Source: a bacterium (GTDB lineage Bacteria; UBA8248). From it: a DNA stretch of 64,000 bases. The translations under genes were made by a program, and so were the position numbers. The notes under the pieces were generated by a model. The model was not told the origin of the DNA, searched no databases, and saw only the letters and a program-made list of their open reading frames with translations. Shown here piece after piece: positions 1-64,000 of the stretch. Within the stretch, counting starts at the first letter, position 1; each line of letters starts with the position of its first letter. The stretch lies in NCBI GenBank assembly GCA_965200245.1, contig CBDATS010000002.1, positions 270,986-334,985 of the forward strand, written 5' to 3'.

Positions 1-279
1 GAGTTGCTCCCAGCCCTCTACCCGCGTCATCGAACTCACGCCCACGGCGCAACGGGCGCGAATGTGGTGTTTGGCCTCGGCGGCTTCGGCCATCCTGAGT
101 GGACTCTCCCAAAGCCGCCTCACGTCTTCGGGTCCGGGCGCGCGCTTCCATATCTCCCGGTGCACGTGGGGGTTCCCGCAGGAGATCACGGAGCCCACCA
201 TCCCGCACATGCCCTGGAGTTCCCAGTCGTCGAAGCTGAATCCATGCAGGTGATTGTGGCTGTCGATGAACCTGTCCAT
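1..279 (-). CDS. TatD-like/amidohydrolase-fold metallohydrolase, N-terminal part (runs off window)
   Basis: Not in ORF track. Manual translation from ATG 279: MDRFIDSHNHLHGFSFDDWELQGMCGMVGSVISCGNPH..., with an N-terminal D-x-H-x-H metal motif. Open to position 1; starts 2 nt after the methyltransferase stop. Confidence 0.7.
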   Translation of the reverse strand, partial: MDRFIDSHNHLHGFSFDDWELQGMCGMVGSVISCGNPHVHREIWKRAPGPEDVRRLWESPLRMAEAAEAKHHIRARCAVGVSSMTRVEGWEQL

Positions 280-281
280 TT

Positions 282-1073
282 TCAGGCCTCTGGTTTTCTT
301 GCCAGGAACACGTAGCGGTTGAGACTGAAAAAATACTCGCCGCGCTCGCCCAGCATCATCAAGTCCTCCGCCCAGGCCTTCGCCTCTTCGCTCGCCACGC
401 CGCCCTTTCGGATGACGAACGGAACGATAACGCTCACCATTGCGTGGCTGTAGTTCTCCGCAGGATACTCCGTATTGAGAAGGGGCAAAACCCCCGTATC
501 GACAATCTCGAAACCCCCACCCCTGAGCAGGCGCGACAATTTTCTCGGCAGATGGGGGTCCGCCAGATGCGCGTCCCATGCCTGGAAAATCCGCTCCGCC
601 CGCGTAGCATCCTGCGCACTCCACACGAGCGAACCCCAGTCGGTGTCCATGATGAGGGCGCGCCCGCCTGGCCGCAGTACACGGAAAAGCTCCGCCAGGG
701 CGGCCTCCATGTCGGTCACGTATTCATACACCTGGGAGATGATAACCGCATCGAAACCTTCGTCCGCAAAAGGCAGGTTCAAGGCGTCCGCTTCCCGGAA
801 CGAAACGTGGCGCTGCGTCTCGCAGCGCACCCTGGCGAGTTCGAGCATCGGCGCACTCCTGTCCACGCCAATTACGGTTCCCTCCTCCCCCACCATGCGC
901 CCGGCTTCTAGCGTCATGAAACCCGGGCCGGAACCCAGATCGAGCACGCACTCTCCCAGACGGGGAGCGAGAATTTCCAGCAGGGCGTCTCGCTGGGCGG
1001 CCACATCCGCCGTCGTGTATACGGCTTCGACGCGCCGGGCCGCCTTTGCATCGAAACCAGGTGGCTGGCTCAT
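282..1073 (-). CDS. Class I SAM-dependent methyltransferase (UbiE-like)
   Basis: VLDLGSGPG motif I, ADALNLPFADEGFDAV, RVLRPGG. Confidence 0.9.
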   Translation of the reverse strand: MSQPPGFDAKAARRVEAVYTTADVAAQRDALLEILAPRLGECVLDLGSGPGFMTLEAGRMVGEEGTVIGVDRSAPMLELARVRCETQRHVSFREADALNLPFADEGFDAVIISQVYEYVTDMEAALAELFRVLRPGGRALIMDTDWGSLVWSAQDATRAERIFQAWDAHLADPHLPRKLSRLLRGGGFEIVDTGVLPLLNTEYPAENYSHAMVSVIVPFVIRKGGVASEEAKAWAEDLMMLGERGEYFFSLNRYVFLARKPEA

Positions 1074-1356
1074 GCGTTGTCATCTCTCATCGTTGTGCAG
1101 ACCCGAACGAACAGCCAAAGTGTTATCGTCCGCGCCGGGTCAAGTCAAGCGCCTCGGGCGTCATCATTTTCGGTATCGCGCATCATCATCCGGGAATTTG
1201 CGGAACCAACCCCTCGGATCCAGGGCACGGAGACCAGGCGGTGCACCCTCGCTTTTTTGCCTCGATGCACACTGCGGCATTGACGCGCGTTTTCTCCAGA
1301 ACCTATAAGCCTAACGAGAGGCGTTTCCCGCGTTCCCTGGAATCTATGGACCCTTC

Positions 1357-2553
1357 ATGACCCCATCAAAGATTTTCAACCTTTTCGCGATTACGGGCAG
1401 CCACGCCGTCAACGCCTTCTACACGCAACTGCTCATCCCCGTCCTTCCGCTCATCGTCGCAGAATTCGAACTCAACTACGTACAGGCCGGTCTCATCGTC
1501 ACGACCTATTCGGTGGCGAACAGCGTCTTCCAGTTTCCCCTTTCCTTCATATCGGACTACACCCGGCGCTGGCGGACGATCCTCGCCCTCTCGCTGCTCA
1601 CACAGGCGCTGCCCGTTCTGCTCTACGGCTACGCGGCGAGCTACTCACTACTGCTGCTCTTCGTCTTCATCGGCGGCATCGGGAGCGCGGCCTATCATCC
1701 CCCCGCCGTTGCACTCATCACGCGCGAACTGCCCGAGAGGCGTGGTTTCTGCACGAGCCTTTTCAACGGCGGAGGCGAAATGGGGAACATCATCTCGCCC
1801 GCTATCGTGGGCTGGCTCGCCGTATATCTGGCGAGCTGGCGGCTGGCGGCGCAGCTGTACGTGATACCGGGTGTCATCTGGGCGGCACTCATCTGGTTCC
1901 GCTTCCAGGATCAACTCGGTGAGCGCGTGCCCCTGCGCCAGGCGGCGCGGTCCACCTACAGCGCCATATTCGGGAACAAATCACTCATGCTGCTCATCGC
2001 CCTCTCCTCGTTCCGGATCATGGGGTTTCGCGGTTTCACGGCCTTTATTCCACTCTTTCTCGCGGAACAGTTCGGCTTCGACACAAAAGGGGTGGGCTGG
2101 CTGCTCAGCACCTACTTCCTTCTGGGTTCGGCCACGTCCGTCATCGTCGGCAGGTGGTCGGACTACACGAGCAAGACAAGAATCATCGTCGTGCTCACCT
2201 TCATGTGCGCCGTCTTCATGGCCGCTCTCACCTGGGTTTCCAGTATAACGACGATGCTGCTCGTTCTTTTCTCGGTCGCCTGCATCCTGACACCCGTGCC
2301 CAGCCTGGTTCTAGCGGTCGGCACTGAACTGGTGGACGAGAAGGTGCGCTCGAGCTCGGTAGGAATGATCTACGCCTTCAACGAGGCCGCAAGCGCGCTC
2401 TCGCCGCTCGTGGGCGGTCTTGTGGCCGAGGCGATGGGGCTTCAGGTGGCGTTCAGTTTCTACGCATCGATGTTCGTGATCGGCGGGTGCATCGCTATCT
2501 TCCTGCACAGGGAAAGTGCCCTTCAGCCCCGGGCGCAGGAGGGCGAGTCATGA
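1357..2553 (+). CDS. MFS transporter (Fsr-like)
   Basis: 398 aa hydrophobic protein; HAVNAFY...P.LPLI and GSAAYHPP motifs. Confidence 0.88.
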   Translation: MTPSKIFNLFAITGSHAVNAFYTQLLIPVLPLIVAEFELNYVQAGLIVTTYSVANSVFQFPLSFISDYTRRWRTILALSLLTQALPVLLYGYAASYSLLLLFVFIGGIGSAAYHPPAVALITRELPERRGFCTSLFNGGGEMGNIISPAIVGWLAVYLASWRLAAQLYVIPGVIWAALIWFRFQDQLGERVPLRQAARSTYSAIFGNKSLMLLIALSSFRIMGFRGFTAFIPLFLAEQFGFDTKGVGWLLSTYFLLGSATSVIVGRWSDYTSKTRIIVVLTFMCAVFMAALTWVSSITTMLLVLFSVACILTPVPSLVLAVGTELVDEKVRSSSVGMIYAFNEAASALSPLVGGLVAEAMGLQVAFSFYASMFVIGGCIAIFLHRESALQPRAQEGES

Positions 2554-3752
2554 GCCGGGCGGAGAGAATCGGAACGGGGACGGGTGCGGAAAGACAGGTG
2601 CAGGACATCCCCTGGGGCGCACTCGCCATTTTGTTCACCGCCCACTTCGTGGTGGACGGCACGGTGAATTTCATCGCCCCGCTCCTGCCCCTGATCCGGG
2701 AGCAATTCCAGGTCTCGCTCTCCACAGGGGGCCTGCTCCTCACGTTCGTCTCGATGAGCGCTGCCCTTTCACAACCGATCACGGCGATTCTGGTGGACCG
2801 CTGGCCGGGCCTCCCCTGGCTCGTCGCAGGGATGGTCGGCAGTGCGCTGTTCATCACCTCCATCGGCTGGGCGCCGAACTTCACGACCCTCACCATCATG
2901 GTCGCCATCGGCGGCGCGATGGTCGGCCTTTGCCATCCGGACATGGCGTCGCGCGCCGGAGCGCTTTCGGAACACCGCAAGGGGCTGGTGGTGAGCGTTT
3001 TCATCGCCGGCGGGCGCGTGGGCCACGGGCTGGGACCCGTCATCGCCATCGGCATCGTCTCGCTCGGGGGCATGAAATGGCTCTGGGCGTTCACCCTGGT
3101 GGCAGTCGGGATCGCACTGGCGGTGCAATACGGGCTGCCGAAACCCGAGTCGCCCCACAGAACCGAAGACAGTCAAGCCTCCATCTGGGACTTCGTCACA
3201 GCACTGCGCTCAGCGGGTACGCCGCTGCTCCTGCTCTCTGGCGTCACGATTTGCCGCGCCGTCGTGAACATCAACTTCATCAGCCTGATCCCCTCGTTAT
3301 ATGCCGAACACGGCATGGGCATCTGGAGCGGAGGAGCGGCCAGCGCCATCATGCTCACATCGGGCGCATTGGGCGTCATGGCGGGCGGTGCCCTGGGCGA
3401 CCGCTTCGGGAAAAAGGAGGTTATCGTCGGCGGCATCGGACTCGGCGCCTTGTGCGTCTGCGCTTTTCTGGTGGTGCCGCCCCAGTGGGGCTTCGCGCTG
3501 CTGGCTTTCCTGGGCGTCGCCACCTACCTCCCGATGGGGGTGACGATGGCATTCGCCCAGCAACTGATGCCCCACAACCGGGGACTGGCCAGTTCGATCA
3601 CGCTCGGACTCTCGTGGTTCATCGCGAGCCTGACGGTCTACCCTATGTCGGTTCTCGGCGAGTGGTTCGGCCTGGCCAACGCCTTCTGGGCACTGCCCGG
3701 TTTTTTCATCGCCGCGCGCGCGTTCGCGTGCTTTCTGCCGAAGGTACGGTAA
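2550..3752 (+). CDS. MFS transporter (Fsr-like)
   Basis: ATGA overlap with upstream gene; HFVVDG, CHP and GGALGDRFGKK (MFS motif A). Confidence 0.88.
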   Translation: MSRAERIGTGTGAERQVQDIPWGALAILFTAHFVVDGTVNFIAPLLPLIREQFQVSLSTGGLLLTFVSMSAALSQPITAILVDRWPGLPWLVAGMVGSALFITSIGWAPNFTTLTIMVAIGGAMVGLCHPDMASRAGALSEHRKGLVVSVFIAGGRVGHGLGPVIAIGIVSLGGMKWLWAFTLVAVGIALAVQYGLPKPESPHRTEDSQASIWDFVTALRSAGTPLLLLSGVTICRAVVNINFISLIPSLYAEHGMGIWSGGAASAIMLTSGALGVMAGGALGDRFGKKEVIVGGIGLGALCVCAFLVVPPQWGFALLAFLGVATYLPMGVTMAFAQQLMPHNRGLASSITLGLSWFIASLTVYPMSVLGEWFGLANAFWALPGFFIAARAFACFLPKVR

Positions 3753-4153
3753 TACGCACGACAAAAAGACGACCCCGAAGTTCAAAAGCAGAGCGACCGC
3801 GAGCGGGTTGTGTCGAGAAGCGCGACTGGTCAAGCCGCGCCCGCTTCCAAGGTGAAAACAGGCCGCGCTGCCAATCGCGCGCACTACGCGGCCGGTAAGG
3901 CTGCCTAAAAACCCTATGCAGGGCGAATACGGGAGCCAAGCCCCGGCTCAACGCAGCCTCGGCCTCACATTGACCACCCAATCATCCAACAACACCATGA
4001 TCAACAAACTGAATACGTCAGCGTCTCACCCTGATTGTCACGCATATAAGGGCAGATGAAATGACAACTGGCCGGAAACGCATTCGAATCGGATTTTTTC
4101 CTACGGAATTTCATGGCTCAAGGGATTGACACATCATATTGTGTTCAGAGAAA

Positions 4154-5377
4154 TCATTTGCAGGCACGCGCCTGCACGTCCCGAATGAAGTCGCGGAGAT
4201 TCCAGAGCCATGCACGCTGGCCATTCGTGTAGGTTTCCTGAATTGACTGTGGCACCACCAGTTGCAGGTCTGAGCTCGCCATCTGGCTTGTTTGCGGTTC
4301 TGAAATCCCCGGTTCAAGTGTAAGGAGATGCTTTCTCGGAATCTTCGATGCCTCAGCCAGCACCTGTCTCCATCGATCCTTGCAGCTCGACTTCGCAACG
4401 AGCATGGTCAGGCACGCATGGCCAGCGTCAGGAGCGGCCCGATACGCTTCTATACCGGGAAACAGGAAATCCGGTCGCTGGTTGTTCTCGGTTACGGCAC
4501 CGCGGACACAGGCGATCCCGTGGGCACGGAACACTGCTTCCAGATGGTGTTCCAGTGCCTGTCCCATGCGCGATTTCCTCCGGTTCTGGACACTGAGCGA
4601 GAAGCGGATGAAGCCGTCAACATCAGCCGCTCCGCTCCCGTCCCGGAATCCTCCTTCAAGGCGTGTGGCAACAATCCGTCGTTCAAGACGCCGGAACAAC
4701 GCTTCCTCGTGGCTCAGCCACGCCACAAGCGCCGTATCGGGGTCGTCCTCGGCCCTTACCCCGGGCAGCGTGTCGCGGGCGAGGCCGGAGAATTCCACGG
4801 TCCCCGGAAATGTAATACCGAACCGATCGATTATGGTGTCCAGCCTGCCTGCATCCGGCTCTTCAGGCTCGATGCCAATCTCGTCGAGGATGAAACGCGC
4901 AGCAAAGTCCAGTTCCGGCTCGTCATCCGCGACCTCGCGTGACACGAATGACCGCCCGCTCGGGTGAAGGTCGAAAAGCCATGAGAGTTGCCGTTCGCTG
5001 GTTGACCCTTCCGATGCGACGATGAAATACAGCGTCCGGTCGCCGGTCATGGCGAGAAACAGAGAATCGTGTTCCCGCATGGCCTCCGTGACCGGATTGG
5101 ATGGATAGTAGAGGCACCATTCCGGTGCCCTGTGTGCCTGCTGTTCCCGCGCATCGTAGTGAGTGGCGGTGCCCTCGACAGTGAAGCCGTCCTGCTCCTC
5201 GCCAAGCCAGACTCAGACAACCGGGAACCGTTGCTGGACTTCGCCGAGGAACTGGCGGCGCATGTCCCGGGTGGTGCCCACCTCGTGCTGGTTGGACCGG
5301 CCGGGTTCGGCGTCCACGGCGGTCAGCCGCTTGACACCCGCTCCGGTGAAACAGTCACGTAACTGTCCGCGTCTCAT
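4154..5377 (-). pseudogene. EcoRII-like type II restriction endonuclease with in-frame TGA at 5213-5215
   Basis: C-terminal SVQNRRKSRMGQALEHHL, PDFLFPG, KSSCKDRWRQVL. The upstream in-frame segment from ATG 5377 (KRLTAVDAEPGRSNQHE...RFPVV*VWLG...YDAR...LYYPSNPV) continues the protein across one TGA. Confidence 0.85.
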
Positions 5378-5828
5378 CGCCGCCCATATCCATTTCCGGC
5401 TCGTCGGACTCCAGCCATGCTGCGCACCGTTCCGCCATCACGTCGTCCGGAAGACGTGACCGCCCCTTAAGGGCGCATTCCCAGATCGTGGCCACCCGCC
5501 AGCCGCTGTCCAGCAATGCCTCCAGGTTCCTGCCATCGCGGGCAACGTTCGAGTTGATCTTGTGTCGCCAGAATTCACTTCGGGTCTTCGGCCATTTGAA
5601 CAGATGGCAGTCATGGCCGTGCCAGAAACATCCGTGGACAAGAATCACCGCCCTGTGCTTCGGAAACACGATATCCGGCTTGCCGGGAAGATCCTTTCGG
5701 TGCACGCGGAACCGGAATCCCAGCCGATGCAGCGCAGAGCGGATTGCCTTCTCCGGCCTCGTATCCCTGCCCTTGATCCCCGCCATCATCCGGCTGCGGA
5801 CATCCGGCGTCACGGTATCGGCAGCCAT
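5355..5828 (-). CDS. vsr: Very short patch repair endonuclease
   Basis: RSRMMAGIKGRDTRPE, DLPGKPDIVF, HGCFWHGH, GWRVATIWEC. Confidence 0.95.
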   Translation of the reverse strand: MAADTVTPDVRSRMMAGIKGRDTRPEKAIRSALHRLGFRFRVHRKDLPGKPDIVFPKHRAVILVHGCFWHGHDCHLFKWPKTRSEFWRHKINSNVARDGRNLEALLDSGWRVATIWECALKGRSRLPDDVMAERCAAWLESDEPEMDMGGDETRTVT

Positions 5829-5831
5829 GGG

Positions 5832-7103
5832 TCAGGTGGCCACGGCCGGCTCTGGAAACAGGAACTCGTTCTGGAGCGCGGAAGGTAGCTGGCGCCCTTC
5901 CCGTGAAAGCAGTTCGGCGATATGCGGCTTCATGAGTCGGGCCACGGCACGGGCCACGGGCACGACCACGGCGTTGCCGAATTGGCGATAGGCCTGGGTA
6001 TCCGACACCGGGATCCTGAACGCTGCCCCGCCCGGCCTTTCGAAACCCATCAGGCGCGCGCATTCCCTCGGAGTCAGGCGACGGGGCCGGCGACCCTCCT
6101 GCCGGATCAGTATCTCCGAACCGTCCTTGTAGTAGCGCGCAGAAAGGGTACGGGCCACATCATCCGGACCGAACAGGGAATAGCCGAATCCGTTGCCCGC
6201 GCGCCGGTGCCTTTCCCTGTAGTCCTGAAGATAGTTCCACAAGTGGCTGCTGAGCGTGTACTTCGGATCGACATCCGTATCCAGGACCGCCCGGAGAATA
6301 GGTCTCCGGCCGGCCGGTATTGCCAGTCCGTCGAAATCGAAAGCCGTCGGCTCCCGGAACCCGACCATGAATATCCGCTCCCGCTTCTGGGGAACCCACG
6401 GAGAGGAGTCCACAACCCGCGTGCGGACGCTGTAGCCCAGCTCGCTCTCAAGCACGTGCATGATTGTCGCGAAGGTCCGGCCGCCGTCGTGCCGCTCCAG
6501 ATTCTTCACATTCTCGAGCAGGAAGGCAGGCGGGCGGTGATAGTCGAGTATCTTCGCCAGGTCGTAGAAAAGCGTCCCCTGCGTGTCGCAAAGGAAACCG
6601 TGCGGCTGGCCGAGCGAATTCTTCTTCGACACACCGGCAATCGAAAACGGCTGGCACGGGAACCCCGCCAGCAGGACATCATGCGCAGGCACTGTCCCGG
6701 GCTTCTCTGCATACGGACGTATGTCGCCCGCAAATTCGTGATCACTTTCTGCCGGTTCCGGGAAATTCGCGGTGTAGGTCTCCCTGCAGAACCGATCCCA
6801 CTCAGACGTGAACACGCAGCGGCCACCGATTTCCTCGAACGGGCGGCGCAACCCGCCAATCCCGGCAAAGAGATCGATGAAGCGAAAACCCTCCTGCCGG
6901 CCTGCGGGACAGCGGGTATTCGCGACCTCGCGAAGCTTTTCGATCTTCAGCCGGTCAATACGTTTACTTTCGCCATTGATGTAGCGCCGCACGGTTCTGG
7001 CACTGACGCCCAGCAATTCGGCAGCCTCTCCAATACCCAGCCCGGCACGGGTCATCAGTTCAGGGAATTCGCTGGTGCCTCGAAGGTTCATGTCATCATC
7101 CAT
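5832..7103 (-). CDS. dcm: DNA (cytosine-5)-methyltransferase with N-terminal HTH
   Basis: FIDLFAGIGG, AGFPCQPFS, ENVKNL, PQKRERI, RTLSARYYKDGSEIL, QAYRQFGNAV; N-terminal EAAELLGVSARTVRRY HTH. Confidence 0.95.
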   Translation of the reverse strand: MDDDMNLRGTSEFPELMTRAGLGIGEAAELLGVSARTVRRYINGESKRIDRLKIEKLREVANTRCPAGRQEGFRFIDLFAGIGGLRRPFEEIGGRCVFTSEWDRFCRETYTANFPEPAESDHEFAGDIRPYAEKPGTVPAHDVLLAGFPCQPFSIAGVSKKNSLGQPHGFLCDTQGTLFYDLAKILDYHRPPAFLLENVKNLERHDGGRTFATIMHVLESELGYSVRTRVVDSSPWVPQKRERIFMVGFREPTAFDFDGLAIPAGRRPILRAVLDTDVDPKYTLSSHLWNYLQDYRERHRRAGNGFGYSLFGPDDVARTLSARYYKDGSEILIRQEGRRPRRLTPRECARLMGFERPGGAAFRIPVSDTQAYRQFGNAVVVPVARAVARLMKPHIAELLSREGRQLPSALQNEFLFPEPAVAT

Positions 7104-7429
7104 GTGTCATTTCAGGACAATATGTCATGATTTGCCCCAGTGCACAACCCGGCATGTTGGAACGTGCCGACGAGAGCCGTCGGGTCGTCTGTCCCGAGGA
7201 TCCGCCCACGAGGTGATCGTCGATAACGGACGATGCCCTTGCACGGGCTCTCAGTGACTTCTGGCCATGGCTCCATGCGATGGCGTAGTCGAATATGTTG
7301 CGTAGCATGTCATAACTGAGGTTCGCTCCCCCAGCTTTCTGTGCCCGTATTCACAGAAGAAGCGGGCAATGTCGGTTCGCACAACTGATCTGACGTGTAG
7401 ATGGCCGGGAGCGGCAATGGGCAGGTGAT

Positions 7430-7640
7430 GGCCGCCCTACTCACGCACGAGAAATGCAAGTGCTGCGGATCACACTTGGTCGGCCTTCACCATATCGGGC
7501 TTGCCGAGCGTGACGCGACGTGGCTTGCTGTCACGGCGGAAGCGAAACACCCGGGATCGTGCGCCATGGACGAGGACAAGGCCACTGTACCTGGCACGGG
7601 GCCCGGTCGAGGCGGTCAATGAGAGCGTAGTCCCTGTTGC
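7430..7640 (-). pseudogene. Decayed tyrosine integrase Arm-type DNA-binding domain fragment
   Basis: GARSRVFRFRRDSKPRRVTLGKPDMVKADQV*SAALAFLVRE* resembles integrase Arm domains; internal stops. Boundaries approximate. Confidence 0.45.
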
Positions 7641-8367
7641 CGGCGATAACGACAGGGGTTCAAGTATCCGCATGTCGTCAAGCCTGGCCCGAGCACGGAT
7701 GCGGCACCCAGTCTTCTGAAGATCAGTGGCGGGCGCGAGGATTCCTGCCCATAATGACCTCCAGGGTTGTCCTCCTTACCGGGCTGACGCCGACCACGCG
7801 CGGTTCGGCGCGAATACTGATTCGCAACCAAGCATCGCGTCATGCTGCCATTGCTCGGCAGTGTGAGCGCCGAGCATTTCAGGCTGGTCGAAGAACTGTC
7901 TCACGTTGACCGGACCAAAATCACCCGGGTGACCGACTGATCCCACTGTGTCATAGAGTATACTACTGCGCATCTCAAAACCCTGTCGTCGTTCACAAAA
8001 AATATCGATCTGGAAGTTTGTCCTGCACGTCGTTTGCGTGATCATACTTGGTGCACTTACCGATCTGTCAAATACAGAATATCACGCCCGAATCTACAAG
8101 CGCTTACACTCATTTGCCTGGTGAACCTGTGTTCGCTTCTACCAGGCATGGTCACTCCCGGTCGATTCGTAATCAAAACGTATACGATCGGCATGCAACG
8201 GGAGCGAAGCGAAGCATAAATATAACGAAAATGCAAGAAGCAACAGGCAGGGACAAAAAAATACATGAGCAATAACAGATGTTTATATCAATTGAGGAAG
8301 ATCCGTCGTATCATTGTCGACAAGATGGATCTCGAGTCCTGTATTTCCGCTTTTACTGTCGCCCTGC

Positions 8368-9006
8368 TCAGGCCGTAACGGCCTGCTCGGCGAGGAGTTC
8401 GTCCAGCACCCGGTCGATCCGGGGTTGCTCCGTCCAACTCGCCTTGTAGGCGATGTTCCCTTCCCTGTCGATGACGAAGACCATGTTCGGCATGCGCCCG
8501 TAGGCGTTCACCACCGCCTCGTCGATGTCGTCCACCAGAACAGGGATTTTCATGCCGAATTCTTCCACCAACTCCTTCGCATAGCCTAACTTGTGCTCGA
8601 AAGAGGTGTGCTGGGTGTATTTTTTGAAGTACTTGCGCTCCTGCGCATGGGGTTCCTTCGAATAGACAACGAAGAACTCGACATCCTTGTCCTTGTAGCG
8701 CTCATACAGTTCGTCCATGCCCGGCACCTGCCGGCGGAAGGGCGGTCACGTAATGGCGCCGAATTCCAAAACGATATTCTTCTTCCCGCGAAAATCGGCC
8801 AGATTCACGGTCTCGCCCGATGTGCTCTGGAGCTTTACCGGCGGCGCGGCCTGGCCGGGTCTGAGTTGATCCTCAAACGCCTTGTGGCGAACCTTTCTGA
8901 ACCCACTCAGTTCGCGCTTGATCATCAGAAACGGATCCAGATACCATAGGCTCCACAACCCCCCCAGGGGGCCGGGCGGCCTGTCGATATAGTCTTCTTT
9001 CTGCAT
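8368..9006 (-). CDS. Deiodinase-like thioredoxin-fold selenoprotein (Sec87, TGA 8746-8748)
   Basis: ORFs 8746-9006 and 8368-8727 are in frame: VLEFGAIT-TGA-PPFRRQVPGMDELYERY...FFVVYSKEPH, matching deiodinase FGSxT-U-PPF and Y.xEAH. SECIS-like hairpin follows. Confidence 0.9.
8714..8738 (-). promoter_or_regulatory. Bacterial SECIS-like hairpin
   Basis: Minus strand CCGGC-AGGT-GCCGG; loop begins after a 16-nt spacer from UGA and has G at position 2; extendable lower stem TCC/GGA. Confidence 0.7.
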
Positions 9007-9120
9007 CTCTCAACCTCCTGAAAAGATGAATGACGAATACGGAAAACTAGTCTATTTTCCGGGTTTTGTCGATTCCCCTGAATGAAACCGGCCCCCCGTG
9101 CGGTGATATCGCGAGAGTCG

Positions 9121-9891
9121 CTATTCGGCCTCACGCCTTTCAAACGCGCTCCAGCAGACGTCCAACACCCGCTTGAAACCCACGCCTTCGAACACGCGCT
9201 CGGACGCCTCGTTTCCCTCTACGATGTAGCAATACACCTCGCGCCCTCTCGCGAATTGCGCCTCGACAAGGGCCGATACAACCACGCGCGCAAGCCCCTG
9301 CCCGCGGAAACGTTCCATGGTGTGCAACATACCGATGGAGCCATTCGCATGGATCACCATATAGGAGGCGAGTTCTCCCCCGATGCGAATCGCCGCGGTA
9401 GGGGCGGTCTGTATTCTCGCCAGGGCGTAATCCTCCCCCTGATCGTAGGGAGAATTCTCGGCCAGCGTCTTCGCATCCTCAATTTCGAGACGTTCCACAC
9501 GGTGCGTACTGAAGACGGGCCTGAAATCTTTCTTTTCGAGAATAAACATGCCCACGGGCGATGAACGGACGAGTTTCCTTCGTTTCTCGATCGCCTTTTG
9601 CACATCGACACACAGGGAGGCGAACTTGAGATAGCCATCGCTCTCCTCTATCTGTGCGGAGAGCCGCTCCATGTCTTCCAGTTTTGCCATTATCGCCTCG
9701 CTGCGCCCCAGCGGCGCGAGCCAGCCTCGCCCGGCATGTACCACCATCCGGGGCGCGGTGAGATTATCGACCCAGAGGGGGATGTCCCCTCCCCCTTCCG
9801 CGATGGCTTCCGTAAAACGCACCCTGAGCGGTCCCTGCGCGTTCAGGAAATTCTGGATGGATTCGCTCCGGGGGTTCTCCAACCGAAACAT
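9121..9891 (-). CDS. GNAT family acetyltransferase (FR47-like)
   Basis: IGMLHTMERFRGQGLAR, GNEASERVFEGVGF. Confidence 0.85.
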   Translation of the reverse strand: MFRLENPRSESIQNFLNAQGPLRVRFTEAIAEGGGDIPLWVDNLTAPRMVVHAGRGWLAPLGRSEAIMAKLEDMERLSAQIEESDGYLKFASLCVDVQKAIEKRRKLVRSSPVGMFILEKKDFRPVFSTHRVERLEIEDAKTLAENSPYDQGEDYALARIQTAPTAAIRIGGELASYMVIHANGSIGMLHTMERFRGQGLARVVVSALVEAQFARGREVYCYIVEGNEASERVFEGVGFKRVLDVCWSAFERREAE

Positions 9892-10004
9892 TTTTCGCTA
9901 CACTCCTATGTCGATGACAAACACCACCGCTGAACGGGTTGATTATACCTGCTCATCTGCTCGAATGCAGAGGCAGTAAATCCTTAAAGGCTTCAGGAGA
10001 AAAA

Positions 10005-11078
10005 ATGAAGGAATATCGCATCATCACCATCCCAGGAGACGGGATTGGCCCCGAACTCATGGAATGCACCCTTGCCGTGCTCGAAGCCGTTCAGGAGGTG
10101 AACGGCGCCGTGAAACTCAACCTTGAGGAACACGATGCGGGAGCGGGCCGCTACGCCAGGTACGGCAAGCGCATCAGCGATGAAACCCTCCAGGCCTGCC
10201 ACGAGGCGGACGGCGTCCTCAAATCGCCTGTGGGCGACCCTGCCATCCGCACGCCGGAAGGCACCGAGGGAGGGCTTCTGGGCGGAGTGCTCAGAACCAG
10301 CCTCGATGTTTTCGCCAACATGCGGCCCGTCAGGCTCTACCCGGGCATCCGAAGTCCGCTGGCGGGCTATGAGCCCGGTGGTATCGACTACGTCGTGATT
10401 CGCGAGAACACCGAGGGTCTCTACGCCTCACGTGACAAGGGAGTCGGCGGCCCCGAAGCCGTGGCCGACACCCTGCTCATCACCCGAAAAGGGACAGAGC
10501 GCGTAGCGAGGTTCGCCTTCGAACTTTCGCGCAAAAGAAACGGTGCGCCCGAAGACGGTGTGCGGCGCGTCACCTGCGTGGACAAGGGCAATGTCCTGCG
10601 ATCCCTGGCGTTTTTCCGCGAGATATTCTTCGAAGTTGCCACTGATTATCCCGATATCGAGGCGGAGGCACTGTATTCAGACGCCTGCGCCTACAATCTG
10701 GTGATTCGACCGGAACACTATGACGTGCTGGTGATGGAGAATATGCTGGGAGACCTGCTGAGCGATTTGGGCGGCGCCACGGCAGGCGGCCTGGGAATGT
10801 GTCCGTCCGGAAATATCGGGGAGAAATACGCCTTTTTCGAGGCGGTGCACGGATCGGCCCCCGATATCGCCGGGCAGGGCATAGCGAATCCCCTGAGTCT
10901 CATCCTCTCCGCCGCTCTCATGCTGGCCCACATCGGGGAGGAGGAGGCCGCAAAACAGATAGAAACCGGCGTGTGGGGGGCGCTCGAAGCCGGGGAAATT
11001 CGCCTGGACGACAAGGGACGCGCTCTGAACGGCAGCCGGGCCATCACCGAGGCGGTGTGCGCCCGCGTGAGGGGATGA
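10005..11078 (+). CDS. Isocitrate/isopropylmalate/tartrate dehydrogenase family protein
   Basis: IPGDGIGPE, IRENTEGLY, DKGNVL, ENMLGDLLSDL, EAVHGSAPDIAG; AGGAG upstream of ATG 10005. Confidence 0.92.
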   Translation: MKEYRIITIPGDGIGPELMECTLAVLEAVQEVNGAVKLNLEEHDAGAGRYARYGKRISDETLQACHEADGVLKSPVGDPAIRTPEGTEGGLLGGVLRTSLDVFANMRPVRLYPGIRSPLAGYEPGGIDYVVIRENTEGLYASRDKGVGGPEAVADTLLITRKGTERVARFAFELSRKRNGAPEDGVRRVTCVDKGNVLRSLAFFREIFFEVATDYPDIEAEALYSDACAYNLVIRPEHYDVLVMENMLGDLLSDLGGATAGGLGMCPSGNIGEKYAFFEAVHGSAPDIAGQGIANPLSLILSAALMLAHIGEEEAAKQIETGVWGALEAGEIRLDDKGRALNGSRAITEAVCARVRG

Positions 11079-11079
11079 T

Positions 11080-11799
11080 TCAGGAAAAGCGCTCGCGCAG
11101 GAGCGTCCATACGGCGATGAAACCATCCCGCCACGTTATCTTCTTGCCCTCCGCATAGGTGCGCCCGTAGTAGGATATCGGTACCTCGTAGATGCGCCAT
11201 CTGGCTGGCTTCAGGATTTTCGCGGTAAATTCCGGCTCGAAGTCGAACCCCTTGGCACGGATTTTCATATCCTTCACCACCTCGCGGCGGAACATCTTGT
11301 AGCAGGTTTCCATGTCGGTGAGCGTACAGTTGAACAGCAGGTTCGCCAGCGTGGTCAGCATGTGGTTCCCCACCTTGTGCCAGAACATATGCACACGCTG
11401 GGGTTTTCCGCCGAAGCGCGTGCCGTAGACTACGTCGGCAGCCCCCCGGCGGATGGGGTCGTAGAGTTCGGCGTATTCGGCGGGGTCGTATTCCAGGTCT
11501 GCATCCTGTACGACGATCACGTCTCCGCTCGCTGCAGCGAAACCGTCGCACAGGGCGGCTCCCTTGCCCTCGTTTTTCTCGCGGTAGATAACGCGCACGT
11601 CGTTTTGTTCGATCTCGGCCAAGATGTCCCGGGTGCCGTCCGTGCTGCCGTCGTCCACGATGATAAGTTCGATGCCCATCTCCACCGCCTGGACGCGGGC
11701 GACGATTTCGCGAATCGTGTCCCGCTCGTTGTAGCAAGGCATTACCACGCTCAACAGATCCGGCATCTGGCCGTCATCGTTCACAACAACTCTCTCCAT
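11080..11799 (-). CDS. Glycosyltransferase family 2 (DPM1-like)
   Basis: SVVMPCYNE, VDDGSTDGT, QDADLEYDP, TDMETCYK, YYGRTYAEGKKITWRDG. Confidence 0.93.
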   Translation of the reverse strand: MERVVVNDDGQMPDLLSVVMPCYNERDTIREIVARVQAVEMGIELIIVDDGSTDGTRDILAEIEQNDVRVIYREKNEGKGAALCDGFAAASGDVIVVQDADLEYDPAEYAELYDPIRRGAADVVYGTRFGGKPQRVHMFWHKVGNHMLTTLANLLFNCTLTDMETCYKMFRREVVKDMKIRAKGFDFEPEFTAKILKPARWRIYEVPISYYGRTYAEGKKITWRDGFIAVWTLLRERFS

Positions 11800-11980
11800 C
11801 CGAGGGTCGGGCGCGCTATTCGCCCAGGAGGGTATCGCGCCAAAGCCTACATGCTCCCTCCTGCATGGTCAATTTATTTCAAGCGTCAGGGTTCTCCGGC
11901 TTGGCAAGCGGCGACCCCACGTGAGAGTATTGCTGCGCTTTGAATTTCATCACATCTGACTACAACTTCGGGATTATGAA

Positions 11981-13108
11981 ATGCCATCGCCCCTGCTCGA
12001 GAAAATGAAGACGCTTTGCGCCCTGCCCGGCCCACCGGGTCATGAGGGCGCGGTGCGTGACGCCATCGTGGAGATGTTGAAAGGCTGCGCGAGCGAGTTG
12101 CGGCGCGACCATATCGGGAACCTCATCGCCCGCCACAAAGCGAGCGAGTCGGCCCCGCACATTCTTCTGGAATGCCACATGGACGAGGTCGGGCTCATCG
12201 TCACGGAAGTGGAACGGGGTGGCGCGATTCGCTTCGAGAAAGTGGGACTCGTGGCGGATTCGGTTTTCCCTGGCCGTGAGATATCCCTCCTGACGCTGGA
12301 TGGCAATCTCCATCGGGGCGTCGTCAACGTACGCAGCGGGCATCTCCAGTCCCTGCAGGGACAGGAACATCCCGGCGTCGACAAGATGTGGATTGATCTG
12401 GGGGTTTCCGACGATGCGCCGATTCGCGCCATCGGTATCGAGGCGGGCACGCCGGGCGTATTCCACAGTCCCTTCACACAGCTTCCCGGTGGAGCGTGGA
12501 AATCGAAGGCCGTGGACAACCGTTCGGGCTGCGCCCTCTGCGTGGAGGCGTTCATCAACACGGCCAACTCGCTTTCGGACAAACTCCGCCTGAGCACCGC
12601 CTTCTGCGTACAGGAAGAAATCGGAGGGCGCGGTGCTTCGGTGCTTTCGGTGGATGAAACAGGCAGCAACACACCCTCCCTCGCCATCGTGCTCGACAAC
12701 GTCCCCTCAGACGGCCCGGGCAGGTCCGACGCACGGGGGTCGAAGATCGGGGCGGGGCCGGTATTGCGCAGATACGACCACCAGCCCATGAGCCTCTACG
12801 GCCACATCACCCCGCCCGAACTCATCCGGTGGGTGAAGGACGTGGCGAGCGAAGCCCATGTACCCCTGCAGGAAGACGTGTTCCTGGGCACGTTTCTCGA
12901 TTCCGCCACCCTGAGCAAATCCCGGCCGGGCGGATTGCCCGTCGTGCCGATCAACCTGCCGAGGCGCTATTCCCACAGCCCCGTGGAGACGTTCATGGAA
13001 TCAGATCTGGAGGCCACGGCCGCGCTCATCGGCGCGCTTCTGCGCTCCGCCGCCGAGGGGGGAGCGCCCGTCCTGGGGCGGGACTACCTGTCTTCCCCGG
13101 ATGCGTGA
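11981..13108 (+). CDS. M42 family metallopeptidase
   Basis: HMDEVG, KAVDNRSG, VQEEIG, RYSHSPVE. Confidence 0.88.
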   Translation: MPSPLLEKMKTLCALPGPPGHEGAVRDAIVEMLKGCASELRRDHIGNLIARHKASESAPHILLECHMDEVGLIVTEVERGGAIRFEKVGLVADSVFPGREISLLTLDGNLHRGVVNVRSGHLQSLQGQEHPGVDKMWIDLGVSDDAPIRAIGIEAGTPGVFHSPFTQLPGGAWKSKAVDNRSGCALCVEAFINTANSLSDKLRLSTAFCVQEEIGGRGASVLSVDETGSNTPSLAIVLDNVPSDGPGRSDARGSKIGAGPVLRRYDHQPMSLYGHITPPELIRWVKDVASEAHVPLQEDVFLGTFLDSATLSKSRPGGLPVVPINLPRRYSHSPVETFMESDLEATAALIGALLRSAAEGGAPVLGRDYLSSPDA

Positions 13109-13145
13109 AATCCGGAACACACCATAATCTGGAGAGACGAGACCT

Positions 13146-13997
13146 GTGTCAAAAGTCATTCGCGTCGCCCATAGTCCGGACTCGGACGACGCCTTTATGT
13201 TCCACGCCCTGGCGAACGGGAAGATCGCCCAGAGTGAATATGAATTCGTCCACGAACTCCACGACATCGAAACGCTGAACCAAGCCGCTTTCGAGGGCAA
13301 ATACGAAGTGAGCGCCATCAGCTTTCATGCGTATTGCTACCTGGCGAATCGTTATGCCATCCTGCCGCACGGGGCGAGTTTCGGAGAGAATTACGGACCG
13401 GTCATCATCTCGCGCGAGCCGATGACGCCCGAAGCGCTCCGGGACGTGGAAATCGCCATTCCGGGTCGCCTGACAACGGCGTATCTTACGCTTCGCCTCT
13501 ATGCCGGGGGAGAAGAGCCCAAACATCGCGTGGTGCATTTCGAACGGATCATGGACGAGGTGAAAAAAGGAGCTTCTCCGGCGGGGCTTCTCATCCACGA
13601 GGGCCAGCTCACCTACGAGGAGGAGGGTTTTCATCTCGTGGAGGACCTTGGCAAGTGGTGGATGCGCGAAACCGGAGGTCCCCTGCCCCTGGGCTGCAAC
13701 GTCATCCGAAAGGACCTGGGTTCCGACGTGGTCAGCGAGGTCAGCCGCCTGCTGCATCAAAGCATCGTCTACGCGCTTGAGAACCGAGACGAGGCACTCG
13801 ACCACGCCATGGCATATGCCAGGGATTTGCCGCGCGACAAGGCGGACATCTTCGTCGGCATGTACGTGAACGAATGGACGCGCTCGTACGGCGATGCCGG
13901 GAAGAGGGCCGTCTTCACACTGTTGAACCGCGCCGCCGGGGCGGGCATCATACCGGAGAAAATAGAGCCGGAATTCGTATCCTCACCCAACGAATGA
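13146..13997 (+). CDS. mqnD: 1,4-dihydroxy-6-naphthoate synthase (futalosine pathway)
   Basis: AHSPDSDDAFMF, DIETLN, LIHEGQLTY, PLPLG, GMYVNEWT. Confidence 0.9.
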   Translation: MSKVIRVAHSPDSDDAFMFHALANGKIAQSEYEFVHELHDIETLNQAAFEGKYEVSAISFHAYCYLANRYAILPHGASFGENYGPVIISREPMTPEALRDVEIAIPGRLTTAYLTLRLYAGGEEPKHRVVHFERIMDEVKKGASPAGLLIHEGQLTYEEEGFHLVEDLGKWWMRETGGPLPLGCNVIRKDLGSDVVSEVSRLLHQSIVYALENRDEALDHAMAYARDLPRDKADIFVGMYVNEWTRSYGDAGKRAVFTLLNRAAGAGIIPEKIEPEFVSSPNE

Positions 13998-14014
13998 CGA
14001 ACGGAGGTGGATTC

Positions 14015-14398
14015 ATGCTGGCTGGAATGCACCACATATCCATCAGCGTCGATGACCTGGAAGAAGCCCGCGACTTTTACGCCGGACTGCTGGAGCTTGC
14101 GGAAATCGACCGTCCGAACCTGCCGAATCCGGGCTACTGGTTCCAGGCAGGGGCCTGCCAGCTTCATCTCACGGGACGCCGGGATCGCGCGAGCGAAACG
14201 GGCATCCCGGGCACGGGGGCCGGTGAAACACACTTCGCCTTCGCTGCGTCTGAACTGGAACCCGTAAAGGAAAGGCTCGAAATGGCGGGCGTGGACGTGA
14301 AAGACGGTATCAACGCCGGGTTGGGATTGCGACAACTGTTCTTCAGGGATCCCTCGGACAACCTTGTGGAAGTATTCTGCACACTGGACGAATCATGA
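14015..14398 (+). CDS. VOC/glyoxalase family protein
   Basis: HHISISVDDLEEARDFY, HFAF, LFFRDPSDNLVE; GGAGG upstream. Confidence 0.88.
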   Translation: MLAGMHHISISVDDLEEARDFYAGLLELAEIDRPNLPNPGYWFQAGACQLHLTGRRDRASETGIPGTGAGETHFAFAASELEPVKERLEMAGVDVKDGINAGLGLRQLFFRDPSDNLVEVFCTLDES

Positions 14399-14667
14399 TG
14401 GAAATTACGGGAAATTTTCCGTCGATTTTCTTTTGCGGGCTGGCTTTGATGCCTCGCTCGCTGCTTTCATCATCCGGTACGCAACCCCCGATTCGGCGGC
14501 GAAAACCAGAATGCCGGGCACCTCTCGCAACCACCCGGCCATCTGTCCACCACCTGAAATAATCAGGGCGTTGGAGTTTCCGAAATACATGGGCGAGGAA
14601 CACGGATGTCTGCCTGAAAAAACCCGGGCGCGGGTTCTGGCAGCCTGATTCATACAGGGACACCACC

Positions 14668-15096
14668 ATGAAGCGAAACAGATTTCACCTGGCCGGGGCC
14701 GTGCCTTGGCGGAAAACGGAAGAGGGATTGGAAATCCTGCTCATCACGACACGCGACAGGCCCGTGGACGAAGACTATCTCTGGTGGATAGTGCCCCAGG
14801 GCGGCGTGGAACCGGGGCAGACCGCCCGGGAGGCCGCCATCGTCGAAACATGGGAAGAGGCGGGTGTTCGCGGCGTGGTGTCGCAGGAACCATTCGCATA
14901 CTATGAATATCCTACCGGCATGGGAAAGTGCCGGGTCGACATCTTCGAGTTGGAAGTCGAAGTCGTCGAGGACGATTGGCCCGAGAGCCACGAGCGAAAG
15001 CGCGTCTGGCTCTCTGCCGCGGACGCCCTTGAGGCGATTTCCGGGGATACGCTCAGAAACATCCTGGAAGAATTTGTCCGCATAAACGGGGACTAG
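14668..15096 (+). CDS. NUDIX hydrolase
   Basis: Nudix box GGVEPGQTAREAAIVETWEEAGV; DWPESHERKRVW. Confidence 0.9.
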   Translation: MKRNRFHLAGAVPWRKTEEGLEILLITTRDRPVDEDYLWWIVPQGGVEPGQTAREAAIVETWEEAGVRGVVSQEPFAYYEYPTGMGKCRVDIFELEVEVVEDDWPESHERKRVWLSAADALEAISGDTLRNILEEFVRINGD

Positions 15097-15477
15097 ATTT
15101 TTCGCGCCGCGATGAGCGTGCGATTGCAGTGCAGATACAAGGGCGCAGCCGAAAAACCGGCAGCCTCAAGCCATTCGAGTTGCTCACCCGGACTTGCGGG
15201 ACAATCCCCCTTCCCATCATATCGCTCTCGATTCTCGATATTCCTGAAACGTCATCGACACATCCAAATCATGACTGAGGCGATTCCAGACGCGCTCATA
15301 TTCTTCGGGCAAGTCGTCGAAGCGCATCTCAAACCTGTCGAGGAAATAAAACGCGCCGCCCGGACGAAGGAATTCGAATACCATATTGTTGATTCGCCCG
15401 ATCGGGATTGTCCCGCCTGACGTTCACCTTGTCCCAACTTCTGGCGAACCCCTTCTCCCCCCAGGCGTCTTTCGCCA

Positions 15478-16860
15478 TCAAACGGCCTTGCACGCGTTTA
15501 TCAATGCACTCGCGTCGGGCGCCATCTCGAACGTCAGGCCAGCCTCCACGGCGGCGTCGAACTTGTGTTCGGGCAGGACACGGCTTGCGTTTCCCCGGAA
15601 TTTGGCCTCCACATCCGCCGATCCCATCGGGTTTTCGGGGTTGCCCCAGTTGACGGGTTCATCGCGTTCCAGGACACGGCCATCCCTGAGCATCATCCGC
15701 ACACCACCATGCAGGTATTTGGGAAATCTCTCAGAATCCACGCTCGTACACCTCACCTTTCCGGCAAGTTCGAGCACCTGCGCGTCGCCCAAATGCTCTT
15801 CCTCGAAATCATCAAGCGTGGCACGGCCCTTCACCACGTTCACTGCAAGACAATAGGGCAGGCTGAAAAGCGCCGCATACTGTGTGTTGGGTCTTCGCTT
15901 GTGCTCGATGGGTTCGCACACGATGTGGAGGATCGGATCGGGCGTGATGGTCTCGATATCCACGATCTCATCGAGAGATATTCCCGCCTCGCGTACCAGG
16001 TTCTTCGCCGCATCCATCGTCGCGTGATTGAAATGGCAGCAGGGATAGGGTTTGAACGAAATGCGCAGTGTCTCCCAGCGCTCCCCGAGGCCGCCTGCCA
16101 GGATGTCCTCATCGCAGGAAGGATCGCCTAAATGCGTAGCGTAAAGACCGAACCTGCCTTCCAATACCTTTCGGGGACCCATGAATCCATGCCCCGCCAT
16201 CTGTGCGGCGGTGACGCCTGCATGAGAGGCCCAACCCGGATGAAAGCGCTTCACCCAACTCCCGTCGTCCAGAAATTCCTGAATCCCCGCTGCCTGGCTC
16301 CCGCAAACGCCGAATGCGTTGGCGATGACCTCCGGCGAGTGGTTCATCAGACGCCCCATGATGGCCGCCGCCCCGAAGGCACCGCAAATCGGCGTGGCGT
16401 GGTAGCCCTCTGCGTGAAACGCTCCCGGCACTGCGCCTCCGATTCTGGCAATGACCTCATAACCCGCCACCATTGCCGCCAGTATCTCCCGCCCGCTCGC
16501 GCCTGCGGCCTCGCCCGCCGCCAGAGCCGTGGGTACCACGCAGGCACTCATGTGGGTGATGGAATCCGTATGGGTGTCGTCGAAATCAAGACCGTGTACG
16601 TAGCTTCCGTTCACCATGGCAGCATGGGCAACGGGCAGTCTGTCCCCGTAACGCCAGACGGTTGCCTGGGGCGAACCGCCCCAATCACGCGCCGTTTTCG
16701 TAACAGCATCGGCGTAGGGCTCGCGCGTTGCGGCCAAGCCTATCCCCAGTGCGTCCAATAAATGCAGTTTCGCCTTTTCAATCACTTGCCCTGGAATGTC
16801 CTCGTAAGACAGGCCGGCGGCGAAACGCGCCAGTTTGTCGCTCATGGTTTCCATGTTCAT
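15478..16860 (-). CDS. MmgE/PrpD family protein
   Basis: HGLDFDDTH, KRFHPGW, FKPYPCCH, WGNPENP. Confidence 0.92.
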   Translation of the reverse strand: MNMETMSDKLARFAAGLSYEDIPGQVIEKAKLHLLDALGIGLAATREPYADAVTKTARDWGGSPQATVWRYGDRLPVAHAAMVNGSYVHGLDFDDTHTDSITHMSACVVPTALAAGEAAGASGREILAAMVAGYEVIARIGGAVPGAFHAEGYHATPICGAFGAAAIMGRLMNHSPEVIANAFGVCGSQAAGIQEFLDDGSWVKRFHPGWASHAGVTAAQMAGHGFMGPRKVLEGRFGLYATHLGDPSCDEDILAGGLGERWETLRISFKPYPCCHFNHATMDAAKNLVREAGISLDEIVDIETITPDPILHIVCEPIEHKRRPNTQYAALFSLPYCLAVNVVKGRATLDDFEEEHLGDAQVLELAGKVRCTSVDSERFPKYLHGGVRMMLRDGRVLERDEPVNWGNPENPMGSADVEAKFRGNASRVLPEHKFDAAVEAGLTFEMAPDASALINACKAV

Positions 16861-16886
16861 CTCCTGGTCTTGAATCCCGTCCGCCT

Positions 16887-18254
16887 TTATGCGAGATGCC
16901 CTGCCAGCTTATCCATCGTCTCGATATAATCCAGAGCCAGGGCGGCGTCCACCAGCGCGTCCTGTGCGTCGGGCGAAATCACGCCGCCCGTAATCTGTTT
17001 GAATTTCTGCACCACCATATCGAAATCCATCGGATTCTGAGGCGAGCCCTTTGGGCCCTCGACACGGCTATGCAACTCGCGTCCATCGCGAGTGCGAATC
17101 GCCACCCTGGCGGGAAAGGTTCTGGGATAGAGTCTTTCGATTTCCGGGTCCACCGTGAATCGCGCCCGCCGCGCGAGCGCCACTAACCCGGGGTCGGCAA
17201 TGCGTTCGGGCGTGAACTGGCCGGGCCCCGCCTCTCCGTCGGTGAGCGCCACCGCGGCGCAATACTCGATATTCATCTGTGCACGCAGGGAACTCACCGG
17301 CTCGTAGCGCCACGAACACTGCTGTTTCACCAGGCTATGGTTCATGATTTCCATTTCCTGCACGTCATCGGGTGTGACGCCATGCTCCCTGCGGAGCGCG
17401 AGAACGGCGTCGATGGTCGAATGCGTGCTCCCGCAGCAGCAATATGGTTTGAAAGAAACCCCCTCCGTCTCCCAATGTGCGCCCAAGTCCCTCGTCAACG
17501 ACTCAGGATCCCCACAGTCGCTGAACGCCCTCAGGAAACCACCGTCTTCATATTCGAAAATCTCCTGGGGACCGGTATAGCCGCCCTTCGCCAGGGAAGC
17601 GGCCATGAGGCCGCTTTGGGCCGCGCGGCCCGCGTGAAAACGCTTCGTCTCCGAGCCGTCGCATTGAAATGCCCACGTCCCGGCCCCCTGGGTTCCCGCA
17701 AGCCCAAGTGCGTTGGCCGTCTGTTCGGGCGTCAGGCCCATCATATGCGCAGCCGCAGCTCCTGCACCAAATGGCCCGCAAAGACCTGTCAAATGAAATC
17801 CACGCCTGCGGACCTCCAGGGAATCTGCGGCGATGCTCGCGCGGATCATGGACTCATAGCCGACTGCGCAGGCGGTCATGAACGTCCTGCCGCTCGCTCT
17901 CGTTTTCTCGGCAAGCGGAAATGCGGCGGCAAACACCACCGCGCCCGGATGGAGCTTCGCACCGCTGTGGTAGTCATCGAGTTCGAACGCGTGCATCCAG
18001 GTGCCGAGACAAAGCGCCAGGGGTCCCACAGGCCCGCGCCAACCGGTTTTCCAAAGGGCCGCTTCCGCGTTTCCGCCCTGTTCCCGAACGAAACGTGCCA
18101 GTATTCTTCCTGATTCCGTGGTCACGCCATAGAGACCGCATCCGACCGCGTCCAGGAAATATTTCCGCATGCAGGCGCGCAGGTTACCGGATAGGTCGCT
18201 ATGGGAAGTTTCGCTGATGAATCGCGCGAGCTCGCGTGTGTGGCCGTTCATCAT
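16887..18254 (-). CDS. MmgE/PrpD family protein
   Basis: HAFELDDYH...HPG, KRFHAG, FKPYCCCGSTH, KGSPQNP. Confidence 0.92.
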   Translation of the reverse strand: MMNGHTRELARFISETSHSDLSGNLRACMRKYFLDAVGCGLYGVTTESGRILARFVREQGGNAEAALWKTGWRGPVGPLALCLGTWMHAFELDDYHSGAKLHPGAVVFAAAFPLAEKTRASGRTFMTACAVGYESMIRASIAADSLEVRRRGFHLTGLCGPFGAGAAAAHMMGLTPEQTANALGLAGTQGAGTWAFQCDGSETKRFHAGRAAQSGLMAASLAKGGYTGPQEIFEYEDGGFLRAFSDCGDPESLTRDLGAHWETEGVSFKPYCCCGSTHSTIDAVLALRREHGVTPDDVQEMEIMNHSLVKQQCSWRYEPVSSLRAQMNIEYCAAVALTDGEAGPGQFTPERIADPGLVALARRARFTVDPEIERLYPRTFPARVAIRTRDGRELHSRVEGPKGSPQNPMDFDMVVQKFKQITGGVISPDAQDALVDAALALDYIETMDKLAGHLA

Positions 18255-18258
18255 CACC

Positions 18259-19137
18259 TCACTGCCTAGGCAGGTATTCCGCTTCCATGGCGTGATACGC
18301 ATCGTAATCGAGAAGACGGTAGAGTTCCTTGCGCGTCATCATGCTGTCCAGGTAATCCGCCATCGTGCCCTTTTCTTTCAGTTCATCGAGCAGCAATTCA
18401 CCCGCCTTGAGCATCGCGCGCATGATGCTCACCGGAAACAAAACGAGTTTATACCCCATCCGTTCAAAACCGGTCTTGGAGATATGGGGCGTCTTGCCGA
18501 ACTCCGTCATGTTGGCCAGCAACGGACCCGGGCAGCGCTCGGCGTACTCGGCGAACTCATCGCGCGTCTCAAGCGCTTCGATGAATATGATGTCCGCCCC
18601 TGCGTCAAGAGCGGCGTTGCCGCGCTCGACGGCCTCGTCCATCCCGTAGACATACCTGGCGTCGATTCGCGCCATGACTGCGAAATCCGGATCCTCTCGA
18701 TGGGCCACGGCGGCGCGGATTTTCCCGATAAACTCCTCGCGGCTCACAACCTGTTTGCCGTCCAGATGACCGCAGCGCTTGGGCAGAACCTGATCTTCAA
18801 TTTGAATGCACGCAACGCCCGCCCTTTCAAAATCGCGCACCGTGCGTACCACGTTCACCGCGTTGCCGTAGCCGGTGTCCACATCCACCACAAGCGGGAT
18901 ATCCACGGCGTCGGCCATGTATCTCGCGTTCATGAGAACTTCGCTGAATAATGACGCCAGACCGTTGTCGGGCAACCCTGCCAAGGCGTTCACGACGCCT
19001 GCTCCCGACATGTAGACGGCCTCGAATCCCTTGGAGGCAATGAGCCTGGCAGTCAGCGCGTCATGCGCGCCGGGGATGATGGTCGCCCCCGGCCGTTCGA
19101 GAATTTTTCTGAATTTTTTTCGTTCCGAACCGGGCAT
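18259..19137 (-). CDS. prpB: Methylisocitrate lyase / ICL-PEP mutase family protein
   Basis: PGAHDAL, GLPD, DVDTGYG, IEDQVLPKRCGH, LANMTEFGKTP. Confidence 0.85.
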   Translation of the reverse strand: MPGSERKKFRKILERPGATIIPGAHDALTARLIASKGFEAVYMSGAGVVNALAGLPDNGLASLFSEVLMNARYMADAVDIPLVVDVDTGYGNAVNVVRTVRDFERAGVACIQIEDQVLPKRCGHLDGKQVVSREEFIGKIRAAVAHREDPDFAVMARIDARYVYGMDEAVERGNAALDAGADIIFIEALETRDEFAEYAERCPGPLLANMTEFGKTPHISKTGFERMGYKLVLFPVSIMRAMLKAGELLLDELKEKGTMADYLDSMMTRKELYRLLDYDAYHAMEAEYLPRQ

Positions 19138-19310
19138 GTCCCCTTCCTTTCCGGGAAAATTCCTGCGCTCCGGCGACAATCGCCTTCTCGCCGAACGTCA
19201 TCTTGCTGTTGATATACAAGAACTTACCCACGGCCATCGATTCCAGGCAAGCACCCTTTATTCTGTCACATCAACCGATGGTGTCGCCATAGACCGGGGC
19301 CGAATCTTCC

Positions 19311-19341
19311 TTGACAGGCAACCGAGTAAAAGTGGCATAAT
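19311..19341 (+). promoter_or_regulatory. Possible sigma70 promoter for TPR gene
   Basis: TTGACA at 19311-19316 and TG-n-CATAAT ending 19341; the 19-nt spacer is long. Confidence 0.4.
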
Positions 19342-19377
19342 TCCCGTTTTATCCAGTTAGCCTCTGGGGAATTCTCT

Positions 19378-19914
19378 ATGACGGATAAATCGGAAAACCT
19401 GAGTTTCGACGAAAGATACAAGGAAGAAGCCCGTGTAAACCCCGACCTCAAGCGAGCTCTGGAACTCTTTGACCAAGGCGGAATCGCTCATGAGGAAGGA
19501 GACCTCAACAAGGCCATCGAGTTGTACCGGAATTCCATCGCCTCCTACCCCACTGCGGACGCGCATACCTTTCTGGGCTGGATGTACAGCAAACAGGGCA
19601 GATTCGAGGAAGCCATCGAGGAGTGCCACATAGCTATCGAGGTCGACGATGAATTAGGGAATCCCTACAACGACATCGGCTCTTATCTCATGCAGTTGGG
19701 TGAATACGACGAGGCGGCCGAGTGGCTTGAGAAGGCGAAGTCAGCGCCGAGATACAAGCGGCGCCATTACCCCTACATAAATCTCGGGCGCATCTACCTT
19801 CGGAAAAAAGAATACGGCAAGGCACAGGGCGAGATTTACCAGGCTATCAGGCGTGCCCCCGAAATGGAAGATCTGAAAAAGAACTTTCTGGATCTGGTGT
19901 CGATACTCAACTAG
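19378..19914 (+). CDS. Tetratricopeptide repeat protein
   Basis: AIELYRNSI, AHTFLGWMYS, GNPYNDIGSYL, YPYINLGRIY. Confidence 0.9.
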   Translation: MTDKSENLSFDERYKEEARVNPDLKRALELFDQGGIAHEEGDLNKAIELYRNSIASYPTADAHTFLGWMYSKQGRFEEAIEECHIAIEVDDELGNPYNDIGSYLMQLGEYDEAAEWLEKAKSAPRYKRRHYPYINLGRIYLRKKEYGKAQGEIYQAIRRAPEMEDLKKNFLDLVSILN

Positions 19915-19927
19915 AAATCAACCCACG

Positions 19928-19957
19928 AAAAAAGCCGGCCCTGAGGACCGGCTTTTT
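19928..19957. terminator. Bidirectional intrinsic terminator
   Basis: AAAAAAGCCGG-ccctgagga-CCGGCTTTTT between convergent genes. Confidence 0.8.
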
Positions 19958-19976
19958 CCTTTTTCGCGCCTGACAC

Positions 19977-20429
19977 CTAGCCGGGAATCTTCTCCCTGCT
20001 GTCTTCTTCCATCCATTCGTTTTCCACATAAATCGTTCTGGCAGCATCGCGGTTCGGGCAATTGCCATATGTAAAGACGAGTTCGGCGTCCTCGGTCTCG
20101 CTCGGGTTGTAGAGGCCGTGAATTTCGCCAGCCGCACAATAGACGAACGTACCCGAGGGCACTGTATGCTCTTCCCTGTCCTCTCCCATCCAGACGATGA
20201 TCGGGCCCTTGACGATGTAGAACGTAGCGTCGCACACGTGGTAGTGCCTCTGGTTGCGGCCCTTGGGGGGAATGATTGTGCGCCCCATCGTGATGGTCTG
20301 CGTGCCCGTGGAGTGACTGTCCACGCCCCATGCGATGATGAGGGGCGGCTCGTACTTCTTGTCAACACCGATGGCCGTCGAGTCGATGAGACACCAGCGC
20401 TGTTTCGTGGGTGCGGATATGACTGACAT
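19977..20429 (-). CDS. Cupin domain protein
   Basis: NQRHYHVCDATFYIVKG, GTFVYCAAGEIHGLYN; AGGAG upstream. Confidence 0.88.
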   Translation of the reverse strand: MSVISAPTKQRWCLIDSTAIGVDKKYEPPLIIAWGVDSHSTGTQTITMGRTIIPPKGRNQRHYHVCDATFYIVKGPIIVWMGEDREEHTVPSGTFVYCAAGEIHGLYNPSETEDAELVFTYGNCPNRDAARTIYVENEWMEEDSREKIPG

Positions 20430-20539
20430 GAATACTCCTTTTGTTTGGAAACGATATGAAATACCCATTCTCTTGAAGGCTGCCCAATCTAGTCTTTCGT
20501 TCCCTTGAGCGCAAGGGCAGGACCGCAGCGGCCGGGAAC

Positions 20540-21553
20540 TCACCCTTCCAGAAACAACTGCACCTCGCTCAAGAGTTCCATCCTGCGCTTTTCCAGTTCC
20601 ATGAAATGCGTGCCGTCATTGATGATGACGTAACGCTTGCCGCGACTGTTGCGGAGGGCCTGATACAATCCCCAGGCTTCCGGGTCGGCCGAGGCGCCGT
20701 CCTGATCACCCCTGATGAGCAGCACGGGACACGTTATCCTGCCCGCATCATAGAGAGGTATGTTTCTCGCCCGGTCGTACAGATCAGCGAATGACCCATT
20801 CGCCAGCCGGAATCCGGGCGTATTCCGCACGGCACCTTCCGGGTCATAGCGCAGAAGTTCCCGGAAATATGTCTTGACCACCCTGGGTTCGCGCCATCTG
20901 TGATGGGAGTCTCCCGGCAAATGGCCCCACCAGCGATGGTGCACGTCTTTTTCCGTGCACCAGGACCACGCGCCTCGCCTCGCGTCGAATTCGCCGGGTT
21001 TTCGGGGGTCTTCCATCTGCCTCGCGCGGGCAGGGTTGTCATAAGCGTAGTACGGCGCGTAAAGAACGAGTTTGTGCACATGCTTCATATTGTCGGCTGC
21101 ATAGGCAGGCCCCGTCGTCGTACCCCAGGAACGACCCAGAATACCGAGCTTGTTTACCCCACGCAGTCGGCGGATGAATTTGACCGCCGCCTCGATATCC
21201 TTCACGGCCACTTTGCCCGGAATCGCGGGCGGTTTCCCCCTGGGGCTCTCGCGCATCTCCGACGGCCATGTCGATTCCCCAAAACCCCGAATCGAGAGCG
21301 AGAAGACGTCGAACCCGCGCGAGGCGATGTAATCCATCCACGAATAGCCGGGAACCGGAAGATCATAGGCAACGGGGCCAGGCGCCATCCGCCCGTGCAC
21401 CATGAGGAGCGTGGCCTCATCATCGAATTTCCTCTTGCCTTTGGGGCGTTTTTCCCTCAGGTGCAATGTGATGCCGGGATCAGTTGAATCGATGTAGTGA
21501 TCGATCCGCTCCACTCCCTTCGAAGCCACGTGCTTTCCCGGGGAAGCGTTCAA
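20540..21553 (-). CDS. Alpha/beta hydrolase
   Basis: LMVHG, RGFGES, nucleophile elbow GRSWG, GDQD, GTHF. Confidence 0.88.
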   Translation of the reverse strand: MNASPGKHVASKGVERIDHYIDSTDPGITLHLREKRPKGKRKFDDEATLLMVHGRMAPGPVAYDLPVPGYSWMDYIASRGFDVFSLSIRGFGESTWPSEMRESPRGKPPAIPGKVAVKDIEAAVKFIRRLRGVNKLGILGRSWGTTTGPAYAADNMKHVHKLVLYAPYYAYDNPARARQMEDPRKPGEFDARRGAWSWCTEKDVHHRWWGHLPGDSHHRWREPRVVKTYFRELLRYDPEGAVRNTPGFRLANGSFADLYDRARNIPLYDAGRITCPVLLIRGDQDGASADPEAWGLYQALRNSRGKRYVIINDGTHFMELEKRRMELLSEVQLFLEG

Positions 21554-21565
21554 GTCCTGATCACC

Positions 21566-22516
21566 CTAGTTTTTCAGATGGGAATAATCTTGGGTATAGG
21601 CGGGCGGAAGCGCGCCACCCTGGCCCTGAATAACGTGGAGCTTGCCCCATCCCCGGCCAGAATTGCGGAATCCCCGCTGCACGCCCGCCGGCGCCCAGCA
21701 CATGTCCCATGGTTCGAGCACCGCCTGATGCGATTCCCCTATCTCATCCACCCAGAACACCGTCCAGTCGCTTTCAAGAGGAATGAAGGCTTCCTCCAGA
21801 TCGGGATGATCGTGAAGCGGAGCGCCGGAACCCACACGGTTTTCATTGATGACAAAGGAGAATTCCCCCTCCGACAAAGACGGGGGCGGACCTGCGCCCT
21901 CGAGTTCGCCGCCCACGTGTCCCACATAGCGGCGAATCCCGCGAACGCCCTCAGGCAGGGAGGACTCATGATACACCTGAAAATTCATGGGGCACTCATC
22001 GTAACGAACCATCTGGGTGAAGGGGTCGACGAGAGCGGGACCGTCGATGACCGATCCCTCCCCTTCTCCCTCGAATACGGGTGGCTCGTATGCCCCGCGA
22101 CCGTGGATATAGTAGAGAAAACCATCCGTATCGCCCGAGTTTCTGTACCCGCGCATGACGCCCGCCGGCATCCGGATGGCGTCGTAGAGTCCGAGTTCGA
22201 CGCTTTTTCTCCCTCCATCGCGCGGATCTATCCAGAAGACTTCGAACCCGCCCTCCCAAACCATGAAAACCTCTTCGAACCCATGGCTGTGCAGCGGCGC
22301 GCCGTTTCCCGGAGGCGCCATCACGATTCCGTTGGCGAATTCCCAGCCGGGGAGCGCCGCCTTCGGTTCCCTGTCGCGAGGCCCTCCGACATAGCGATAA
22401 ACGGCCCGGTGATGTCCCTCTTCTCGGGCGTCGGGCGATGAATCCCAATCGGGCATAATCTCGGCAAACCGGATAATCGTGGTGGGCACGGCCCTGGAAG
22501 TGTGTATGGTCATCAT
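21566..22516 (-). CDS. Bicupin (two cupin domains)
   Basis: Repeated GAPLHSH..EEVF / GAPLHDH...EEAF and MRGYRN / QRGFRN. Confidence 0.85.
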   Translation of the reverse strand: MMTIHTSRAVPTTIIRFAEIMPDWDSSPDAREEGHHRAVYRYVGGPRDREPKAALPGWEFANGIVMAPPGNGAPLHSHGFEEVFMVWEGGFEVFWIDPRDGGRKSVELGLYDAIRMPAGVMRGYRNSGDTDGFLYYIHGRGAYEPPVFEGEGEGSVIDGPALVDPFTQMVRYDECPMNFQVYHESSLPEGVRGIRRYVGHVGGELEGAGPPPSLSEGEFSFVINENRVGSGAPLHDHPDLEEAFIPLESDWTVFWVDEIGESHQAVLEPWDMCWAPAGVQRGFRNSGRGWGKLHVIQGQGGALPPAYTQDYSHLKN

Positions 22517-22539
22517 TAAGCCCCCTCGTCGATACAAGG

Positions 22540-23895
22540 TTATGGAAGCGTCGCGCCTTGGTACACGCCTTCCGCCCCATACGCCTCGTCGAGCAGGACA
22601 ACGGGATGCACCACCCGAAGGTCCATGTTCCGCTCGCGGGCACCGAATGCAATCTGAATCTGACAACCGGGGTTGCCCGTGCAGACCACGGGCGCGCCTG
22701 CATTCTTCACGTGCCCCATTTTCCTGTCGAGAAGCTGCATCGAAATCTCGGTTTGCGTGAGATTGTAGCTGCCTGCGGAGCCACAGCACCAATCGCTTTC
22801 CCGGAGTGGCGTCGTCTCGACGTTTCGAATCGCGGAGAGAACCTCAAGCGGTTCCTTGCGGACCTTGAGTGCGTGAAACAGATGACACGGATGGTGATAC
22901 GCGATTTTTTGGGGCGAGGGGTGGTGCGCATTCCGTACACCGATTCTGGAGAGAAACACGGTGACGTCCATCGCCTTCTCGCTGAACGCTTCCGCCCGTC
23001 TCGCGTAGGCGGGGTCATTCGCGAGCAAATCCTTGTATTCATACAGCATGGCCCCGCAGCCGGAAACAGCCAGGATGACGGCGTCAAACCCGTCTGCGTC
23101 GATAGCGTCCAGGTTCTCGCGTGCAAGGATTCTTGCAGCCTCCCTGTCGCCGGCATGAGCCTGCAGCGCGCCACAGCATGTCTGATCGTCGGGAACCACC
23201 ACCCGTACCCCGTTCGCCGCCAACGCGCGTATGGCGGCCCGGTTCACGTCACCGAACAGGGTGGATTGAATGCACCCCCCGAAAAAGGCAACGCGGTGTT
23301 TTTCCTCCCCGATGGGAGCAATTTCGGCGGGCAGGGCCCGCATCGAGGATATGGGAGGAGCTTCGGGCATCATGGGTTCAAGATCCGCCAGTTTCCTGGG
23401 CAACAGGCGCAAACCCCTCACCACGTTTTTCAAAAAAGTGGTCTGATACAACCTTGCGGCCGCACCAGCCAGGTTGAGCAATGCCCTGTTCGGCAAAAGC
23501 CACCGAAAGAGAAACCTTCTCAAAATCCGCTCCGAAAGGGAGCGTTTTCGTACCTTTTCGAGTCCCTCGCGTGCCGCTTCTATCAATGAGCCGTAGGGCA
23601 CGCCGGATGGACACGCGGTTTCGCAGGCACGGCAGTCCAGGCAGCGATCTAGGTGTTTCATCACCGTCTCGTCGGGGGCCATCTCGCCGTCCGTCACCAG
23701 GCGCATGAGGTAGATTCTGCCGCGTGGAGAATCCATCTCGTTGCCAAGTAACGTGAACGTGGGGCAACTCGTGCCGCAGAACCCGCAATGGATGCAACGC
23801 TGAATCATCTCCCTGTCGGGAGCGTCCGGGCCGACGAAGGGATTCTCGTATTCAGGAAAAATCTGCGCGTGACTTGATTTCCGGTCCGTGGCCAC
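22540..23895 (-). CDS. glcF: Glycolate oxidase-like iron-sulfur subunit
   Basis: CIHCGFCGTSCPT, DSPRGRI, CLDCRACETACPSGV, two CCG domains. Confidence 0.9.
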   Translation of the reverse strand: MATDRKSSHAQIFPEYENPFVGPDAPDREMIQRCIHCGFCGTSCPTFTLLGNEMDSPRGRIYLMRLVTDGEMAPDETVMKHLDRCLDCRACETACPSGVPYGSLIEAAREGLEKVRKRSLSERILRRFLFRWLLPNRALLNLAGAAARLYQTTFLKNVVRGLRLLPRKLADLEPMMPEAPPISSMRALPAEIAPIGEEKHRVAFFGGCIQSTLFGDVNRAAIRALAANGVRVVVPDDQTCCGALQAHAGDREAARILARENLDAIDADGFDAVILAVSGCGAMLYEYKDLLANDPAYARRAEAFSEKAMDVTVFLSRIGVRNAHHPSPQKIAYHHPCHLFHALKVRKEPLEVLSAIRNVETTPLRESDWCCGSAGSYNLTQTEISMQLLDRKMGHVKNAGAPVVCTGNPGCQIQIAFGARERNMDLRVVHPVVLLDEAYGAEGVYQGATLP

Positions 23896-23909
23896 CTGGC
23901 GCTTTCCTC

Positions 23910-25289
23910 CTACATTCGGCCCACGAAGCGGCCGGGACTCAAAATCCCTTTGGGGTCATAGGTTTTCTTGATGTTGCGCATTACCTGCAGCGCCGGGGGA
24001 TCGAGCCCTTCCTCACCCCATACGGATATCTGTTCCCTGAACGAGTCAGGCCCCGAATCCATGCGAAGGTGAACCGAGCGGGCTTGCCCCTGATTCCTCC
24101 CCTCCCGGCAAAGGGAAGAGAATACGCGCCACGCCTCGAGCGGAGAGGATGCCTCATCCTCGGGCGCGAACCAACTGCGCAGCACCCCGCTTCCTGCGTG
24201 GGCCGAGATGGCGCAGCGATATTTTCCGGCCCCGGCAGCCCGTCTCGTGGCCTCAGCGAAACGGGGGAGTTGATCGAACCGACCCGAAGCCCGGAAGGCG
24301 AGCGCCTCGGAACCCGAGAATTCCCCTCCCGGCGGATCGGCCAGAGCGGGGCCCAGACGCGAGGTTTCCCCATCATCAAGACACAAAAAGTCGTCTACTC
24401 CTTCTTTCGCGAGAATTTCCTCGAAACGCGCCATCTGATCGTTCAGTCCTTCTTCAAAGTCTCCGAAAGCAGCAACCAGACCTACGGGGCCGGGCAAGGC
24501 GATGCCACTTTCCAATGCAAGCAATGCAATGCGCGATTCGTCCAGAACTTCCACCCAAACGGGCATGAGGGGCGAAGCCATCAAGGCGCGAGCGGCCTTG
24601 AACGCAGCGTCTGTAGACGCAAAACCGGCTCCCCTCGCTCCAATGCGATCCGACGTCTTGTACAGGCGAATCGCCAACTCGGTAACGACGGCCAGCGTCC
24701 CCCAGCTTCCCGACAGGAGGCGGTTCATGTCGTAGCCAGTGACATTTTTCACCACCAATGCACCGTAGGTATGGGTCACGCCGTCTGACAAAGCCACCTT
24801 CATGCGCATCACCCGGTCGCGCGCCTTGCCCCAGCGCACCCGCATGGGACCCGAACGATCAGCGATAATGGTTCCCCCCACGGTGGAGGTTTCCGGATGT
24901 GGCGGGTCGAGGCCCGCCGTCTGGCCCTCTGCCCCCGTCAATCTATTGAGATCCTCGACACTCATGCCTGCCTCGACGACGGCCGTGAGGTCGTCTTTCA
25001 GAAATTCAACCGCCTTTGACATGCGTCTCAGAGAGAGCGCCACATCGTACCTCTCGGGCGTATATCCCGTTCTGCTTCCTGTTCCTCCTCCATAGGGAAA
25101 TACAGCCAGGTCCGCTTCGTTCGCGCGAGCGAGAACATGGCAAAGGGTTTCGTGATCGGCAGGACTCACCACGACCGAGGGCGTTTTGTCACCCAGCCGG
25201 AAGGGTTCCGTATCTTCACCAGACAATAGAACGGAATCACCGAAATCTGCTTCTATGGATTGAGCGAACGAATCGATTTTGAGAGCCAT
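23910..25289 (-). CDS. glcE: Glycolate oxidase-like FAD-binding subunit
   Basis: GGGT, VVKNVTGYDMNRL..GSWGTL, DPKGILSPGR. Confidence 0.85.
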   Translation of the reverse strand: MALKIDSFAQSIEADFGDSVLLSGEDTEPFRLGDKTPSVVVSPADHETLCHVLARANEADLAVFPYGGGTGSRTGYTPERYDVALSLRRMSKAVEFLKDDLTAVVEAGMSVEDLNRLTGAEGQTAGLDPPHPETSTVGGTIIADRSGPMRVRWGKARDRVMRMKVALSDGVTHTYGALVVKNVTGYDMNRLLSGSWGTLAVVTELAIRLYKTSDRIGARGAGFASTDAAFKAARALMASPLMPVWVEVLDESRIALLALESGIALPGPVGLVAAFGDFEEGLNDQMARFEEILAKEGVDDFLCLDDGETSRLGPALADPPGGEFSGSEALAFRASGRFDQLPRFAEATRRAAGAGKYRCAISAHAGSGVLRSWFAPEDEASSPLEAWRVFSSLCREGRNQGQARSVHLRMDSGPDSFREQISVWGEEGLDPPALQVMRNIKKTYDPKGILSPGRFVGRM

Positions 25290-25296
25290 GGGTTTC

Positions 25297-26742
25297 CTAC
25301 TTCGTGATCCCCCCGCCCATTCGGGCGACAGAGCCGCTTAGAGCAACCGGGAACACGTTTTCCTCATCGGGTATGAGTTTACCGGGGTTCATCAAGCCAT
25401 CCTCGTCGATGGCGTCGCGCACGCGCTCCATAATCTGGAGGGTAGGCTCATCAAACTGATCCTTCATTTCCCTGATCTTCTCGATGCCTATGCCGTGCTC
25501 GCCTGACAGCACACCCCCTGCGCGTATGCACGCACGAAGCACTTCCGCCCCGCATTCTATCGCCCGTTCGGTTTCGCCGGGCACCCGATCATCGAACAGG
25601 ACGTTGGGGTGCAGGCTCCCGTCTCCCGCGTGGAAGACGTTTGTGATGCGCAAGTCATAGCGAGAGGCGATTTCATCGAATTCATCAAGTACCTGCGCCA
25701 GCTTCGAGCGGGGAACCGTGCCATCAAGACAATAGTAAGTCGGGGCGATCACACCGAAGGCGCCGAACGCCTTTTTCCGGCCCATCCACAGGCCTTCACG
25801 TTCCTCCTCGGTCTGCGCGACTCTAAACGATGAGCAATTATTCTTCTCGCTTATATCCCGAATCAAAGTTTCGAGCGGTCTCATGGAAGACGGCAGGCCG
25901 TCGAGTTCAATCAGCAATACGGCCTCGGCGTCCCTGGGATAGCCCGCCTGAACCACCGTCTCGACCGCCTCGACTGTGTAGCGATCCATCAATTCCATTG
26001 CGGCGGGCACGGCCCCGGCCGCGATAACATCGCTCACCGTCCGGCACGCATCCTTTACCTGAGAGAAACACGCGAGCATGGTGCGCACGCTCTCGGGATT
26101 GGGCGTGAGTCGCAAGGTGAGTTCCGTGATTACTGCGAACGTACCCTCCGAACCGATGAAGAACCCGCGCAGATCCAGACCCGGCGTGTCCTCTCCGTCC
26201 GCGCCCAGATGCACCACCTCGCCCGAGGGCAGGACGACGGTCATCCCCATGATGTGGTTCGTCGTCATCCCGTATTTCAGGCAATGTGCACCGCCCGAGT
26301 TCTCCGCCGCGTTGCCGCCGATGGTACAGGCCGCCTGACTGGAAGGATCGGGCGCGTAATGAAAGCCATGCGGCAGAGTCTCGCGTGATAGGTGGAGATT
26401 CACCACCCCGGGCTGCACGCGCGCAAGGCGATTCTCGTAGTCCAGTTCGAGAATCCTGTTCATCCGCGTGAAGACGATGAGCACTCCGCCCGGCAGGGGC
26501 GTCGCGCCTCCCGAAAGACCCGTGCCGGCGCCTCTCGCGATCAGGGGCACGCGGTATTCGCGGCAGATTCCCACGATTTGGTGGACTTCTTCCGTGCTCT
26601 CGGGCAAAACGACAGCCGAGGGGATGCCCTTGTAGATCGTGAGGCCGTCGCAATCATACGTCCTGAGCGCCACCGGATCGGTGTGGATGAATTCTTCTCC
26701 CACCACACCTGTCAATTTTTGAATGAACCCGGCGCTGTCCAC
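25297..26742 (-). CDS. glcD: Glycolate oxidase-like FAD-linked subunit
   Basis: RGAGTGLSGG, PDPSSQ, GGAHCLKYG, GSEGT, HAGDG, GEHGIG; GTG start inferred. Confidence 0.92.
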   Translation of the reverse strand: MDSAGFIQKLTGVVGEEFIHTDPVALRTYDCDGLTIYKGIPSAVVLPESTEEVHQIVGICREYRVPLIARGAGTGLSGGATPLPGGVLIVFTRMNRILELDYENRLARVQPGVVNLHLSRETLPHGFHYAPDPSSQAACTIGGNAAENSGGAHCLKYGMTTNHIMGMTVVLPSGEVVHLGADGEDTPGLDLRGFFIGSEGTFAVITELTLRLTPNPESVRTMLACFSQVKDACRTVSDVIAAGAVPAAMELMDRYTVEAVETVVQAGYPRDAEAVLLIELDGLPSSMRPLETLIRDISEKNNCSSFRVAQTEEEREGLWMGRKKAFGAFGVIAPTYYCLDGTVPRSKLAQVLDEFDEIASRYDLRITNVFHAGDGSLHPNVLFDDRVPGETERAIECGAEVLRACIRAGGVLSGEHGIGIEKIREMKDQFDEPTLQIMERVRDAIDEDGLMNPGKLIPDEENVFPVALSGSVARMGGGITK

Positions 26743-26840
26743 CTCAAAACCCCCGCGGTGCTTTCTGAATTTGCAAAAACACATTAGAGTAGCGCCATTA
26801 TACCCATGCTTTTGAAAAATACGAACGGAAAGGCGAATAC

Positions 26841-28142
26841 TTGGATAATTCCGGCGACTCCACCCAGGCTTCGGGCCATTCCGCAGGGCACGGGCGATCG
26901 GGCAGTTTTTATTATGGGTGGGTGATCGTCGGCGTATCATTCACCACCATGGCCTTCCACATGGCGGCCACCTTTTCCTTCTCCCTGTTTCAGGTTCCCC
27001 TTATTGAGGAATTCGACTGGAGCCGGGGTGCACTGGGCGGTGCATTCGCGCTGAGCATGGGCCTCTATGCCATCTGCAGCCCCACGGCAGGTGCCATTTT
27101 GGAGAGAAAAGGCCCGAGAGCACTTATCCCGTGGGGGTCCGCCTTGATCGGGGCAGGACTGACGCTCGGCTTTTTCATCTCCTCACTCTGGCACTCGTAT
27201 CTGTTTCTCGGAGTCCTGATCGGCATAGGGCTCGCGTTGAGCGGATTCGTGACGCATAACGCGATCCTTCCTCGATGGTTCTTCAGGAACCGGGGGCTGG
27301 CGGCGGGCATCGCCATCTCGGGCATCGGCATCGGTTCGTTTATCCTGATGCCCATTATCGAGAGAACCATTGCCATCTTCGGATGGCGCTACGCCTACCT
27401 GATTTTCGGCGGGTCGATACTTTTCCTGCTCCTGCCACTCAAGATTCTCCTCCTCAGAAACAACCCTTCTGACGTCGGCCAGAACATCGATGGCGTATCG
27501 GACGAAGAAGCCGCCGGAATTTCGAGGCCCACCGTTTCCCATTCCCGGAAAGTGGGAGAGGTGTTCTGGCTGGTGAAAGGGGAAAGAAACTTCTGGGCGT
27601 TGATGATACTCGCATTCGTCATCGGCCTGAACAACAACTCCATCTGGAGCCAGTTGCAGATATTCTTCGTCGACGCGAAGTTCAGCACCGCATTTGGCGC
27701 CTTTGTTTTCGGTCTCACCGGCGCTATCCGGATTCTGGGCAGCGTGGTGCTGGGATGGGCAAGCGATCGCATCGCACGCAAAAGAACCCAGGCCATTTCC
27801 CTTTTCCTGGCAGGACTCGGCGTCCTCGTTTTGCTTTCCGTGCCCCATATGAGCTACGGCGCCGCTTTGGCCTTTTCCTTCGCCGCGATTTACGGCTTCG
27901 GTGTTGGTGGCATGTCAACGTGCTACGCGGCCATGTGCGCGGACGCTTATGCCGGACGATCATTCGCCGTCATCATGGGGTTACTGGAAATCGCCTTTGG
28001 TCTCGGGGGATTCATCGGTCCCCCGATGGCGGGCTTCATGTTCGACTATACGGGAAGCTATGTGTTGCCCTTCTGCATCATAATTATTTTTCAGGCACTC
28101 GCCCTTCTCGTTTGCCAGTTCGTCTACAGTTCCGACAGGTGA
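26841..28142 (+). CDS. MFS transporter (OFA/MCT-like)
   Basis: FYYGWVIV, RWFFRNRGLAAGIA, GWASDRI, FDYTGSY. Confidence 0.88.
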   Translation: MDNSGDSTQASGHSAGHGRSGSFYYGWVIVGVSFTTMAFHMAATFSFSLFQVPLIEEFDWSRGALGGAFALSMGLYAICSPTAGAILERKGPRALIPWGSALIGAGLTLGFFISSLWHSYLFLGVLIGIGLALSGFVTHNAILPRWFFRNRGLAAGIAISGIGIGSFILMPIIERTIAIFGWRYAYLIFGGSILFLLLPLKILLLRNNPSDVGQNIDGVSDEEAAGISRPTVSHSRKVGEVFWLVKGERNFWALMILAFVIGLNNNSIWSQLQIFFVDAKFSTAFGAFVFGLTGAIRILGSVVLGWASDRIARKRTQAISLFLAGLGVLVLLSVPHMSYGAALAFSFAAIYGFGVGGMSTCYAAMCADAYAGRSFAVIMGLLEIAFGLGGFIGPPMAGFMFDYTGSYVLPFCIIIIFQALALLVCQFVYSSDR

Positions 28143-28150
28143 GACCCCCC

Positions 28151-29437
28151 ATGGATAGGGAGAGAACCACCCGTCCGTGGATTTATTACGGATGGATCAT
28201 CGTCGGTACGTCTTTCACCGCCATGGCGTTTCATCAAACGGCGCGTTTTTCATTTTCCATATTTCAGGTTCCCCTGATTCAGGAATTCGGCTGGGGACGC
28301 GGCGCCCTCGGAGGAGCCTACGCCCTGATGCTGGGTTGCTACGCCCTGTTCAGCCCTATCATGGGCAACCTCCTCGACAAAAAGGGCGCGCGCGCGGTCT
28401 TGCCGTGGGGTTCGGTGTTCGTCGGCACAGGCTTCACTCTCGCTTATTTCATCAGTGAACTCTGGCACGTCTACCTCGTTCCCTGCCTGTTCGTCGGAAT
28501 CGGAATGGCACTAAGCGGCTTTGCAATGCACAGCGCCCTCATGCCCCAGTGGTTCCAGAAAAAACGGGGCCTCGCCACGGGACTGGCTCTCTCGGGAAGC
28601 GGAACGGGCATTCTGCTTTTCATTCCCCTCATCGAGTGGCTGATCGCCACGAACGGATGGCGCCTGACATACCTGATTTTCGGCCTGGCCGTGCTCTTCA
28701 TCGTCGTCCCCCTCACGGCGCTTTTACTCCGAAGAGGACCCGAAGAGGCGGGGCAGCACATAGACGGAGAAGACGAGCCTCCCGATCATTCCACACACGA
28801 AGCAAGCGAAAAACCGCCCAGTCCTCCCTTGCCGGAGGTGTTTCGCCAGGTCTGCCGGGAAAAGAACTTCTGGACACTACTCATCGTCGTCTTCTTCATG
28901 GGACTCAACAACAACTCGATATTGAGCCAACTCCAACTCTATCTGGTAGATGCCGAATACAGTACGGTTCTGGCAGCTTTTTTCTTCGGGATGCTGGGCG
29001 CGATCCGGATGCTCGCCACGTTTTCCATGGGCTGGTTGAGTGATTTCATCGGCAGGCAGCGCGCCCAAGCGTTTTCTTCTTTCATCACTGTTTGCGGAAT
29101 CGCTATCTTGCTGTCCATCCCTTATATGACCCATATGTCGTCGAAAATCCTGATGGGATGGGCCTTCGTCTTCGTGTATGGAATGGGCCTCGGCGGAATG
29201 AGTGTATGCCATTCATCCATGTCCGCCGATGCGTTCAAAGGCCCCTCTTTCGGAGCCACTATCGGCCTGCTCGAGATTTTCTTCGGGCTTGGGGGGTTCA
29301 TCGGCCCGCCGCTGTCGGGTTTCATCTTCGACTACACGGGAAGCTATATGCTCCCCTTTGTCGGGATAGCGGCCGGTCTGGTTTGCTGTATCTTCATGTG
29401 CCTGTTCGTTTATGAAACACCGAAAGGGACTGCATGA
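28151..29437 (+). CDS. MFS transporter (OFA/MCT-like), tandem paralog
   Basis: YYGWIIV, QWFQKKRGLATG, GLNNNSI.SQLQ and FDYTGSY shared with the upstream gene. Confidence 0.88.
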   Translation: MDRERTTRPWIYYGWIIVGTSFTAMAFHQTARFSFSIFQVPLIQEFGWGRGALGGAYALMLGCYALFSPIMGNLLDKKGARAVLPWGSVFVGTGFTLAYFISELWHVYLVPCLFVGIGMALSGFAMHSALMPQWFQKKRGLATGLALSGSGTGILLFIPLIEWLIATNGWRLTYLIFGLAVLFIVVPLTALLLRRGPEEAGQHIDGEDEPPDHSTHEASEKPPSPPLPEVFRQVCREKNFWTLLIVVFFMGLNNNSILSQLQLYLVDAEYSTVLAAFFFGMLGAIRMLATFSMGWLSDFIGRQRAQAFSSFITVCGIAILLSIPYMTHMSSKILMGWAFVFVYGMGLGGMSVCHSSMSADAFKGPSFGATIGLLEIFFGLGGFIGPPLSGFIFDYTGSYMLPFVGIAAGLVCCIFMCLFVYETPKGTA

Positions 29438-29449
29438 TTACGGCAATCG

Positions 29450-30272
29450 TCAAAAGGACCGGCTCAGGACTTCCAGAACCAGGGCGGCCTTCGCCCTGTC
29501 GCCCTCAATACGGAGACGACCCGTTCTTTCCTGAACATCCAGACTCGCCCGGCCCGTGGCAAGCAACACGAGGTCGCTTCCGCCACATACCACGCGCGCA
29601 TCGCAATCCCCATGAGCGGCATACACGATTTCAGAATGCCCCACCTGGATATTCAGCGTCCATTTGCGTTCCGGTTCTTTCGTCTCGAAGCAGATGGTGC
29701 CGCTAAAATCCTTGTCCCCACGGGCACCAAAGAAGATGAGAAAACGCTCGGGCAGGCAATCTACGGCGATGGAAAGCGATGGGACATGCAAGGCGTCATC
29801 GGGCTGATTCCGGATATCCCAATCGTGGAGAATCAGTTCATACAACCTTTGCCCCGGAAAAGTACGGATTGGACATGGCGCGAGCCAATGCCAGGTATGC
29901 TTGTCCAGATCATCGTGACAAACCTTCCCGAAAACTTCCTGCAAACGCCATATGGCTTCGGCGAAGGCTTCTATCCGCTCATCACTTGAAAGAGCTGCGA
30001 GTTCGTCTCCCACTTTTTTTTCTGCAGGACCAGAACGAGTCCAGATCCGAAGCGTCGAAAGGCATTTCCAGCCGTCCGGCGGCGCCCGCAGGAATGACAT
30101 GCTCATAAAAGCGCGCACCCAGCGTCATGTGCGCCACCACGTCGGACACGCACCAGCCCGGACAAAAGGTTGGCGTATGCCACTGCCGTTCGCTCAGGCC
30201 ACGCAACTTCTCGATGAACCTGTGGTTTTCCTTTTCCACCCAGGATACGACGTGCTCGAAAAAGTTTGCCAT
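29450..30272 (-). pseudogene. Maleylpyruvate isomerase (MDMPI)/DinB-family protein with SCP2-like C-terminus, frameshifted at A8 run
   Basis: N-part TFCPGWCVSDVVAHM; C-part RLYELILHDWDIR...GRLRIEGD. Frames join if one A is removed from the A8 tract at 30014-30021. Confidence 0.8.
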
Positions 30273-30291
30273 CGCGAAATTTCCGCCGGAA

Positions 30292-31344
30292 TCAGACGGG
30301 TGTCGCCACTTTGAGTTCTTCCGCGAGTTCCGACACCTGCTTCCAGACGCCTTCCCCTACAGGGATTCCTTCCCGCAGCCTTCTTTCCTTTTCCCTGAAA
30401 CTGCGCTCCCCCGGCAAGCGAATTTCCTCTACACCAGGAGCCTTGCGCGTACCTTTCACTTCAACGGCATGCGCCTCCACCATCTCCCGGAACAGTCCCG
30501 GATCCCCGAAGGCGGCAGGATCGATCGCGATGAACAAATCTCCCTTGTCGTAGTGTCCCTGCTGCACCGATTCGCCGAGCGGCTTGCCGACCTTGGCTCC
30601 GAGCAAGGGACCCGCCAAAAGGCCGATCAACAGGCAGAGCCCATAACCCTTATGCTCGCCAAAGGGAGCGACGGCGCCCGCGGCGGCGGTCCTGGCGTCT
30701 GTCGTCGGTTCCCCATCCGGTCCCACCGCCACGCCTTCAGGAATCGGATCGCCCGTAACGCTTGCCTTCAGGATCATCCCGAAAGGAATTGCGCTCGTTG
30801 CAAAATCGAGAAGCACGGGTTCATCCCCGCTTCTTGGAACGGCGATCGAAAAGGGGTTTGTTCCCAACAGACGCTCCACTCCCCCGAATGGATGCACAAG
30901 CGGTTGCGTGACACCTGCCACGATTCCCACGCAGCCTGTCCGGGCGATTCGCTCGGCATAATAGCCTGTCATGCAGATATGGTCGCTGTTCACGACGCCT
31001 ACGGTACAAGAACCCGCCTTTTCCGCCTTCCGGGCAGCGAGGCTCGCTCCATAGGTCGCGCCTACGGGCCCCATCGAACGGTCGCCCTCCACCAACGCGG
31101 ACCCTTCCCTCTCGAGAACAACGTGGGGTCTGGCGCGGGCACGGATCATCCCGCTCTGGATTCTTCTGACCAGGTTCGGCAGACGGATGAGGCCGTGGGT
31201 GGAATAACCCCTGAGATCGGCTTCTATCAATACGTCGGCCGTCGTCATCGATTGCTCGTGCGAACACCCTACGGCAACCAGGATACGCTCCATCAAATCG
31301 CGCAGAGCGTCTGCGTTGATGATACGCTCTTCCGTTTGACTCAT
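30292..31344 (-). CDS. Ldh_2 (malate/L-lactate dehydrogenase type 2) family oxidoreductase
   Basis: ADLRGYSTHG, GTNPFS, LDFATS, FGEHKGYGL, IRLPGER. Confidence 0.9.
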   Translation of the reverse strand: MSQTEERIINADALRDLMERILVAVGCSHEQSMTTADVLIEADLRGYSTHGLIRLPNLVRRIQSGMIRARARPHVVLEREGSALVEGDRSMGPVGATYGASLAARKAEKAGSCTVGVVNSDHICMTGYYAERIARTGCVGIVAGVTQPLVHPFGGVERLLGTNPFSIAVPRSGDEPVLLDFATSAIPFGMILKASVTGDPIPEGVAVGPDGEPTTDARTAAAGAVAPFGEHKGYGLCLLIGLLAGPLLGAKVGKPLGESVQQGHYDKGDLFIAIDPAAFGDPGLFREMVEAHAVEVKGTRKAPGVEEIRLPGERSFREKERRLREGIPVGEGVWKQVSELAEELKVATPV

Positions 31345-31366
31345 TTGTGCGAAAACCTTTCCGTTT

Positions 31367-31876
31367 CTAAAGATCGGGGTTCGGAGCGGAAACGCTCGGC
31401 TTGGTGACACTCATCATCCAGCAATAGATTTCTATCCGGTTGCCGTCGGGATCGAGAAAATAGAACGCATGGCTTCCACTTCCGCCGATAAACCCGTTCT
31501 CGTCCAGCCCTTCATGTGCATGGACATAGGGACCGGAGACGAATTCCACGCCACAGGATTTCACATGTTCCTGGGCGAGAAGCCAGTCTTCGCGATTCGT
31601 CACCTCGAAAGCCAGATGGTGCAATCCGACATCCGTACGATGCTCCGAATCGGTTGTGGCAAGTCCCGCTTTGACGGCGTCTTCGGACAACTCGAAAAGC
31701 ACCACGGTATGGTGTTTTTCCGCGCAGCGCATGAAACAAATCGGACGATAGAAATCTGGCGGCCCCCATTTGCCCGTCAGTTTGAGGCCTACCACATCAC
31801 GATAGAACTTTATGGATCTATCCACATCACTCACATGGATCCCGATGTGGCCCAGCCCCGCGATGTTGCAACCCAT
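31367..31876 (-). CDS. VOC family protein (extradiol dioxygenase-like)
   Basis: GHIGIHVSD, HHTV, GLHHLAF, YFLDPDGNRIE. Confidence 0.88.
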   Translation of the reverse strand: MGCNIAGLGHIGIHVSDVDRSIKFYRDVVGLKLTGKWGPPDFYRPICFMRCAEKHHTVVLFELSEDAVKAGLATTDSEHRTDVGLHHLAFEVTNREDWLLAQEHVKSCGVEFVSGPYVHAHEGLDENGFIGGSGSHAFYFLDPDGNRIEIYCWMMSVTKPSVSAPNPDL

Positions 31877-32022
31877 GCCATATCCCCCCAGAAACAAATA
31901 CAGTGCGGAAAAATTTCGTTTGCCTTACTTGGTGGGCCATCATACCATGCGCTGGCGCGGTTTGGCGCGCAAGAGTCCAGTTTGTGCTTCAGTCGTTTCA
32001 TGCCGGATGAAAGGGGTTTCGA

Positions 32023-32850
32023 ATGTCAAATAAAACAGGTTTCATCGCCATTTTGCTGACCGGAGCCACCATCTTCTCCAGCGTTTTCCTGCTGACATCC
32101 TCTTACAGTCAGAAAGAGTCTCCCGCGACAGTCATGCTCTCCTCCCAGGAAACAAGACAGAAAGGGGAACCCGAGTCCACACTCGTGGCGCAAAACCTAG
32201 ACAAAAGCCAAATCGAGAAAATCATCAGAGAATACCTCATCAACAATCCCGAGGTACTCGAAGAAGCCATAAGAGCCCTGCAGGCCAGGCGAGAAGCAAG
32301 GAGACAGGCCGCGGCCCACGCCTCGATTCAGAAAAACAGGAAACAAATCTATGAAGACCCCGAAGATCCCGTAGGCGGCAACCCCAACGGGGACGTCACG
32401 ATTGTGGAGTTTTTCGATTACAGATGCGGTTACTGCAAACGAGTGGCCCCGCTCGTGGAGGAAGTGCTCGCGAAAGACAGGAATATCCGTATCGTCTACA
32501 AGGAATTGCCCGTACTGGGCCCGAACTCCGTATTGGCTTCCCGAGCGGCACTCGCCTCGCGCAAGCAGGGAAAATACATCGCCTTTCACAAAGCCCTCAT
32601 CAAGGCCAGGATATCTTATGACGAAGCAAGCATCATGAGGGTCGCCGCCAACCTGGGTATCGACACAGTCCGCCTGAAAGAAGACATGGCGTCCCCCCGC
32701 ATCCAGGCCCAACTCGCCAGGAATCGCGCCCTAGCGCGCTCCCTGAGCATACGAGGCACACCCGCCTTTATTGTCGGGGAGCAACTCTTCCCGGGCGCGC
32801 TCACCTCGGCACAACTCGCCGCCATGATTCAACAAGCGAGAAGGAAATAG
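32023..32850 (+). CDS. DsbA family protein (ScsC-like)
   Basis: Signal anchor, IREYLINNPEV, EFFDYRCGYCK, IRGTPAF. Confidence 0.92.
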   Translation: MSNKTGFIAILLTGATIFSSVFLLTSSYSQKESPATVMLSSQETRQKGEPESTLVAQNLDKSQIEKIIREYLINNPEVLEEAIRALQARREARRQAAAHASIQKNRKQIYEDPEDPVGGNPNGDVTIVEFFDYRCGYCKRVAPLVEEVLAKDRNIRIVYKELPVLGPNSVLASRAALASRKQGKYIAFHKALIKARISYDEASIMRVAANLGIDTVRLKEDMASPRIQAQLARNRALARSLSIRGTPAFIVGEQLFPGALTSAQLAAMIQQARRK

Positions 32851-32914
32851 GGAATTCGGAGAAATAAAAACCGAACGAAGAAAAACCCGGGAAGAGCTAT
32901 TTGAAGAACTCGTC

Positions 32915-33397
32915 ATGAAGGAAATATCCGATGCCTTCGCAAAGAATGAATGGGCTGATTTGGATAAGAATGAAGAACTTCATCGGTCTTTAGACTATCT
33001 TGAGTCGACAGGATTGCGACCTGACAGAAGAAAAGACGATATGGAAGAGCTTGATATGGATCTGGGTCACCTTTGTTCACTAGGATTGCAACCTTACAGG
33101 AAGTGCGACGACGAGGAAGAACTTCTTGTTTCTTCGGATGATGATTTTACGGATATCAAGATATGGACTGCCGAGGATCAGGAATGGATTGATGACCCGT
33201 GGGCCGCAAGTGAAAAGTGCAATTTCAGCAAAGAAAGCCTCAGGTTTCCGAATGACAGTATGTTTATTCATGTTATGGAACGATATGTAAAGACATGGGA
33301 TGAAATCATAGAAAGACTTAGACAGTATCCAGGGAATGAAACCGGAGATGCCCTGACCTATTATCCTCCGGGGCATCGAATAGACAAGGAATCATAA
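32915..33397 (+). CDS. Hypothetical acidic protein (AT-rich, possibly 5'-truncated)
   Basis: 160-aa ORF in an AT-rich patch; frame stays open upstream nearly to the dsbA stop; no motif recognised. Confidence 0.5.
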   Translation: MKEISDAFAKNEWADLDKNEELHRSLDYLESTGLRPDRRKDDMEELDMDLGHLCSLGLQPYRKCDDEEELLVSSDDDFTDIKIWTAEDQEWIDDPWAASEKCNFSKESLRFPNDSMFIHVMERYVKTWDEIIERLRQYPGNETGDALTYYPPGHRIDKES

Positions 33398-33568
33398 AGC
33401 AAAACTGATTTGGCTTTTATTCATTCTTGGTTCATCCAAAACCATCTCATGGTGTTTATCTGCAAACTCAAAGATGGCTTCTTGCGGGTCTTTGTTCTCG
33501 GCGATTTCCTTCCGGTGGTCTTCCAGGTCATTGAGCAGGACATATGTGATTCGTTTCATATCAGGCAT
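33392..33568 (-). CDS. Small hypothetical protein (58 aa)
   Basis: Below ORF-track cutoff: MPDMKRITYVLLNDLEDHRKEIAENKDPQEAIFEFADKHHEMVLDEPRMNKSQISFAL; AGGAG 10 nt upstream. Confidence 0.5.
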   Translation of the reverse strand: MPDMKRITYVLLNDLEDHRKEIAENKDPQEAIFEFADKHHEMVLDEPRMNKSQISFAL

Positions 33569-33867
33569 TTGATTCGTTCTCCTATGTGTATAAATATGAT
33601 TGCTGCTATTTCGGGAATTACATACTTGATTTCACAAGTCTGAATCCCTGAATTCTGGAAAAACGGATCCTCCGGCCGCCGGTTTCCCGGGAGAGGAGGG
33701 GACATATGGACGGGTTTCCGGGAGGAAGCCTGTTCCTCACGAGAAAAACGTCAAAAATTTCTTGCGTTTCCACCGGAATGTCCCGTATCCTGTTCATGAT
33801 GCAAAAGAAAAACGAAAGCAGCGTGGGTGTCAACCCATACCCATTTCTCTCGGGAAAGGAGACCAGG

Positions 33868-34137
33868 ATGAAATCTGCTACAGAGATGCGGCAGCAGCTG
33901 AGTGAGAAGGCAGGCACGGACGAGGCGTTCCGGCAGAAACTGCTCGACGACCCGCGCGGCACGATCGAAAGCGAGTTCGATGTCGCCCTGCCGGCCGGTT
34001 TTTCGGTTTCGGTGCTCGAGGACAGTGCGGATCATGCGCATCTGGTGATCCCGCCCTCGTCGCTGATCCCCGACAGCGACCTCGAGAGCGTCAGCGGCGG
34101 GATAGACCGGTGGGGTAGCCGCGACTACGGCCCCTGA
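33868..34137 (+). CDS. NHLP leader peptide family RiPP precursor
   Basis: KAGTDEAFRQKLLDDPRGTIESEFDVALP...HLVIPP...DLESVSGG followed by core IDRWGSRDYGP; AAGGAG RBS. Confidence 0.9.
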   Translation: MKSATEMRQQLSEKAGTDEAFRQKLLDDPRGTIESEFDVALPAGFSVSVLEDSADHAHLVIPPSSLIPDSDLESVSGGIDRWGSRDYGP

Positions 34138-34177
34138 CCCTGGCGGGGGGATCTCGCGGGCGTCAGCGGCGGCGCCT

Positions 34178-34408
34178 GAGAAAGCAGAGGCCAGCGAGGA
34201 GTTCCGCGCCCGCCTGCTCGCTGACCCGAAGGCCGTGGTATCCGAGGAGGTCGGAATCGCTCTTCCGGATGATTGTAACCTCCATGTCGTGTCGGATGAC
34301 GCGGAAAACGGCTATCTGGTACTCCCGCCTGCGCCCCGACTCACCGAGGAACAGCTGGAAGATGCCAGCGGCGGTGTATACGATCCGTTTGGCGGTCAAA
34401 TGCCTTGA
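34178..34408 (+). pseudogene. Second NHLP precursor lacking a start codon
   Basis: EKAEASEEFRARLLADPKAVVSEEVGIALPDDCNLHVVSDDAENGYLVLPPAPRLTEEQLEDASGG-VYDPFGGQMP*. No ATG/GTG/TTG between the upstream in-frame TAG (34103-34105) and 34178. Confidence 0.85.
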
Positions 34409-34460
34409 CGATCACGGCTGGTATCAATAAGAGAAGTCATATACGAAAGGGCCCACTTTC

Positions 34461-34532
34461 GAGTTGCTGTCAGATCCGGTGTATGGACTGAATGGAAGAA
34501 GGCGGCGCATACACTGGTTCTGACAGTAATTC
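34461..34532. mobile_element. 72-bp IS256-derived miniature element (two terminal inverted repeats)
   Basis: GAGTTGCTGTCAGATCCGGTGTAT ... ATACACTGGTTCTGACAGTAATTC (20/24 inverted match). Left end closely matches the IS256 end at 41707 (GAGTTACTGTCAAATCCGGTGTAC). Confidence 0.7.
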
Positions 34533-34705
34533 CGCCCGTGACGCAAAACGATACACCCGGAAACGCAAAAATCGAGATATTCGTACTTGCGGATTCAAGT
34601 AGATAATTCCCGCTATTCTTTATACTTTGAGGCCGGTGGAGGATGTGGGAATTTGAGGAGTCGCTATTTCTAGAATGAAGGGATTGATTCCCAAAAAAAT
34701 AAAAC

Positions 34706-34739
34706 AAAAAAGCCCCGGAGAATGATCTCCGGGACTTTT
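34706..34739 (-). terminator. Intrinsic terminator after PPOX-family gene
   Basis: AAAAAAG-CCCCGGAG-aatgat-CTCCGGGA-CTTTT hairpin flanked by A/T tracts. Confidence 0.75.
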
Positions 34740-34754
34740 CAATCACCAGTATAC

Positions 34755-35207
34755 TCAGTCCACCGTCACAGAACCCATCAACTTTCTGCGATAATCCCAC
34801 CATTTCCATTTCCTGGGCACCATGGTGATGCGCACACGTATTTTTTGCGCGATGGGTGTGTTGACATAGTTCGCCCACATCTCAGGTCCGAAGAAGTGAT
34901 CCACAACGCTTTTCAGTCCTTCGTGATCCGTTCCCAGCACCTCGGAAACCTGGGCCTCTCCCTCTACGACAACGGCACGGAAAGGAGCTTCGTCATCATC
35001 GATGCAGATGGAAAACGCCGCGTTCCGCCTCAAATTCCTCACCGAAACGGAATCATCACCCGTGCTGATGAAAAAACTCCCATCCTCGGGATCGAACAGA
35101 TACAGAAGCGGCACGACGTGCGGCGAGCCATCCGCATTCGTGGTGGCGATTCTCGCCATGTGGGGTTCCAACAAAAATTCATCCATCTCGGTAGGACGCT
35201 CGGCCAT
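34755..35207 (-). CDS. Pyridoxamine 5'-phosphate oxidase (PPOX) family protein
   Basis: ARIATTNADGSPHVVP, RNLRRN, AVVVEGEA, WWDYRR. Confidence 0.88.
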   Translation of the reverse strand: MAERPTEMDEFLLEPHMARIATTNADGSPHVVPLLYLFDPEDGSFFISTGDDSVSVRNLRRNAAFSICIDDDEAPFRAVVVEGEAQVSEVLGTDHEGLKSVVDHFFGPEMWANYVNTPIAQKIRVRITMVPRKWKWWDYRRKLMGSVTVD

Positions 35208-35287
35208 TTATCTTCTCCTCTCGAAAAGTCATGATGTCATGAATCATTTCGGCATTATCTTATCAGAAAAGTTGCCGGATTCCTTCT

Positions 35288-37897
35288 TCACTTCACAATG
35301 ATGTTCACCAGACGGCCCGGCACGACGATATGTTTCACGATCTCTTTGCCACTCAAGTAAGCTGCCGTTACGGCTCCCGCCTTTTTCTTCAATTCCTCCT
35401 CGGGCGCATGCGGCAACGCCATGAACGTGCGCCTCGTTTTCCCGTTCACCTGTACCGCGAACTCCTTTTCCTCGGCGGCTATTGCCGCCTCGTCGACCGC
35501 CGGCCATGACTCCCGGAACACACTCACCTCTCCCTTGCCCCTTCCGAGAGCCTGCCAAAGTTCTTCCGCCACGTGGGGCGCCATGGGCGCCATGCAACAA
35601 AGGAGAATTTCGGCCGCCTCGCGCTGCACCCCATCCTCTGCCCCGGCTTCTGCGCGAAGCGAGGTGGCCAGTTCCATGATGCGCGCCACCGCCGTGTTGA
35701 AAGAAAAGGAGTTTTCATAAACTTCCGTTACAGCCTTCAAGGTGGCGTGGGTGTCGCGCCTGAGTTTTCTCCCCGAAGCGGACAACCCACTCCCATCACC
35801 GGCATAAACTTCTGTTTCCCGCCATGCCTCGAGTCGCTCGGAGAACGTGCCCCAAAGTCTTTGCAGGAATCGGTGCACACCGATCAGGCCGTCGTCACGC
35901 CATTCTTTCGAACGCTCGGGCGGACCGATGAAAAGCGTATATAACCTGCCTGCATCCGCCCCGTATTTTCCCGTGCACTCTTCAATCGACACACCGTTCA
36001 TTTTCGACTTGCTCATCGAAGCCATCTCGGCGAGCACCTTCTGCCCGGCTTCATAGCCGCTGCCACTGGGACCATCCGCTGTTACCACAAGGGATTCCTC
36101 ATCCACGTCCTGATAAGGTACCCAAACGCGTCCGCGCGCATCGGCCACATAGTAGGCCATCCTGCATACCATGCCCTGGGTGAAGAGATTCCCGAACGGC
36201 TCCTCGAAGGAGACCAGACCCAAGTCATAGAGAACTTTTGTAAAAAACCGCGAATACAGGAGGTGCATCACGGCGTGTTCAGCGCCCCCGATGTACTGCG
36301 TCACCGGAAGCCAGCGGTTCACGTTTTCCGACTGGAAAACGGTGCCGTAATCACGAGGGCTGACATATCGCAGGTAATACCAGGATGAATCCACGAAGGT
36401 GTCCATCGTGTCGGTTTCGCGCCTCGCCGGCCTGCCGGTTTTCGGGCTGATGACGTTCACGAAATCTTCACTCTGGGCCAGGGGATTCCCGCCCCGGCCC
36501 GTGAACTCGACGTCGCGCGGGTGCATGACGGGCAGATGATCGTCCGGCACGGGGGTGATGCTGCCATCTCCTTCATAGATGACGGGTATCGGTACTCCCC
36601 AATACCGCTGTCGCGAAATGAGCCAGTCCCTGAGCCGCCAGTTGACAGTCTTGTCGCCAAACCCCTTTTCCGCAAAATAGTCGATCATTTTCGGATACGC
36701 TTCGCGATTCGGCTGGCCATCGAATGGGCCTGAATTTTCCATGACGCCGTCCTCGACGTATGCTTCCTCCATCGTGTCGCCTTCAAGCCCACCCTCGGGA
36801 TGCTGGATTACCACCTTGACGGGAATGCCGTATTTTCTCGCGAAAAGAAAATCTCGTTGATCGTGTGCTGGCACGCCCATCACGATGCCCGTGCCATATT
36901 CCATCAGCGCGTAATCGGCCACGAGCAAGGGAACGCGATCTCCATTGACGGGGTTGATGATGCAGTGGCCCGTCTCGACGCCCGTCTTTTCCTTCTCCTC
37001 GCTCATACGCTCCGCTGCGCTTTGAGCCTGCATGGCGTTTACGGCCTCACGAATGGAATCCGCCCGGGAATTCCCCTCGAGCAACTGATCGATCAGGGGA
37101 TGCTCGGGGGCACAGACCATAAAGGTAACGCCATAGACAGTATCTGGCCTGGTGGTGAAGACCGAGAGCGTCTCGCCAGTCGCTTCGAGCCTGAAATCGA
37201 TTCGGGCCCCCTCACTGCGCCCCAGCCAGTTTCTCTGTTGCTGCTTGACGTGTTCGGGCCAGCCGACAAGACCATCCAAATCGTCGAGCAAGCGCTGCGC
37301 ATAATCGGTGATCTTCAGGAACCACTGGCTGAGCCACCGTTTTTCCACCTTGGCGCCGCTGCGCCAGGCTATGCCATCGTGAATCTGCTCGTTCGCGAGA
37401 ACTGTGCCGTCCACCGGATCCCAGTTCACGAGGGCTTCACGCTTATACGCCAGACCATTCTCGAGCATCTTGAGGAAAATCCACTGCGTCCACCTGTAAT
37501 AGCCGGGATGCGCGGTGGAAATCTCGCGCGGCCAGTCATAGGCTAGACCCGCCATGCGCAACTGGCGCCTCATGTTGTCGATGTTTCTTTTCGTCCAGGA
37601 GGCGGGGTGTACTCCCGCATTGATGGCGGCATTCTCCGCGGGCAGTCCCAAGGCGTCCCAACCCATTGGATGCAAGACCTCAAAACCACGCATTTTCCGG
37701 TAGCGGCTGATGGCGTCGCCCATCGTGTAGTTACACGCATGGCCCATGTGCAGATCGCCCGATGGGTAGGGAAACATCATCAGGGAATAATAGGTGGGCC
37801 TATCGCCCGGGTGGTCGGACGTTTCAAATGTTTTCTCTTCCGCCCAATGATTCTGCCACTTCGCTTCATAACTGGATGGACTATATTCGCCGAGCAT
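35288..37897 (-). CDS. leuS: Leucine--tRNA ligase
   Basis: MFPYPSGDLHMGH, FTTRPDT, GTGIVMGVPAHDQRD, DWLISRQRYWG, MSKSK, QVNGK. Confidence 0.98.
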   Translation of the reverse strand: MLGEYSPSSYEAKWQNHWAEEKTFETSDHPGDRPTYYSLMMFPYPSGDLHMGHACNYTMGDAISRYRKMRGFEVLHPMGWDALGLPAENAAINAGVHPASWTKRNIDNMRRQLRMAGLAYDWPREISTAHPGYYRWTQWIFLKMLENGLAYKREALVNWDPVDGTVLANEQIHDGIAWRSGAKVEKRWLSQWFLKITDYAQRLLDDLDGLVGWPEHVKQQQRNWLGRSEGARIDFRLEATGETLSVFTTRPDTVYGVTFMVCAPEHPLIDQLLEGNSRADSIREAVNAMQAQSAAERMSEEKEKTGVETGHCIINPVNGDRVPLLVADYALMEYGTGIVMGVPAHDQRDFLFARKYGIPVKVVIQHPEGGLEGDTMEEAYVEDGVMENSGPFDGQPNREAYPKMIDYFAEKGFGDKTVNWRLRDWLISRQRYWGVPIPVIYEGDGSITPVPDDHLPVMHPRDVEFTGRGGNPLAQSEDFVNVISPKTGRPARRETDTMDTFVDSSWYYLRYVSPRDYGTVFQSENVNRWLPVTQYIGGAEHAVMHLLYSRFFTKVLYDLGLVSFEEPFGNLFTQGMVCRMAYYVADARGRVWVPYQDVDEESLVVTADGPSGSGYEAGQKVLAEMASMSKSKMNGVSIEECTGKYGADAGRLYTLFIGPPERSKEWRDDGLIGVHRFLQRLWGTFSERLEAWRETEVYAGDGSGLSASGRKLRRDTHATLKAVTEVYENSFSFNTAVARIMELATSLRAEAGAEDGVQREAAEILLCCMAPMAPHVAEELWQALGRGKGEVSVFRESWPAVDEAAIAAEEKEFAVQVNGKTRRTFMALPHAPEEELKKKAGAVTAAYLSGKEIVKHIVVPGRLVNIIVK

Positions 37898-38029
37898 GAA
37901 TTTCCTCAAATTCCGGTATAAATCCTCAAACCTTCAGGCAGACGTTATGCCCGTTACAAATGGTTTGCACTGCTTCACCCGAGACCACTCCGTTATGGGG
38001 ACCATCTCCCCCATTACCCTGTCGAGAAT

Positions 38030-38390
38030 TACCGCCGGGAGATTCGCCTCGGTTTTCCGTCTACATCAATTCCAGCGTGAAACGCATGGTCTTCCACCGG
38101 AATATGGCCCTACCTTTTTCACAAGATAATCGATTCGCACGCCCTCAGGTTCCCTGAACCAGTCGGCACCTTTCATCTCTCCTTCATATCGCGCGCCTTC
38201 TTTTACCGGCAATGGCTCTCCACAAGGGGGAAAAACTCCCTTTTCTTCGAGTTGTCCACAGGGAAAGCCGAACTGGCGGAAATACCCCGTCCTCAATTTC
38301 CCGAACCATACACAATAGACCGAGTGGTGCACCACACCCATCTGGTCGATTCTGCATACCTTACACGGCATTCAGTGGAAAGAGCCAAAT
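38030..38390 (-). pseudogene. Decayed YbgC/4HBT-family acyl-CoA thioesterase
   Basis: Fragments in different frames: CRVRYAE / DQMGVVHHSVYCVWF..RTGYFRQFGFP..LEEKGVF / HAGIDVDGKPRRI. Boundaries approximate. Confidence 0.7.
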
Positions 38391-38410
38391 CAGATGAACC
38401 TAATGAGCGG

Positions 38411-39802
38411 CTACATGAACAGAAACAAGCGGGCAATGTTAAAGTATATCAAAAGTCCCAGCACATCGACTCCGGTAGTCACGAAAGGTCCCGTCGCCAC
38501 GGCAGGGTCAACACGAAACCGATGAAGCACGAGTGGCAAAACCGATGCGAGAAGAGCAGAGAACATCATCACGACGCAAATCGCCAAACCCACGACGAAA
38601 CCCAACCACGCGACGGAGGCGAACTGGTACGTCGCCAATAACCCCAACAAAAAGCCATAGCAAATGCCCAAAAGCGTTCCGACGGTCACCTCTTTCGTGA
38701 TAATACGTAGCCACGATTTGGGATCGATGCGACCAGTCGCCAATCCACGGACCACGATGGTCGCGCTTTGGGTTCCCACGTTGCCCGCCATGCCGATAAT
38801 CACCGGCATGAACGCGGCGAGTGCCACGATTTTGCTCAGATGATCTGAATACTGATGAATCAACTGAGCGGCGAGAATACCGCCCAGCCAGCTGAAAAAC
38901 AGCCAGGGCAAGCGAATCCAGGCTAGACGCCTTGCAGAGAGCGAGGTCACCTCATCTTTATATGAGTGTGTTCCCGCCATTTTCAGAATATCCTCGGTCG
39001 CTTCCTCTCTTATGACGTCGAGGACATCATCCACTGTGATGATGCCGACCAAGATGTTGTCGTCATCCACAACAGGTATGGCCAGAATGTTATAGCGAGA
39101 AACGACGCGCGCGACATGTTCCTGGTCGGCATGCACGTTTTCGCTCCAGACATTGGTGATCATGATTTCAGACAAAGTCTTGGACGGATCCGCCAGCAAG
39201 AGTTGTCGAAGGGAAATCACCCCCCTCAGACAACCATTCGAATCAATTACGTAGACATAGAAAATGTAGTCCACCTCGCTGGCTTTCCGCACCCGGGAGA
39301 TGGCCTCATTAACCGTGAGTTCCTCAGGAAGGGCCACATAGGAATCCGTCATGATGGCACCTGCGGTTTCCGGTATATATGCCATCATGTCCTGTATGGC
39401 TTCTGTTTCCGGCGCGTCGAGGAGTGCAACGATTTCCTGGGAACGCTCTTCGGGCAGGGTTTCCAGAATATATCTCGCGTCGTCGCTGTCCAATTCCTTT
39501 ATTAGAGGAACGACGTTCTCGTTCGTTACCGGTTCCAGGAGTTCCCGTACGATGTGTGAATCCGATTCCGTCAGAATGGATGCACGGTGTTCCCGGCTTC
39601 TGACAAGTGAAAAAGCTTCCTGGCGTTCTTCGGGTAGAAAATGCTGAAATATCTGAGCCACTTCGGCTGCGTGCATTTTTTCCAGCGCATTGGAAAGATT
39701 GGCATCAGCCTTATGCCTTAACAGCCGACGTACCATATCTTCTACGCGGAGTAGTCTCGGATCACGCTCGTTCACCATGGCGGACGTCCCAAAATCAAGC
39801 AA
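38411..39802 (-). CDS. mgtE: Magnesium transporter MgtE
   Basis: ETAGAIMT, CBS pair, GIITVDDV, RLPWL, GMAGNVGTQS, DPAVATGPFVTT..DV. True start may be ATG 39778. Confidence 0.96.
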   Translation of the reverse strand: MLDFGTSAMVNERDPRLLRVEDMVRRLLRHKADANLSNALEKMHAAEVAQIFQHFLPEERQEAFSLVRSREHRASILTESDSHIVRELLEPVTNENVVPLIKELDSDDARYILETLPEERSQEIVALLDAPETEAIQDMMAYIPETAGAIMTDSYVALPEELTVNEAISRVRKASEVDYIFYVYVIDSNGCLRGVISLRQLLLADPSKTLSEIMITNVWSENVHADQEHVARVVSRYNILAIPVVDDDNILVGIITVDDVLDVIREEATEDILKMAGTHSYKDEVTSLSARRLAWIRLPWLFFSWLGGILAAQLIHQYSDHLSKIVALAAFMPVIIGMAGNVGTQSATIVVRGLATGRIDPKSWLRIITKEVTVGTLLGICYGFLLGLLATYQFASVAWLGFVVGLAICVVMMFSALLASVLPLVLHRFRVDPAVATGPFVTTGVDVLGLLIYFNIARLFLFM

Positions 39803-39972
39803 TCCCAGCGTCTCTAGGGCGTGAGTCTATGGGACGCCATGGGCAGTGTCAATCATCTTGTATTACGTGTAAACTTGGCATATTCTGATTGTCAGTTGCT
39901 GGTTGAACCGCCGGATACCATTACCCTCACGGCTACTCGAGAACGTCCATCTGCTTTAGGGAGTGCTCTACT

Positions 39973-41688
39973 ATCGCTAGACTCCATGGTCGACTAACCG
40001 GTCTCAAACCAAAGCAAATCAAAGCTTTAGAAAGGTTGTACCGACGGAAGATACCCCTTGGTCAATTCGTTCACCTGGAACTTGGCCGTGAGTTGGCCCT
40101 CTTGTCGCATGAAATTTCCCGTCAGATCGGTCTGCTCATCGACCGGCTCGGTGTAGTGCGCCATGTGATCATCGGAGATGCGCGAGGGATCGGAATACCG
40201 GAGTTGGGCCGTGCGCGCTCCGGAATGGCCAGACTCAGGGGTCTTCGGTGCGTGCACACCCACTTGAACGCCTCTCCCCTTTCCCAGGAAGACCTGACGG
40301 ACATGGCCCTCTTGCGCCTCGACGCAATGGGGCTGATTGAAGTCCTTGGAGACGGGAGCGCGGGGCAATTTCATTTTGCCCACATCACACCTCGGCCTGC
40401 CGAGGAGAGTGCACAAGCCAACGGCCACTTTACTTTTGTGGAAAACCGCGTTCCGTGGGAAATCCAGTCGTTTCCCAATCTCGAATCGAATCGGGTAGAC
40501 ATCCATACACTCATTAATTCTCTCGAGAGTGAGTTCACCCGTCTGCAGAAATCATCCATCCATGTTGAGGAAGGAGAACGCGCCTTATTGGTGCATCTTG
40601 ACACTGGTCTGAATACGAGTCGTTCCCCTGAAGTCGAGTTAGAGGAATTGTCCTTACTGACCCGGGAGGCAGGTTTCATCCCCTGCGGACGGGTTCTCCA
40701 GCGTCGCAAGAAGCCGGATCCTCGTTTCGTCATAGGCAAGGGCCGGCTGGCGGAAGTCCTGATGAATTCGATGCAGGTGGGAGCCGAGGCGCTGTTCTTC
40801 ACCAACGAGTTGACGCCCTCACAAATTAAGAATTTATCTGAATTCACCGATCTGAAAATCCTTGATCGGACGCAAATCATTCTCGACATTTTCGCGCAAA
40901 GAGCAAGAAGCCGCGTGGGGAAACTCCAGGTGGAACTGGCGCTGCTGCGATACACGCTGCCCCGCATCTCCACCCAGCATACGGCATTGAGCAGACTCAC
41001 AGGTGGCATCGGCGGTAGAGGACCCGGTGAAACGAAGCTGGAAATTCACCGCCGGCGCGCATTCGAGCGCATTCGCAGAGTGGAGAAAGAACTCGAGAAT
41101 TTACAAAGAAAACGCTCCCAAGGTAGAAGGCTCCGCCAGCGGCGCCAGGTACCGATTCTTTCCCTGGTAGGCTATACCAACGCCGGAAAATCCACACTGC
41201 TCAACGCCCTGACAGACAGCGACGTCATGGCCGGGGACCGGCTTTTCGCCACCCTGGACACATCGAGCCGCAGACTCAGGCTTCCCCGCGAACAGGAAGT
41301 CATCATCACGGATACCGTCGGTTTCATTCACAACCTCCCCCGGGAATTGACAGGGGCGTTCCGCGCGACATTGGAAGAGTTGAGCGAAGCGGATCTCCTG
41401 CTTCATGTTGTGGATGCCTCATCCCCCCATTGTGAGGACAACCTGAATTCGGTAGAAAAAATCCTGGACGGGATCGGACCTGTCGGCACACCTGTCATTC
41501 GGGTTTTCAATAAAATGGACCAGACCGATGACATACGTCTGGCCAACCTGTGCCGCCGGTTCGATGGTATCGCAGTGAGCGGCATGGACCCCGAAAGTCT
41601 TGTTCCGCTAGTAAACGAGGCCGCCGACCGCTTATCGAGTATGGACCGGCAAGATGAGAAACAAGAATACGAACAAATCGCAAATTAA
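39973..41688 (+). CDS. hflX: GTPase HflX (long form), probable ATC start
   Basis: [50 protein letters not shown]. In-frame N-terminal extension [25 protein letters not shown] starts at ATC 39973 with AGGGAG 9 nt upstream. Confidence 0.93.
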
Positions 41689-41706
41689 TTCTCTCCTGAA
41701 TAAAAC

Positions 41707-42700
41707 GAGTTACTGTCAAATCCGGTGTACGGCCGTCCCGAGTCCGGCGGCCTCCCTGCCCGTTTCGTTTTCCTTCACCCCATCGGTGAACCTCACGTCG
41801 GCGATCACGTCTGCCAGGCAGTGGAAGCCGTTCAGCCTGCGCCACCGCTTCTGCGCACTCATGGCGAGCCGGTGCACGGGACCGGGCGCCGTCCTCCCGC
41901 TCAGGCAGTTCCCCGTCTTCGCCGTACACAGCCGGATGGTGGCGAAGGTCGACTCGCGGGGATTCGTCGTCCGCAGATGCCTCCGGTGGGCTGCGGGGAA
42001 GTCGTGGAAGGCGGGCAGTTCCCCGCGGTCCCCCGCCAGGCATTCCGCAACCCTGGGATACTTCGCCTCCTCCTGCACGCGTCCGGGCATCCTGTCGGGC
42101 ACGTTCGCCGTCCTGTGCACCCGGCAGCGCTGTCCCCGGGTCTCGGGATACACCTCGGCCAGGGCCGACCGGAACCCCGGCCCCCCCGTCGCCCACCGCC
42201 GGCCCTGCCGCCTTCACACCCCGGTCCCTTGAACTCAGAAGAACAGCCTTCCAGCTCTCCCTCGACTCGCGGAACCCCGCCTCCAGGGCCAGGAAGTGCC
42301 TGCGACCACGCGTGTCGCAGCCCACTGCCACCAGGAGACACCTTCTCTCCCCGCTGCGCACGTTCACGCAGATCCCGTCCCCTCCCCGGTCGCGCTCGCG
42401 CCACTGGGCGTACCCGCGTTCCCGGCCCTCCTTCAGCCGCGCAACCGTCGCCGGGGACAGGCCACGCGCCGACCCGAAGTCGTTCGTTGACACCCCCTTG
42501 CACCGGAACCAGGGAATCACCGCCTCCACACGCCCCGTCTTCTTCAGGCAGGGGGGCAGCAGCTCCGGGCGGAAGCACCGGCCCGCGGCGACCCTGTCCC
42601 GCGTCCGCGGCACACGGACCCGTACCGGGCCGATCCCCGTCAGTACCTCCCGGGACGGGAGCCAGCCGTTGCGCACGGGGGCGCGGCGACCCCGGGCGTC
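41707..42700 (-). mobile_element. Degenerate IS256-family element (transposase fragments plus terminal IR)
   Basis: [65 protein letters not shown]; frameshifted. Terminal IR starts at 41707. Confidence 0.88.
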
Positions 42701-43375
42701 GCGCGCCCATATCCAGGCGATCACTGTCGTCTCCCCGCCACCATGCTCCCTAGGCAGATCCACCTGCGGATACAGATGGCCGATGCGCTCGAAGGCCCGC
42801 TCCCGCATCCAGGCTCCGTAGTATTTGACATCCTCGGCCAGGCCCTCGGCGTTCCGGTAGTGATTGCGCTCTTTCGGACCCGGATGCGCCGGTTCGCGGT
42901 CCTTGAACAGCGGGGGAATCTCGATCATCGCCTTGCCAATCACGACGGCCACGGGGTTCAGATCGCTGCCGTAGGCGGGAAGTCCCAGACGCTGTGCCTC
43001 AAGTGGAATGGAGCCGCCACCCGAGAAGGGGTCGTAGACGGGAGGCAGTTCACCATTACAATTCCTGACAATCTCGGCACGGGCGCGTGCGAGCACCTCC
43101 TCGTTGGTCGAGTTTTCCCATTTCACGAGATATTCTATTATGGCGAAGAGCCGTCGGCGTTCAGTCTCCACGGTCTCTTGCGTGGGGAATCTATCGGGAT
43201 GAGCCGAGGGGTCGTCCACCAGTTGCGCGAACAGTACCGCACGGCAGGTTGCCAGCGGCCTCCTGGCCCACCATAGGTGCAGCGTGGAGGGATGGCAGTG
43301 GCGGATCGATTTTTCCCGCAATGAAGCGGCGTTGATCGCATCAAGCGGAAGCGCGACCTCGATCAGTTTTTCGTT
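42701..43375 (-). pseudogene. DUF1156 adenine DNA methylase, N-terminal fragment truncated by IS256
   Basis: [61 protein letters not shown], ending at VIAWIWAR. No in-frame start codon before KLIEV. Confidence 0.88.
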
Positions 43376-44402
43376 ATCTGGTGGCTACCAGCCCGGCCGC
43401 TTTCGAAATGCTCCTGGCCAGTTCTTTGTAATCACGGTATGCGTTGGTTACGGCCACCGAATGGCTGCCTATGGCACCATCGGCAGGAGTCAAATGAAAA
43501 ATCGGTTTACGGGTCTCCTGGGCCATTGGCACGAGACTACGGTAATGACGAATCGTGGACAGGCAATGAACGTCTACCCCTGGCGTAGGTGTAGGCGTAG
43601 GTGTAAGTGGCGGTACGTCGGTTTTGCCCAGCAACATCCTGGCATATTCCCGTGGCATTCTGTTAACCCACTTGTCATAGGCCTTGACCGGACGATCAAG
43701 CCTGATCCCGTGCTGCTGAATAATGTACCCTACGGGCTGCATGCTGCCCTCCGGCAGCAAAAATTCCGGGCGTTCCCAGTTATCCAGGCGCTTTCTCCAG
43801 TCCTGACGCCATTGGTGCAACGTCGGCCCGAGGTTTCTCAGTCCCTGGAGTGAGAAGATGTCCGCCGCGAGAGGCACGATGACCTTGTCCGTCGCAATCA
43901 AAGCGGAGCGGTTGATTGCTCCCAGGTTGGGGCCGACATCGGCGATAATCACTGTTGCATCGCATTGTTTCGCCCCGTCCTGCATGATTATCCAGAAGCT
44001 GGACAGAATACGAAATGCCCGATAAAGGCTATCGGAGCCGAGAGCGTTGGGCCACTGCTCCGAGAGCGTGCTTTCGAAACCGGACAGTGCCAAGTCGCCC
44101 GGCAGCAAGGAGAGGGACGGTGAAATGCCCTGAACTTTCGGTGAGAGGAGATCGCCGACTTCCGTGAGCGGCTTGACGCACTGGAATATGGTGGCACCGC
44201 GATTTTCCGTTTTTCCCCCGTCCCAGATTTCTTCCAGCGTATCTTCATCGAGAAACGCGGCCGTCAGATTGGCCTGCGGATCCAGATCGCACACGAGCAC
44301 AATATGGCCGATTTCTGACAGCATCCAGGCCAGATGATAGGCGAGCGAGGTCTTGCCCACGCCGCCCTTGTTGTTGAAAAAAGTGAGAACCGGAACACTC
44401 AT
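43374..44402 (-). CDS. ParA/AAA_31 family ATPase
   Basis: [46 protein letters not shown]. Confidence 0.9.
43581..43606 (-). repeat. Hexamer tandem repeat encoding TPTPTPTP
   Basis: ACACCT/ACGCCT-type units repeated about four times within the ParA-like gene. Confidence 0.55.
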
Positions 44403-45610
44403 CCGCTCTTTCCTTCGATAGTAGCCAGAATGAAGTTGTCGTCCACGTCAAATCGAAGTTCCGGGTTTCCATTGTCGACAAGCGCCTTTTGCGCACTGGC
44501 GATGCCTACCCCGAAACGTTGCACGAAACCAGACACTTTCATCGCTTCCGCCAGGTTGGGGTTACGGTAGTCGGTAATACCGGGCCGCCCGAAATTCTCC
44601 CGCGTCACGCTGCCGAACGGTCCGCCGGGACTCTGGAACTCAATGCGATCGTTGAACCATGTAATCCGCACCGGCGCGTTCGTGTGTTCGTAAGTCCGGT
44701 GCATGATGGCATTCCGCGAAATCTGCTGAAGGGCGACCAGCGGATAGGACGGCAAACGAAGTTCTGTACCAGACCTCGTCAGCTCGACTCGTGTTTGGAT
44801 GTGCGCCTTCATCTTATCATCCATTCGCCTGATCACCATGGCCAAGTCACCGCTAATCTCTTCTGCATCGATTACGACATCGGACAATTCCGTCCCGTCA
44901 ATACGGAGAAACTGGACCCATGCGTTGGGAATATAATCACGCGGACTTATACCGAGGGTTAAGAGACCGAGAACGGTCGGTATGGGATCATCGGCGGAAG
45001 CGACCATCTTCGTGGCCGCAAGACGCTCACTCAGGCTTCTGTCATTTTCCTCGAGCGTCTCCGCACTGAATGCCCTCGGCAGGTATTCATTTTCAAATTG
45101 ATAGCGATTCAGGTTCGAGAGATCGGCGGTCGGCACGGGTCGGACATCAAAAGGTGTATCCAGGGCACGTCTTTTCTCGTTCAGAATTCGTTCATCCTGC
45201 GCCGTCGCAACCCCGCGTCTCGAGCTAATCCTTACATGAATGCTCCCTTGGTAACGCACCGGAGGAGAATCCGACGGCATGACGGTAACCACGGCCACCT
45301 CGCTACCCATCATCTCTCTCTTCTCGACCAGCATGACAGGAGGCGGCACTATCTGGCCGTCACTCTTCACGTCGGCAAGCTGGCGCAAAATCTCATCCGT
45401 AATTCGCAGGCCCGCTGGTTGTCTTCTATCGTCCACACCCACAAACAAGATACCTGGCTGGCCGGTGCCTGCCAAGTCGTTGGCGAAGGCACAAACCGCT
45501 TCCCGAATCCTCTGTGGCGTTTGCTGCCCACTCAGACTTTCCTTGAACTCGACGCGATAATTCTCCCCTTCTTCGAGAAATTTCCCGAGTTCCTGATCAT
45601 TCAATCTCAT
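44399..45610 (-). CDS. Schlafen/AlbA_2 domain plus HATPase_c_4 domain protein
   Basis: GENYRVEFKES, VCAFAN, LFVGVDD; NAIMHRTY, DRIEFQSPGG, YRNPNLA, GFVQRFGVGI. ATGA overlaps on both sides. Confidence 0.85.
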   Translation of the reverse strand: MRLNDQELGKFLEEGENYRVEFKESLSGQQTPQRIREAVCAFANDLAGTGQPGILFVGVDDRRQPAGLRITDEILRQLADVKSDGQIVPPPVMLVEKREMMGSEVAVVTVMPSDSPPVRYQGSIHVRISSRRGVATAQDERILNEKRRALDTPFDVRPVPTADLSNLNRYQFENEYLPRAFSAETLEENDRSLSERLAATKMVASADDPIPTVLGLLTLGISPRDYIPNAWVQFLRIDGTELSDVVIDAEEISGDLAMVIRRMDDKMKAHIQTRVELTRSGTELRLPSYPLVALQQISRNAIMHRTYEHTNAPVRITWFNDRIEFQSPGGPFGSVTRENFGRPGITDYRNPNLAEAMKVSGFVQRFGVGIASAQKALVDNGNPELRFDVDDNFILATIEGKSG

Positions 45611-48600
45611 TTCGGGATCTCCGCACGTTCCAGCAGGCGCTTCAGATTGTACTGGACGGCGTTCTGCTCGAAGTTCGGCTCGTGTGCAGCGAGAGCACCC
45701 CGAACGTAGCGCGGCGGACCTGCAGATCCGTTACCTACCTCGACTATCGCGAGGATGAATTTTTCCGGCTCGTGTAGTGAAGTAATGATTTCCTGGCGTG
45801 TAATCATAACAGACTGAGCCCCATCCGCACGACCCTTGACCTCTATGAAGCGATGACCTCTGGTTTCGGGGTCGTAAGACTCGATGTCGTAACCGACCTT
45901 GTGCGCCGAGACGTCTACAGGTTCGTTGCCAAGTCCCCGTTCCGCCGCCATGACCGCATCCATGGCAGCAAACTCGATTTTTCGCCGTGCGTCCAGGTCG
46001 GCCGAAAAACCCTTCAAGTCGCCATCTCGCTCCGAGGCCGCTGTATCAATCAGTCCACGGGGAATGACCAGCATGCCACCACGGACGCGGGGTGGTCGCG
46101 AGGAGATGAATTTCTCCTGTTCCAGAATCGACATACGTCGCTTGAGGCGATCCGCTAGATATTCGGCGCGCTGTTCGGCGTTTTGCCAGCTGAGGCGTGT
46201 CTTCCTGCCGGCACGCTCCTGCTCTTTTAATTCATTGGCGCGGGAATACCAATGGTTGATCTCCTTGCTCAGACGTAACCTCACCTCATGTTCGACTTTT
46301 TCGATTTCGGGCAGACGGCGCGCCCGGACGGCCGCGACATGCTCACGCGCCAGTTCCGTCGTCGCGAAATCGGTCGCCCTTTGTTCAAAACCACTGCGCA
46401 ACCATGCCTCTGTCGATGCGTCCTCTATGAGCGAGACTTCCTCGGGCCGCACAGGGCGCAGGTTCAGATGCGGTGCGACCCCCGCCCTGCTCACCTCACC
46501 ATCCTTACCGATGGCTGCAAACTGGAGTTTTTGGGAAACGATGTGGGGCTTTCCTGTCGCTGTTGTCCGAGCGTCCTGGACACTGTGCTCCAGCAATACC
46601 ACCGCCGACAACTCCTCGCCAGGATCGGTTTCATCCACCAGTACCGCGCCCTGCCGCATCAGGTAGTCGTATTTCTCTCGTATAATGCTGATCACAGATT
46701 CGAGAAGCGGGTGGCCGGGCGTAACGAATACGGCGACGGGTTGCAAGTCGATATTTTCCTTCTCGAAACATATCCGTTCGTAGCGCTTCTGGATAGCGGC
46801 CCCTGTGCCGATCTGACGGTCGCGCTCGCGAACGGCAACTGGAACGTGGGTGATCTCCCAGCGGCCTTTCTCGCGCCGCTTCATGCGTCCGCCAAGATGC
46901 TGGAAGGCTTCGACGAAGAAGCTCTGGATATGACAGGGCTGTAGCCGCTGTGTCTGGGCGCGCTCCATGGCAAGACGAAGCTTTTCGACCGCAGCCACCC
47001 CGAGGGTGTTGCTGGTCAACGCCCGTCGTTCCAGGAGCCGGAGCAGGTGTTCCTGATCCGCTGCGCCGTCGACCTTTTCGAACAATCGGGCCTTGACCTC
47101 TTCCTGTTCACCGTACTGAATGGCTTCGAACAGGAGGTCTTTCAATGCTGTATCCTCGAAGAGTTCGCCGAGCACGTCGTAGACCCGTCCCCCGAGTGCC
47201 TCGCGCGCAGTTTCCAGTTTTTCCAGCAATCGCGCGTACACTTCCCCCTCGCGCGTATCCGCCGCAACCAGATTCCACAAGTGGCAAACCTCTGTCTGTC
47301 CGATGCGGTGAATCCGCCCGAAACGCTGCTCGATTCGGTTCGGGTTCCAGGGCAGGTCGTAATTGACCATCAGATGACCGCGTTGAAGGTTCACGCCCTC
47401 GCCCGCGGCATCGTTGGCGACCAGCACCAGCAGGTCACGATCGGCCACGAAGCGCTCGACGGTTTTGCGCCTCTCTTCCCGGCGTATCCCGCCATGAATG
47501 GCTGCGACTGCATCGGGATTTCCCAGGCGGGCTCGGATTTTATCGACGAGGTAATTGAGCGTGTCCTTGGGTTCAGTGAAGACGATGAGTTTGCGTCGCG
47601 CCCCGTGCGCATCGAGCATCAAAGGATGATCGAGAATCTGATCGAGTTGCGACCACTTCGTGTCCTGCCCCGAATGAAACAGGGCGAGAGCCTGATCTTC
47701 CAGCTTCTTGAGTCTCTTGATCTCGATACCGAGCTGTTCAAGCGTCTCAGAGGCCGTGGACTCCGCTGCAATGCGTTCCTCCAAAGCTTCGACCTCACCC
47801 TGGTCGAATTCTTCGAAGTCATGCCATCTCTCGTCGTCCACATCCATATCATCAGGGCGCATAGCCTGACCTTTCGCCGCAAGGCGCGTTTCGCCAAGTT
47901 CGATCTCAAGTCGCTCGCGCCTGCGCTTGAGAGACCGGTAGATCGCTGCCGGAGAAGAAGCGAGGCGACGCTGCAGGATTTGAAGAGCGAACCCGACGGC
48001 GTTGCGCTTTCGCCCGTCGTTTTCCGCGAAACGCTGGACACGGTTCATCTCCGTGCGGACGTAGTCCGTTACGGCAGAGTAGAGTGCGGCTTCCTCGCCC
48101 GAGAGTTCGTATTTCGCGGTGTAGGCGCGCCGTTCGGGAAAGAGTGGACGCGCATCGAAACGTAACAGTTCCTCCTTGGTAAGCCTGCGCATCAAGTCTT
48201 CGGTGTCGGCGTAATGAACACCGTCCCGAAAGCGTCCTTCGAACCGGTCGCCATCGATAAGCGCCATGAATAGCTGAAAGTCCTCCTCCTTGCCGTTGTG
48301 GGGAGTTACTGTCATGAGCAGCAGGTGGCGGCACATCCGTCCCAGAAGCTGGCCAATCCGGTAGCGTTTCGTGTACTTCACTTCGCCACCGAACCAGGTG
48401 GCCGCCATCCTGTGTGCTTCGTCGCAGACGATCAGATCCCATTCTGTCGCTTGCTCGATCTTCTCCTGAAGTGTCTCGTCGCGCGCCAGCATGTCGAGCC
48501 GCGCGATCAGGTGATTGCGTTCCCCGAAGGGATTGCCCGAGCGTGAGGTCTCTATCATCTCGCGTGTGAGAATATCGAACTCGAGCGAGAATTTCTCCCC

Positions 48601-49112
48601 GAGTTCGTCCTGCCACTGTTCGACCAGACTCCCGGGGGCGACGATAAGGCATCGCTCCAGATCGGCACGCGCGATGAGCTCCTTGATTAGCAACCCGGCC
48701 ATGATCGTCTTGCCTGCGCCCGGATCGTCAGCGAGGAGAAAGCGCAGCGGCTGGCGAGGGAGCATCTCACCGTAAACGGCGGATATCTGGTGGGGTAACG
48801 GGTCCACGCGGCTTGTATGAATGGCGAGATAGGGATCGAAATGGTATGCAAGTTCAATCCGGTTCGCCTCGGTGACCAGACGCAGAAGTGCCCGTCCCCG
48901 TCAAATGACCAAGCTCGGCCGCGCTCTTCGACCCCGAGGCGCGATTCATCGTCGCGATATAGAGTGGTCTCCGATACGCCGCCGTTCGGTTCGCGATAAA
49001 CAAGGTTGATCGCCTGGTTACCTATCCAGTCTATCGAAACGACCTGAACCGACTGGTCCGGAACAATACCTCGCACCATAGTGCCGGGACCGATATCCTC
49101 GAGTATGCTCAT
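45607..49112 (-). pseudogene. SNF2-family helicase with C-terminal DUF3883-like nuclease, frameshift at ~48890
   Basis: DPLPHQ, LLADDPGAGKT, DEAH, GEGVNLQ, WNPNRIEQRFGRIHRIGQ, GYDIES..FIEVKGR. N-terminal ORF 48687-49112 joins via WSFDGDG | LLRLVTEANRI if 1 nt is restored. Confidence 0.88.
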
Positions 49113-49502
49113 CCACAGACTCCAGGGGAAAAAATGAAATTCTCATGTGCCGCCTGCATGACGCACACGCCAGCTGCTTCGTCGGCACATAAAGGGGAGA
49201 ATATACCATGTGGGGACGAACAGTCGCTTGACGTTTTCTGTATTCCTGGCAAACTGCATGGAATCATTTCAGATTTTCAATCGCGAGTGTTTTCGTGTCA
49301 GAAAAAGGGGCCGCTACTTCTTCAACTGGCATTCCTGCATCTGTTTGGGTTCAGTATATTGGGTTGATCCACGGACAGGAGTGAAACACTTTTGGGGCGT
49401 GAAGCATAAGACACGAGCGGTAGGCGAATCGCCAGCCATCATTACACCAGACAGAACCCCTGTCACAAGGATGCTTTTTCTCATCCACTCCCCCCCATGA
49501 CA

Positions 49503-49683
49503 AAGACGACGAAATCCCGTCCTCCCGATAAGGCCGGGCCGTAGCTACCATCACAGAGAGAAAGTGAAAGTCCCGCCTATTTACCTAGGCTCAGGGAGCG
49601 ACCCCGAGTCGAGTACTAAGGCTGTTGTATTCAGCGAGTAACCCGACTTGGGCAAACGTCGGACTCTCTATAATGGTAGCTTG
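49503..49683 (-). ncRNA. Candidate structured RNA (~180 nt), family unidentified
   Basis: 18-bp closing stem 49664-49681 / 49543-49560, fully paired on the minus strand with two G-U wobbles, encloses further hairpins. TTGACA-18 nt-CATCAT lies just upstream. Confidence 0.45.
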
Positions 49684-49972
49684 GGAGTGATGATGCTCAA
49701 ACGGAATGGGACTTGTCAAGAAAGCAAATACTTTATGATACAGTATTTGAGACCTCGGTCAATTTTTGGACGATTTTTTATTGGAAGAATGTGAAAATGA
49801 ATCAAATGAGGATTACAAGAAGTTAAAAACAACGGGTAGAAGTATTGGAGAGGATAAAACACCTTTGACATGGATCCGCATGAGTTGTTCGATTTCCTGT
49901 ATCCAGTGTTACACCGCCAACCTCCACTGGAGGCATTCTTGGCCACGCCATCGCCTGCGGATGACATGAGTC

Positions 49973-50170
49973 TCAAGTGAGCTGGGCGGCCGCATCTCCT
50001 CTCTTGGCCAATGGGTACAAGTGCTGTCGCGCCTCTTGGTAGCCACCCCGCTTGCATGCCTCAAGCCCTTTTTCGAAATCCGCGCCATGAGCGGAAACAG
50101 CCGCCAAGCTCTGCAGGAATACGATGAGGACATATCCAATCGCTCGCATCCGATGATTTCTCCGCTTCAA
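49973..50170 (-). pseudogene. Sel1-like repeat protein N-terminal fragment
   Basis: Signal-like stretch then ADFEKGLEACKRGGYQEARQHLYPLAKRGDAAAQ, followed by a stop. Confidence 0.65.
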
Positions 50171-50320
50171 GGCCCTCTAAATGGGATTTACGTATCAAAT
50201 TCCGCAAGAGACTGATCGGAAAAGTGAATAAAATCAACCAGTTAATTACTTATTGGGGAGTGGGAAAACGGGTGAAAACAGGAAATTATATACGTTCTCA
50301 CCTACAGCGAAAGCGAAGAG

Positions 50321-50515
50321 TTACACTTTACCGGAAATGTTAGCGGATTTCAGAATCCCGTTTGCCGTGTGTCTGCTTTTGATATTCTTCGGAACAATTA
50401 CTTTCTCGTTGGTATCTAGGCTCCTCCATATTTCATGGGATCCCTTTGCCTCTCGGTGTTTTATCCAATTATCATCCTTGAGTTTTTTCACGATATCAGC
50501 ATAGAAACCAGCCAT
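50321..50515 (-). CDS. hicA: HicA family toxin
   Basis: REAKGSHEIW, VIVP, HTANGILKSA. Confidence 0.85.
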   Translation of the reverse strand: MAGFYADIVKKLKDDNWIKHREAKGSHEIWRSLDTNEKVIVPKNIKSRHTANGILKSANISGKV

Positions 50516-50709
50516 TATGTAACGACTTCCACATCCGGTCGTTGCCATTCAAGATGGTTTGAGGCCAGCAAATCACCAGCGATATCTTTGAGAGTTTCCT
50601 CAAATTGGTCTATGGTTTCGGCTTCGATGTGAAGGCCTCTGATATTACTCTCAGAGACGTATATTCGGTTCTTTTCGTCCCAAATAGCTTTTACCCTGAA
50701 ATTCTCCAT
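50515..50709 (-). CDS. DUF1902/HicB-like antitoxin
   Basis: FRVKAIWDEKNRIYVSESNIRGLHIEAETIDQF; TAATG coupling to hicA; GGAGGAG RBS. Confidence 0.8.
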   Translation of the reverse strand: MENFRVKAIWDEKNRIYVSESNIRGLHIEAETIDQFEETLKDIAGDLLASNHLEWQRPDVEVVT

Positions 50710-51093
50710 GGTCTCTCCTCCCCTTTGGCAACCATATTTCGATTGATGCAACCCCCACAAATTGTAAGTTGATATGCAATATTTTCACTTAAACCTCAAG
50801 CAGAAATCAAAGCCAGTTGAATAAACTCTCCCCAACCCACCACCAAGAAAACCGGAAGAAAAGAATAAACAGTAACAGGCTTCTCTCGATTCCCTTGGGA
50901 GTTTAAATTGTTTTGGTATCTAATTCCACTTTTCTTTTCTGAAGAAGAGTCAATAGTAAATCGAAGTGGGAAAACAAGATGCCCAGCGAGGAAGAATTGA
51001 ACCTGAAATGGAAACTGGTCAGGAAAGAGGCTGAAACATGGAAACCGATCAGTGTTTTGCAGAATTCAACAAGCGAATCGCTAGAGGATCGAG

Positions 51094-53838
51094 TTATCCT
51101 AAAGCATGGCCCGAAACGACCACCAGGCATTTTTTGCTCGGCTTCATAAAGTGACGAGCGGCTTCTTTGACCGAATCCATGTTCACCCGTTCAATTTGTC
51201 CTTTGGTTTCTTCAAGCGCCTCCCAACCCAATCCATGAGCGAACCTGCCCGCCAAGTCGGCCGATCGGGCAAATGCACGTTGATGACTGCGGGACAGTCC
51301 TCCAATGAGATAAGCCTTCGCCCGATGGAATTCCCCATCGTCCAGTCCTTTCGTGCTTACGCGGGCGATTTCCTGCCGCATCAGGTCGATAACGAGTTTC
51401 TCCTTGCCCGCAGGCGTGGCTGCATACATCGAAATGAGGCCCGGGTCCAATGATTCGTGAGAAGAAACACTCACGTCGTAGGCAAGACCACGCTTTTCTC
51501 TCAGTTCCAGGAACAATCCCCCACCCTGACTCCCCAGTGCAGCGGCGATAATTGCAAGCGCATGTCTTTCGGGACCCCAAAAAGTCGTTCCCAAAAACGA
51601 CATATGAACATGGCTTTGCGTCGCTCCATCGAGTACGTATGAACGAAACCGCCTTCTTGAGGGAATCCTGGGCGGAGCCGGCTTCAGAACAGGTGCTTGC
51701 CTGCGTGTGACTGCGGCCCAGGGTTTCAGTTTTTTGGGGAGGTTTTCTTCCAAAAACGAGATGTCAAAGTTGCCAGCCGCCGCGACCACGAGATTCGAAG
51801 GCAAGGCTCTTCTGCGCCACTCTCGTAACAAAACCTTCTGACCAAACAAACCCAGCGTCCTGGACGTTCCCAGAGGATGTCGGCCCAATGGATGCCTCCC
51901 GTACAACAGTTGATACCCTTTCAAACGGCACCATTGCCCCAGGTCATCCAGTTCGCTGTCGCGCTCCGCGTTAAGTTCCGCACGAACAAACTCGACATCA
52001 TCCTCATGAAAGGCAGGTCCAGATATTACTTCCACAAATCTTTCCAATATTTCGGGCAACACGACACTGAGTCCGGAAGCAGTCATTCCAAACGTATCCC
52101 TACCGGAAAATCCGTCGATTTCGGCACCCAAACCCTCCACTTCCTTGCTGAAGGCGTTTGATGCGCATTTTTCGGTTGCCATGGGCGCCACCGACATCAT
52201 CAGGGCATGCAGTCCTGCCTGTCGGGCGGATTCATTCCTTTGCCCTCCCAAGAATACGGCGCGCAGGCAGAAAACGCCCGGGCCACCATCAGGCAGCATG
52301 ACCAACCGTCCACCACCCGGCAGTTCCTTCTCTATGGGTTGATTGTTTGTTCCCGATCGTTCTGTTTCTTTTCGATGGCTCCTTTTTTGTGAAACGGAGC
52401 GGTTGCGCGATGCGGTTGATTTTTCCGTTACAGGCTGGTCTGAGTTCGCGTCGTTTCGGTCGTGCTCAAGATTGTTTTCAAATCCGCTCAAAATCGCTTT
52501 TCGAATCCTTCGCACACCGACCTGCGATGCTTCACCCTTTGGGAAAAATACGGCCGTTGTCGTTCGCGACGGCGCCAGGTATCGTCTCGCTACATCCGAA
52601 ATGTCATTCGCGTCTATTTCCATCACCATCTTCATGTACTTCAGATGGTAATTCGGATCTCCTGTTATCAATTCGGAATAGCCCGCTACACTGGCGCGTC
52701 CCGTCATTCTCTCACGTCGGAATTCCAGGCCCGCCATATAGTTCATACGCACCTTATCCAGTTCATCCGGGGTGATCGGCTTGTCCCCGATGATTTGCTT
52801 CGCCACCAAAAGGATTTGCTCAATCGCCTTCTCGACATTTTTCGGTGCCGCATAACCACCCAGAAATAACAGCCCCGGCCCGCTGGAAAGATAGCATTCG
52901 GTGGAAACACCGAACATCAGCGACGTATTTATGCAAAGATGCTCATAAAGGCGGGAACTTCCACCCGCACCGAGAACCATGCCCAGCACTTCGATCGCGG
53001 GAGTGTCCCGATGAGTCAATGGTGGAATCTGGAATGCAATCTCCAGGTGCGCCGTTCCCGAGCGACCGCGTTGCAAGATGACCCGCGGCCCTGCTTTCCG
53101 GGGAACTGGCCTGGGCACTTCAGGCATCTTCCTGCGACCGGGTTTCGGCCATTTTACGCGCAGTATTTTGTGTCTTTTTCTTAAAACAGATTTTACCCGC
53201 GAAATATCAAAGGCACCGGCAAACACCAAGACGGCGGATGAGGGTGCATAGTATTGCCTGTGATATTTCTTCAACTCTGACGCGCCTATGTTCTCTAAAG
53301 TCTTCTGCGTACCCAAAATGGCGCGGCCGTAAGGATGTCGGGAACCGTATGCCTCACGATACAGGTCATGCAAGAGTAACTGGTCGGGTTGTTCATATGC
53401 GCGATTCAACTCGGAGAGGATAACCCGTCTTTCCTGACGAACCTCGTTCTCCTCGAATCCTGGCCACCAAAGCGCATCAAGAAGCGCATCCAGACACCTT
53501 TCGAATTTATCCGGCATCGCAATCAAATCGTAATAGGTGGATTCATTCGTCGTATAGGCGTTGATGTCCCCTCCGGAAGATTCGGCCAGTGAGGCGAGTT
53601 CCCCGACTTCCAGATTTTCCGAACCCTTGAAAATCATGTGTTCCAGGAAATGGGAGATGCCTCCAAGCTGGTTCGTTTCCGTAAGACTGCCTACTCGGAA
53701 CCATGCCTGTGCGCTTACTGCAGGAGCGGTGGGATCAGGGAGGAAAAGACAGGTGGGACCACCCCTCATCCGGTAGACGAGAGGTTTTATATCTTCAGAG
53801 AACGCTTCGCTCACGTCGTTTGGAAATTTCCTGAACAT
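51094..53838 (-). CDS. M16 family (pitrilysin-like) zinc peptidase, fused two-module
   Basis: GISHFLEHMIFKGS (HxxEH), INAYT, HPYGRAILG, ELREKRGLAY. Confidence 0.92.
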   Translation of the reverse strand: MFRKFPNDVSEAFSEDIKPLVYRMRGGPTCLFLPDPTAPAVSAQAWFRVGSLTETNQLGGISHFLEHMIFKGSENLEVGELASLAESSGGDINAYTTNESTYYDLIAMPDKFERCLDALLDALWWPGFEENEVRQERRVILSELNRAYEQPDQLLLHDLYREAYGSRHPYGRAILGTQKTLENIGASELKKYHRQYYAPSSAVLVFAGAFDISRVKSVLRKRHKILRVKWPKPGRRKMPEVPRPVPRKAGPRVILQRGRSGTAHLEIAFQIPPLTHRDTPAIEVLGMVLGAGGSSRLYEHLCINTSLMFGVSTECYLSSGPGLLFLGGYAAPKNVEKAIEQILLVAKQIIGDKPITPDELDKVRMNYMAGLEFRRERMTGRASVAGYSELITGDPNYHLKYMKMVMEIDANDISDVARRYLAPSRTTTAVFFPKGEASQVGVRRIRKAILSGFENNLEHDRNDANSDQPVTEKSTASRNRSVSQKRSHRKETERSGTNNQPIEKELPGGGRLVMLPDGGPGVFCLRAVFLGGQRNESARQAGLHALMMSVAPMATEKCASNAFSKEVEGLGAEIDGFSGRDTFGMTASGLSVVLPEILERFVEVISGPAFHEDDVEFVRAELNAERDSELDDLGQWCRLKGYQLLYGRHPLGRHPLGTSRTLGLFGQKVLLREWRRRALPSNLVVAAAGNFDISFLEENLPKKLKPWAAVTRRQAPVLKPAPPRIPSRRRFRSYVLDGATQSHVHMSFLGTTFWGPERHALAIIAAALGSQGGGLFLELREKRGLAYDVSVSSHESLDPGLISMYAATPAGKEKLVIDLMRQEIARVSTKGLDDGEFHRAKAYLIGGLSRSHQRAFARSADLAGRFAHGLGWEALEETKGQIERVNMDSVKEAARHFMKPSKKCLVVVSGHALG

Positions 53839-54037
53839 TATCGAAACGGGTTCACCTCAGTACATGGCGAGCGATCCGCCTGCCTGGAACCAGCAAAACG
53901 CAAATCCCTTGACTTCTGGTGAACGGAGCGTATCATCCCCTGTGGGCAAAGTCATGCGGAAATGATGCCGAAAAACAGTGAAATCCCGCTCGGCAAATCC
54001 ATCAGAGGTTACCCATAATTCAAAAAAGAGGAAAATT

Positions 54038-54379
54038 GTGGAACACATCAAAAGACATGTTTTCGTCTGTATCAATCAACGCCCACCGACGCACCCGATG
54101 GGCTGTTGCCAGAGCAAGGGCAGCATCGAGGTCGCACAAGCAGTCACGGAGGCGATCGGTTCGGATGATGAACTCTCAGCCGATACAGCCATGGCGGGCG
54201 CGACTTGCCTCGGCCCGTGCACGATGGGCCCCACCCTGGTCGTCTATCCGGAGGGCGTCTGGTACACGGGAGTCAAGGTCGAGGATGTTCCCGAGCTCAT
54301 CGAGGAACACCTGAAAAACGGCCGCCCCGTCGAGCGTCTGCGCCTGAGACTTCCCGGAAATGTCGGAAACGACGAATAG
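54038..54379 (+). CDS. Thioredoxin-like [2Fe-2S] ferredoxin
   Basis: HVFVCINQR..GCC..CLGPCTMGPTLVVYPEGVWY..EHLKNGRPVERL. Confidence 0.9.
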   Translation: MEHIKRHVFVCINQRPPTHPMGCCQSKGSIEVAQAVTEAIGSDDELSADTAMAGATCLGPCTMGPTLVVYPEGVWYTGVKVEDVPELIEEHLKNGRPVERLRLRLPGNVGNDE

Positions 54380-54400
54380 TACAAACATGGAGATTGTTCG

Positions 54401-54673
54401 ATGAGCCGTGGTCTAGTGATGCATCCCAAAGATAACGTGGCCACGGTTCTGGAAGACATCTCCCCCGAGCAAAGCGTGGAAATCGAAGGCGGCGAGAAAA
54501 CTCTCACGATTTCCGCGACGGAAGTGATTCCTTTCGGGCACAAAATCGCGCTGCGCAAGATCCGCCCGAACGCCAATGTACTCAAATACGGCGAGATCAT
54601 CGGCACTGCCACACAGGAGATATCCACTGGCAGCCACGTTCACGTCCACAATATCAAGAGCACAAGGGGCTAG
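54401..54673 (+). CDS. UxaA-family SAF-domain subunit (SuyA-like)
   Basis: HPKDNVA, IPFGHKIAL, KYGEIIG, HVHVHN. Confidence 0.9.
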   Translation: MSRGLVMHPKDNVATVLEDISPEQSVEIEGGEKTLTISATEVIPFGHKIALRKIRPNANVLKYGEIIGTATQEISTGSHVHVHNIKSTRG

Positions 54674-54675
54674 GC

Positions 54676-55854
54676 ATGTCTCGGAAAAAAGGGACTCCTT
54701 TTTTCTGGGGATACAGGAGGCCAGAGGGTTCTCCAGGCGGCCGGAATCATCTCGCCATCGTCAGTGGCATGGACAATTCCAATCCCATCGTTCGCAGAAT
54801 CTGCTCGCTGGTCAGAAACGCCACTGCGGTCAACACCTCGTTCGGTCGCGCTCTGATGGGTGAAGATGAAGCGCAGCATTGGCGGGTGATGGGACATACT
54901 GCCGCTCATCCGAACGTAGGGGCTGCCATAATCGTGAGCCTCGAACCCAAAAGTGCCAACGCCATCGCTGAAATTGCCGCCAAGACTTCCCCGTGGATGC
55001 CGATAGAGGCCGTGAACATTCAGGAAATCGGGGGTACGCTCACCACCACCTCGTATGTCGTGGAACTCGCCACGAAACTTTCCGATCATCTCGCTTCCTC
55101 CAAGCGCGTCCGTTGTGAGTTGGGCGAACTCACCATCGGGGCTGAATGCGGAGGTTCGGATACGACCAGCGGTGTCATCTCGAACCCCGTGACAGGAATG
55201 GCCGCCGATAGGGTCGTGGAAGCGGGAGGATCGGTCATCTTTTCCGAAACGCTGGAAATCGTCGGAGCGGAGCACCTTCTCGCACGCCGGGCCGCGGACA
55301 GAAAAACAGCCCGGCGAATCATCGATTCCGCAAGGCGCGCCGTCGATTACGCCGAAAGCATCGGTGTCGATTTCATCGGTTCGAACCCGGCGCCTGACAA
55401 TATCCGAGGTGGCTTGTCCTCTATTGAGGAGAAAAGCCTGGGAGCCATCAAGAAAGCGGGAAGCCATCCCATTGTCGAGGTCATCGGCGTGGGAGAGCGC
55501 CCCTCGAAAACAGGCACAATTTTTGCCGATGCTCCCTGCGCGGGAGTTGAGAATATCTCTTCACTCGCGGCCAGCGGAGCACACGCAATCATTTTCTCGA
55601 CTGGAATCGGCAACCCTATTGGCCACCCCATCTCTCCCACCATCAAAGTGACAGGCAATCCCCGAACCGCGCGGAGGATGTCCGAGAATATCGACGTGGA
55701 CATCAGCGGCGTCATCGAAGGGACGATGCGCATCGCTGAAGCGACAGATCTGCTCGAAAAGGAACTGATGGCCGTGATGAGCGGAAAACTTACGACTTCG
55801 GAACTATTGGGAGAAACCGAACTCACGGTCAGCCGGGCCGCACTTAGCCTCTAA
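54676..55854 (+). CDS. UxaA/GarD-family dehydratase large subunit (SuyB-like)
   Basis: GYRRPEG, HPNVG, ECGGSD.TSG..SNP, NPAPDNIRGGLSSIEEKSLG, FSTGIG. Confidence 0.9.
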   Translation: MSRKKGTPFFWGYRRPEGSPGGRNHLAIVSGMDNSNPIVRRICSLVRNATAVNTSFGRALMGEDEAQHWRVMGHTAAHPNVGAAIIVSLEPKSANAIAEIAAKTSPWMPIEAVNIQEIGGTLTTTSYVVELATKLSDHLASSKRVRCELGELTIGAECGGSDTTSGVISNPVTGMAADRVVEAGGSVIFSETLEIVGAEHLLARRAADRKTARRIIDSARRAVDYAESIGVDFIGSNPAPDNIRGGLSSIEEKSLGAIKKAGSHPIVEVIGVGERPSKTGTIFADAPCAGVENISSLAASGAHAIIFSTGIGNPIGHPISPTIKVTGNPRTARRMSENIDVDISGVIEGTMRIAEATDLLEKELMAVMSGKLTTSELLGETELTVSRAALSL

Positions 55855-55947
55855 AACTACTTTATTGGCGAATTACACACGAGGAGTTGAGGTGCTTGAA
55901 TTGGTCCCAAAATAGTTAAGTGCGAGAATAAAGCGAAAACATAGGGG

Positions 55948-56781
55948 CTAAGAAAAACTCAACTCATCTAGGTCCTGATCATCTTCGCATGCATCTTCTT
56001 CATGCAATAAAAGGGTCATTCTGCGGCCGAAATCACTATTGAGAATCGATGAGTAATACAATTTTCCTATGCTAGCTGTTTCAGGAAACGACCAATCACT
56101 AAAGTCGCATGCATCCATGTTGGAGGGCAAAGGTGTAGTCCCACTGTTGTCTGGATCGGTATATAAATTACTTGGGAAATCTTGAGTTGGCAGGTATATT
56201 CTAAACGCATTTGATTTGATAGGGTTCCACATAATTCCTTGCATATGGATAATTAGGCAACATGACTCTTTAGATAGGGTGATCGTTCTTCTCGCCGCCG
56301 CTTCCAAAGAAACATCACATAATTTCCGTATCTTCTCTACTAGTTCCCATGACAGGCCGTTTTTATGAATGATTGGGGAAATAATAGAGGCTGGCATTAG
56401 AAGTGCTGAAGCAAACTCATTCGCTTCTTTCTCGAAGCTGTCGTTGCTGCCATTTCCAAATGTAATGTCTTCAGTAGTACACTGAAATTTGGACTTCCGG
56501 TTAGTTTGTATATGTAGATGAACATGCCCCAATTCGTGGGCAGCGGTAAATCGTTTTCGATGTCAATTGAGAATATTCGAGTTTACAAGAATCATCGCCC
56601 CATTGGAGTTTCCCATTGATATTCCGTGAAATTTATCTGAATCTATCGCCTTGTCTTCGATGGTAATTTGGTACTGCTTTGAAGACATTGCCTTGCAAAC
56701 TTTTTCTGGAATTACAGGAACTTTATCAAAACCCAAATCTTCCAGAAGTTGTTCGGCCTCAATTATCGACTCCTTTGGCAT
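55948..56781 (-). pseudogene. capP: CapP-like ImmA/IrrE metallopeptidase with in-frame TGA at 56563-56565
   Basis: ILVNSNILN*HRKRFTAAHELGH...EKEANEFASALLMP; the two ORFs are in frame. Confidence 0.82.
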
Positions 56782-57127
56782 TGTTTCGTTCCTTTAGGCT
56801 TCTAGCCAAGTCTAGAATTATTTTTTGATCGTCTTCACCCAGTTCATTTAAATCTCCGAATTGCCGAAAGAAAGCTTGAGCATGTTGATTTGCTTCTTCC
56901 TGTGTCGCCTCTCCAGTTAGCTCTGAAACTGACACCTTTAAAGCATCACTAATTTTCCTGATCACAACTAGCGAAGGAATACGAAGTCCTCTTTCGATCA
57001 TGCTGATAGCGGAAGCTGTGATGCTTGCTTTCTTGGCTAACTCTGATTGGCTCCAGCCACATTCCTCACGAAGTGTTTTTATTTTTTCAGAAATATACTT
57101 TTCGCTTTGTGGACTATGCCCCTTCAT
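56759..57127 (-). CDS. capH: XRE-family HTH regulator (CapH-like)
   Basis: KIKTLREECGWSQSELAKKASITASAISMIERG; divergent from CBASS, upstream of the IrrE-like gene. Confidence 0.82.
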   Translation of the reverse strand: MKGHSPQSEKYISEKIKTLREECGWSQSELAKKASITASAISMIERGLRIPSLVVIRKISDALKVSVSELTGEATQEEANQHAQAFFRQFGDLNELGEDDQKIILDLARSLKERNNAKGVDN

Positions 57128-57140
57128 GCAATCACCATTG

Positions 57141-57192
57141 TGAATATATTCATATGACAATTGTTGACAATCCCATGTGTGCAAATTATATT
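57141..57192 (+). promoter_or_regulatory. CBASS sigma70 promoter and palindromic operator candidate
   Basis: TTGACA(57164-69)-17 nt-TATATT(57187-92); perfect palindrome TGAATATATTCA at 57141-57152. Confidence 0.7.
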
Positions 57193-57229
57193 ACCACAGA
57201 AAGAATGGCAAGCATAACTTGGAGTGTCG

Positions 57230-58323
57230 ATGAACAGCAAAGAAATTTTTCGAGTACTAAGTATAGATGGTGGCATGCGCGGTTACTACAGTGCTGCGTA
57301 CCTTGACCGATTAAGTAATCTCGCAGTTCAACGCTTTGGTCACAAGGGAATTGACTTAGGAAAACAGTTTCAGATGATTGTGGGAACAAGCACAGGCGCG
57401 ATTGTCGGAGCTGGACTTTTAACTGGTATGCCAGCAAATCGAATCATGTCATTTTACTCTTCTTATGGAAAACAAATTTTTCCGCAACAGTTGCCTTCGA
57501 AGTGTCTAAGTTTTCTTTGGCATCGCCGAAAGAAACTTAACAAGCGAGGCGAAGCTGCATTGCGAAATGCACTTGTGGAAGCTTTTGGTGAAATGACGCT
57601 CGGCGAGGTATTTGAAAAGCGGAAGGTTCCCTTTGTTGTTCCAGCGGTCAATGCCACTACACATCGTGGTTGGGTTTTAAAACACCTCACAACCAAGACA
57701 CTAATCACAGAGATGATGATTATTCTTTGGTTGATGTTTGCTTAGCGAGTTCTGCAGCTCCAATTTACCGGTCTCTCGCGACTATCAAGCAACCAAGAAA
57801 ATCGACCACAAAAGATATCTTCGTGGATGGCGGCCTTTGGGCTAACAACCCTGTCCTCGTTGCCTTATCGGAGGCATTACGTTTAGTAGTGCCAAGTCAA
57901 AGTATTGAAATTTTTTGCTTGGGCACATCACCAGCAATAGCAGGTACAGCTTTGGATAGTAGTCGACCTCATTGGGGCTTGCTCGATTGGCGTTTCGGGG
58001 GGCGTGCTTTGGAGTTGGCACTTGATACCCAGAAAAGCATTTTTGACTATCTGGCAGAATGCTTCTCTGGGCATTTTAACAGGGCTGTGAGAATTATTCG
58101 TTTTCCTCAAAGGAAACCTTCAGCCTCTCAAGCAGATTTATTGGGTATAGATTGCTCTTCGATAGCATCTCTGGACCTGATGCGTCAGTTAGCTTCAGCC
58201 GCCGCGGATGACACTAACTCCCTCATGTCAAACGGTTCCGAAACAGGTCAAAGAATCGGGGCTTTATTAAAAAAACAGGAAAAAAGTACTTCTATCAAAC
58301 AAGATGGGGGCAAAAATGTTTGA
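57230..58323 (+). pseudogene. capV: CBASS patatin-like phospholipase effector, split by frameshift at 57675-57682
   Basis: RVLSIDGGMRG, GTSTG, then in the -1 frame KTPH, ASSAAP, DGGLWANNP. Confidence 0.85.
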
Positions 58324-59380
58324 TTGCAATTCAGACTTAATCTCTTTTCACAATAACGAAGTGACCTTGAACTCGACGCAACAGTCGGAAATGCGTGAGC
58401 GCCGCGAAGCTAATCGAACTCGGCTAAAAGAGGGTCTTGATGCCAATGAAGATCCTTCTCCAGATTCACATCAGGCGCAAGGATCATATGCTATGCACAC
58501 GATGGTTCAGGACGAAAACAATGACTACGACATTGACGATGGAGTTATTTTTCTCAAGCAAGACTTAGTCGGTAGCCAAGGAACTGACAAAACAGTATTG
58601 GATACCCGGAAAATGGTACGTTCCGCACTTGATGACGGCTCATTTGAAACAGCTCCAGAAGTGCTAAAAAATTGTGTGCGGGTAATATACAAAAAAGGCT
58701 ATCACGTAGATGTGCCTGTTTACCGGCAGTTGGATGATGATGACACACTCGAATTGGCCAGCAGTGACTGGAAAGGGAGCAGTCCGAGCGATGTTACAAA
58801 GTGGTACAACAAAGCAGTAATTGAAAAAAGCCCTGACACAGATAATGGCCGTCAGCTCCGGCGTATAACTCGATATATTAAAGCATACAAAAACAGCCGG
58901 CCGAGTTGGAAGACCAAGACGGCAAGTGGGTTTGTTATATCCGTTCTTGTTGTTGAGTGTTACACACCTGATGATCGGGATGATGTCTCGATTTACAAGA
59001 CCATGAAGAATATTCGTGATCGTCTAAATCTAAGTTTAGAAGTCTGCCATCCTGTTCGGAACGAGATGTTAACGAAAAGAGCAGATGATGCGCGAACCAA
59101 GCATTTGAGAGAGAAGCTTTCTAACGCGCTTGATGATCTTGGGGTGCTGTTCGACAGTGATTGTACTATGTTCACAGCTTTAAAGACTTGGAATAGCATT
59201 TTTAAACATCAGTTCTGGGTTGATCGAATAGACAAAGAAGAGTCGAAGCACCAAAAAACCGACCTTTTAAGAGGGGGTAATTCAGGTTTGGCTATTACGG
59301 CTGGCCTGAAATCTGCTATGGGTCCATCATATCCCCGTATCAAGCAAACAGAGAGTTACGGTGGCAAGAAGGAGGAGTAA
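58316..59380 (+). CDS. cGAS/DncV-like nucleotidyltransferase (CD-NTase)
   Basis: QGSYAMHTMVQ..DYDIDDG, CVRVIY..GYHVDVPVY, QLRRITRYIK; C-terminal YGG-KKEE. Confidence 0.9.
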   Translation: MFDCNSDLISFHNNEVTLNSTQQSEMRERREANRTRLKEGLDANEDPSPDSHQAQGSYAMHTMVQDENNDYDIDDGVIFLKQDLVGSQGTDKTVLDTRKMVRSALDDGSFETAPEVLKNCVRVIYKKGYHVDVPVYRQLDDDDTLELASSDWKGSSPSDVTKWYNKAVIEKSPDTDNGRQLRRITRYIKAYKNSRPSWKTKTASGFVISVLVVECYTPDDRDDVSIYKTMKNIRDRLNLSLEVCHPVRNEMLTKRADDARTKHLREKLSNALDDLGVLFDSDCTMFTALKTWNSIFKHQFWVDRIDKEESKHQKTDLLRGGNSGLAITAGLKSAMGPSYPRIKQTESYGGKKEE

Positions 59381-59813
59381 ACGGTCAAGGAGTCCATGGT
59401 ATGAAACTTATCGCGAAAAGTATATTTTCGAACGCCGCGCATCCGATGAATATTCCTCTCTCCGCGAAAAAAAATGCAAACGTGGACGTAAGCTATGGCT
59501 GCAATATCACGTCAATATATTCTTGCTGGATTATGACGTAACCAGGAGCGTAACAATTAAGCTGTTTAGTGACTCAAGCAAGCCCCCAGAAGTTACGTTC
59601 GATGGTCCTGAAGATTCCCCACATCGCTATAAAAATGGTCAACTTTGCATGTGGTATCCCAAAGCGGATAAGAGTGAACGCTGGATTTTTAGCGATGGGC
59701 TCCTTCATTTACTCGTCATGATAGAAGCACACTTGTTCCGAGAAGAGTGGTGGCGAGAAACTGGTGAATGGCTTGGCCCAGAAAAGGCTCATGGCAAGGA
59801 CATCGAGCAGTAA
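59361..59813 (+). CDS. CBASS stand-alone E2-like protein
   Basis: PPEV...SPHRYKNGQLCMWYP...W...EEWWRETGEWLGPEKAH (His and catalytic Cys pattern of prokaryotic E2); overlaps the CD-NTase stop. Confidence 0.75.
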   Translation: MARRRSKRSRSPWYETYREKYIFERRASDEYSSLREKKCKRGRKLWLQYHVNIFLLDYDVTRSVTIKLFSDSSKPPEVTFDGPEDSPHRYKNGQLCMWYPKADKSERWIFSDGLLHLLVMIEAHLFREEWWRETGEWLGPEKAHGKDIEQ

Positions 59814-59919
59814 CTCATCTATGACTATCTTAAGAACAGGGCCAAGGTATATACAGACGACTACATTCCCCCGTTTAGAGATACTTGGCCATTGCCATCA
59901 GCCTTTTTTGTCCTTCCAC

Positions 59920-60432
59920 TTAAAAACCCATTCCAACGATCAAGCGATTCCATGTATTGATGAGCGCGATAGCCCCGAGAAGTTCCACTATTTGCGCGTC
60001 AGAATAGTGCGCTTTCAGCGCTTCGAAAGTTTCATCCGAAACACTCACCCCCTGCGTGCTTTCCTCGCAAAGGCGCAAAGCCACTTTCTCCTTCTCATCA
60101 AAAATGTCGTTTGAGGAACCCTCCTGTGCGGCTTTCGCCTTCTCATCCCCCACCTTGTGCATCCGCGCCATGTTGGAGTGCATGTTGACGCAAAAATGAC
60201 ACCCGTTGAGCGCCGATGCGCGGATGTTCAAGATTTCCTTAAAGCCGATGTCGATCTCTCCCGGACCGTCCGCCACCGTTGTCAGGCTTAGCAAGGAGCG
60301 CAAAAAATCCGGTTTGTGGGCAAGGGCCTTCACGGGCGGAATCACTACTCCGAACTGCTTTTGCAGATTGTCCATGACACGCTTTGCAGACGCTTCGGCC
60401 TGCTCGGGTTCCAACAAGGAAATTCGTGGCAT
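59920..60432 (-). CDS. Carboxymuconolactone decarboxylase/AhpD family protein
   Basis: KEILNIRASALNGCHFCVNMH, YSDAQIVEL, NTWNR. Confidence 0.9.
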   Translation of the reverse strand: MPRISLLEPEQAEASAKRVMDNLQKQFGVVIPPVKALAHKPDFLRSLLSLTTVADGPGEIDIGFKEILNIRASALNGCHFCVNMHSNMARMHKVGDEKAKAAQEGSSNDIFDEKEKVALRLCEESTQGVSVSDETFEALKAHYSDAQIVELLGAIALINTWNRLIVGMGF

Positions 60433-60663
60433 TCCATGCTCCTTCGATAGATTCGAACGGGTAAATACATGCTCACCAGAGACTTTTTCTTCTGAGTGAT
60501 ACTTACGCCACCCAAAGGCTGTCGGTCAATGATACGCCAACCACCCCTTCTCCCGACATCGATGCGTATGGGCGCAAGCACAAAATATCTACTTTTGCTA
60601 AACTGTACTGGCAACATTTGTTCTCCGCTCTATGCGCTCCAAATGAACGGGTGGATGCTATCC

Positions 60664-61491
60664 ATGAACAAACAAGTTTCCCTGAGAGAAGCCGCCGCTC
60701 TCATCAGCGAAGATGACGCCATCAGTCCCGGCGGCACTCTTTTGCACAGAACGCCTGCTGCCCTGATACGTGAAATTGCCCGCTCGGACATTCGGGGTCT
60801 CACCCTCATCAAGCCATCTCCCGGATACGACGCCGACCTGCTTTGCGCCGCAGGCGCCGTGAGCAGAATTATCAGTGGCATAGTCACGTTCGAGGCAGAA
60901 TTCGGCCTGGCGCCTCATTATCGAAAATCGATAGAGAAGGGTTTGACCGGCCTTACAGAACACGCCTGAGCCAGCGTTCTGGCGGGGCTGCGGGCCGCAG
61001 CCTATGGAGTTCCCTTCCAGCCTGTACGTGGATTCGACGGGAGCGACATTCCTGAACAAAGCGGTATCTTCACGTTCGAGGACCCCTATACGAAAGAGGA
61101 ACTCTATGCGATCCCCGCTCTCAAGCCGGACTGGGCGTTGATCCACGTCCAGACATCAGACGCACAGGGAAACGCCCAGATACTGGGTAACCAGCAATTC
61201 GACGTGGAAATGACGCGCGCGGCGCAAAAAGGGGTCATTCTCACAACCGAGAAAATCGTTGACACAGAAGAAATCGCAGCAGAACCGGAGAGAACTGCGA
61301 TTCCGGGCTTTCTTGTCAAGGCGGTCGTGGAAACGCCAGGCGGGGCGTCACCTTGCAGTTGCCATCCATATTACGGAGTGGACAAGGAGGAAATGGGCCG
61401 CTATCTGACCCTGACCCGGGAAGAAGGCGGGCTTCGAAAGTATCTTGCGAGCACTGACCAGAAACGCGAACAAGACGCGGTGACGGAATAA
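60664..61491 (+). CDS. GctA/IpdA-like CoA-transferase-fold alpha subunit, putative selenoprotein (Sec102, TGA 60967-60969)
   Basis: ORFs ending 60969 and starting 61138 are in frame: GGTLLHRTPAALIRE..DLLCAAG..GLAPHYR..EHA-TGA-ASVLAGLRAAAYGVPFQP..DPYT..IPALKPD..HVQTSDAQGN..GGASPCSC. No other lesion. Confidence 0.8.
60970..61002 (+). promoter_or_regulatory. SECIS-like hairpin(s) after in-frame TGA
   Basis: GGCTGCG-GGC-CGCAGCC (60986-61002), G-initiated loop after a 23-nt spacer from UGA; also GCCAG-CGTT-CTGGC (60970-60983). Confidence 0.55.
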
Positions 61492-61493
61492 CC

Positions 61494-62291
61494 ATGGGCA
61501 ACCGACCGGCCTCGCTGCCAGAGCACGTGATCCGTGCCGGCAACCAGATAGCTGTCACCCTCTCCCGCCTTATCAAAAACGGCGAGAAAGTTTTCCACGG
61601 GGTCAACTCACCGCTTCCTATGATTGCGATCTTTTTGGCAAAGAAACTGCATGCTCCCAACTGCTCGCTCATAGAAGTCGCGGGTTCGGTGGACCCCAAA
61701 CCACGCTTCATGCCGAACAGTACTGCCGACCCGGAACTTTGCCACGGCGCGGCTTCCATGTTCTACAATCCGGACATGTACGACCTGGTCTCTCGCGGGG
61801 GAGTGGACCTTGCTTTTCTGGGAGCAGCCCAACTCGACAAGCCGGGACACGCCAACATGAGCTACATCGGCGACCCGTTCCACCCGAAAGTGAGACTCCC
61901 CGGCGGAGGGGGAGGCGCCGTCATCATGCCGCAGGTGAAACGAACCGTCATCTGGAGAACCGTGCACGACAGACGATTTCTCGTACCCCGTGTCGATTTC
62001 TCAACGCAATCGGGCAATCTGAGCAACGTCGTAACGCCCATGGCCCTGTTCGAGAAAAAATCCACCGGGCTCGAGATCGCCAGTGTCCACGCAGGCTACT
62101 CACTGGATGAAGTGATCGAGAAAACGGGCTTCAACCTAGAACGCCCGAGCGTCGTAACGCAAACCCCCGAACCGAGCGCCGGGGAACTGAGCGCTTTGGA
62201 GGAACTCGATCCCGATGGTGTGCGTTTTTCGGAATTTCGTATAAAACCACAGACATTCGTTGGTACGACAAGTGCCCAATTCTCTACATGA
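61494..62291 (+). CDS. GctB/IpdB-like CoA-transferase-fold beta subunit
   Basis: LAKKLHAPN, DLAFLGAAQLDKPGHANMSYIG, VRLPGGGG, VDFST, VIEKTGF. Confidence 0.9.
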   Translation: MGNRPASLPEHVIRAGNQIAVTLSRLIKNGEKVFHGVNSPLPMIAIFLAKKLHAPNCSLIEVAGSVDPKPRFMPNSTADPELCHGAASMFYNPDMYDLVSRGGVDLAFLGAAQLDKPGHANMSYIGDPFHPKVRLPGGGGGAVIMPQVKRTVIWRTVHDRRFLVPRVDFSTQSGNLSNVVTPMALFEKKSTGLEIASVHAGYSLDEVIEKTGFNLERPSVVTQTPEPSAGELSALEELDPDGVRFSEFRIKPQTFVGTTSAQFST

Positions 62292-62328
62292 CGTCTAACT
62301 TCTTCAAACGAAAATTTCGGGGAATTCC

Positions 62329-62970
62329 ATGAGCAAAGAATTGATGAATCGCCTGGAAGGCTATTCGACCTGTCAGGCAGCCGACGCTTTCGATAAGTTG
62401 CAAATCAGAGGTCACATGCCCGACATCATCCTGCTGTCCCCGGATTCGGGATACCGAATGGTGGGAGAAGCACATACCGTTCGAATGGTTCCTGCGGGCG
62501 GCGGCCCTTTGCCAAAGCGTGAGGTGCACCACATCGACGCGGCACCCGAGGGGAGCATTGTCGCCATCAGCATCCCGCCCGGAGTTACGACGGCCAATTG
62601 GGGCGGGATGATGACCACTCGGGCGAAGGTGATGAAATTAGGGGGCGTCGTTCTCGATGGCAGAGCCAGAGATATTGAAGAACACCGACAGATGGGATTC
62701 CCCTTGTTCGCCAGAGGAGTATCGGTTCATGGAAGCAGTGGATATACGGTTCCCGTTGCCGTGGGGGAACCAATCAATTGCGGGGGCGTAACGGTGAGAC
62801 AGGGAGACGTCTTTCTGGGCGACGTCAATGGCGTGGTCGTCATCCCCAGGGAAAGGCTTCAGGAAGTCATCGACAAGATGGATGAACTGGCGGAAATCGA
62901 AGAAAAAATCACCGAGGAACTTGAAAAAGGTATGACCATCGGCGAGGCATTCGCCAGGTACAGAACCTAG
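62329..62970 (+). CDS. RraA family / HMG aldolase-like protein
   Basis: ANWGGMM, GVVLDGRARD, GGVTVRQGDVFLGDVNGVVVIP. Confidence 0.9.
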   Translation: MSKELMNRLEGYSTCQAADAFDKLQIRGHMPDIILLSPDSGYRMVGEAHTVRMVPAGGGPLPKREVHHIDAAPEGSIVAISIPPGVTTANWGGMMTTRAKVMKLGGVVLDGRARDIEEHRQMGFPLFARGVSVHGSSGYTVPVAVGEPINCGGVTVRQGDVFLGDVNGVVVIPRERLQEVIDKMDELAEIEEKITEELEKGMTIGEAFARYRT

Positions 62971-63099
62971 TACGGGGCCACGACAACCGCCTGAAACGTG
63001 ATTGCCGAAAATTGACCCGAAAGTCGCGCCATCTTGTGGCGCAAGACAGAACTGATATAATTGCGCTTCTTTTCGGAAATCCGCCCCAGACTTATCCTG

Positions 63100-63762
63100 A
63101 TGAATTCAATAGACACTACCTCGTGTGCTCTCCCGTTGCGGGCTATTTTCATCCTCGCTGTCTCCATTTTCCTGAGTGGATGCGGCTTGATTCCCAGACT
63201 GATGGGCTACGACATTCCGGCTGACGATTTCCATGGCATCGCTTCGTGGTATGGAGAGCCATACCACGGGCGCAAAACGGCGAACGGCGAAAAGTACAAC
63301 ATGCACGCGCTCACAGCCGCGCACCGCACCCTGCCTTTTGGCTCCATCGTACGGGTGCGCAGAACCGACGATGGGCGGGAAGTGCAGGTGCGAATCAATG
63401 ATCGAGGCCCCTTTCACATCAACCGCGTAATCGACCTCTCACGCGAGGCGGCCCGCCAAATCGGCATGCTGCGCAAAGGCACAACCGAAGTATCCATCGA
63501 ACCCCTCCATATCCCACGAGAGCCCAACAACCCGAAATGGATGATCCTGGTTGGCGGGTTCATGGAAAAAACGCAAGCGCAGGAATTCGCCGATTACTAC
63601 AACGGAAACGGTACAATCTCGGAGATCCGGCCCGGCTGGCACGGCAACTACAATCACTACCATGTCCAGATCAAAGGCCTAGCCGACGAGAGGACAGTAA
63701 AAAGATTGGCGGAAGGATTGCAGCGCAACGGATACGGGGCATTCATCGTACGAGCGAAATGA
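63100..63762 (+). CDS. rlpA: Septal ring lytic transglycosylase RlpA lipoprotein with SPOR-like domain
   Basis: Lipobox [42 protein letters not shown]. Confidence 0.92.
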
Positions 63763-64000
63763 ACGATTCAGTCTGTATCAATACCTAGCCCGCATTATTC
63801 ATGACGATAGATTTTGTTGGGGTATTGGCTCGTTTTTTCGTCCGGGTTTACGGATTTTGTGAGGTTCAGTCTGTTTTGGTTTGGGGGTTGTCGTTTGGGG
63901 TTGGTTTGCGGCCCTTGCCGCGTTGGTCAGGGTCCTTGAGCGGCGATGCGCTGGAGCATGCTCGCGAGCATCAACTGGTTTGCCGGTCCACATTTACGAA

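Follow-up and report, generated by a model that had tools for sequence, protein, structure and literature searches.

A putative selenoprotein of the CoA-transferase fold in Nitrospinota and other environmental bacteria

The window analysed here, a 64,000-nt stretch of a bacterial contig, contains a gene for a CoA-transferase-like subunit interrupted by one in-frame TGA codon. The question raised by this locus is whether the gene is broken or whether the TGA is read as selenocysteine (Sec) and, in the latter case, what kind of enzyme may use such a residue. The two features with which the question begins are:

60664..61491, plus strand: 275-codon gene for the alpha subunit of a heterodimer with the class-I CoA-transferase fold, with Sec predicted at codon 102
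60967..60969, plus strand: UGA predicted to be read as selenocysteine, residue 102, which starts helix 102-114 right behind strand 96-99 in the AlphaFold2 secondary structure

The interrupted frame and its relatives

The original prediction of a single in-frame TGA in an otherwise clean alpha frame was reproduced. The frame runs from the ATG at 60664 to the TAA at 61489-61491 and has 275 sense codons, its sole internal stop being the TGA at codon 102, in the context TEHA-U-ASVLAGLRAAA. Residues 7-223 match the Pfam family CoA_trans (PF01144) with 68.4 bits (cut-off 23), the TGA lying inside the match, and AlphaFold2 models the read-through protein with a mean pLDDT of 96. In HMMER searches the alpha sequence matches AibA (1.6e-30), IpdA (5.7e-29) and GctA (3.1e-26), while the closest structures found for the model by Foldseek are those of the same three proteins (TM 0.89 for IpdA and GctA, 0.87 for AibA). 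An RNA-library contig over 60918-61177 retains the TGA, and such contigs span both the TGA and the alpha/beta junction, which, given that DNA may be present in the library, is a weak sign of transcription.

The TGA is by no means a peculiarity of this assembly. It stands at the codon-102 column in all 30 Nitrospinota orthologs fetched, and a survey of the phylum gave 35 TGA-bearing matches in 34 of 51 genomes with 63-100% identity. A wider set, 141 further loci of several phyla, has TGA at this place in 114 cases, TGC in 18, TGT in 9 and no other codon, the share of TGA being skewed in this set because the search pattern was made from Sec-type fragments. Altogether there are 144 TGA loci across several phyla, with the protein conserved on both sides of the codon. 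It had been expected of a true selenoprotein that its homologs would carry Cys or a conserved TGA at this place, and of a spurious one that they would have Trp, Arg, Gly or Ser and never Cys. The former pattern was found: among 294 aligned sequences the column is Sec in 143 and Cys in 129, the outgroups having Glu (9), His (8), Ser (3), Gly (1) or Ala (1), so that Gly and Ser are confined to outgroups and neither Trp nor Arg occurs in any of the 294. The paralogs in the same phylum have Cys at the column in 20 cases out of 20.

All 82 family representatives have Cys or Sec at the column, which is the one place in alpha where a thiol or selenol is invariant, no second invariant Cys being present in this set. 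To our knowledge, an invariant alpha-subunit Cys or Sec is not known in CoA-transferases. In a tree built by a quick method, unrooted and with several long branches, the Cys/Sec clade has an SH-aLRT support of 99% and includes at least 6-8 switches between Sec and Cys, and the Glu-type relatives branch outside it.

The decoding signal and the reading of the TGA

The Sec decoding machinery is complete in the source genome, which encodes selA (572.7 bits), selB (391.9 bits) and selD (338.6 bits) together with a tRNA-Sec, and whose selD gene carries a TGA of its own. The original prediction had tied the TGA forms to genomes with such machinery, and this agrees with the ten TGA-bearing genomes tested outside the phylum, all of which have selA (9) or selB (1) above the cut-off. 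Within the phylum the presence of selA was uninformative as a discriminator between Sec and Cys genomes, 49 of the 51 having it.

The predicted hairpin was found immediately downstream of the TGA:

60985..61003, plus strand: bacterial SECIS-type hairpin within the coding sequence, stem 60985-60991 / 60997-61003, invariant G G C at 60993-60995

The 7-bp stem and the G-led loop are as originally described; the distance of 23 nt given for them fits the start of the loop (about 22-23 nt from the UGA) and not the stem, which begins 15 nt from the UGA. The stem ends in a G-U pair and encloses the loop GGGCC, the minimum free energy fold being alternatively of 8 bp with a GGC loop. The G G C of the loop is invariant in 60 sequences, and the stem cells of the comparative alignment are paired in 98.2% versus 37-56% when the stem is slid along it. 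Compensatory changes are seen in the stem, C-G to A-U in 13 sequences and G-C to C-G in 6, and RNAalifold recovers the same helix. The hairpin stretch is also the minimum of synonymous variation in the alpha gene (0.43 versus a gene mean of 0.98), the value for the same stretch being 1.42 in Cys paralogs of the same genomes, which are without the hairpin. In a family-wide control the hairpin is present in 77 of 82 Sec sequences versus 10 of 43 Cys sequences. The fold energy of the 64-nt segment is ordinary (z = 0.05 versus shuffles), so that the significance of the hairpin comes from the comparative data and not from thermodynamics. A scan of 60600-61500 against Rfam gave two chance-level matches and no SECIS family; the SECIS element of the genome's own selD gene is similar in geometry to the alpha hairpin. 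Consensus criteria for bacterial SECIS elements, reportedly laid down by Zhang and Gladyshev in 2005, ask for a stem-loop close behind the UGA and a conserved G in its apical loop, and the alpha hairpin agrees with them.

As a separate observation, coupled Leu-to-Met and Ala-to-Ser substitutions preserve one base pair of the stem, which suggests that the SECIS constraint shapes the protein sequence.

The simplest objection to the Sec reading is that the TGA is a plain stop and that the locus is a pseudogene or a split gene whose two parts, 101 aa and about 166 aa long, are translated separately. The public records look as if this were so, since the gene callers give the alpha protein as C-terminal fragments of 152-174 aa or name it 'hypothetical protein'. 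The starts of these fragments, however, scatter over at least seven different columns, which means that there is no conserved restart codon, and a plain stop is hard to reconcile with a TGA kept at one column in 144 loci of several phyla between conserved flanks, with the Cys of the relatives at this column, with the confident read-through fold and with a compensated hairpin right behind the TGA that is mostly missing in the Cys forms. We consider this explanation very improbable. Still more improbable is the translation of the TGA as Trp or Gly by an alternative code or by near-cognate read-through, for which nothing specific speaks beyond the fact that the frame would likewise stay open. The same gene ends with TGA in 8 of the 30 orthologs, which argues against TGA as a general sense codon; the family homologs have Cys at the column and never Trp or Gly, and the full Sec machinery is present, with selD itself bearing a TGA. 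Taken as evidence from sequence comparison, these data establish the decoding of UGA-102 as Sec and indicate that 60664-61491 encodes a genuine selenoprotein rather than a broken gene. The products of selA, selB and selD with the tRNA-Sec would carry out this decoding, directed by the hairpin 15 nt downstream.

The original prediction had also placed another convincing selenoprotein within the window, and this was not confirmed. The read-through scan of the window, with a filter that left out small proteins, gave 38 candidates including the alpha gene, and none of the 30 of the 37 others that were family-searched was convincing.

The beta subunit, the neighbouring genes and the possible chemistry

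The surroundings of the alpha gene bear on the type of reaction that may be catalysed:

61494..62291, plus strand: beta subunit gene, 265 aa, PF01144 with 66.4 bits, beginning 2 nt past the alpha stop
62329..62970, plus strand: RraA-like gene (class II aldolase / oxaloacetate decarboxylase family), PF03737 with 106.9 bits
59920..60432, minus strand: divergent AhpD/CMD-family gene with a CHFC (CxxC) motif, PF02627

The two CoA_trans domains are thus encoded by adjacent alpha and beta genes, which is the class I architecture, and the homologs are named 'glutaconate CoA-transferase subunit A' in the databases. Beta adjoins alpha in 103 of 114 Sec loci and 25 of 27 Cys loci. Its best match is AibB (about 1e-31), the Cys56 of which aligns to Val62. 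The beta column of the class I catalytic Glu is occupied by V, I or F in 119 sequences out of 119, which argues that the enzyme is not a transferase. The same is indicated by the Cys-type operons of Achromobacter, Cupriavidus and Halomonas, which bring their own family-III CoA-transferase and/or acyl-CoA synthetase (and, in Cupriavidus, an enoyl-CoA hydratase as well). No beta Cys is conserved at 95% or more; Glu31 of beta is conserved at this level. Immediately ahead of the canonical catalytic column the Nitrospinota clade has a Glu, Glu61, and a register shift of one residue would give this clade a transferase-like Glu.

The RraA-like gene lies downstream and co-oriented in 27 of 30 orthologous loci and, in the wider set, in 23 of 114 Sec loci, all of them at least 62% identical in alpha, and in none of the 27 Cys loci. 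The AhpD-like gene scores 84.7 bits against NF053654, 'YciW-related (seleno)protein', which is under the cut-off of 310. Both neighbours are conserved in the Nitrospinota clade only. The genes of IpdAB have a steroid-catabolic context of the KstR2 type; in the 8 kb around our locus the neighbours are the AhpD-like and RraA-like genes, RlpA and CBASS genes, and no steroid-pathway genes were seen.

In agreement with the alignment given in the original prediction, Sec102 aligns in HMMER without gaps to the Glu of the IpdA motif 'REMDEGM'; this Glu105 we take to be the catalytic residue of IpdA, IpdB presumably being without the transferase Glu. The chains 6co6_A and 6coj_A have a single aligned difference, E to A, at the Sec102 column, and the title of the PDB entry 6coj reads 'IpdAB E105A'. 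From this, together with the helix N-cap position of the residue in the model, we infer that Sec102 is located in the active site. The claim that Sec replaces the catalytic carboxylate holds as far as the alignment to Glu105 is concerned; the unrooted tree gives no direction to the exchange, and the part played by the selenol is what we infer below.

We think it probable that the protein is a selenoprotein subunit of an acyl-CoA-processing enzyme that is not a transferase, in which the Cys or Sec residue serves as a catalytic nucleophile or acid/base. Like AibAB and IpdAB, such an enzyme would transform an acyl-CoA, probably that of a dicarboxylic or unsaturated acid, without transferring CoA. 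What takes place at the alpha/beta interface might be cleavage of a C-C bond, decarboxylation, isomerisation or hydrolysis, with the selenolate acting as a nucleophile or as a general acid/base. In Nitrospinota the neighbouring RraA-like aldolase/decarboxylase would probably handle the product or the substrate, and the divergent AhpD-like CxxC protein, as a possible redox partner, may hold the selenol reduced.

An alternative is that the Sec is real and its role is redox or regulatory: a peroxide or disulfide switch, a carrier of persulfide or of a CoA-mixed selenosulfide, or a participant in a reductive reaction via the AhpD-like CxxC protein, CoA-transferase activity being maybe kept via beta Glu61 or Glu31. 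Sec102 is placed by the model at a helix N-cap, a place typical of redox-active Cys or Sec. In Nitrospinota the AhpD-family gene is a divergent neighbour of alpha at 28 of 30 loci, and a transferase might find its Glu in Glu61, beside the canonical column in Nitrospinota, or in the conserved Glu31. According to the available text of PMC13188914, most known prokaryotic selenoproteins are thiol-oxidoreductase-like and nearly all selenoenzymes use Sec in redox reactions. Yet there is no UxxC or CxxU motif here, nor a second invariant Cys in alpha or a beta Cys conserved at 95% or more with which the selenol might pair. The AhpD-like neighbour is found in 22 of the 114 Sec loci of the wider set, being missing from those outside the Nitrospinota clade, and in none of the 27 Cys loci; likewise, Glu61 is missing in all 91 other family members. 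Finally, Sec102 aligns with the very residue of IpdAB that was mutated to trap the substrate. We therefore regard a redox or regulatory role as unlikely.

The reading as a non-transferase acyl-CoA enzyme can be carried further, to a version that we consider possible rather than probable. No earlier selenoenzyme would then be known to act on the carbon skeleton of an acyl-CoA; direct attack on the substrate by the alpha-subunit selenolate, via a selenoester or a seleno-Michael adduct, would lead to non-redox C-C cleavage, decarboxylation or isomerisation, and the Cys/Sec type would be a third, independently evolved catalytic solution in this fold beside the Glu of IpdAB and the solution of AibAB.

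Novelty and comparison with known systems

The alpha gene, as judged from its sequence, encodes a previously unlisted selenoprotein, most likely a subunit of an acyl-CoA enzyme. That it belongs to no annotated selenoprotein family, as originally suspected, agrees both with the fragments held in the databases and with an inventory of May 2026 that counts 119 families of prokaryotic selenoproteins, where PF01144 is absent from Table 1 (PMC13188914; supplementary candidate lists of the surveys that it cites might include the family). The acyl-CoA-related names in that table are limited to CoA-disulfide reductase, HgcA and a DsbA-like/crotonase fusion, all of unrelated folds. The family is not listed in the available text of PMC2398784 or PMC9312934, and no Sec-containing CoA-transferase is reported in the literature searched, including the available text of PMC7176365.

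A new selenoprotein family would thus be added in a fold so far known for carboxylate-based catalysis, and one column of the GctA/AibA/IpdA superfamily appears as a catalytic hot-spot occupied, depending on the clade, by Glu, His, Ser, Gly or Cys/Sec. The family is widespread in environmental bacteria, the TGA-bearing loci seen here numbering more than 140, but it is stored in the databases as truncated fragments, because of which the enzyme is missing from metabolic reconstructions of the nitrite-oxidising Nitrospinota and of many soil and groundwater lineages. If the version with direct attack by the selenolate is true, an unknown and widespread pathway for dicarboxylates or unsaturated acids would operate in Nitrospinota, Chloroflexota, Acidobacteriota, Methylomirabilota and soil bacteria. 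The Cys homologs in operons of the cultivable Cupriavidus, Methylobacterium and Halomonas (with genes for a CoA ligase, a family-III CoA-transferase, an enoyl-CoA hydratase and TctC-type uptake) are open to direct experiment.

With the known prokaryotic selenoproteins the alpha protein shares the in-frame UGA, the Cys homologs, the repeated switching between Sec and Cys, a SECIS element in the coding region soon after the UGA and the restriction to genomes with Sec machinery; it differs from them in having neither a thioredoxin-like fold nor a UxxC/CxxU motif. Among the enzymes of its own fold, the top sequence match of both subunits is AibA/AibB, the 3-methylglutaconyl-CoA decarboxylase of Myxococcus xanthus (PDB 5mzw-5n03), which is likewise an alpha-beta heterodimer with two CoA_trans domains. 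In AibA/AibB, according to the available text of PMC7756340, the canonical beta Glu is lost, Cys56 of AibB occupies the position of the Gct catalytic Glu, and an acyl-CoA is processed with no transfer of CoA. However, AibA has Gly at the column of the Sec/Cys ('EHDGY'), the place of the AibB Cys56 is taken here by Val, Ile or Phe, the identity is about 31-32% and there is no aib-operon context at our locus.

The top structural match (TM 0.89) is IpdAB, the retro-Claisen hydrolase that cleaves a cholesterol ring in Mycobacterium and Rhodococcus (PDB 6con, 6co6, 6co9, 6coj). It resembles our enzyme in the position of the candidate catalytic residue, which lies on alpha and at the same column (Glu105 of IpdA, Sec102 here), and differs in that this residue is a carboxylate in IpdA and a selenol or thiol here, and in that IpdB matches our beta subunit weakly (E 0.0017). 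The glutaconate CoA-transferase GctAB (PDB 1poi) and the other class I enzymes have the same fold and the same two-subunit architecture, whereas the beta catalytic Glu of the E-x-G motif, which carries the CoA thioester and defines the class I CoA-transferases such as GctAB and SCOT, is absent from its column here.

Reading frame and locus of the alpha subunit

The coding sequence of the alpha subunit contains a single internal stop, the TGA of codon 102 out of 275 (60967-60969), as the original prediction had it, and the Pfam CoA_trans (PF01144) match crosses this codon, extending over residues 7-223 of the read-through product with 68.4 bits (cut-off 23).

Features of the alpha/beta locus
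59920-60432, - strand: AhpD/CMD-family gene, upstream of alpha and divergent (Pfam)
60664-61491, + strand: alpha subunit gene, CoA_trans fold, 275 codons, ATG to TAA (ORF translation and Pfam)
60985-61003, + strand: SECIS-type hairpin inside the alpha coding sequence, stem 60985-60991 with 60997-61003 (folding and covariation)
61494-62291, + strand: beta subunit gene, second CoA_trans, 2 nt past the alpha stop (Pfam)
62329-62970, + strand: RraA-like gene, downstream of beta (Pfam)

The AhpD-like protein carries a CHFC motif. Its gene was kept at 28 and the RraA-like gene at 27 of 30 loci of the Nitrospinota clade, to which the conservation of both neighbours is confined; in the wider set of loci described below they were present at 22 and 23 of the 114 Sec loci, respectively, and at none of the 27 Cys loci. 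One RNA-library contig covers 60918-61177 with the TGA unaltered and another crosses the alpha/beta junction, which hints at transcription, as far as libraries that can carry DNA allow. Over its full length the stretch is also matched without differences by two DNA contigs of another study, which possibly represent the source of the window DNA itself. At 61154, contigs of two RNA-library runs have A for C, changing Thr164 to Lys; Lys is commoner than Thr at this position among orthologs, and the difference is probably due to strain variation.

The locus is immediately preceded by a CBASS-type defence pair (57670-59380, +), and a candidate RiPP leader is found elsewhere in the window.

Other features of the window
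34235-34406, + strand: short ORF, NHLP-type RiPP leader peptide (TIGR03793, 33.7 bits, below the cut-off of 50.9), with a Gly-Gly motif and a short core followed by a TGA stop
57670-58323, + strand: patatin-like phospholipase fragment or ORF (PF01734, 32.9 bits)
58304-59380, + strand: cGAS/DncV-like nucleotidyltransferase (NF041078 CBASS cGAMP synthase, 135 bits, below the cut-off of 150)

Decoding of UGA-102 and the SECIS-type hairpin

A search of the phylum's 51 species genomes yielded 35 alpha matches with exactly one TGA, in 34 genomes (63-100% identity, five genera, one family), together with two paralog groups (about 45-53% and 36% identity) that have no internal stop. All 30 fetched loci have the TGA as codon 102, within TEHAU[AP]S[VI]LAGLRAAAYG. 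Since TGA also terminates 8 of 30 ortholog genes, it is an ordinary stop in these organisms. The column codon is TGC in 15 and TGT in five of 20 Cys paralogs taken from the phylum. In the wider set of 141 loci (61 from species genomes, the rest being 80 of 183 from metagenomes) it was TGA in 114, TGC in 18, TGT in nine and nothing else, the proportion of Sec to Cys being skewed by the query, because the search pattern was an alignment of short C-terminal gene-caller fragments of Sec type and is biased to such sequences. The expectation of Cys or a conserved TGA at this column was thus borne out, and the TGA is not peculiar to one assembly: going by record titles, it occurs in Nitrospinota, Thermomicrobiaceae, Chloroflexota, Candidatus Sulfotelmatobacter, Methylomirabilia, Rokuibacteriota, 'ANGP1', Limnocylindria, Deferrimicrobiaceae and many metagenome contigs. 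On the same basis, Cys forms were found in Achromobacter, Cupriavidus, Halomonas, Methylobacterium, Pseudoxanthomonas, Noviherbaspirillum, Myxococcaceae and Solirubrobacteraceae. Four of the five genomes of genus g9 have tandem operons in which a Sec-type and a Cys-type alpha gene, on one strand, are separated by about 0.8 kb (G047:C378:33757-36166, G046:C122, G048:C123 and G049:C60; L037, L059), without AhpD-like and RraA-like neighbours.

The Sec machinery expected in the genome carrying the window (G000) was all found: selA (572.7 bits), selB (391.9 bits), selD (338.6 bits) and tRNA-Sec. In selD, too, a hairpin follows the UGA at about 15 nt, a spacing resembling that of the alpha SECIS.

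G000:C8:72779-73741, - strand: selD, itself a selenoprotein gene with a TGA, VKAGGUGSKLG

Beyond the phylum, selA scored above the cut-off in nine of ten TGA-bearing genomes and selB in the tenth, and selA is absent from two of five Cys-form genomes. Within the phylum 49 of 51 genomes carry selA, so no contrast between Sec and Cys genomes is possible there.

The 7-bp hairpin with a G-led loop is present as proposed; the predicted distance of 23 nt from the UGA holds for the start of the loop (about 22-23 nt), but not for the stem, which begins at 15 nt. By folding energy alone the region is ordinary (z = 0.05). Synonymous (codon-level) entropy among 30 orthologs nevertheless falls to its minimum of 0.43 exactly at the hairpin (codons 107-115; gene mean 0.98), while in the homologous stretch of the 20 Cys paralogs it is high (1.42) and no hairpin was found. 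Alignment A3, on which covariation was scored, comprises 60 distinct-clade sequences (57 distinct rows); in it 98.2% of the cells of the helix are paired, versus 37-56% once the 3' arm is shifted by 1-3 columns, and none of 500 shuffles reached the observed pairing or covariation score. Compensatory switches turn C-G into A-U in 13 sequences and another pair from G-C into C-G in six; G27, G28 and C29 of the loop are invariant. RNAalifold independently predicts the identical helix plus a loop-closing pair that changes from G-C to A-U in seven sequences. The C-G to A-U switch proceeds through two coupled substitutions, Leu to Met and Ala to Ser (AGLRAAA becoming AGMRAAS; L080-L093 and L132-L137 versus L011-L040, A3 columns 22 and 34), which maintain the pair, so the RNA structure constrains the alpha protein sequence. 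A hairpin rich in G+C, of 5 bp or more and with G in its loop, occurs in 77 of 82 distinct TGA sequences versus 10 of 43 distinct Cys sequences, a comparison whose p-value is too favourable owing to kinship among the sequences; mean folding energies are -15.0 and -11.3 kcal/mol at G+C contents of 0.73 and 0.72, respectively. A large group of metagenome contigs with LEEHA-U-MTLVAGLRAA (L155-L201), outside A3 and inside the latter count, has a shorter hairpin one codon nearer the UGA (stem GGCTG/CAGCC, loop CGTG).

Within the reach of sequence analysis, we regard decoding of UGA-102 as selenocysteine as established. The second convincing selenoprotein proposed for the window was not found among the 30 of 37 other read-through candidates that were family-searched. 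A Peptidase_M78 (ImmA/IrrE-type) frame at 55948-56781 (-) has one TGA at codon 73 (56563-56565), spanned by its Pfam match (residues 54-165, 63 bits); this frame, next to the defence island, is probably a disrupted gene.

Family affiliation and the Sec102 column

In HMMER comparisons with solved structures alpha matched AibA (5mzw, 1.6e-30), IpdA (6con, 5.7e-29; 6co6/6coj, about 1e-27 to 4e-28) and GctA (1poi, 3.1e-26), and beta matched AibB (about 1e-31), GctB (1.1e-23) and, weakly, IpdB. The AlphaFold2 model of read-through alpha (pLDDT 96, pTM 0.92) is closest to IpdA and GctA (TM 0.89 each) and AibA (0.87), and places residue 102 first in helix 102-114, at the helix N-cap, straight after strand 96-99. 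The proposed alignment of Sec102 with IpdA Glu105 was confirmed: HMMER sets it opposite a Glu that is the sole aligned difference between 6co6_A and 6coj_A, and the latter is titled 'IpdAB E105A COCHEA-COA complex'. Glu105 is the residue mutated for substrate trapping in IpdAB.

Over 294 aligned sequences the column holds Sec in 143, Cys in 129, Glu in nine, His in eight, Ser in three, and Gly and Ala in one each. In a quick maximum-likelihood tree (100 representatives of 80% identity clusters, LG+G4, SH-aLRT only, several long branches flagged) 57 Cys and 23 Sec representatives form a clade with 99% SH-aLRT, adjoined by a Sec-only Deferrimicrobiaceae group; the other five types lie outside. 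The tree has eight Sec/Cys changes, at least six of them forced by well-supported branches. All 82 family representatives have Cys or Sec here, and alpha has no invariant Cys elsewhere (C61 68%, C233 74%); Lys50 and Tyr55 are peculiar to the family.

No model in NCBIfam release 20 is specific for alpha (best matches 32 bits, cut-offs 128 and 315), and public records of the Sec forms are fragments of 152-174 aa, some named 'hypothetical protein'. Neither PF01144 nor a CoA-transferase appears in Table 1 of a May-2026 review (PMC13188914), which terms its 119 families or subfamilies the most comprehensive inventory, and literature searches, with supplementary lists outside their scope, found no Sec-containing CoA-transferase-fold protein. 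On these grounds we rate the protein as a new selenoprotein family and a new Cys/Sec-type catalytic variant of the GctA/AibA/IpdA superfamily.

Possible catalytic role

The AibA/AibB review PMC7756340 describes the catalytic Glu conserved in glutaconate CoA-transferases as being replaced by Cys56 in AibB. This position, identified via PDB variants, aligns without gaps with beta Val62, and is Val, Ile or Phe in 119 of 119 family beta subunits, so the nucleophile that defines class I CoA-transferases is missing from the family. One position earlier, Glu occurs in the Nitrospinota clade only (27 sequences), and Asn, Thr, Ser, Phe or Ile in the other 91 of 91. The same genome has two further alpha/beta pairs.

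G000:C4:792668-794259, - strand: Cys-type pair, about 50% identity, EHACSTVIAGLRAS
G000:C4:100613-102443, - strand: His-type pair, about 36% identity, EEWSHMS

Unlike the betas of the Cys/Sec family, that of the His-type paralog keeps the F-E-G-G motif, and this pair is possibly a genuine CoA-transferase. For the Cys/Sec family, gene context agrees with the beta column in pointing to a non-transferase role: in Achromobacter and Cupriavidus alpha and beta are flanked by a family-III CoA-transferase and an AMP-forming acyl-CoA synthetase (in Cupriavidus also with enoyl-CoA hydratase), and in Halomonas an acyl-CoA synthetase lies downstream, so CoA activation is supplied by other enzymes. A TctC-type carboxylate-binding protein gene adjoins a soil Sec-type locus.

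A redox or regulatory role would accord with the statement in PMC13188914 that redox proteins make up nearly all known selenoproteins, and with the linkage of a CxxC (AhpD-like) protein gene in Nitrospinota, yet we consider it rather unlikely. We lean, by a modest degree, towards a directly catalytic, non-transferase role. The acyl-CoA would be bound at the alpha/beta interface, and the selenolate or thiolate could act in one of two ways: as a nucleophile, it would either undergo acyl transfer, yielding a seleno- or thioester, or attack an unsaturated acyl-CoA by Michael addition; as a general acid/base, it would assist decarboxylation, hydration or retro-Claisen cleavage. Such an enzyme would resemble AibAB, a decarboxylase, and IpdAB, a ring-cleaving hydrolase, in which the catalytic beta Glu of class I CoA-transferases is likewise missing; at the Sec102 column AibA has Gly.
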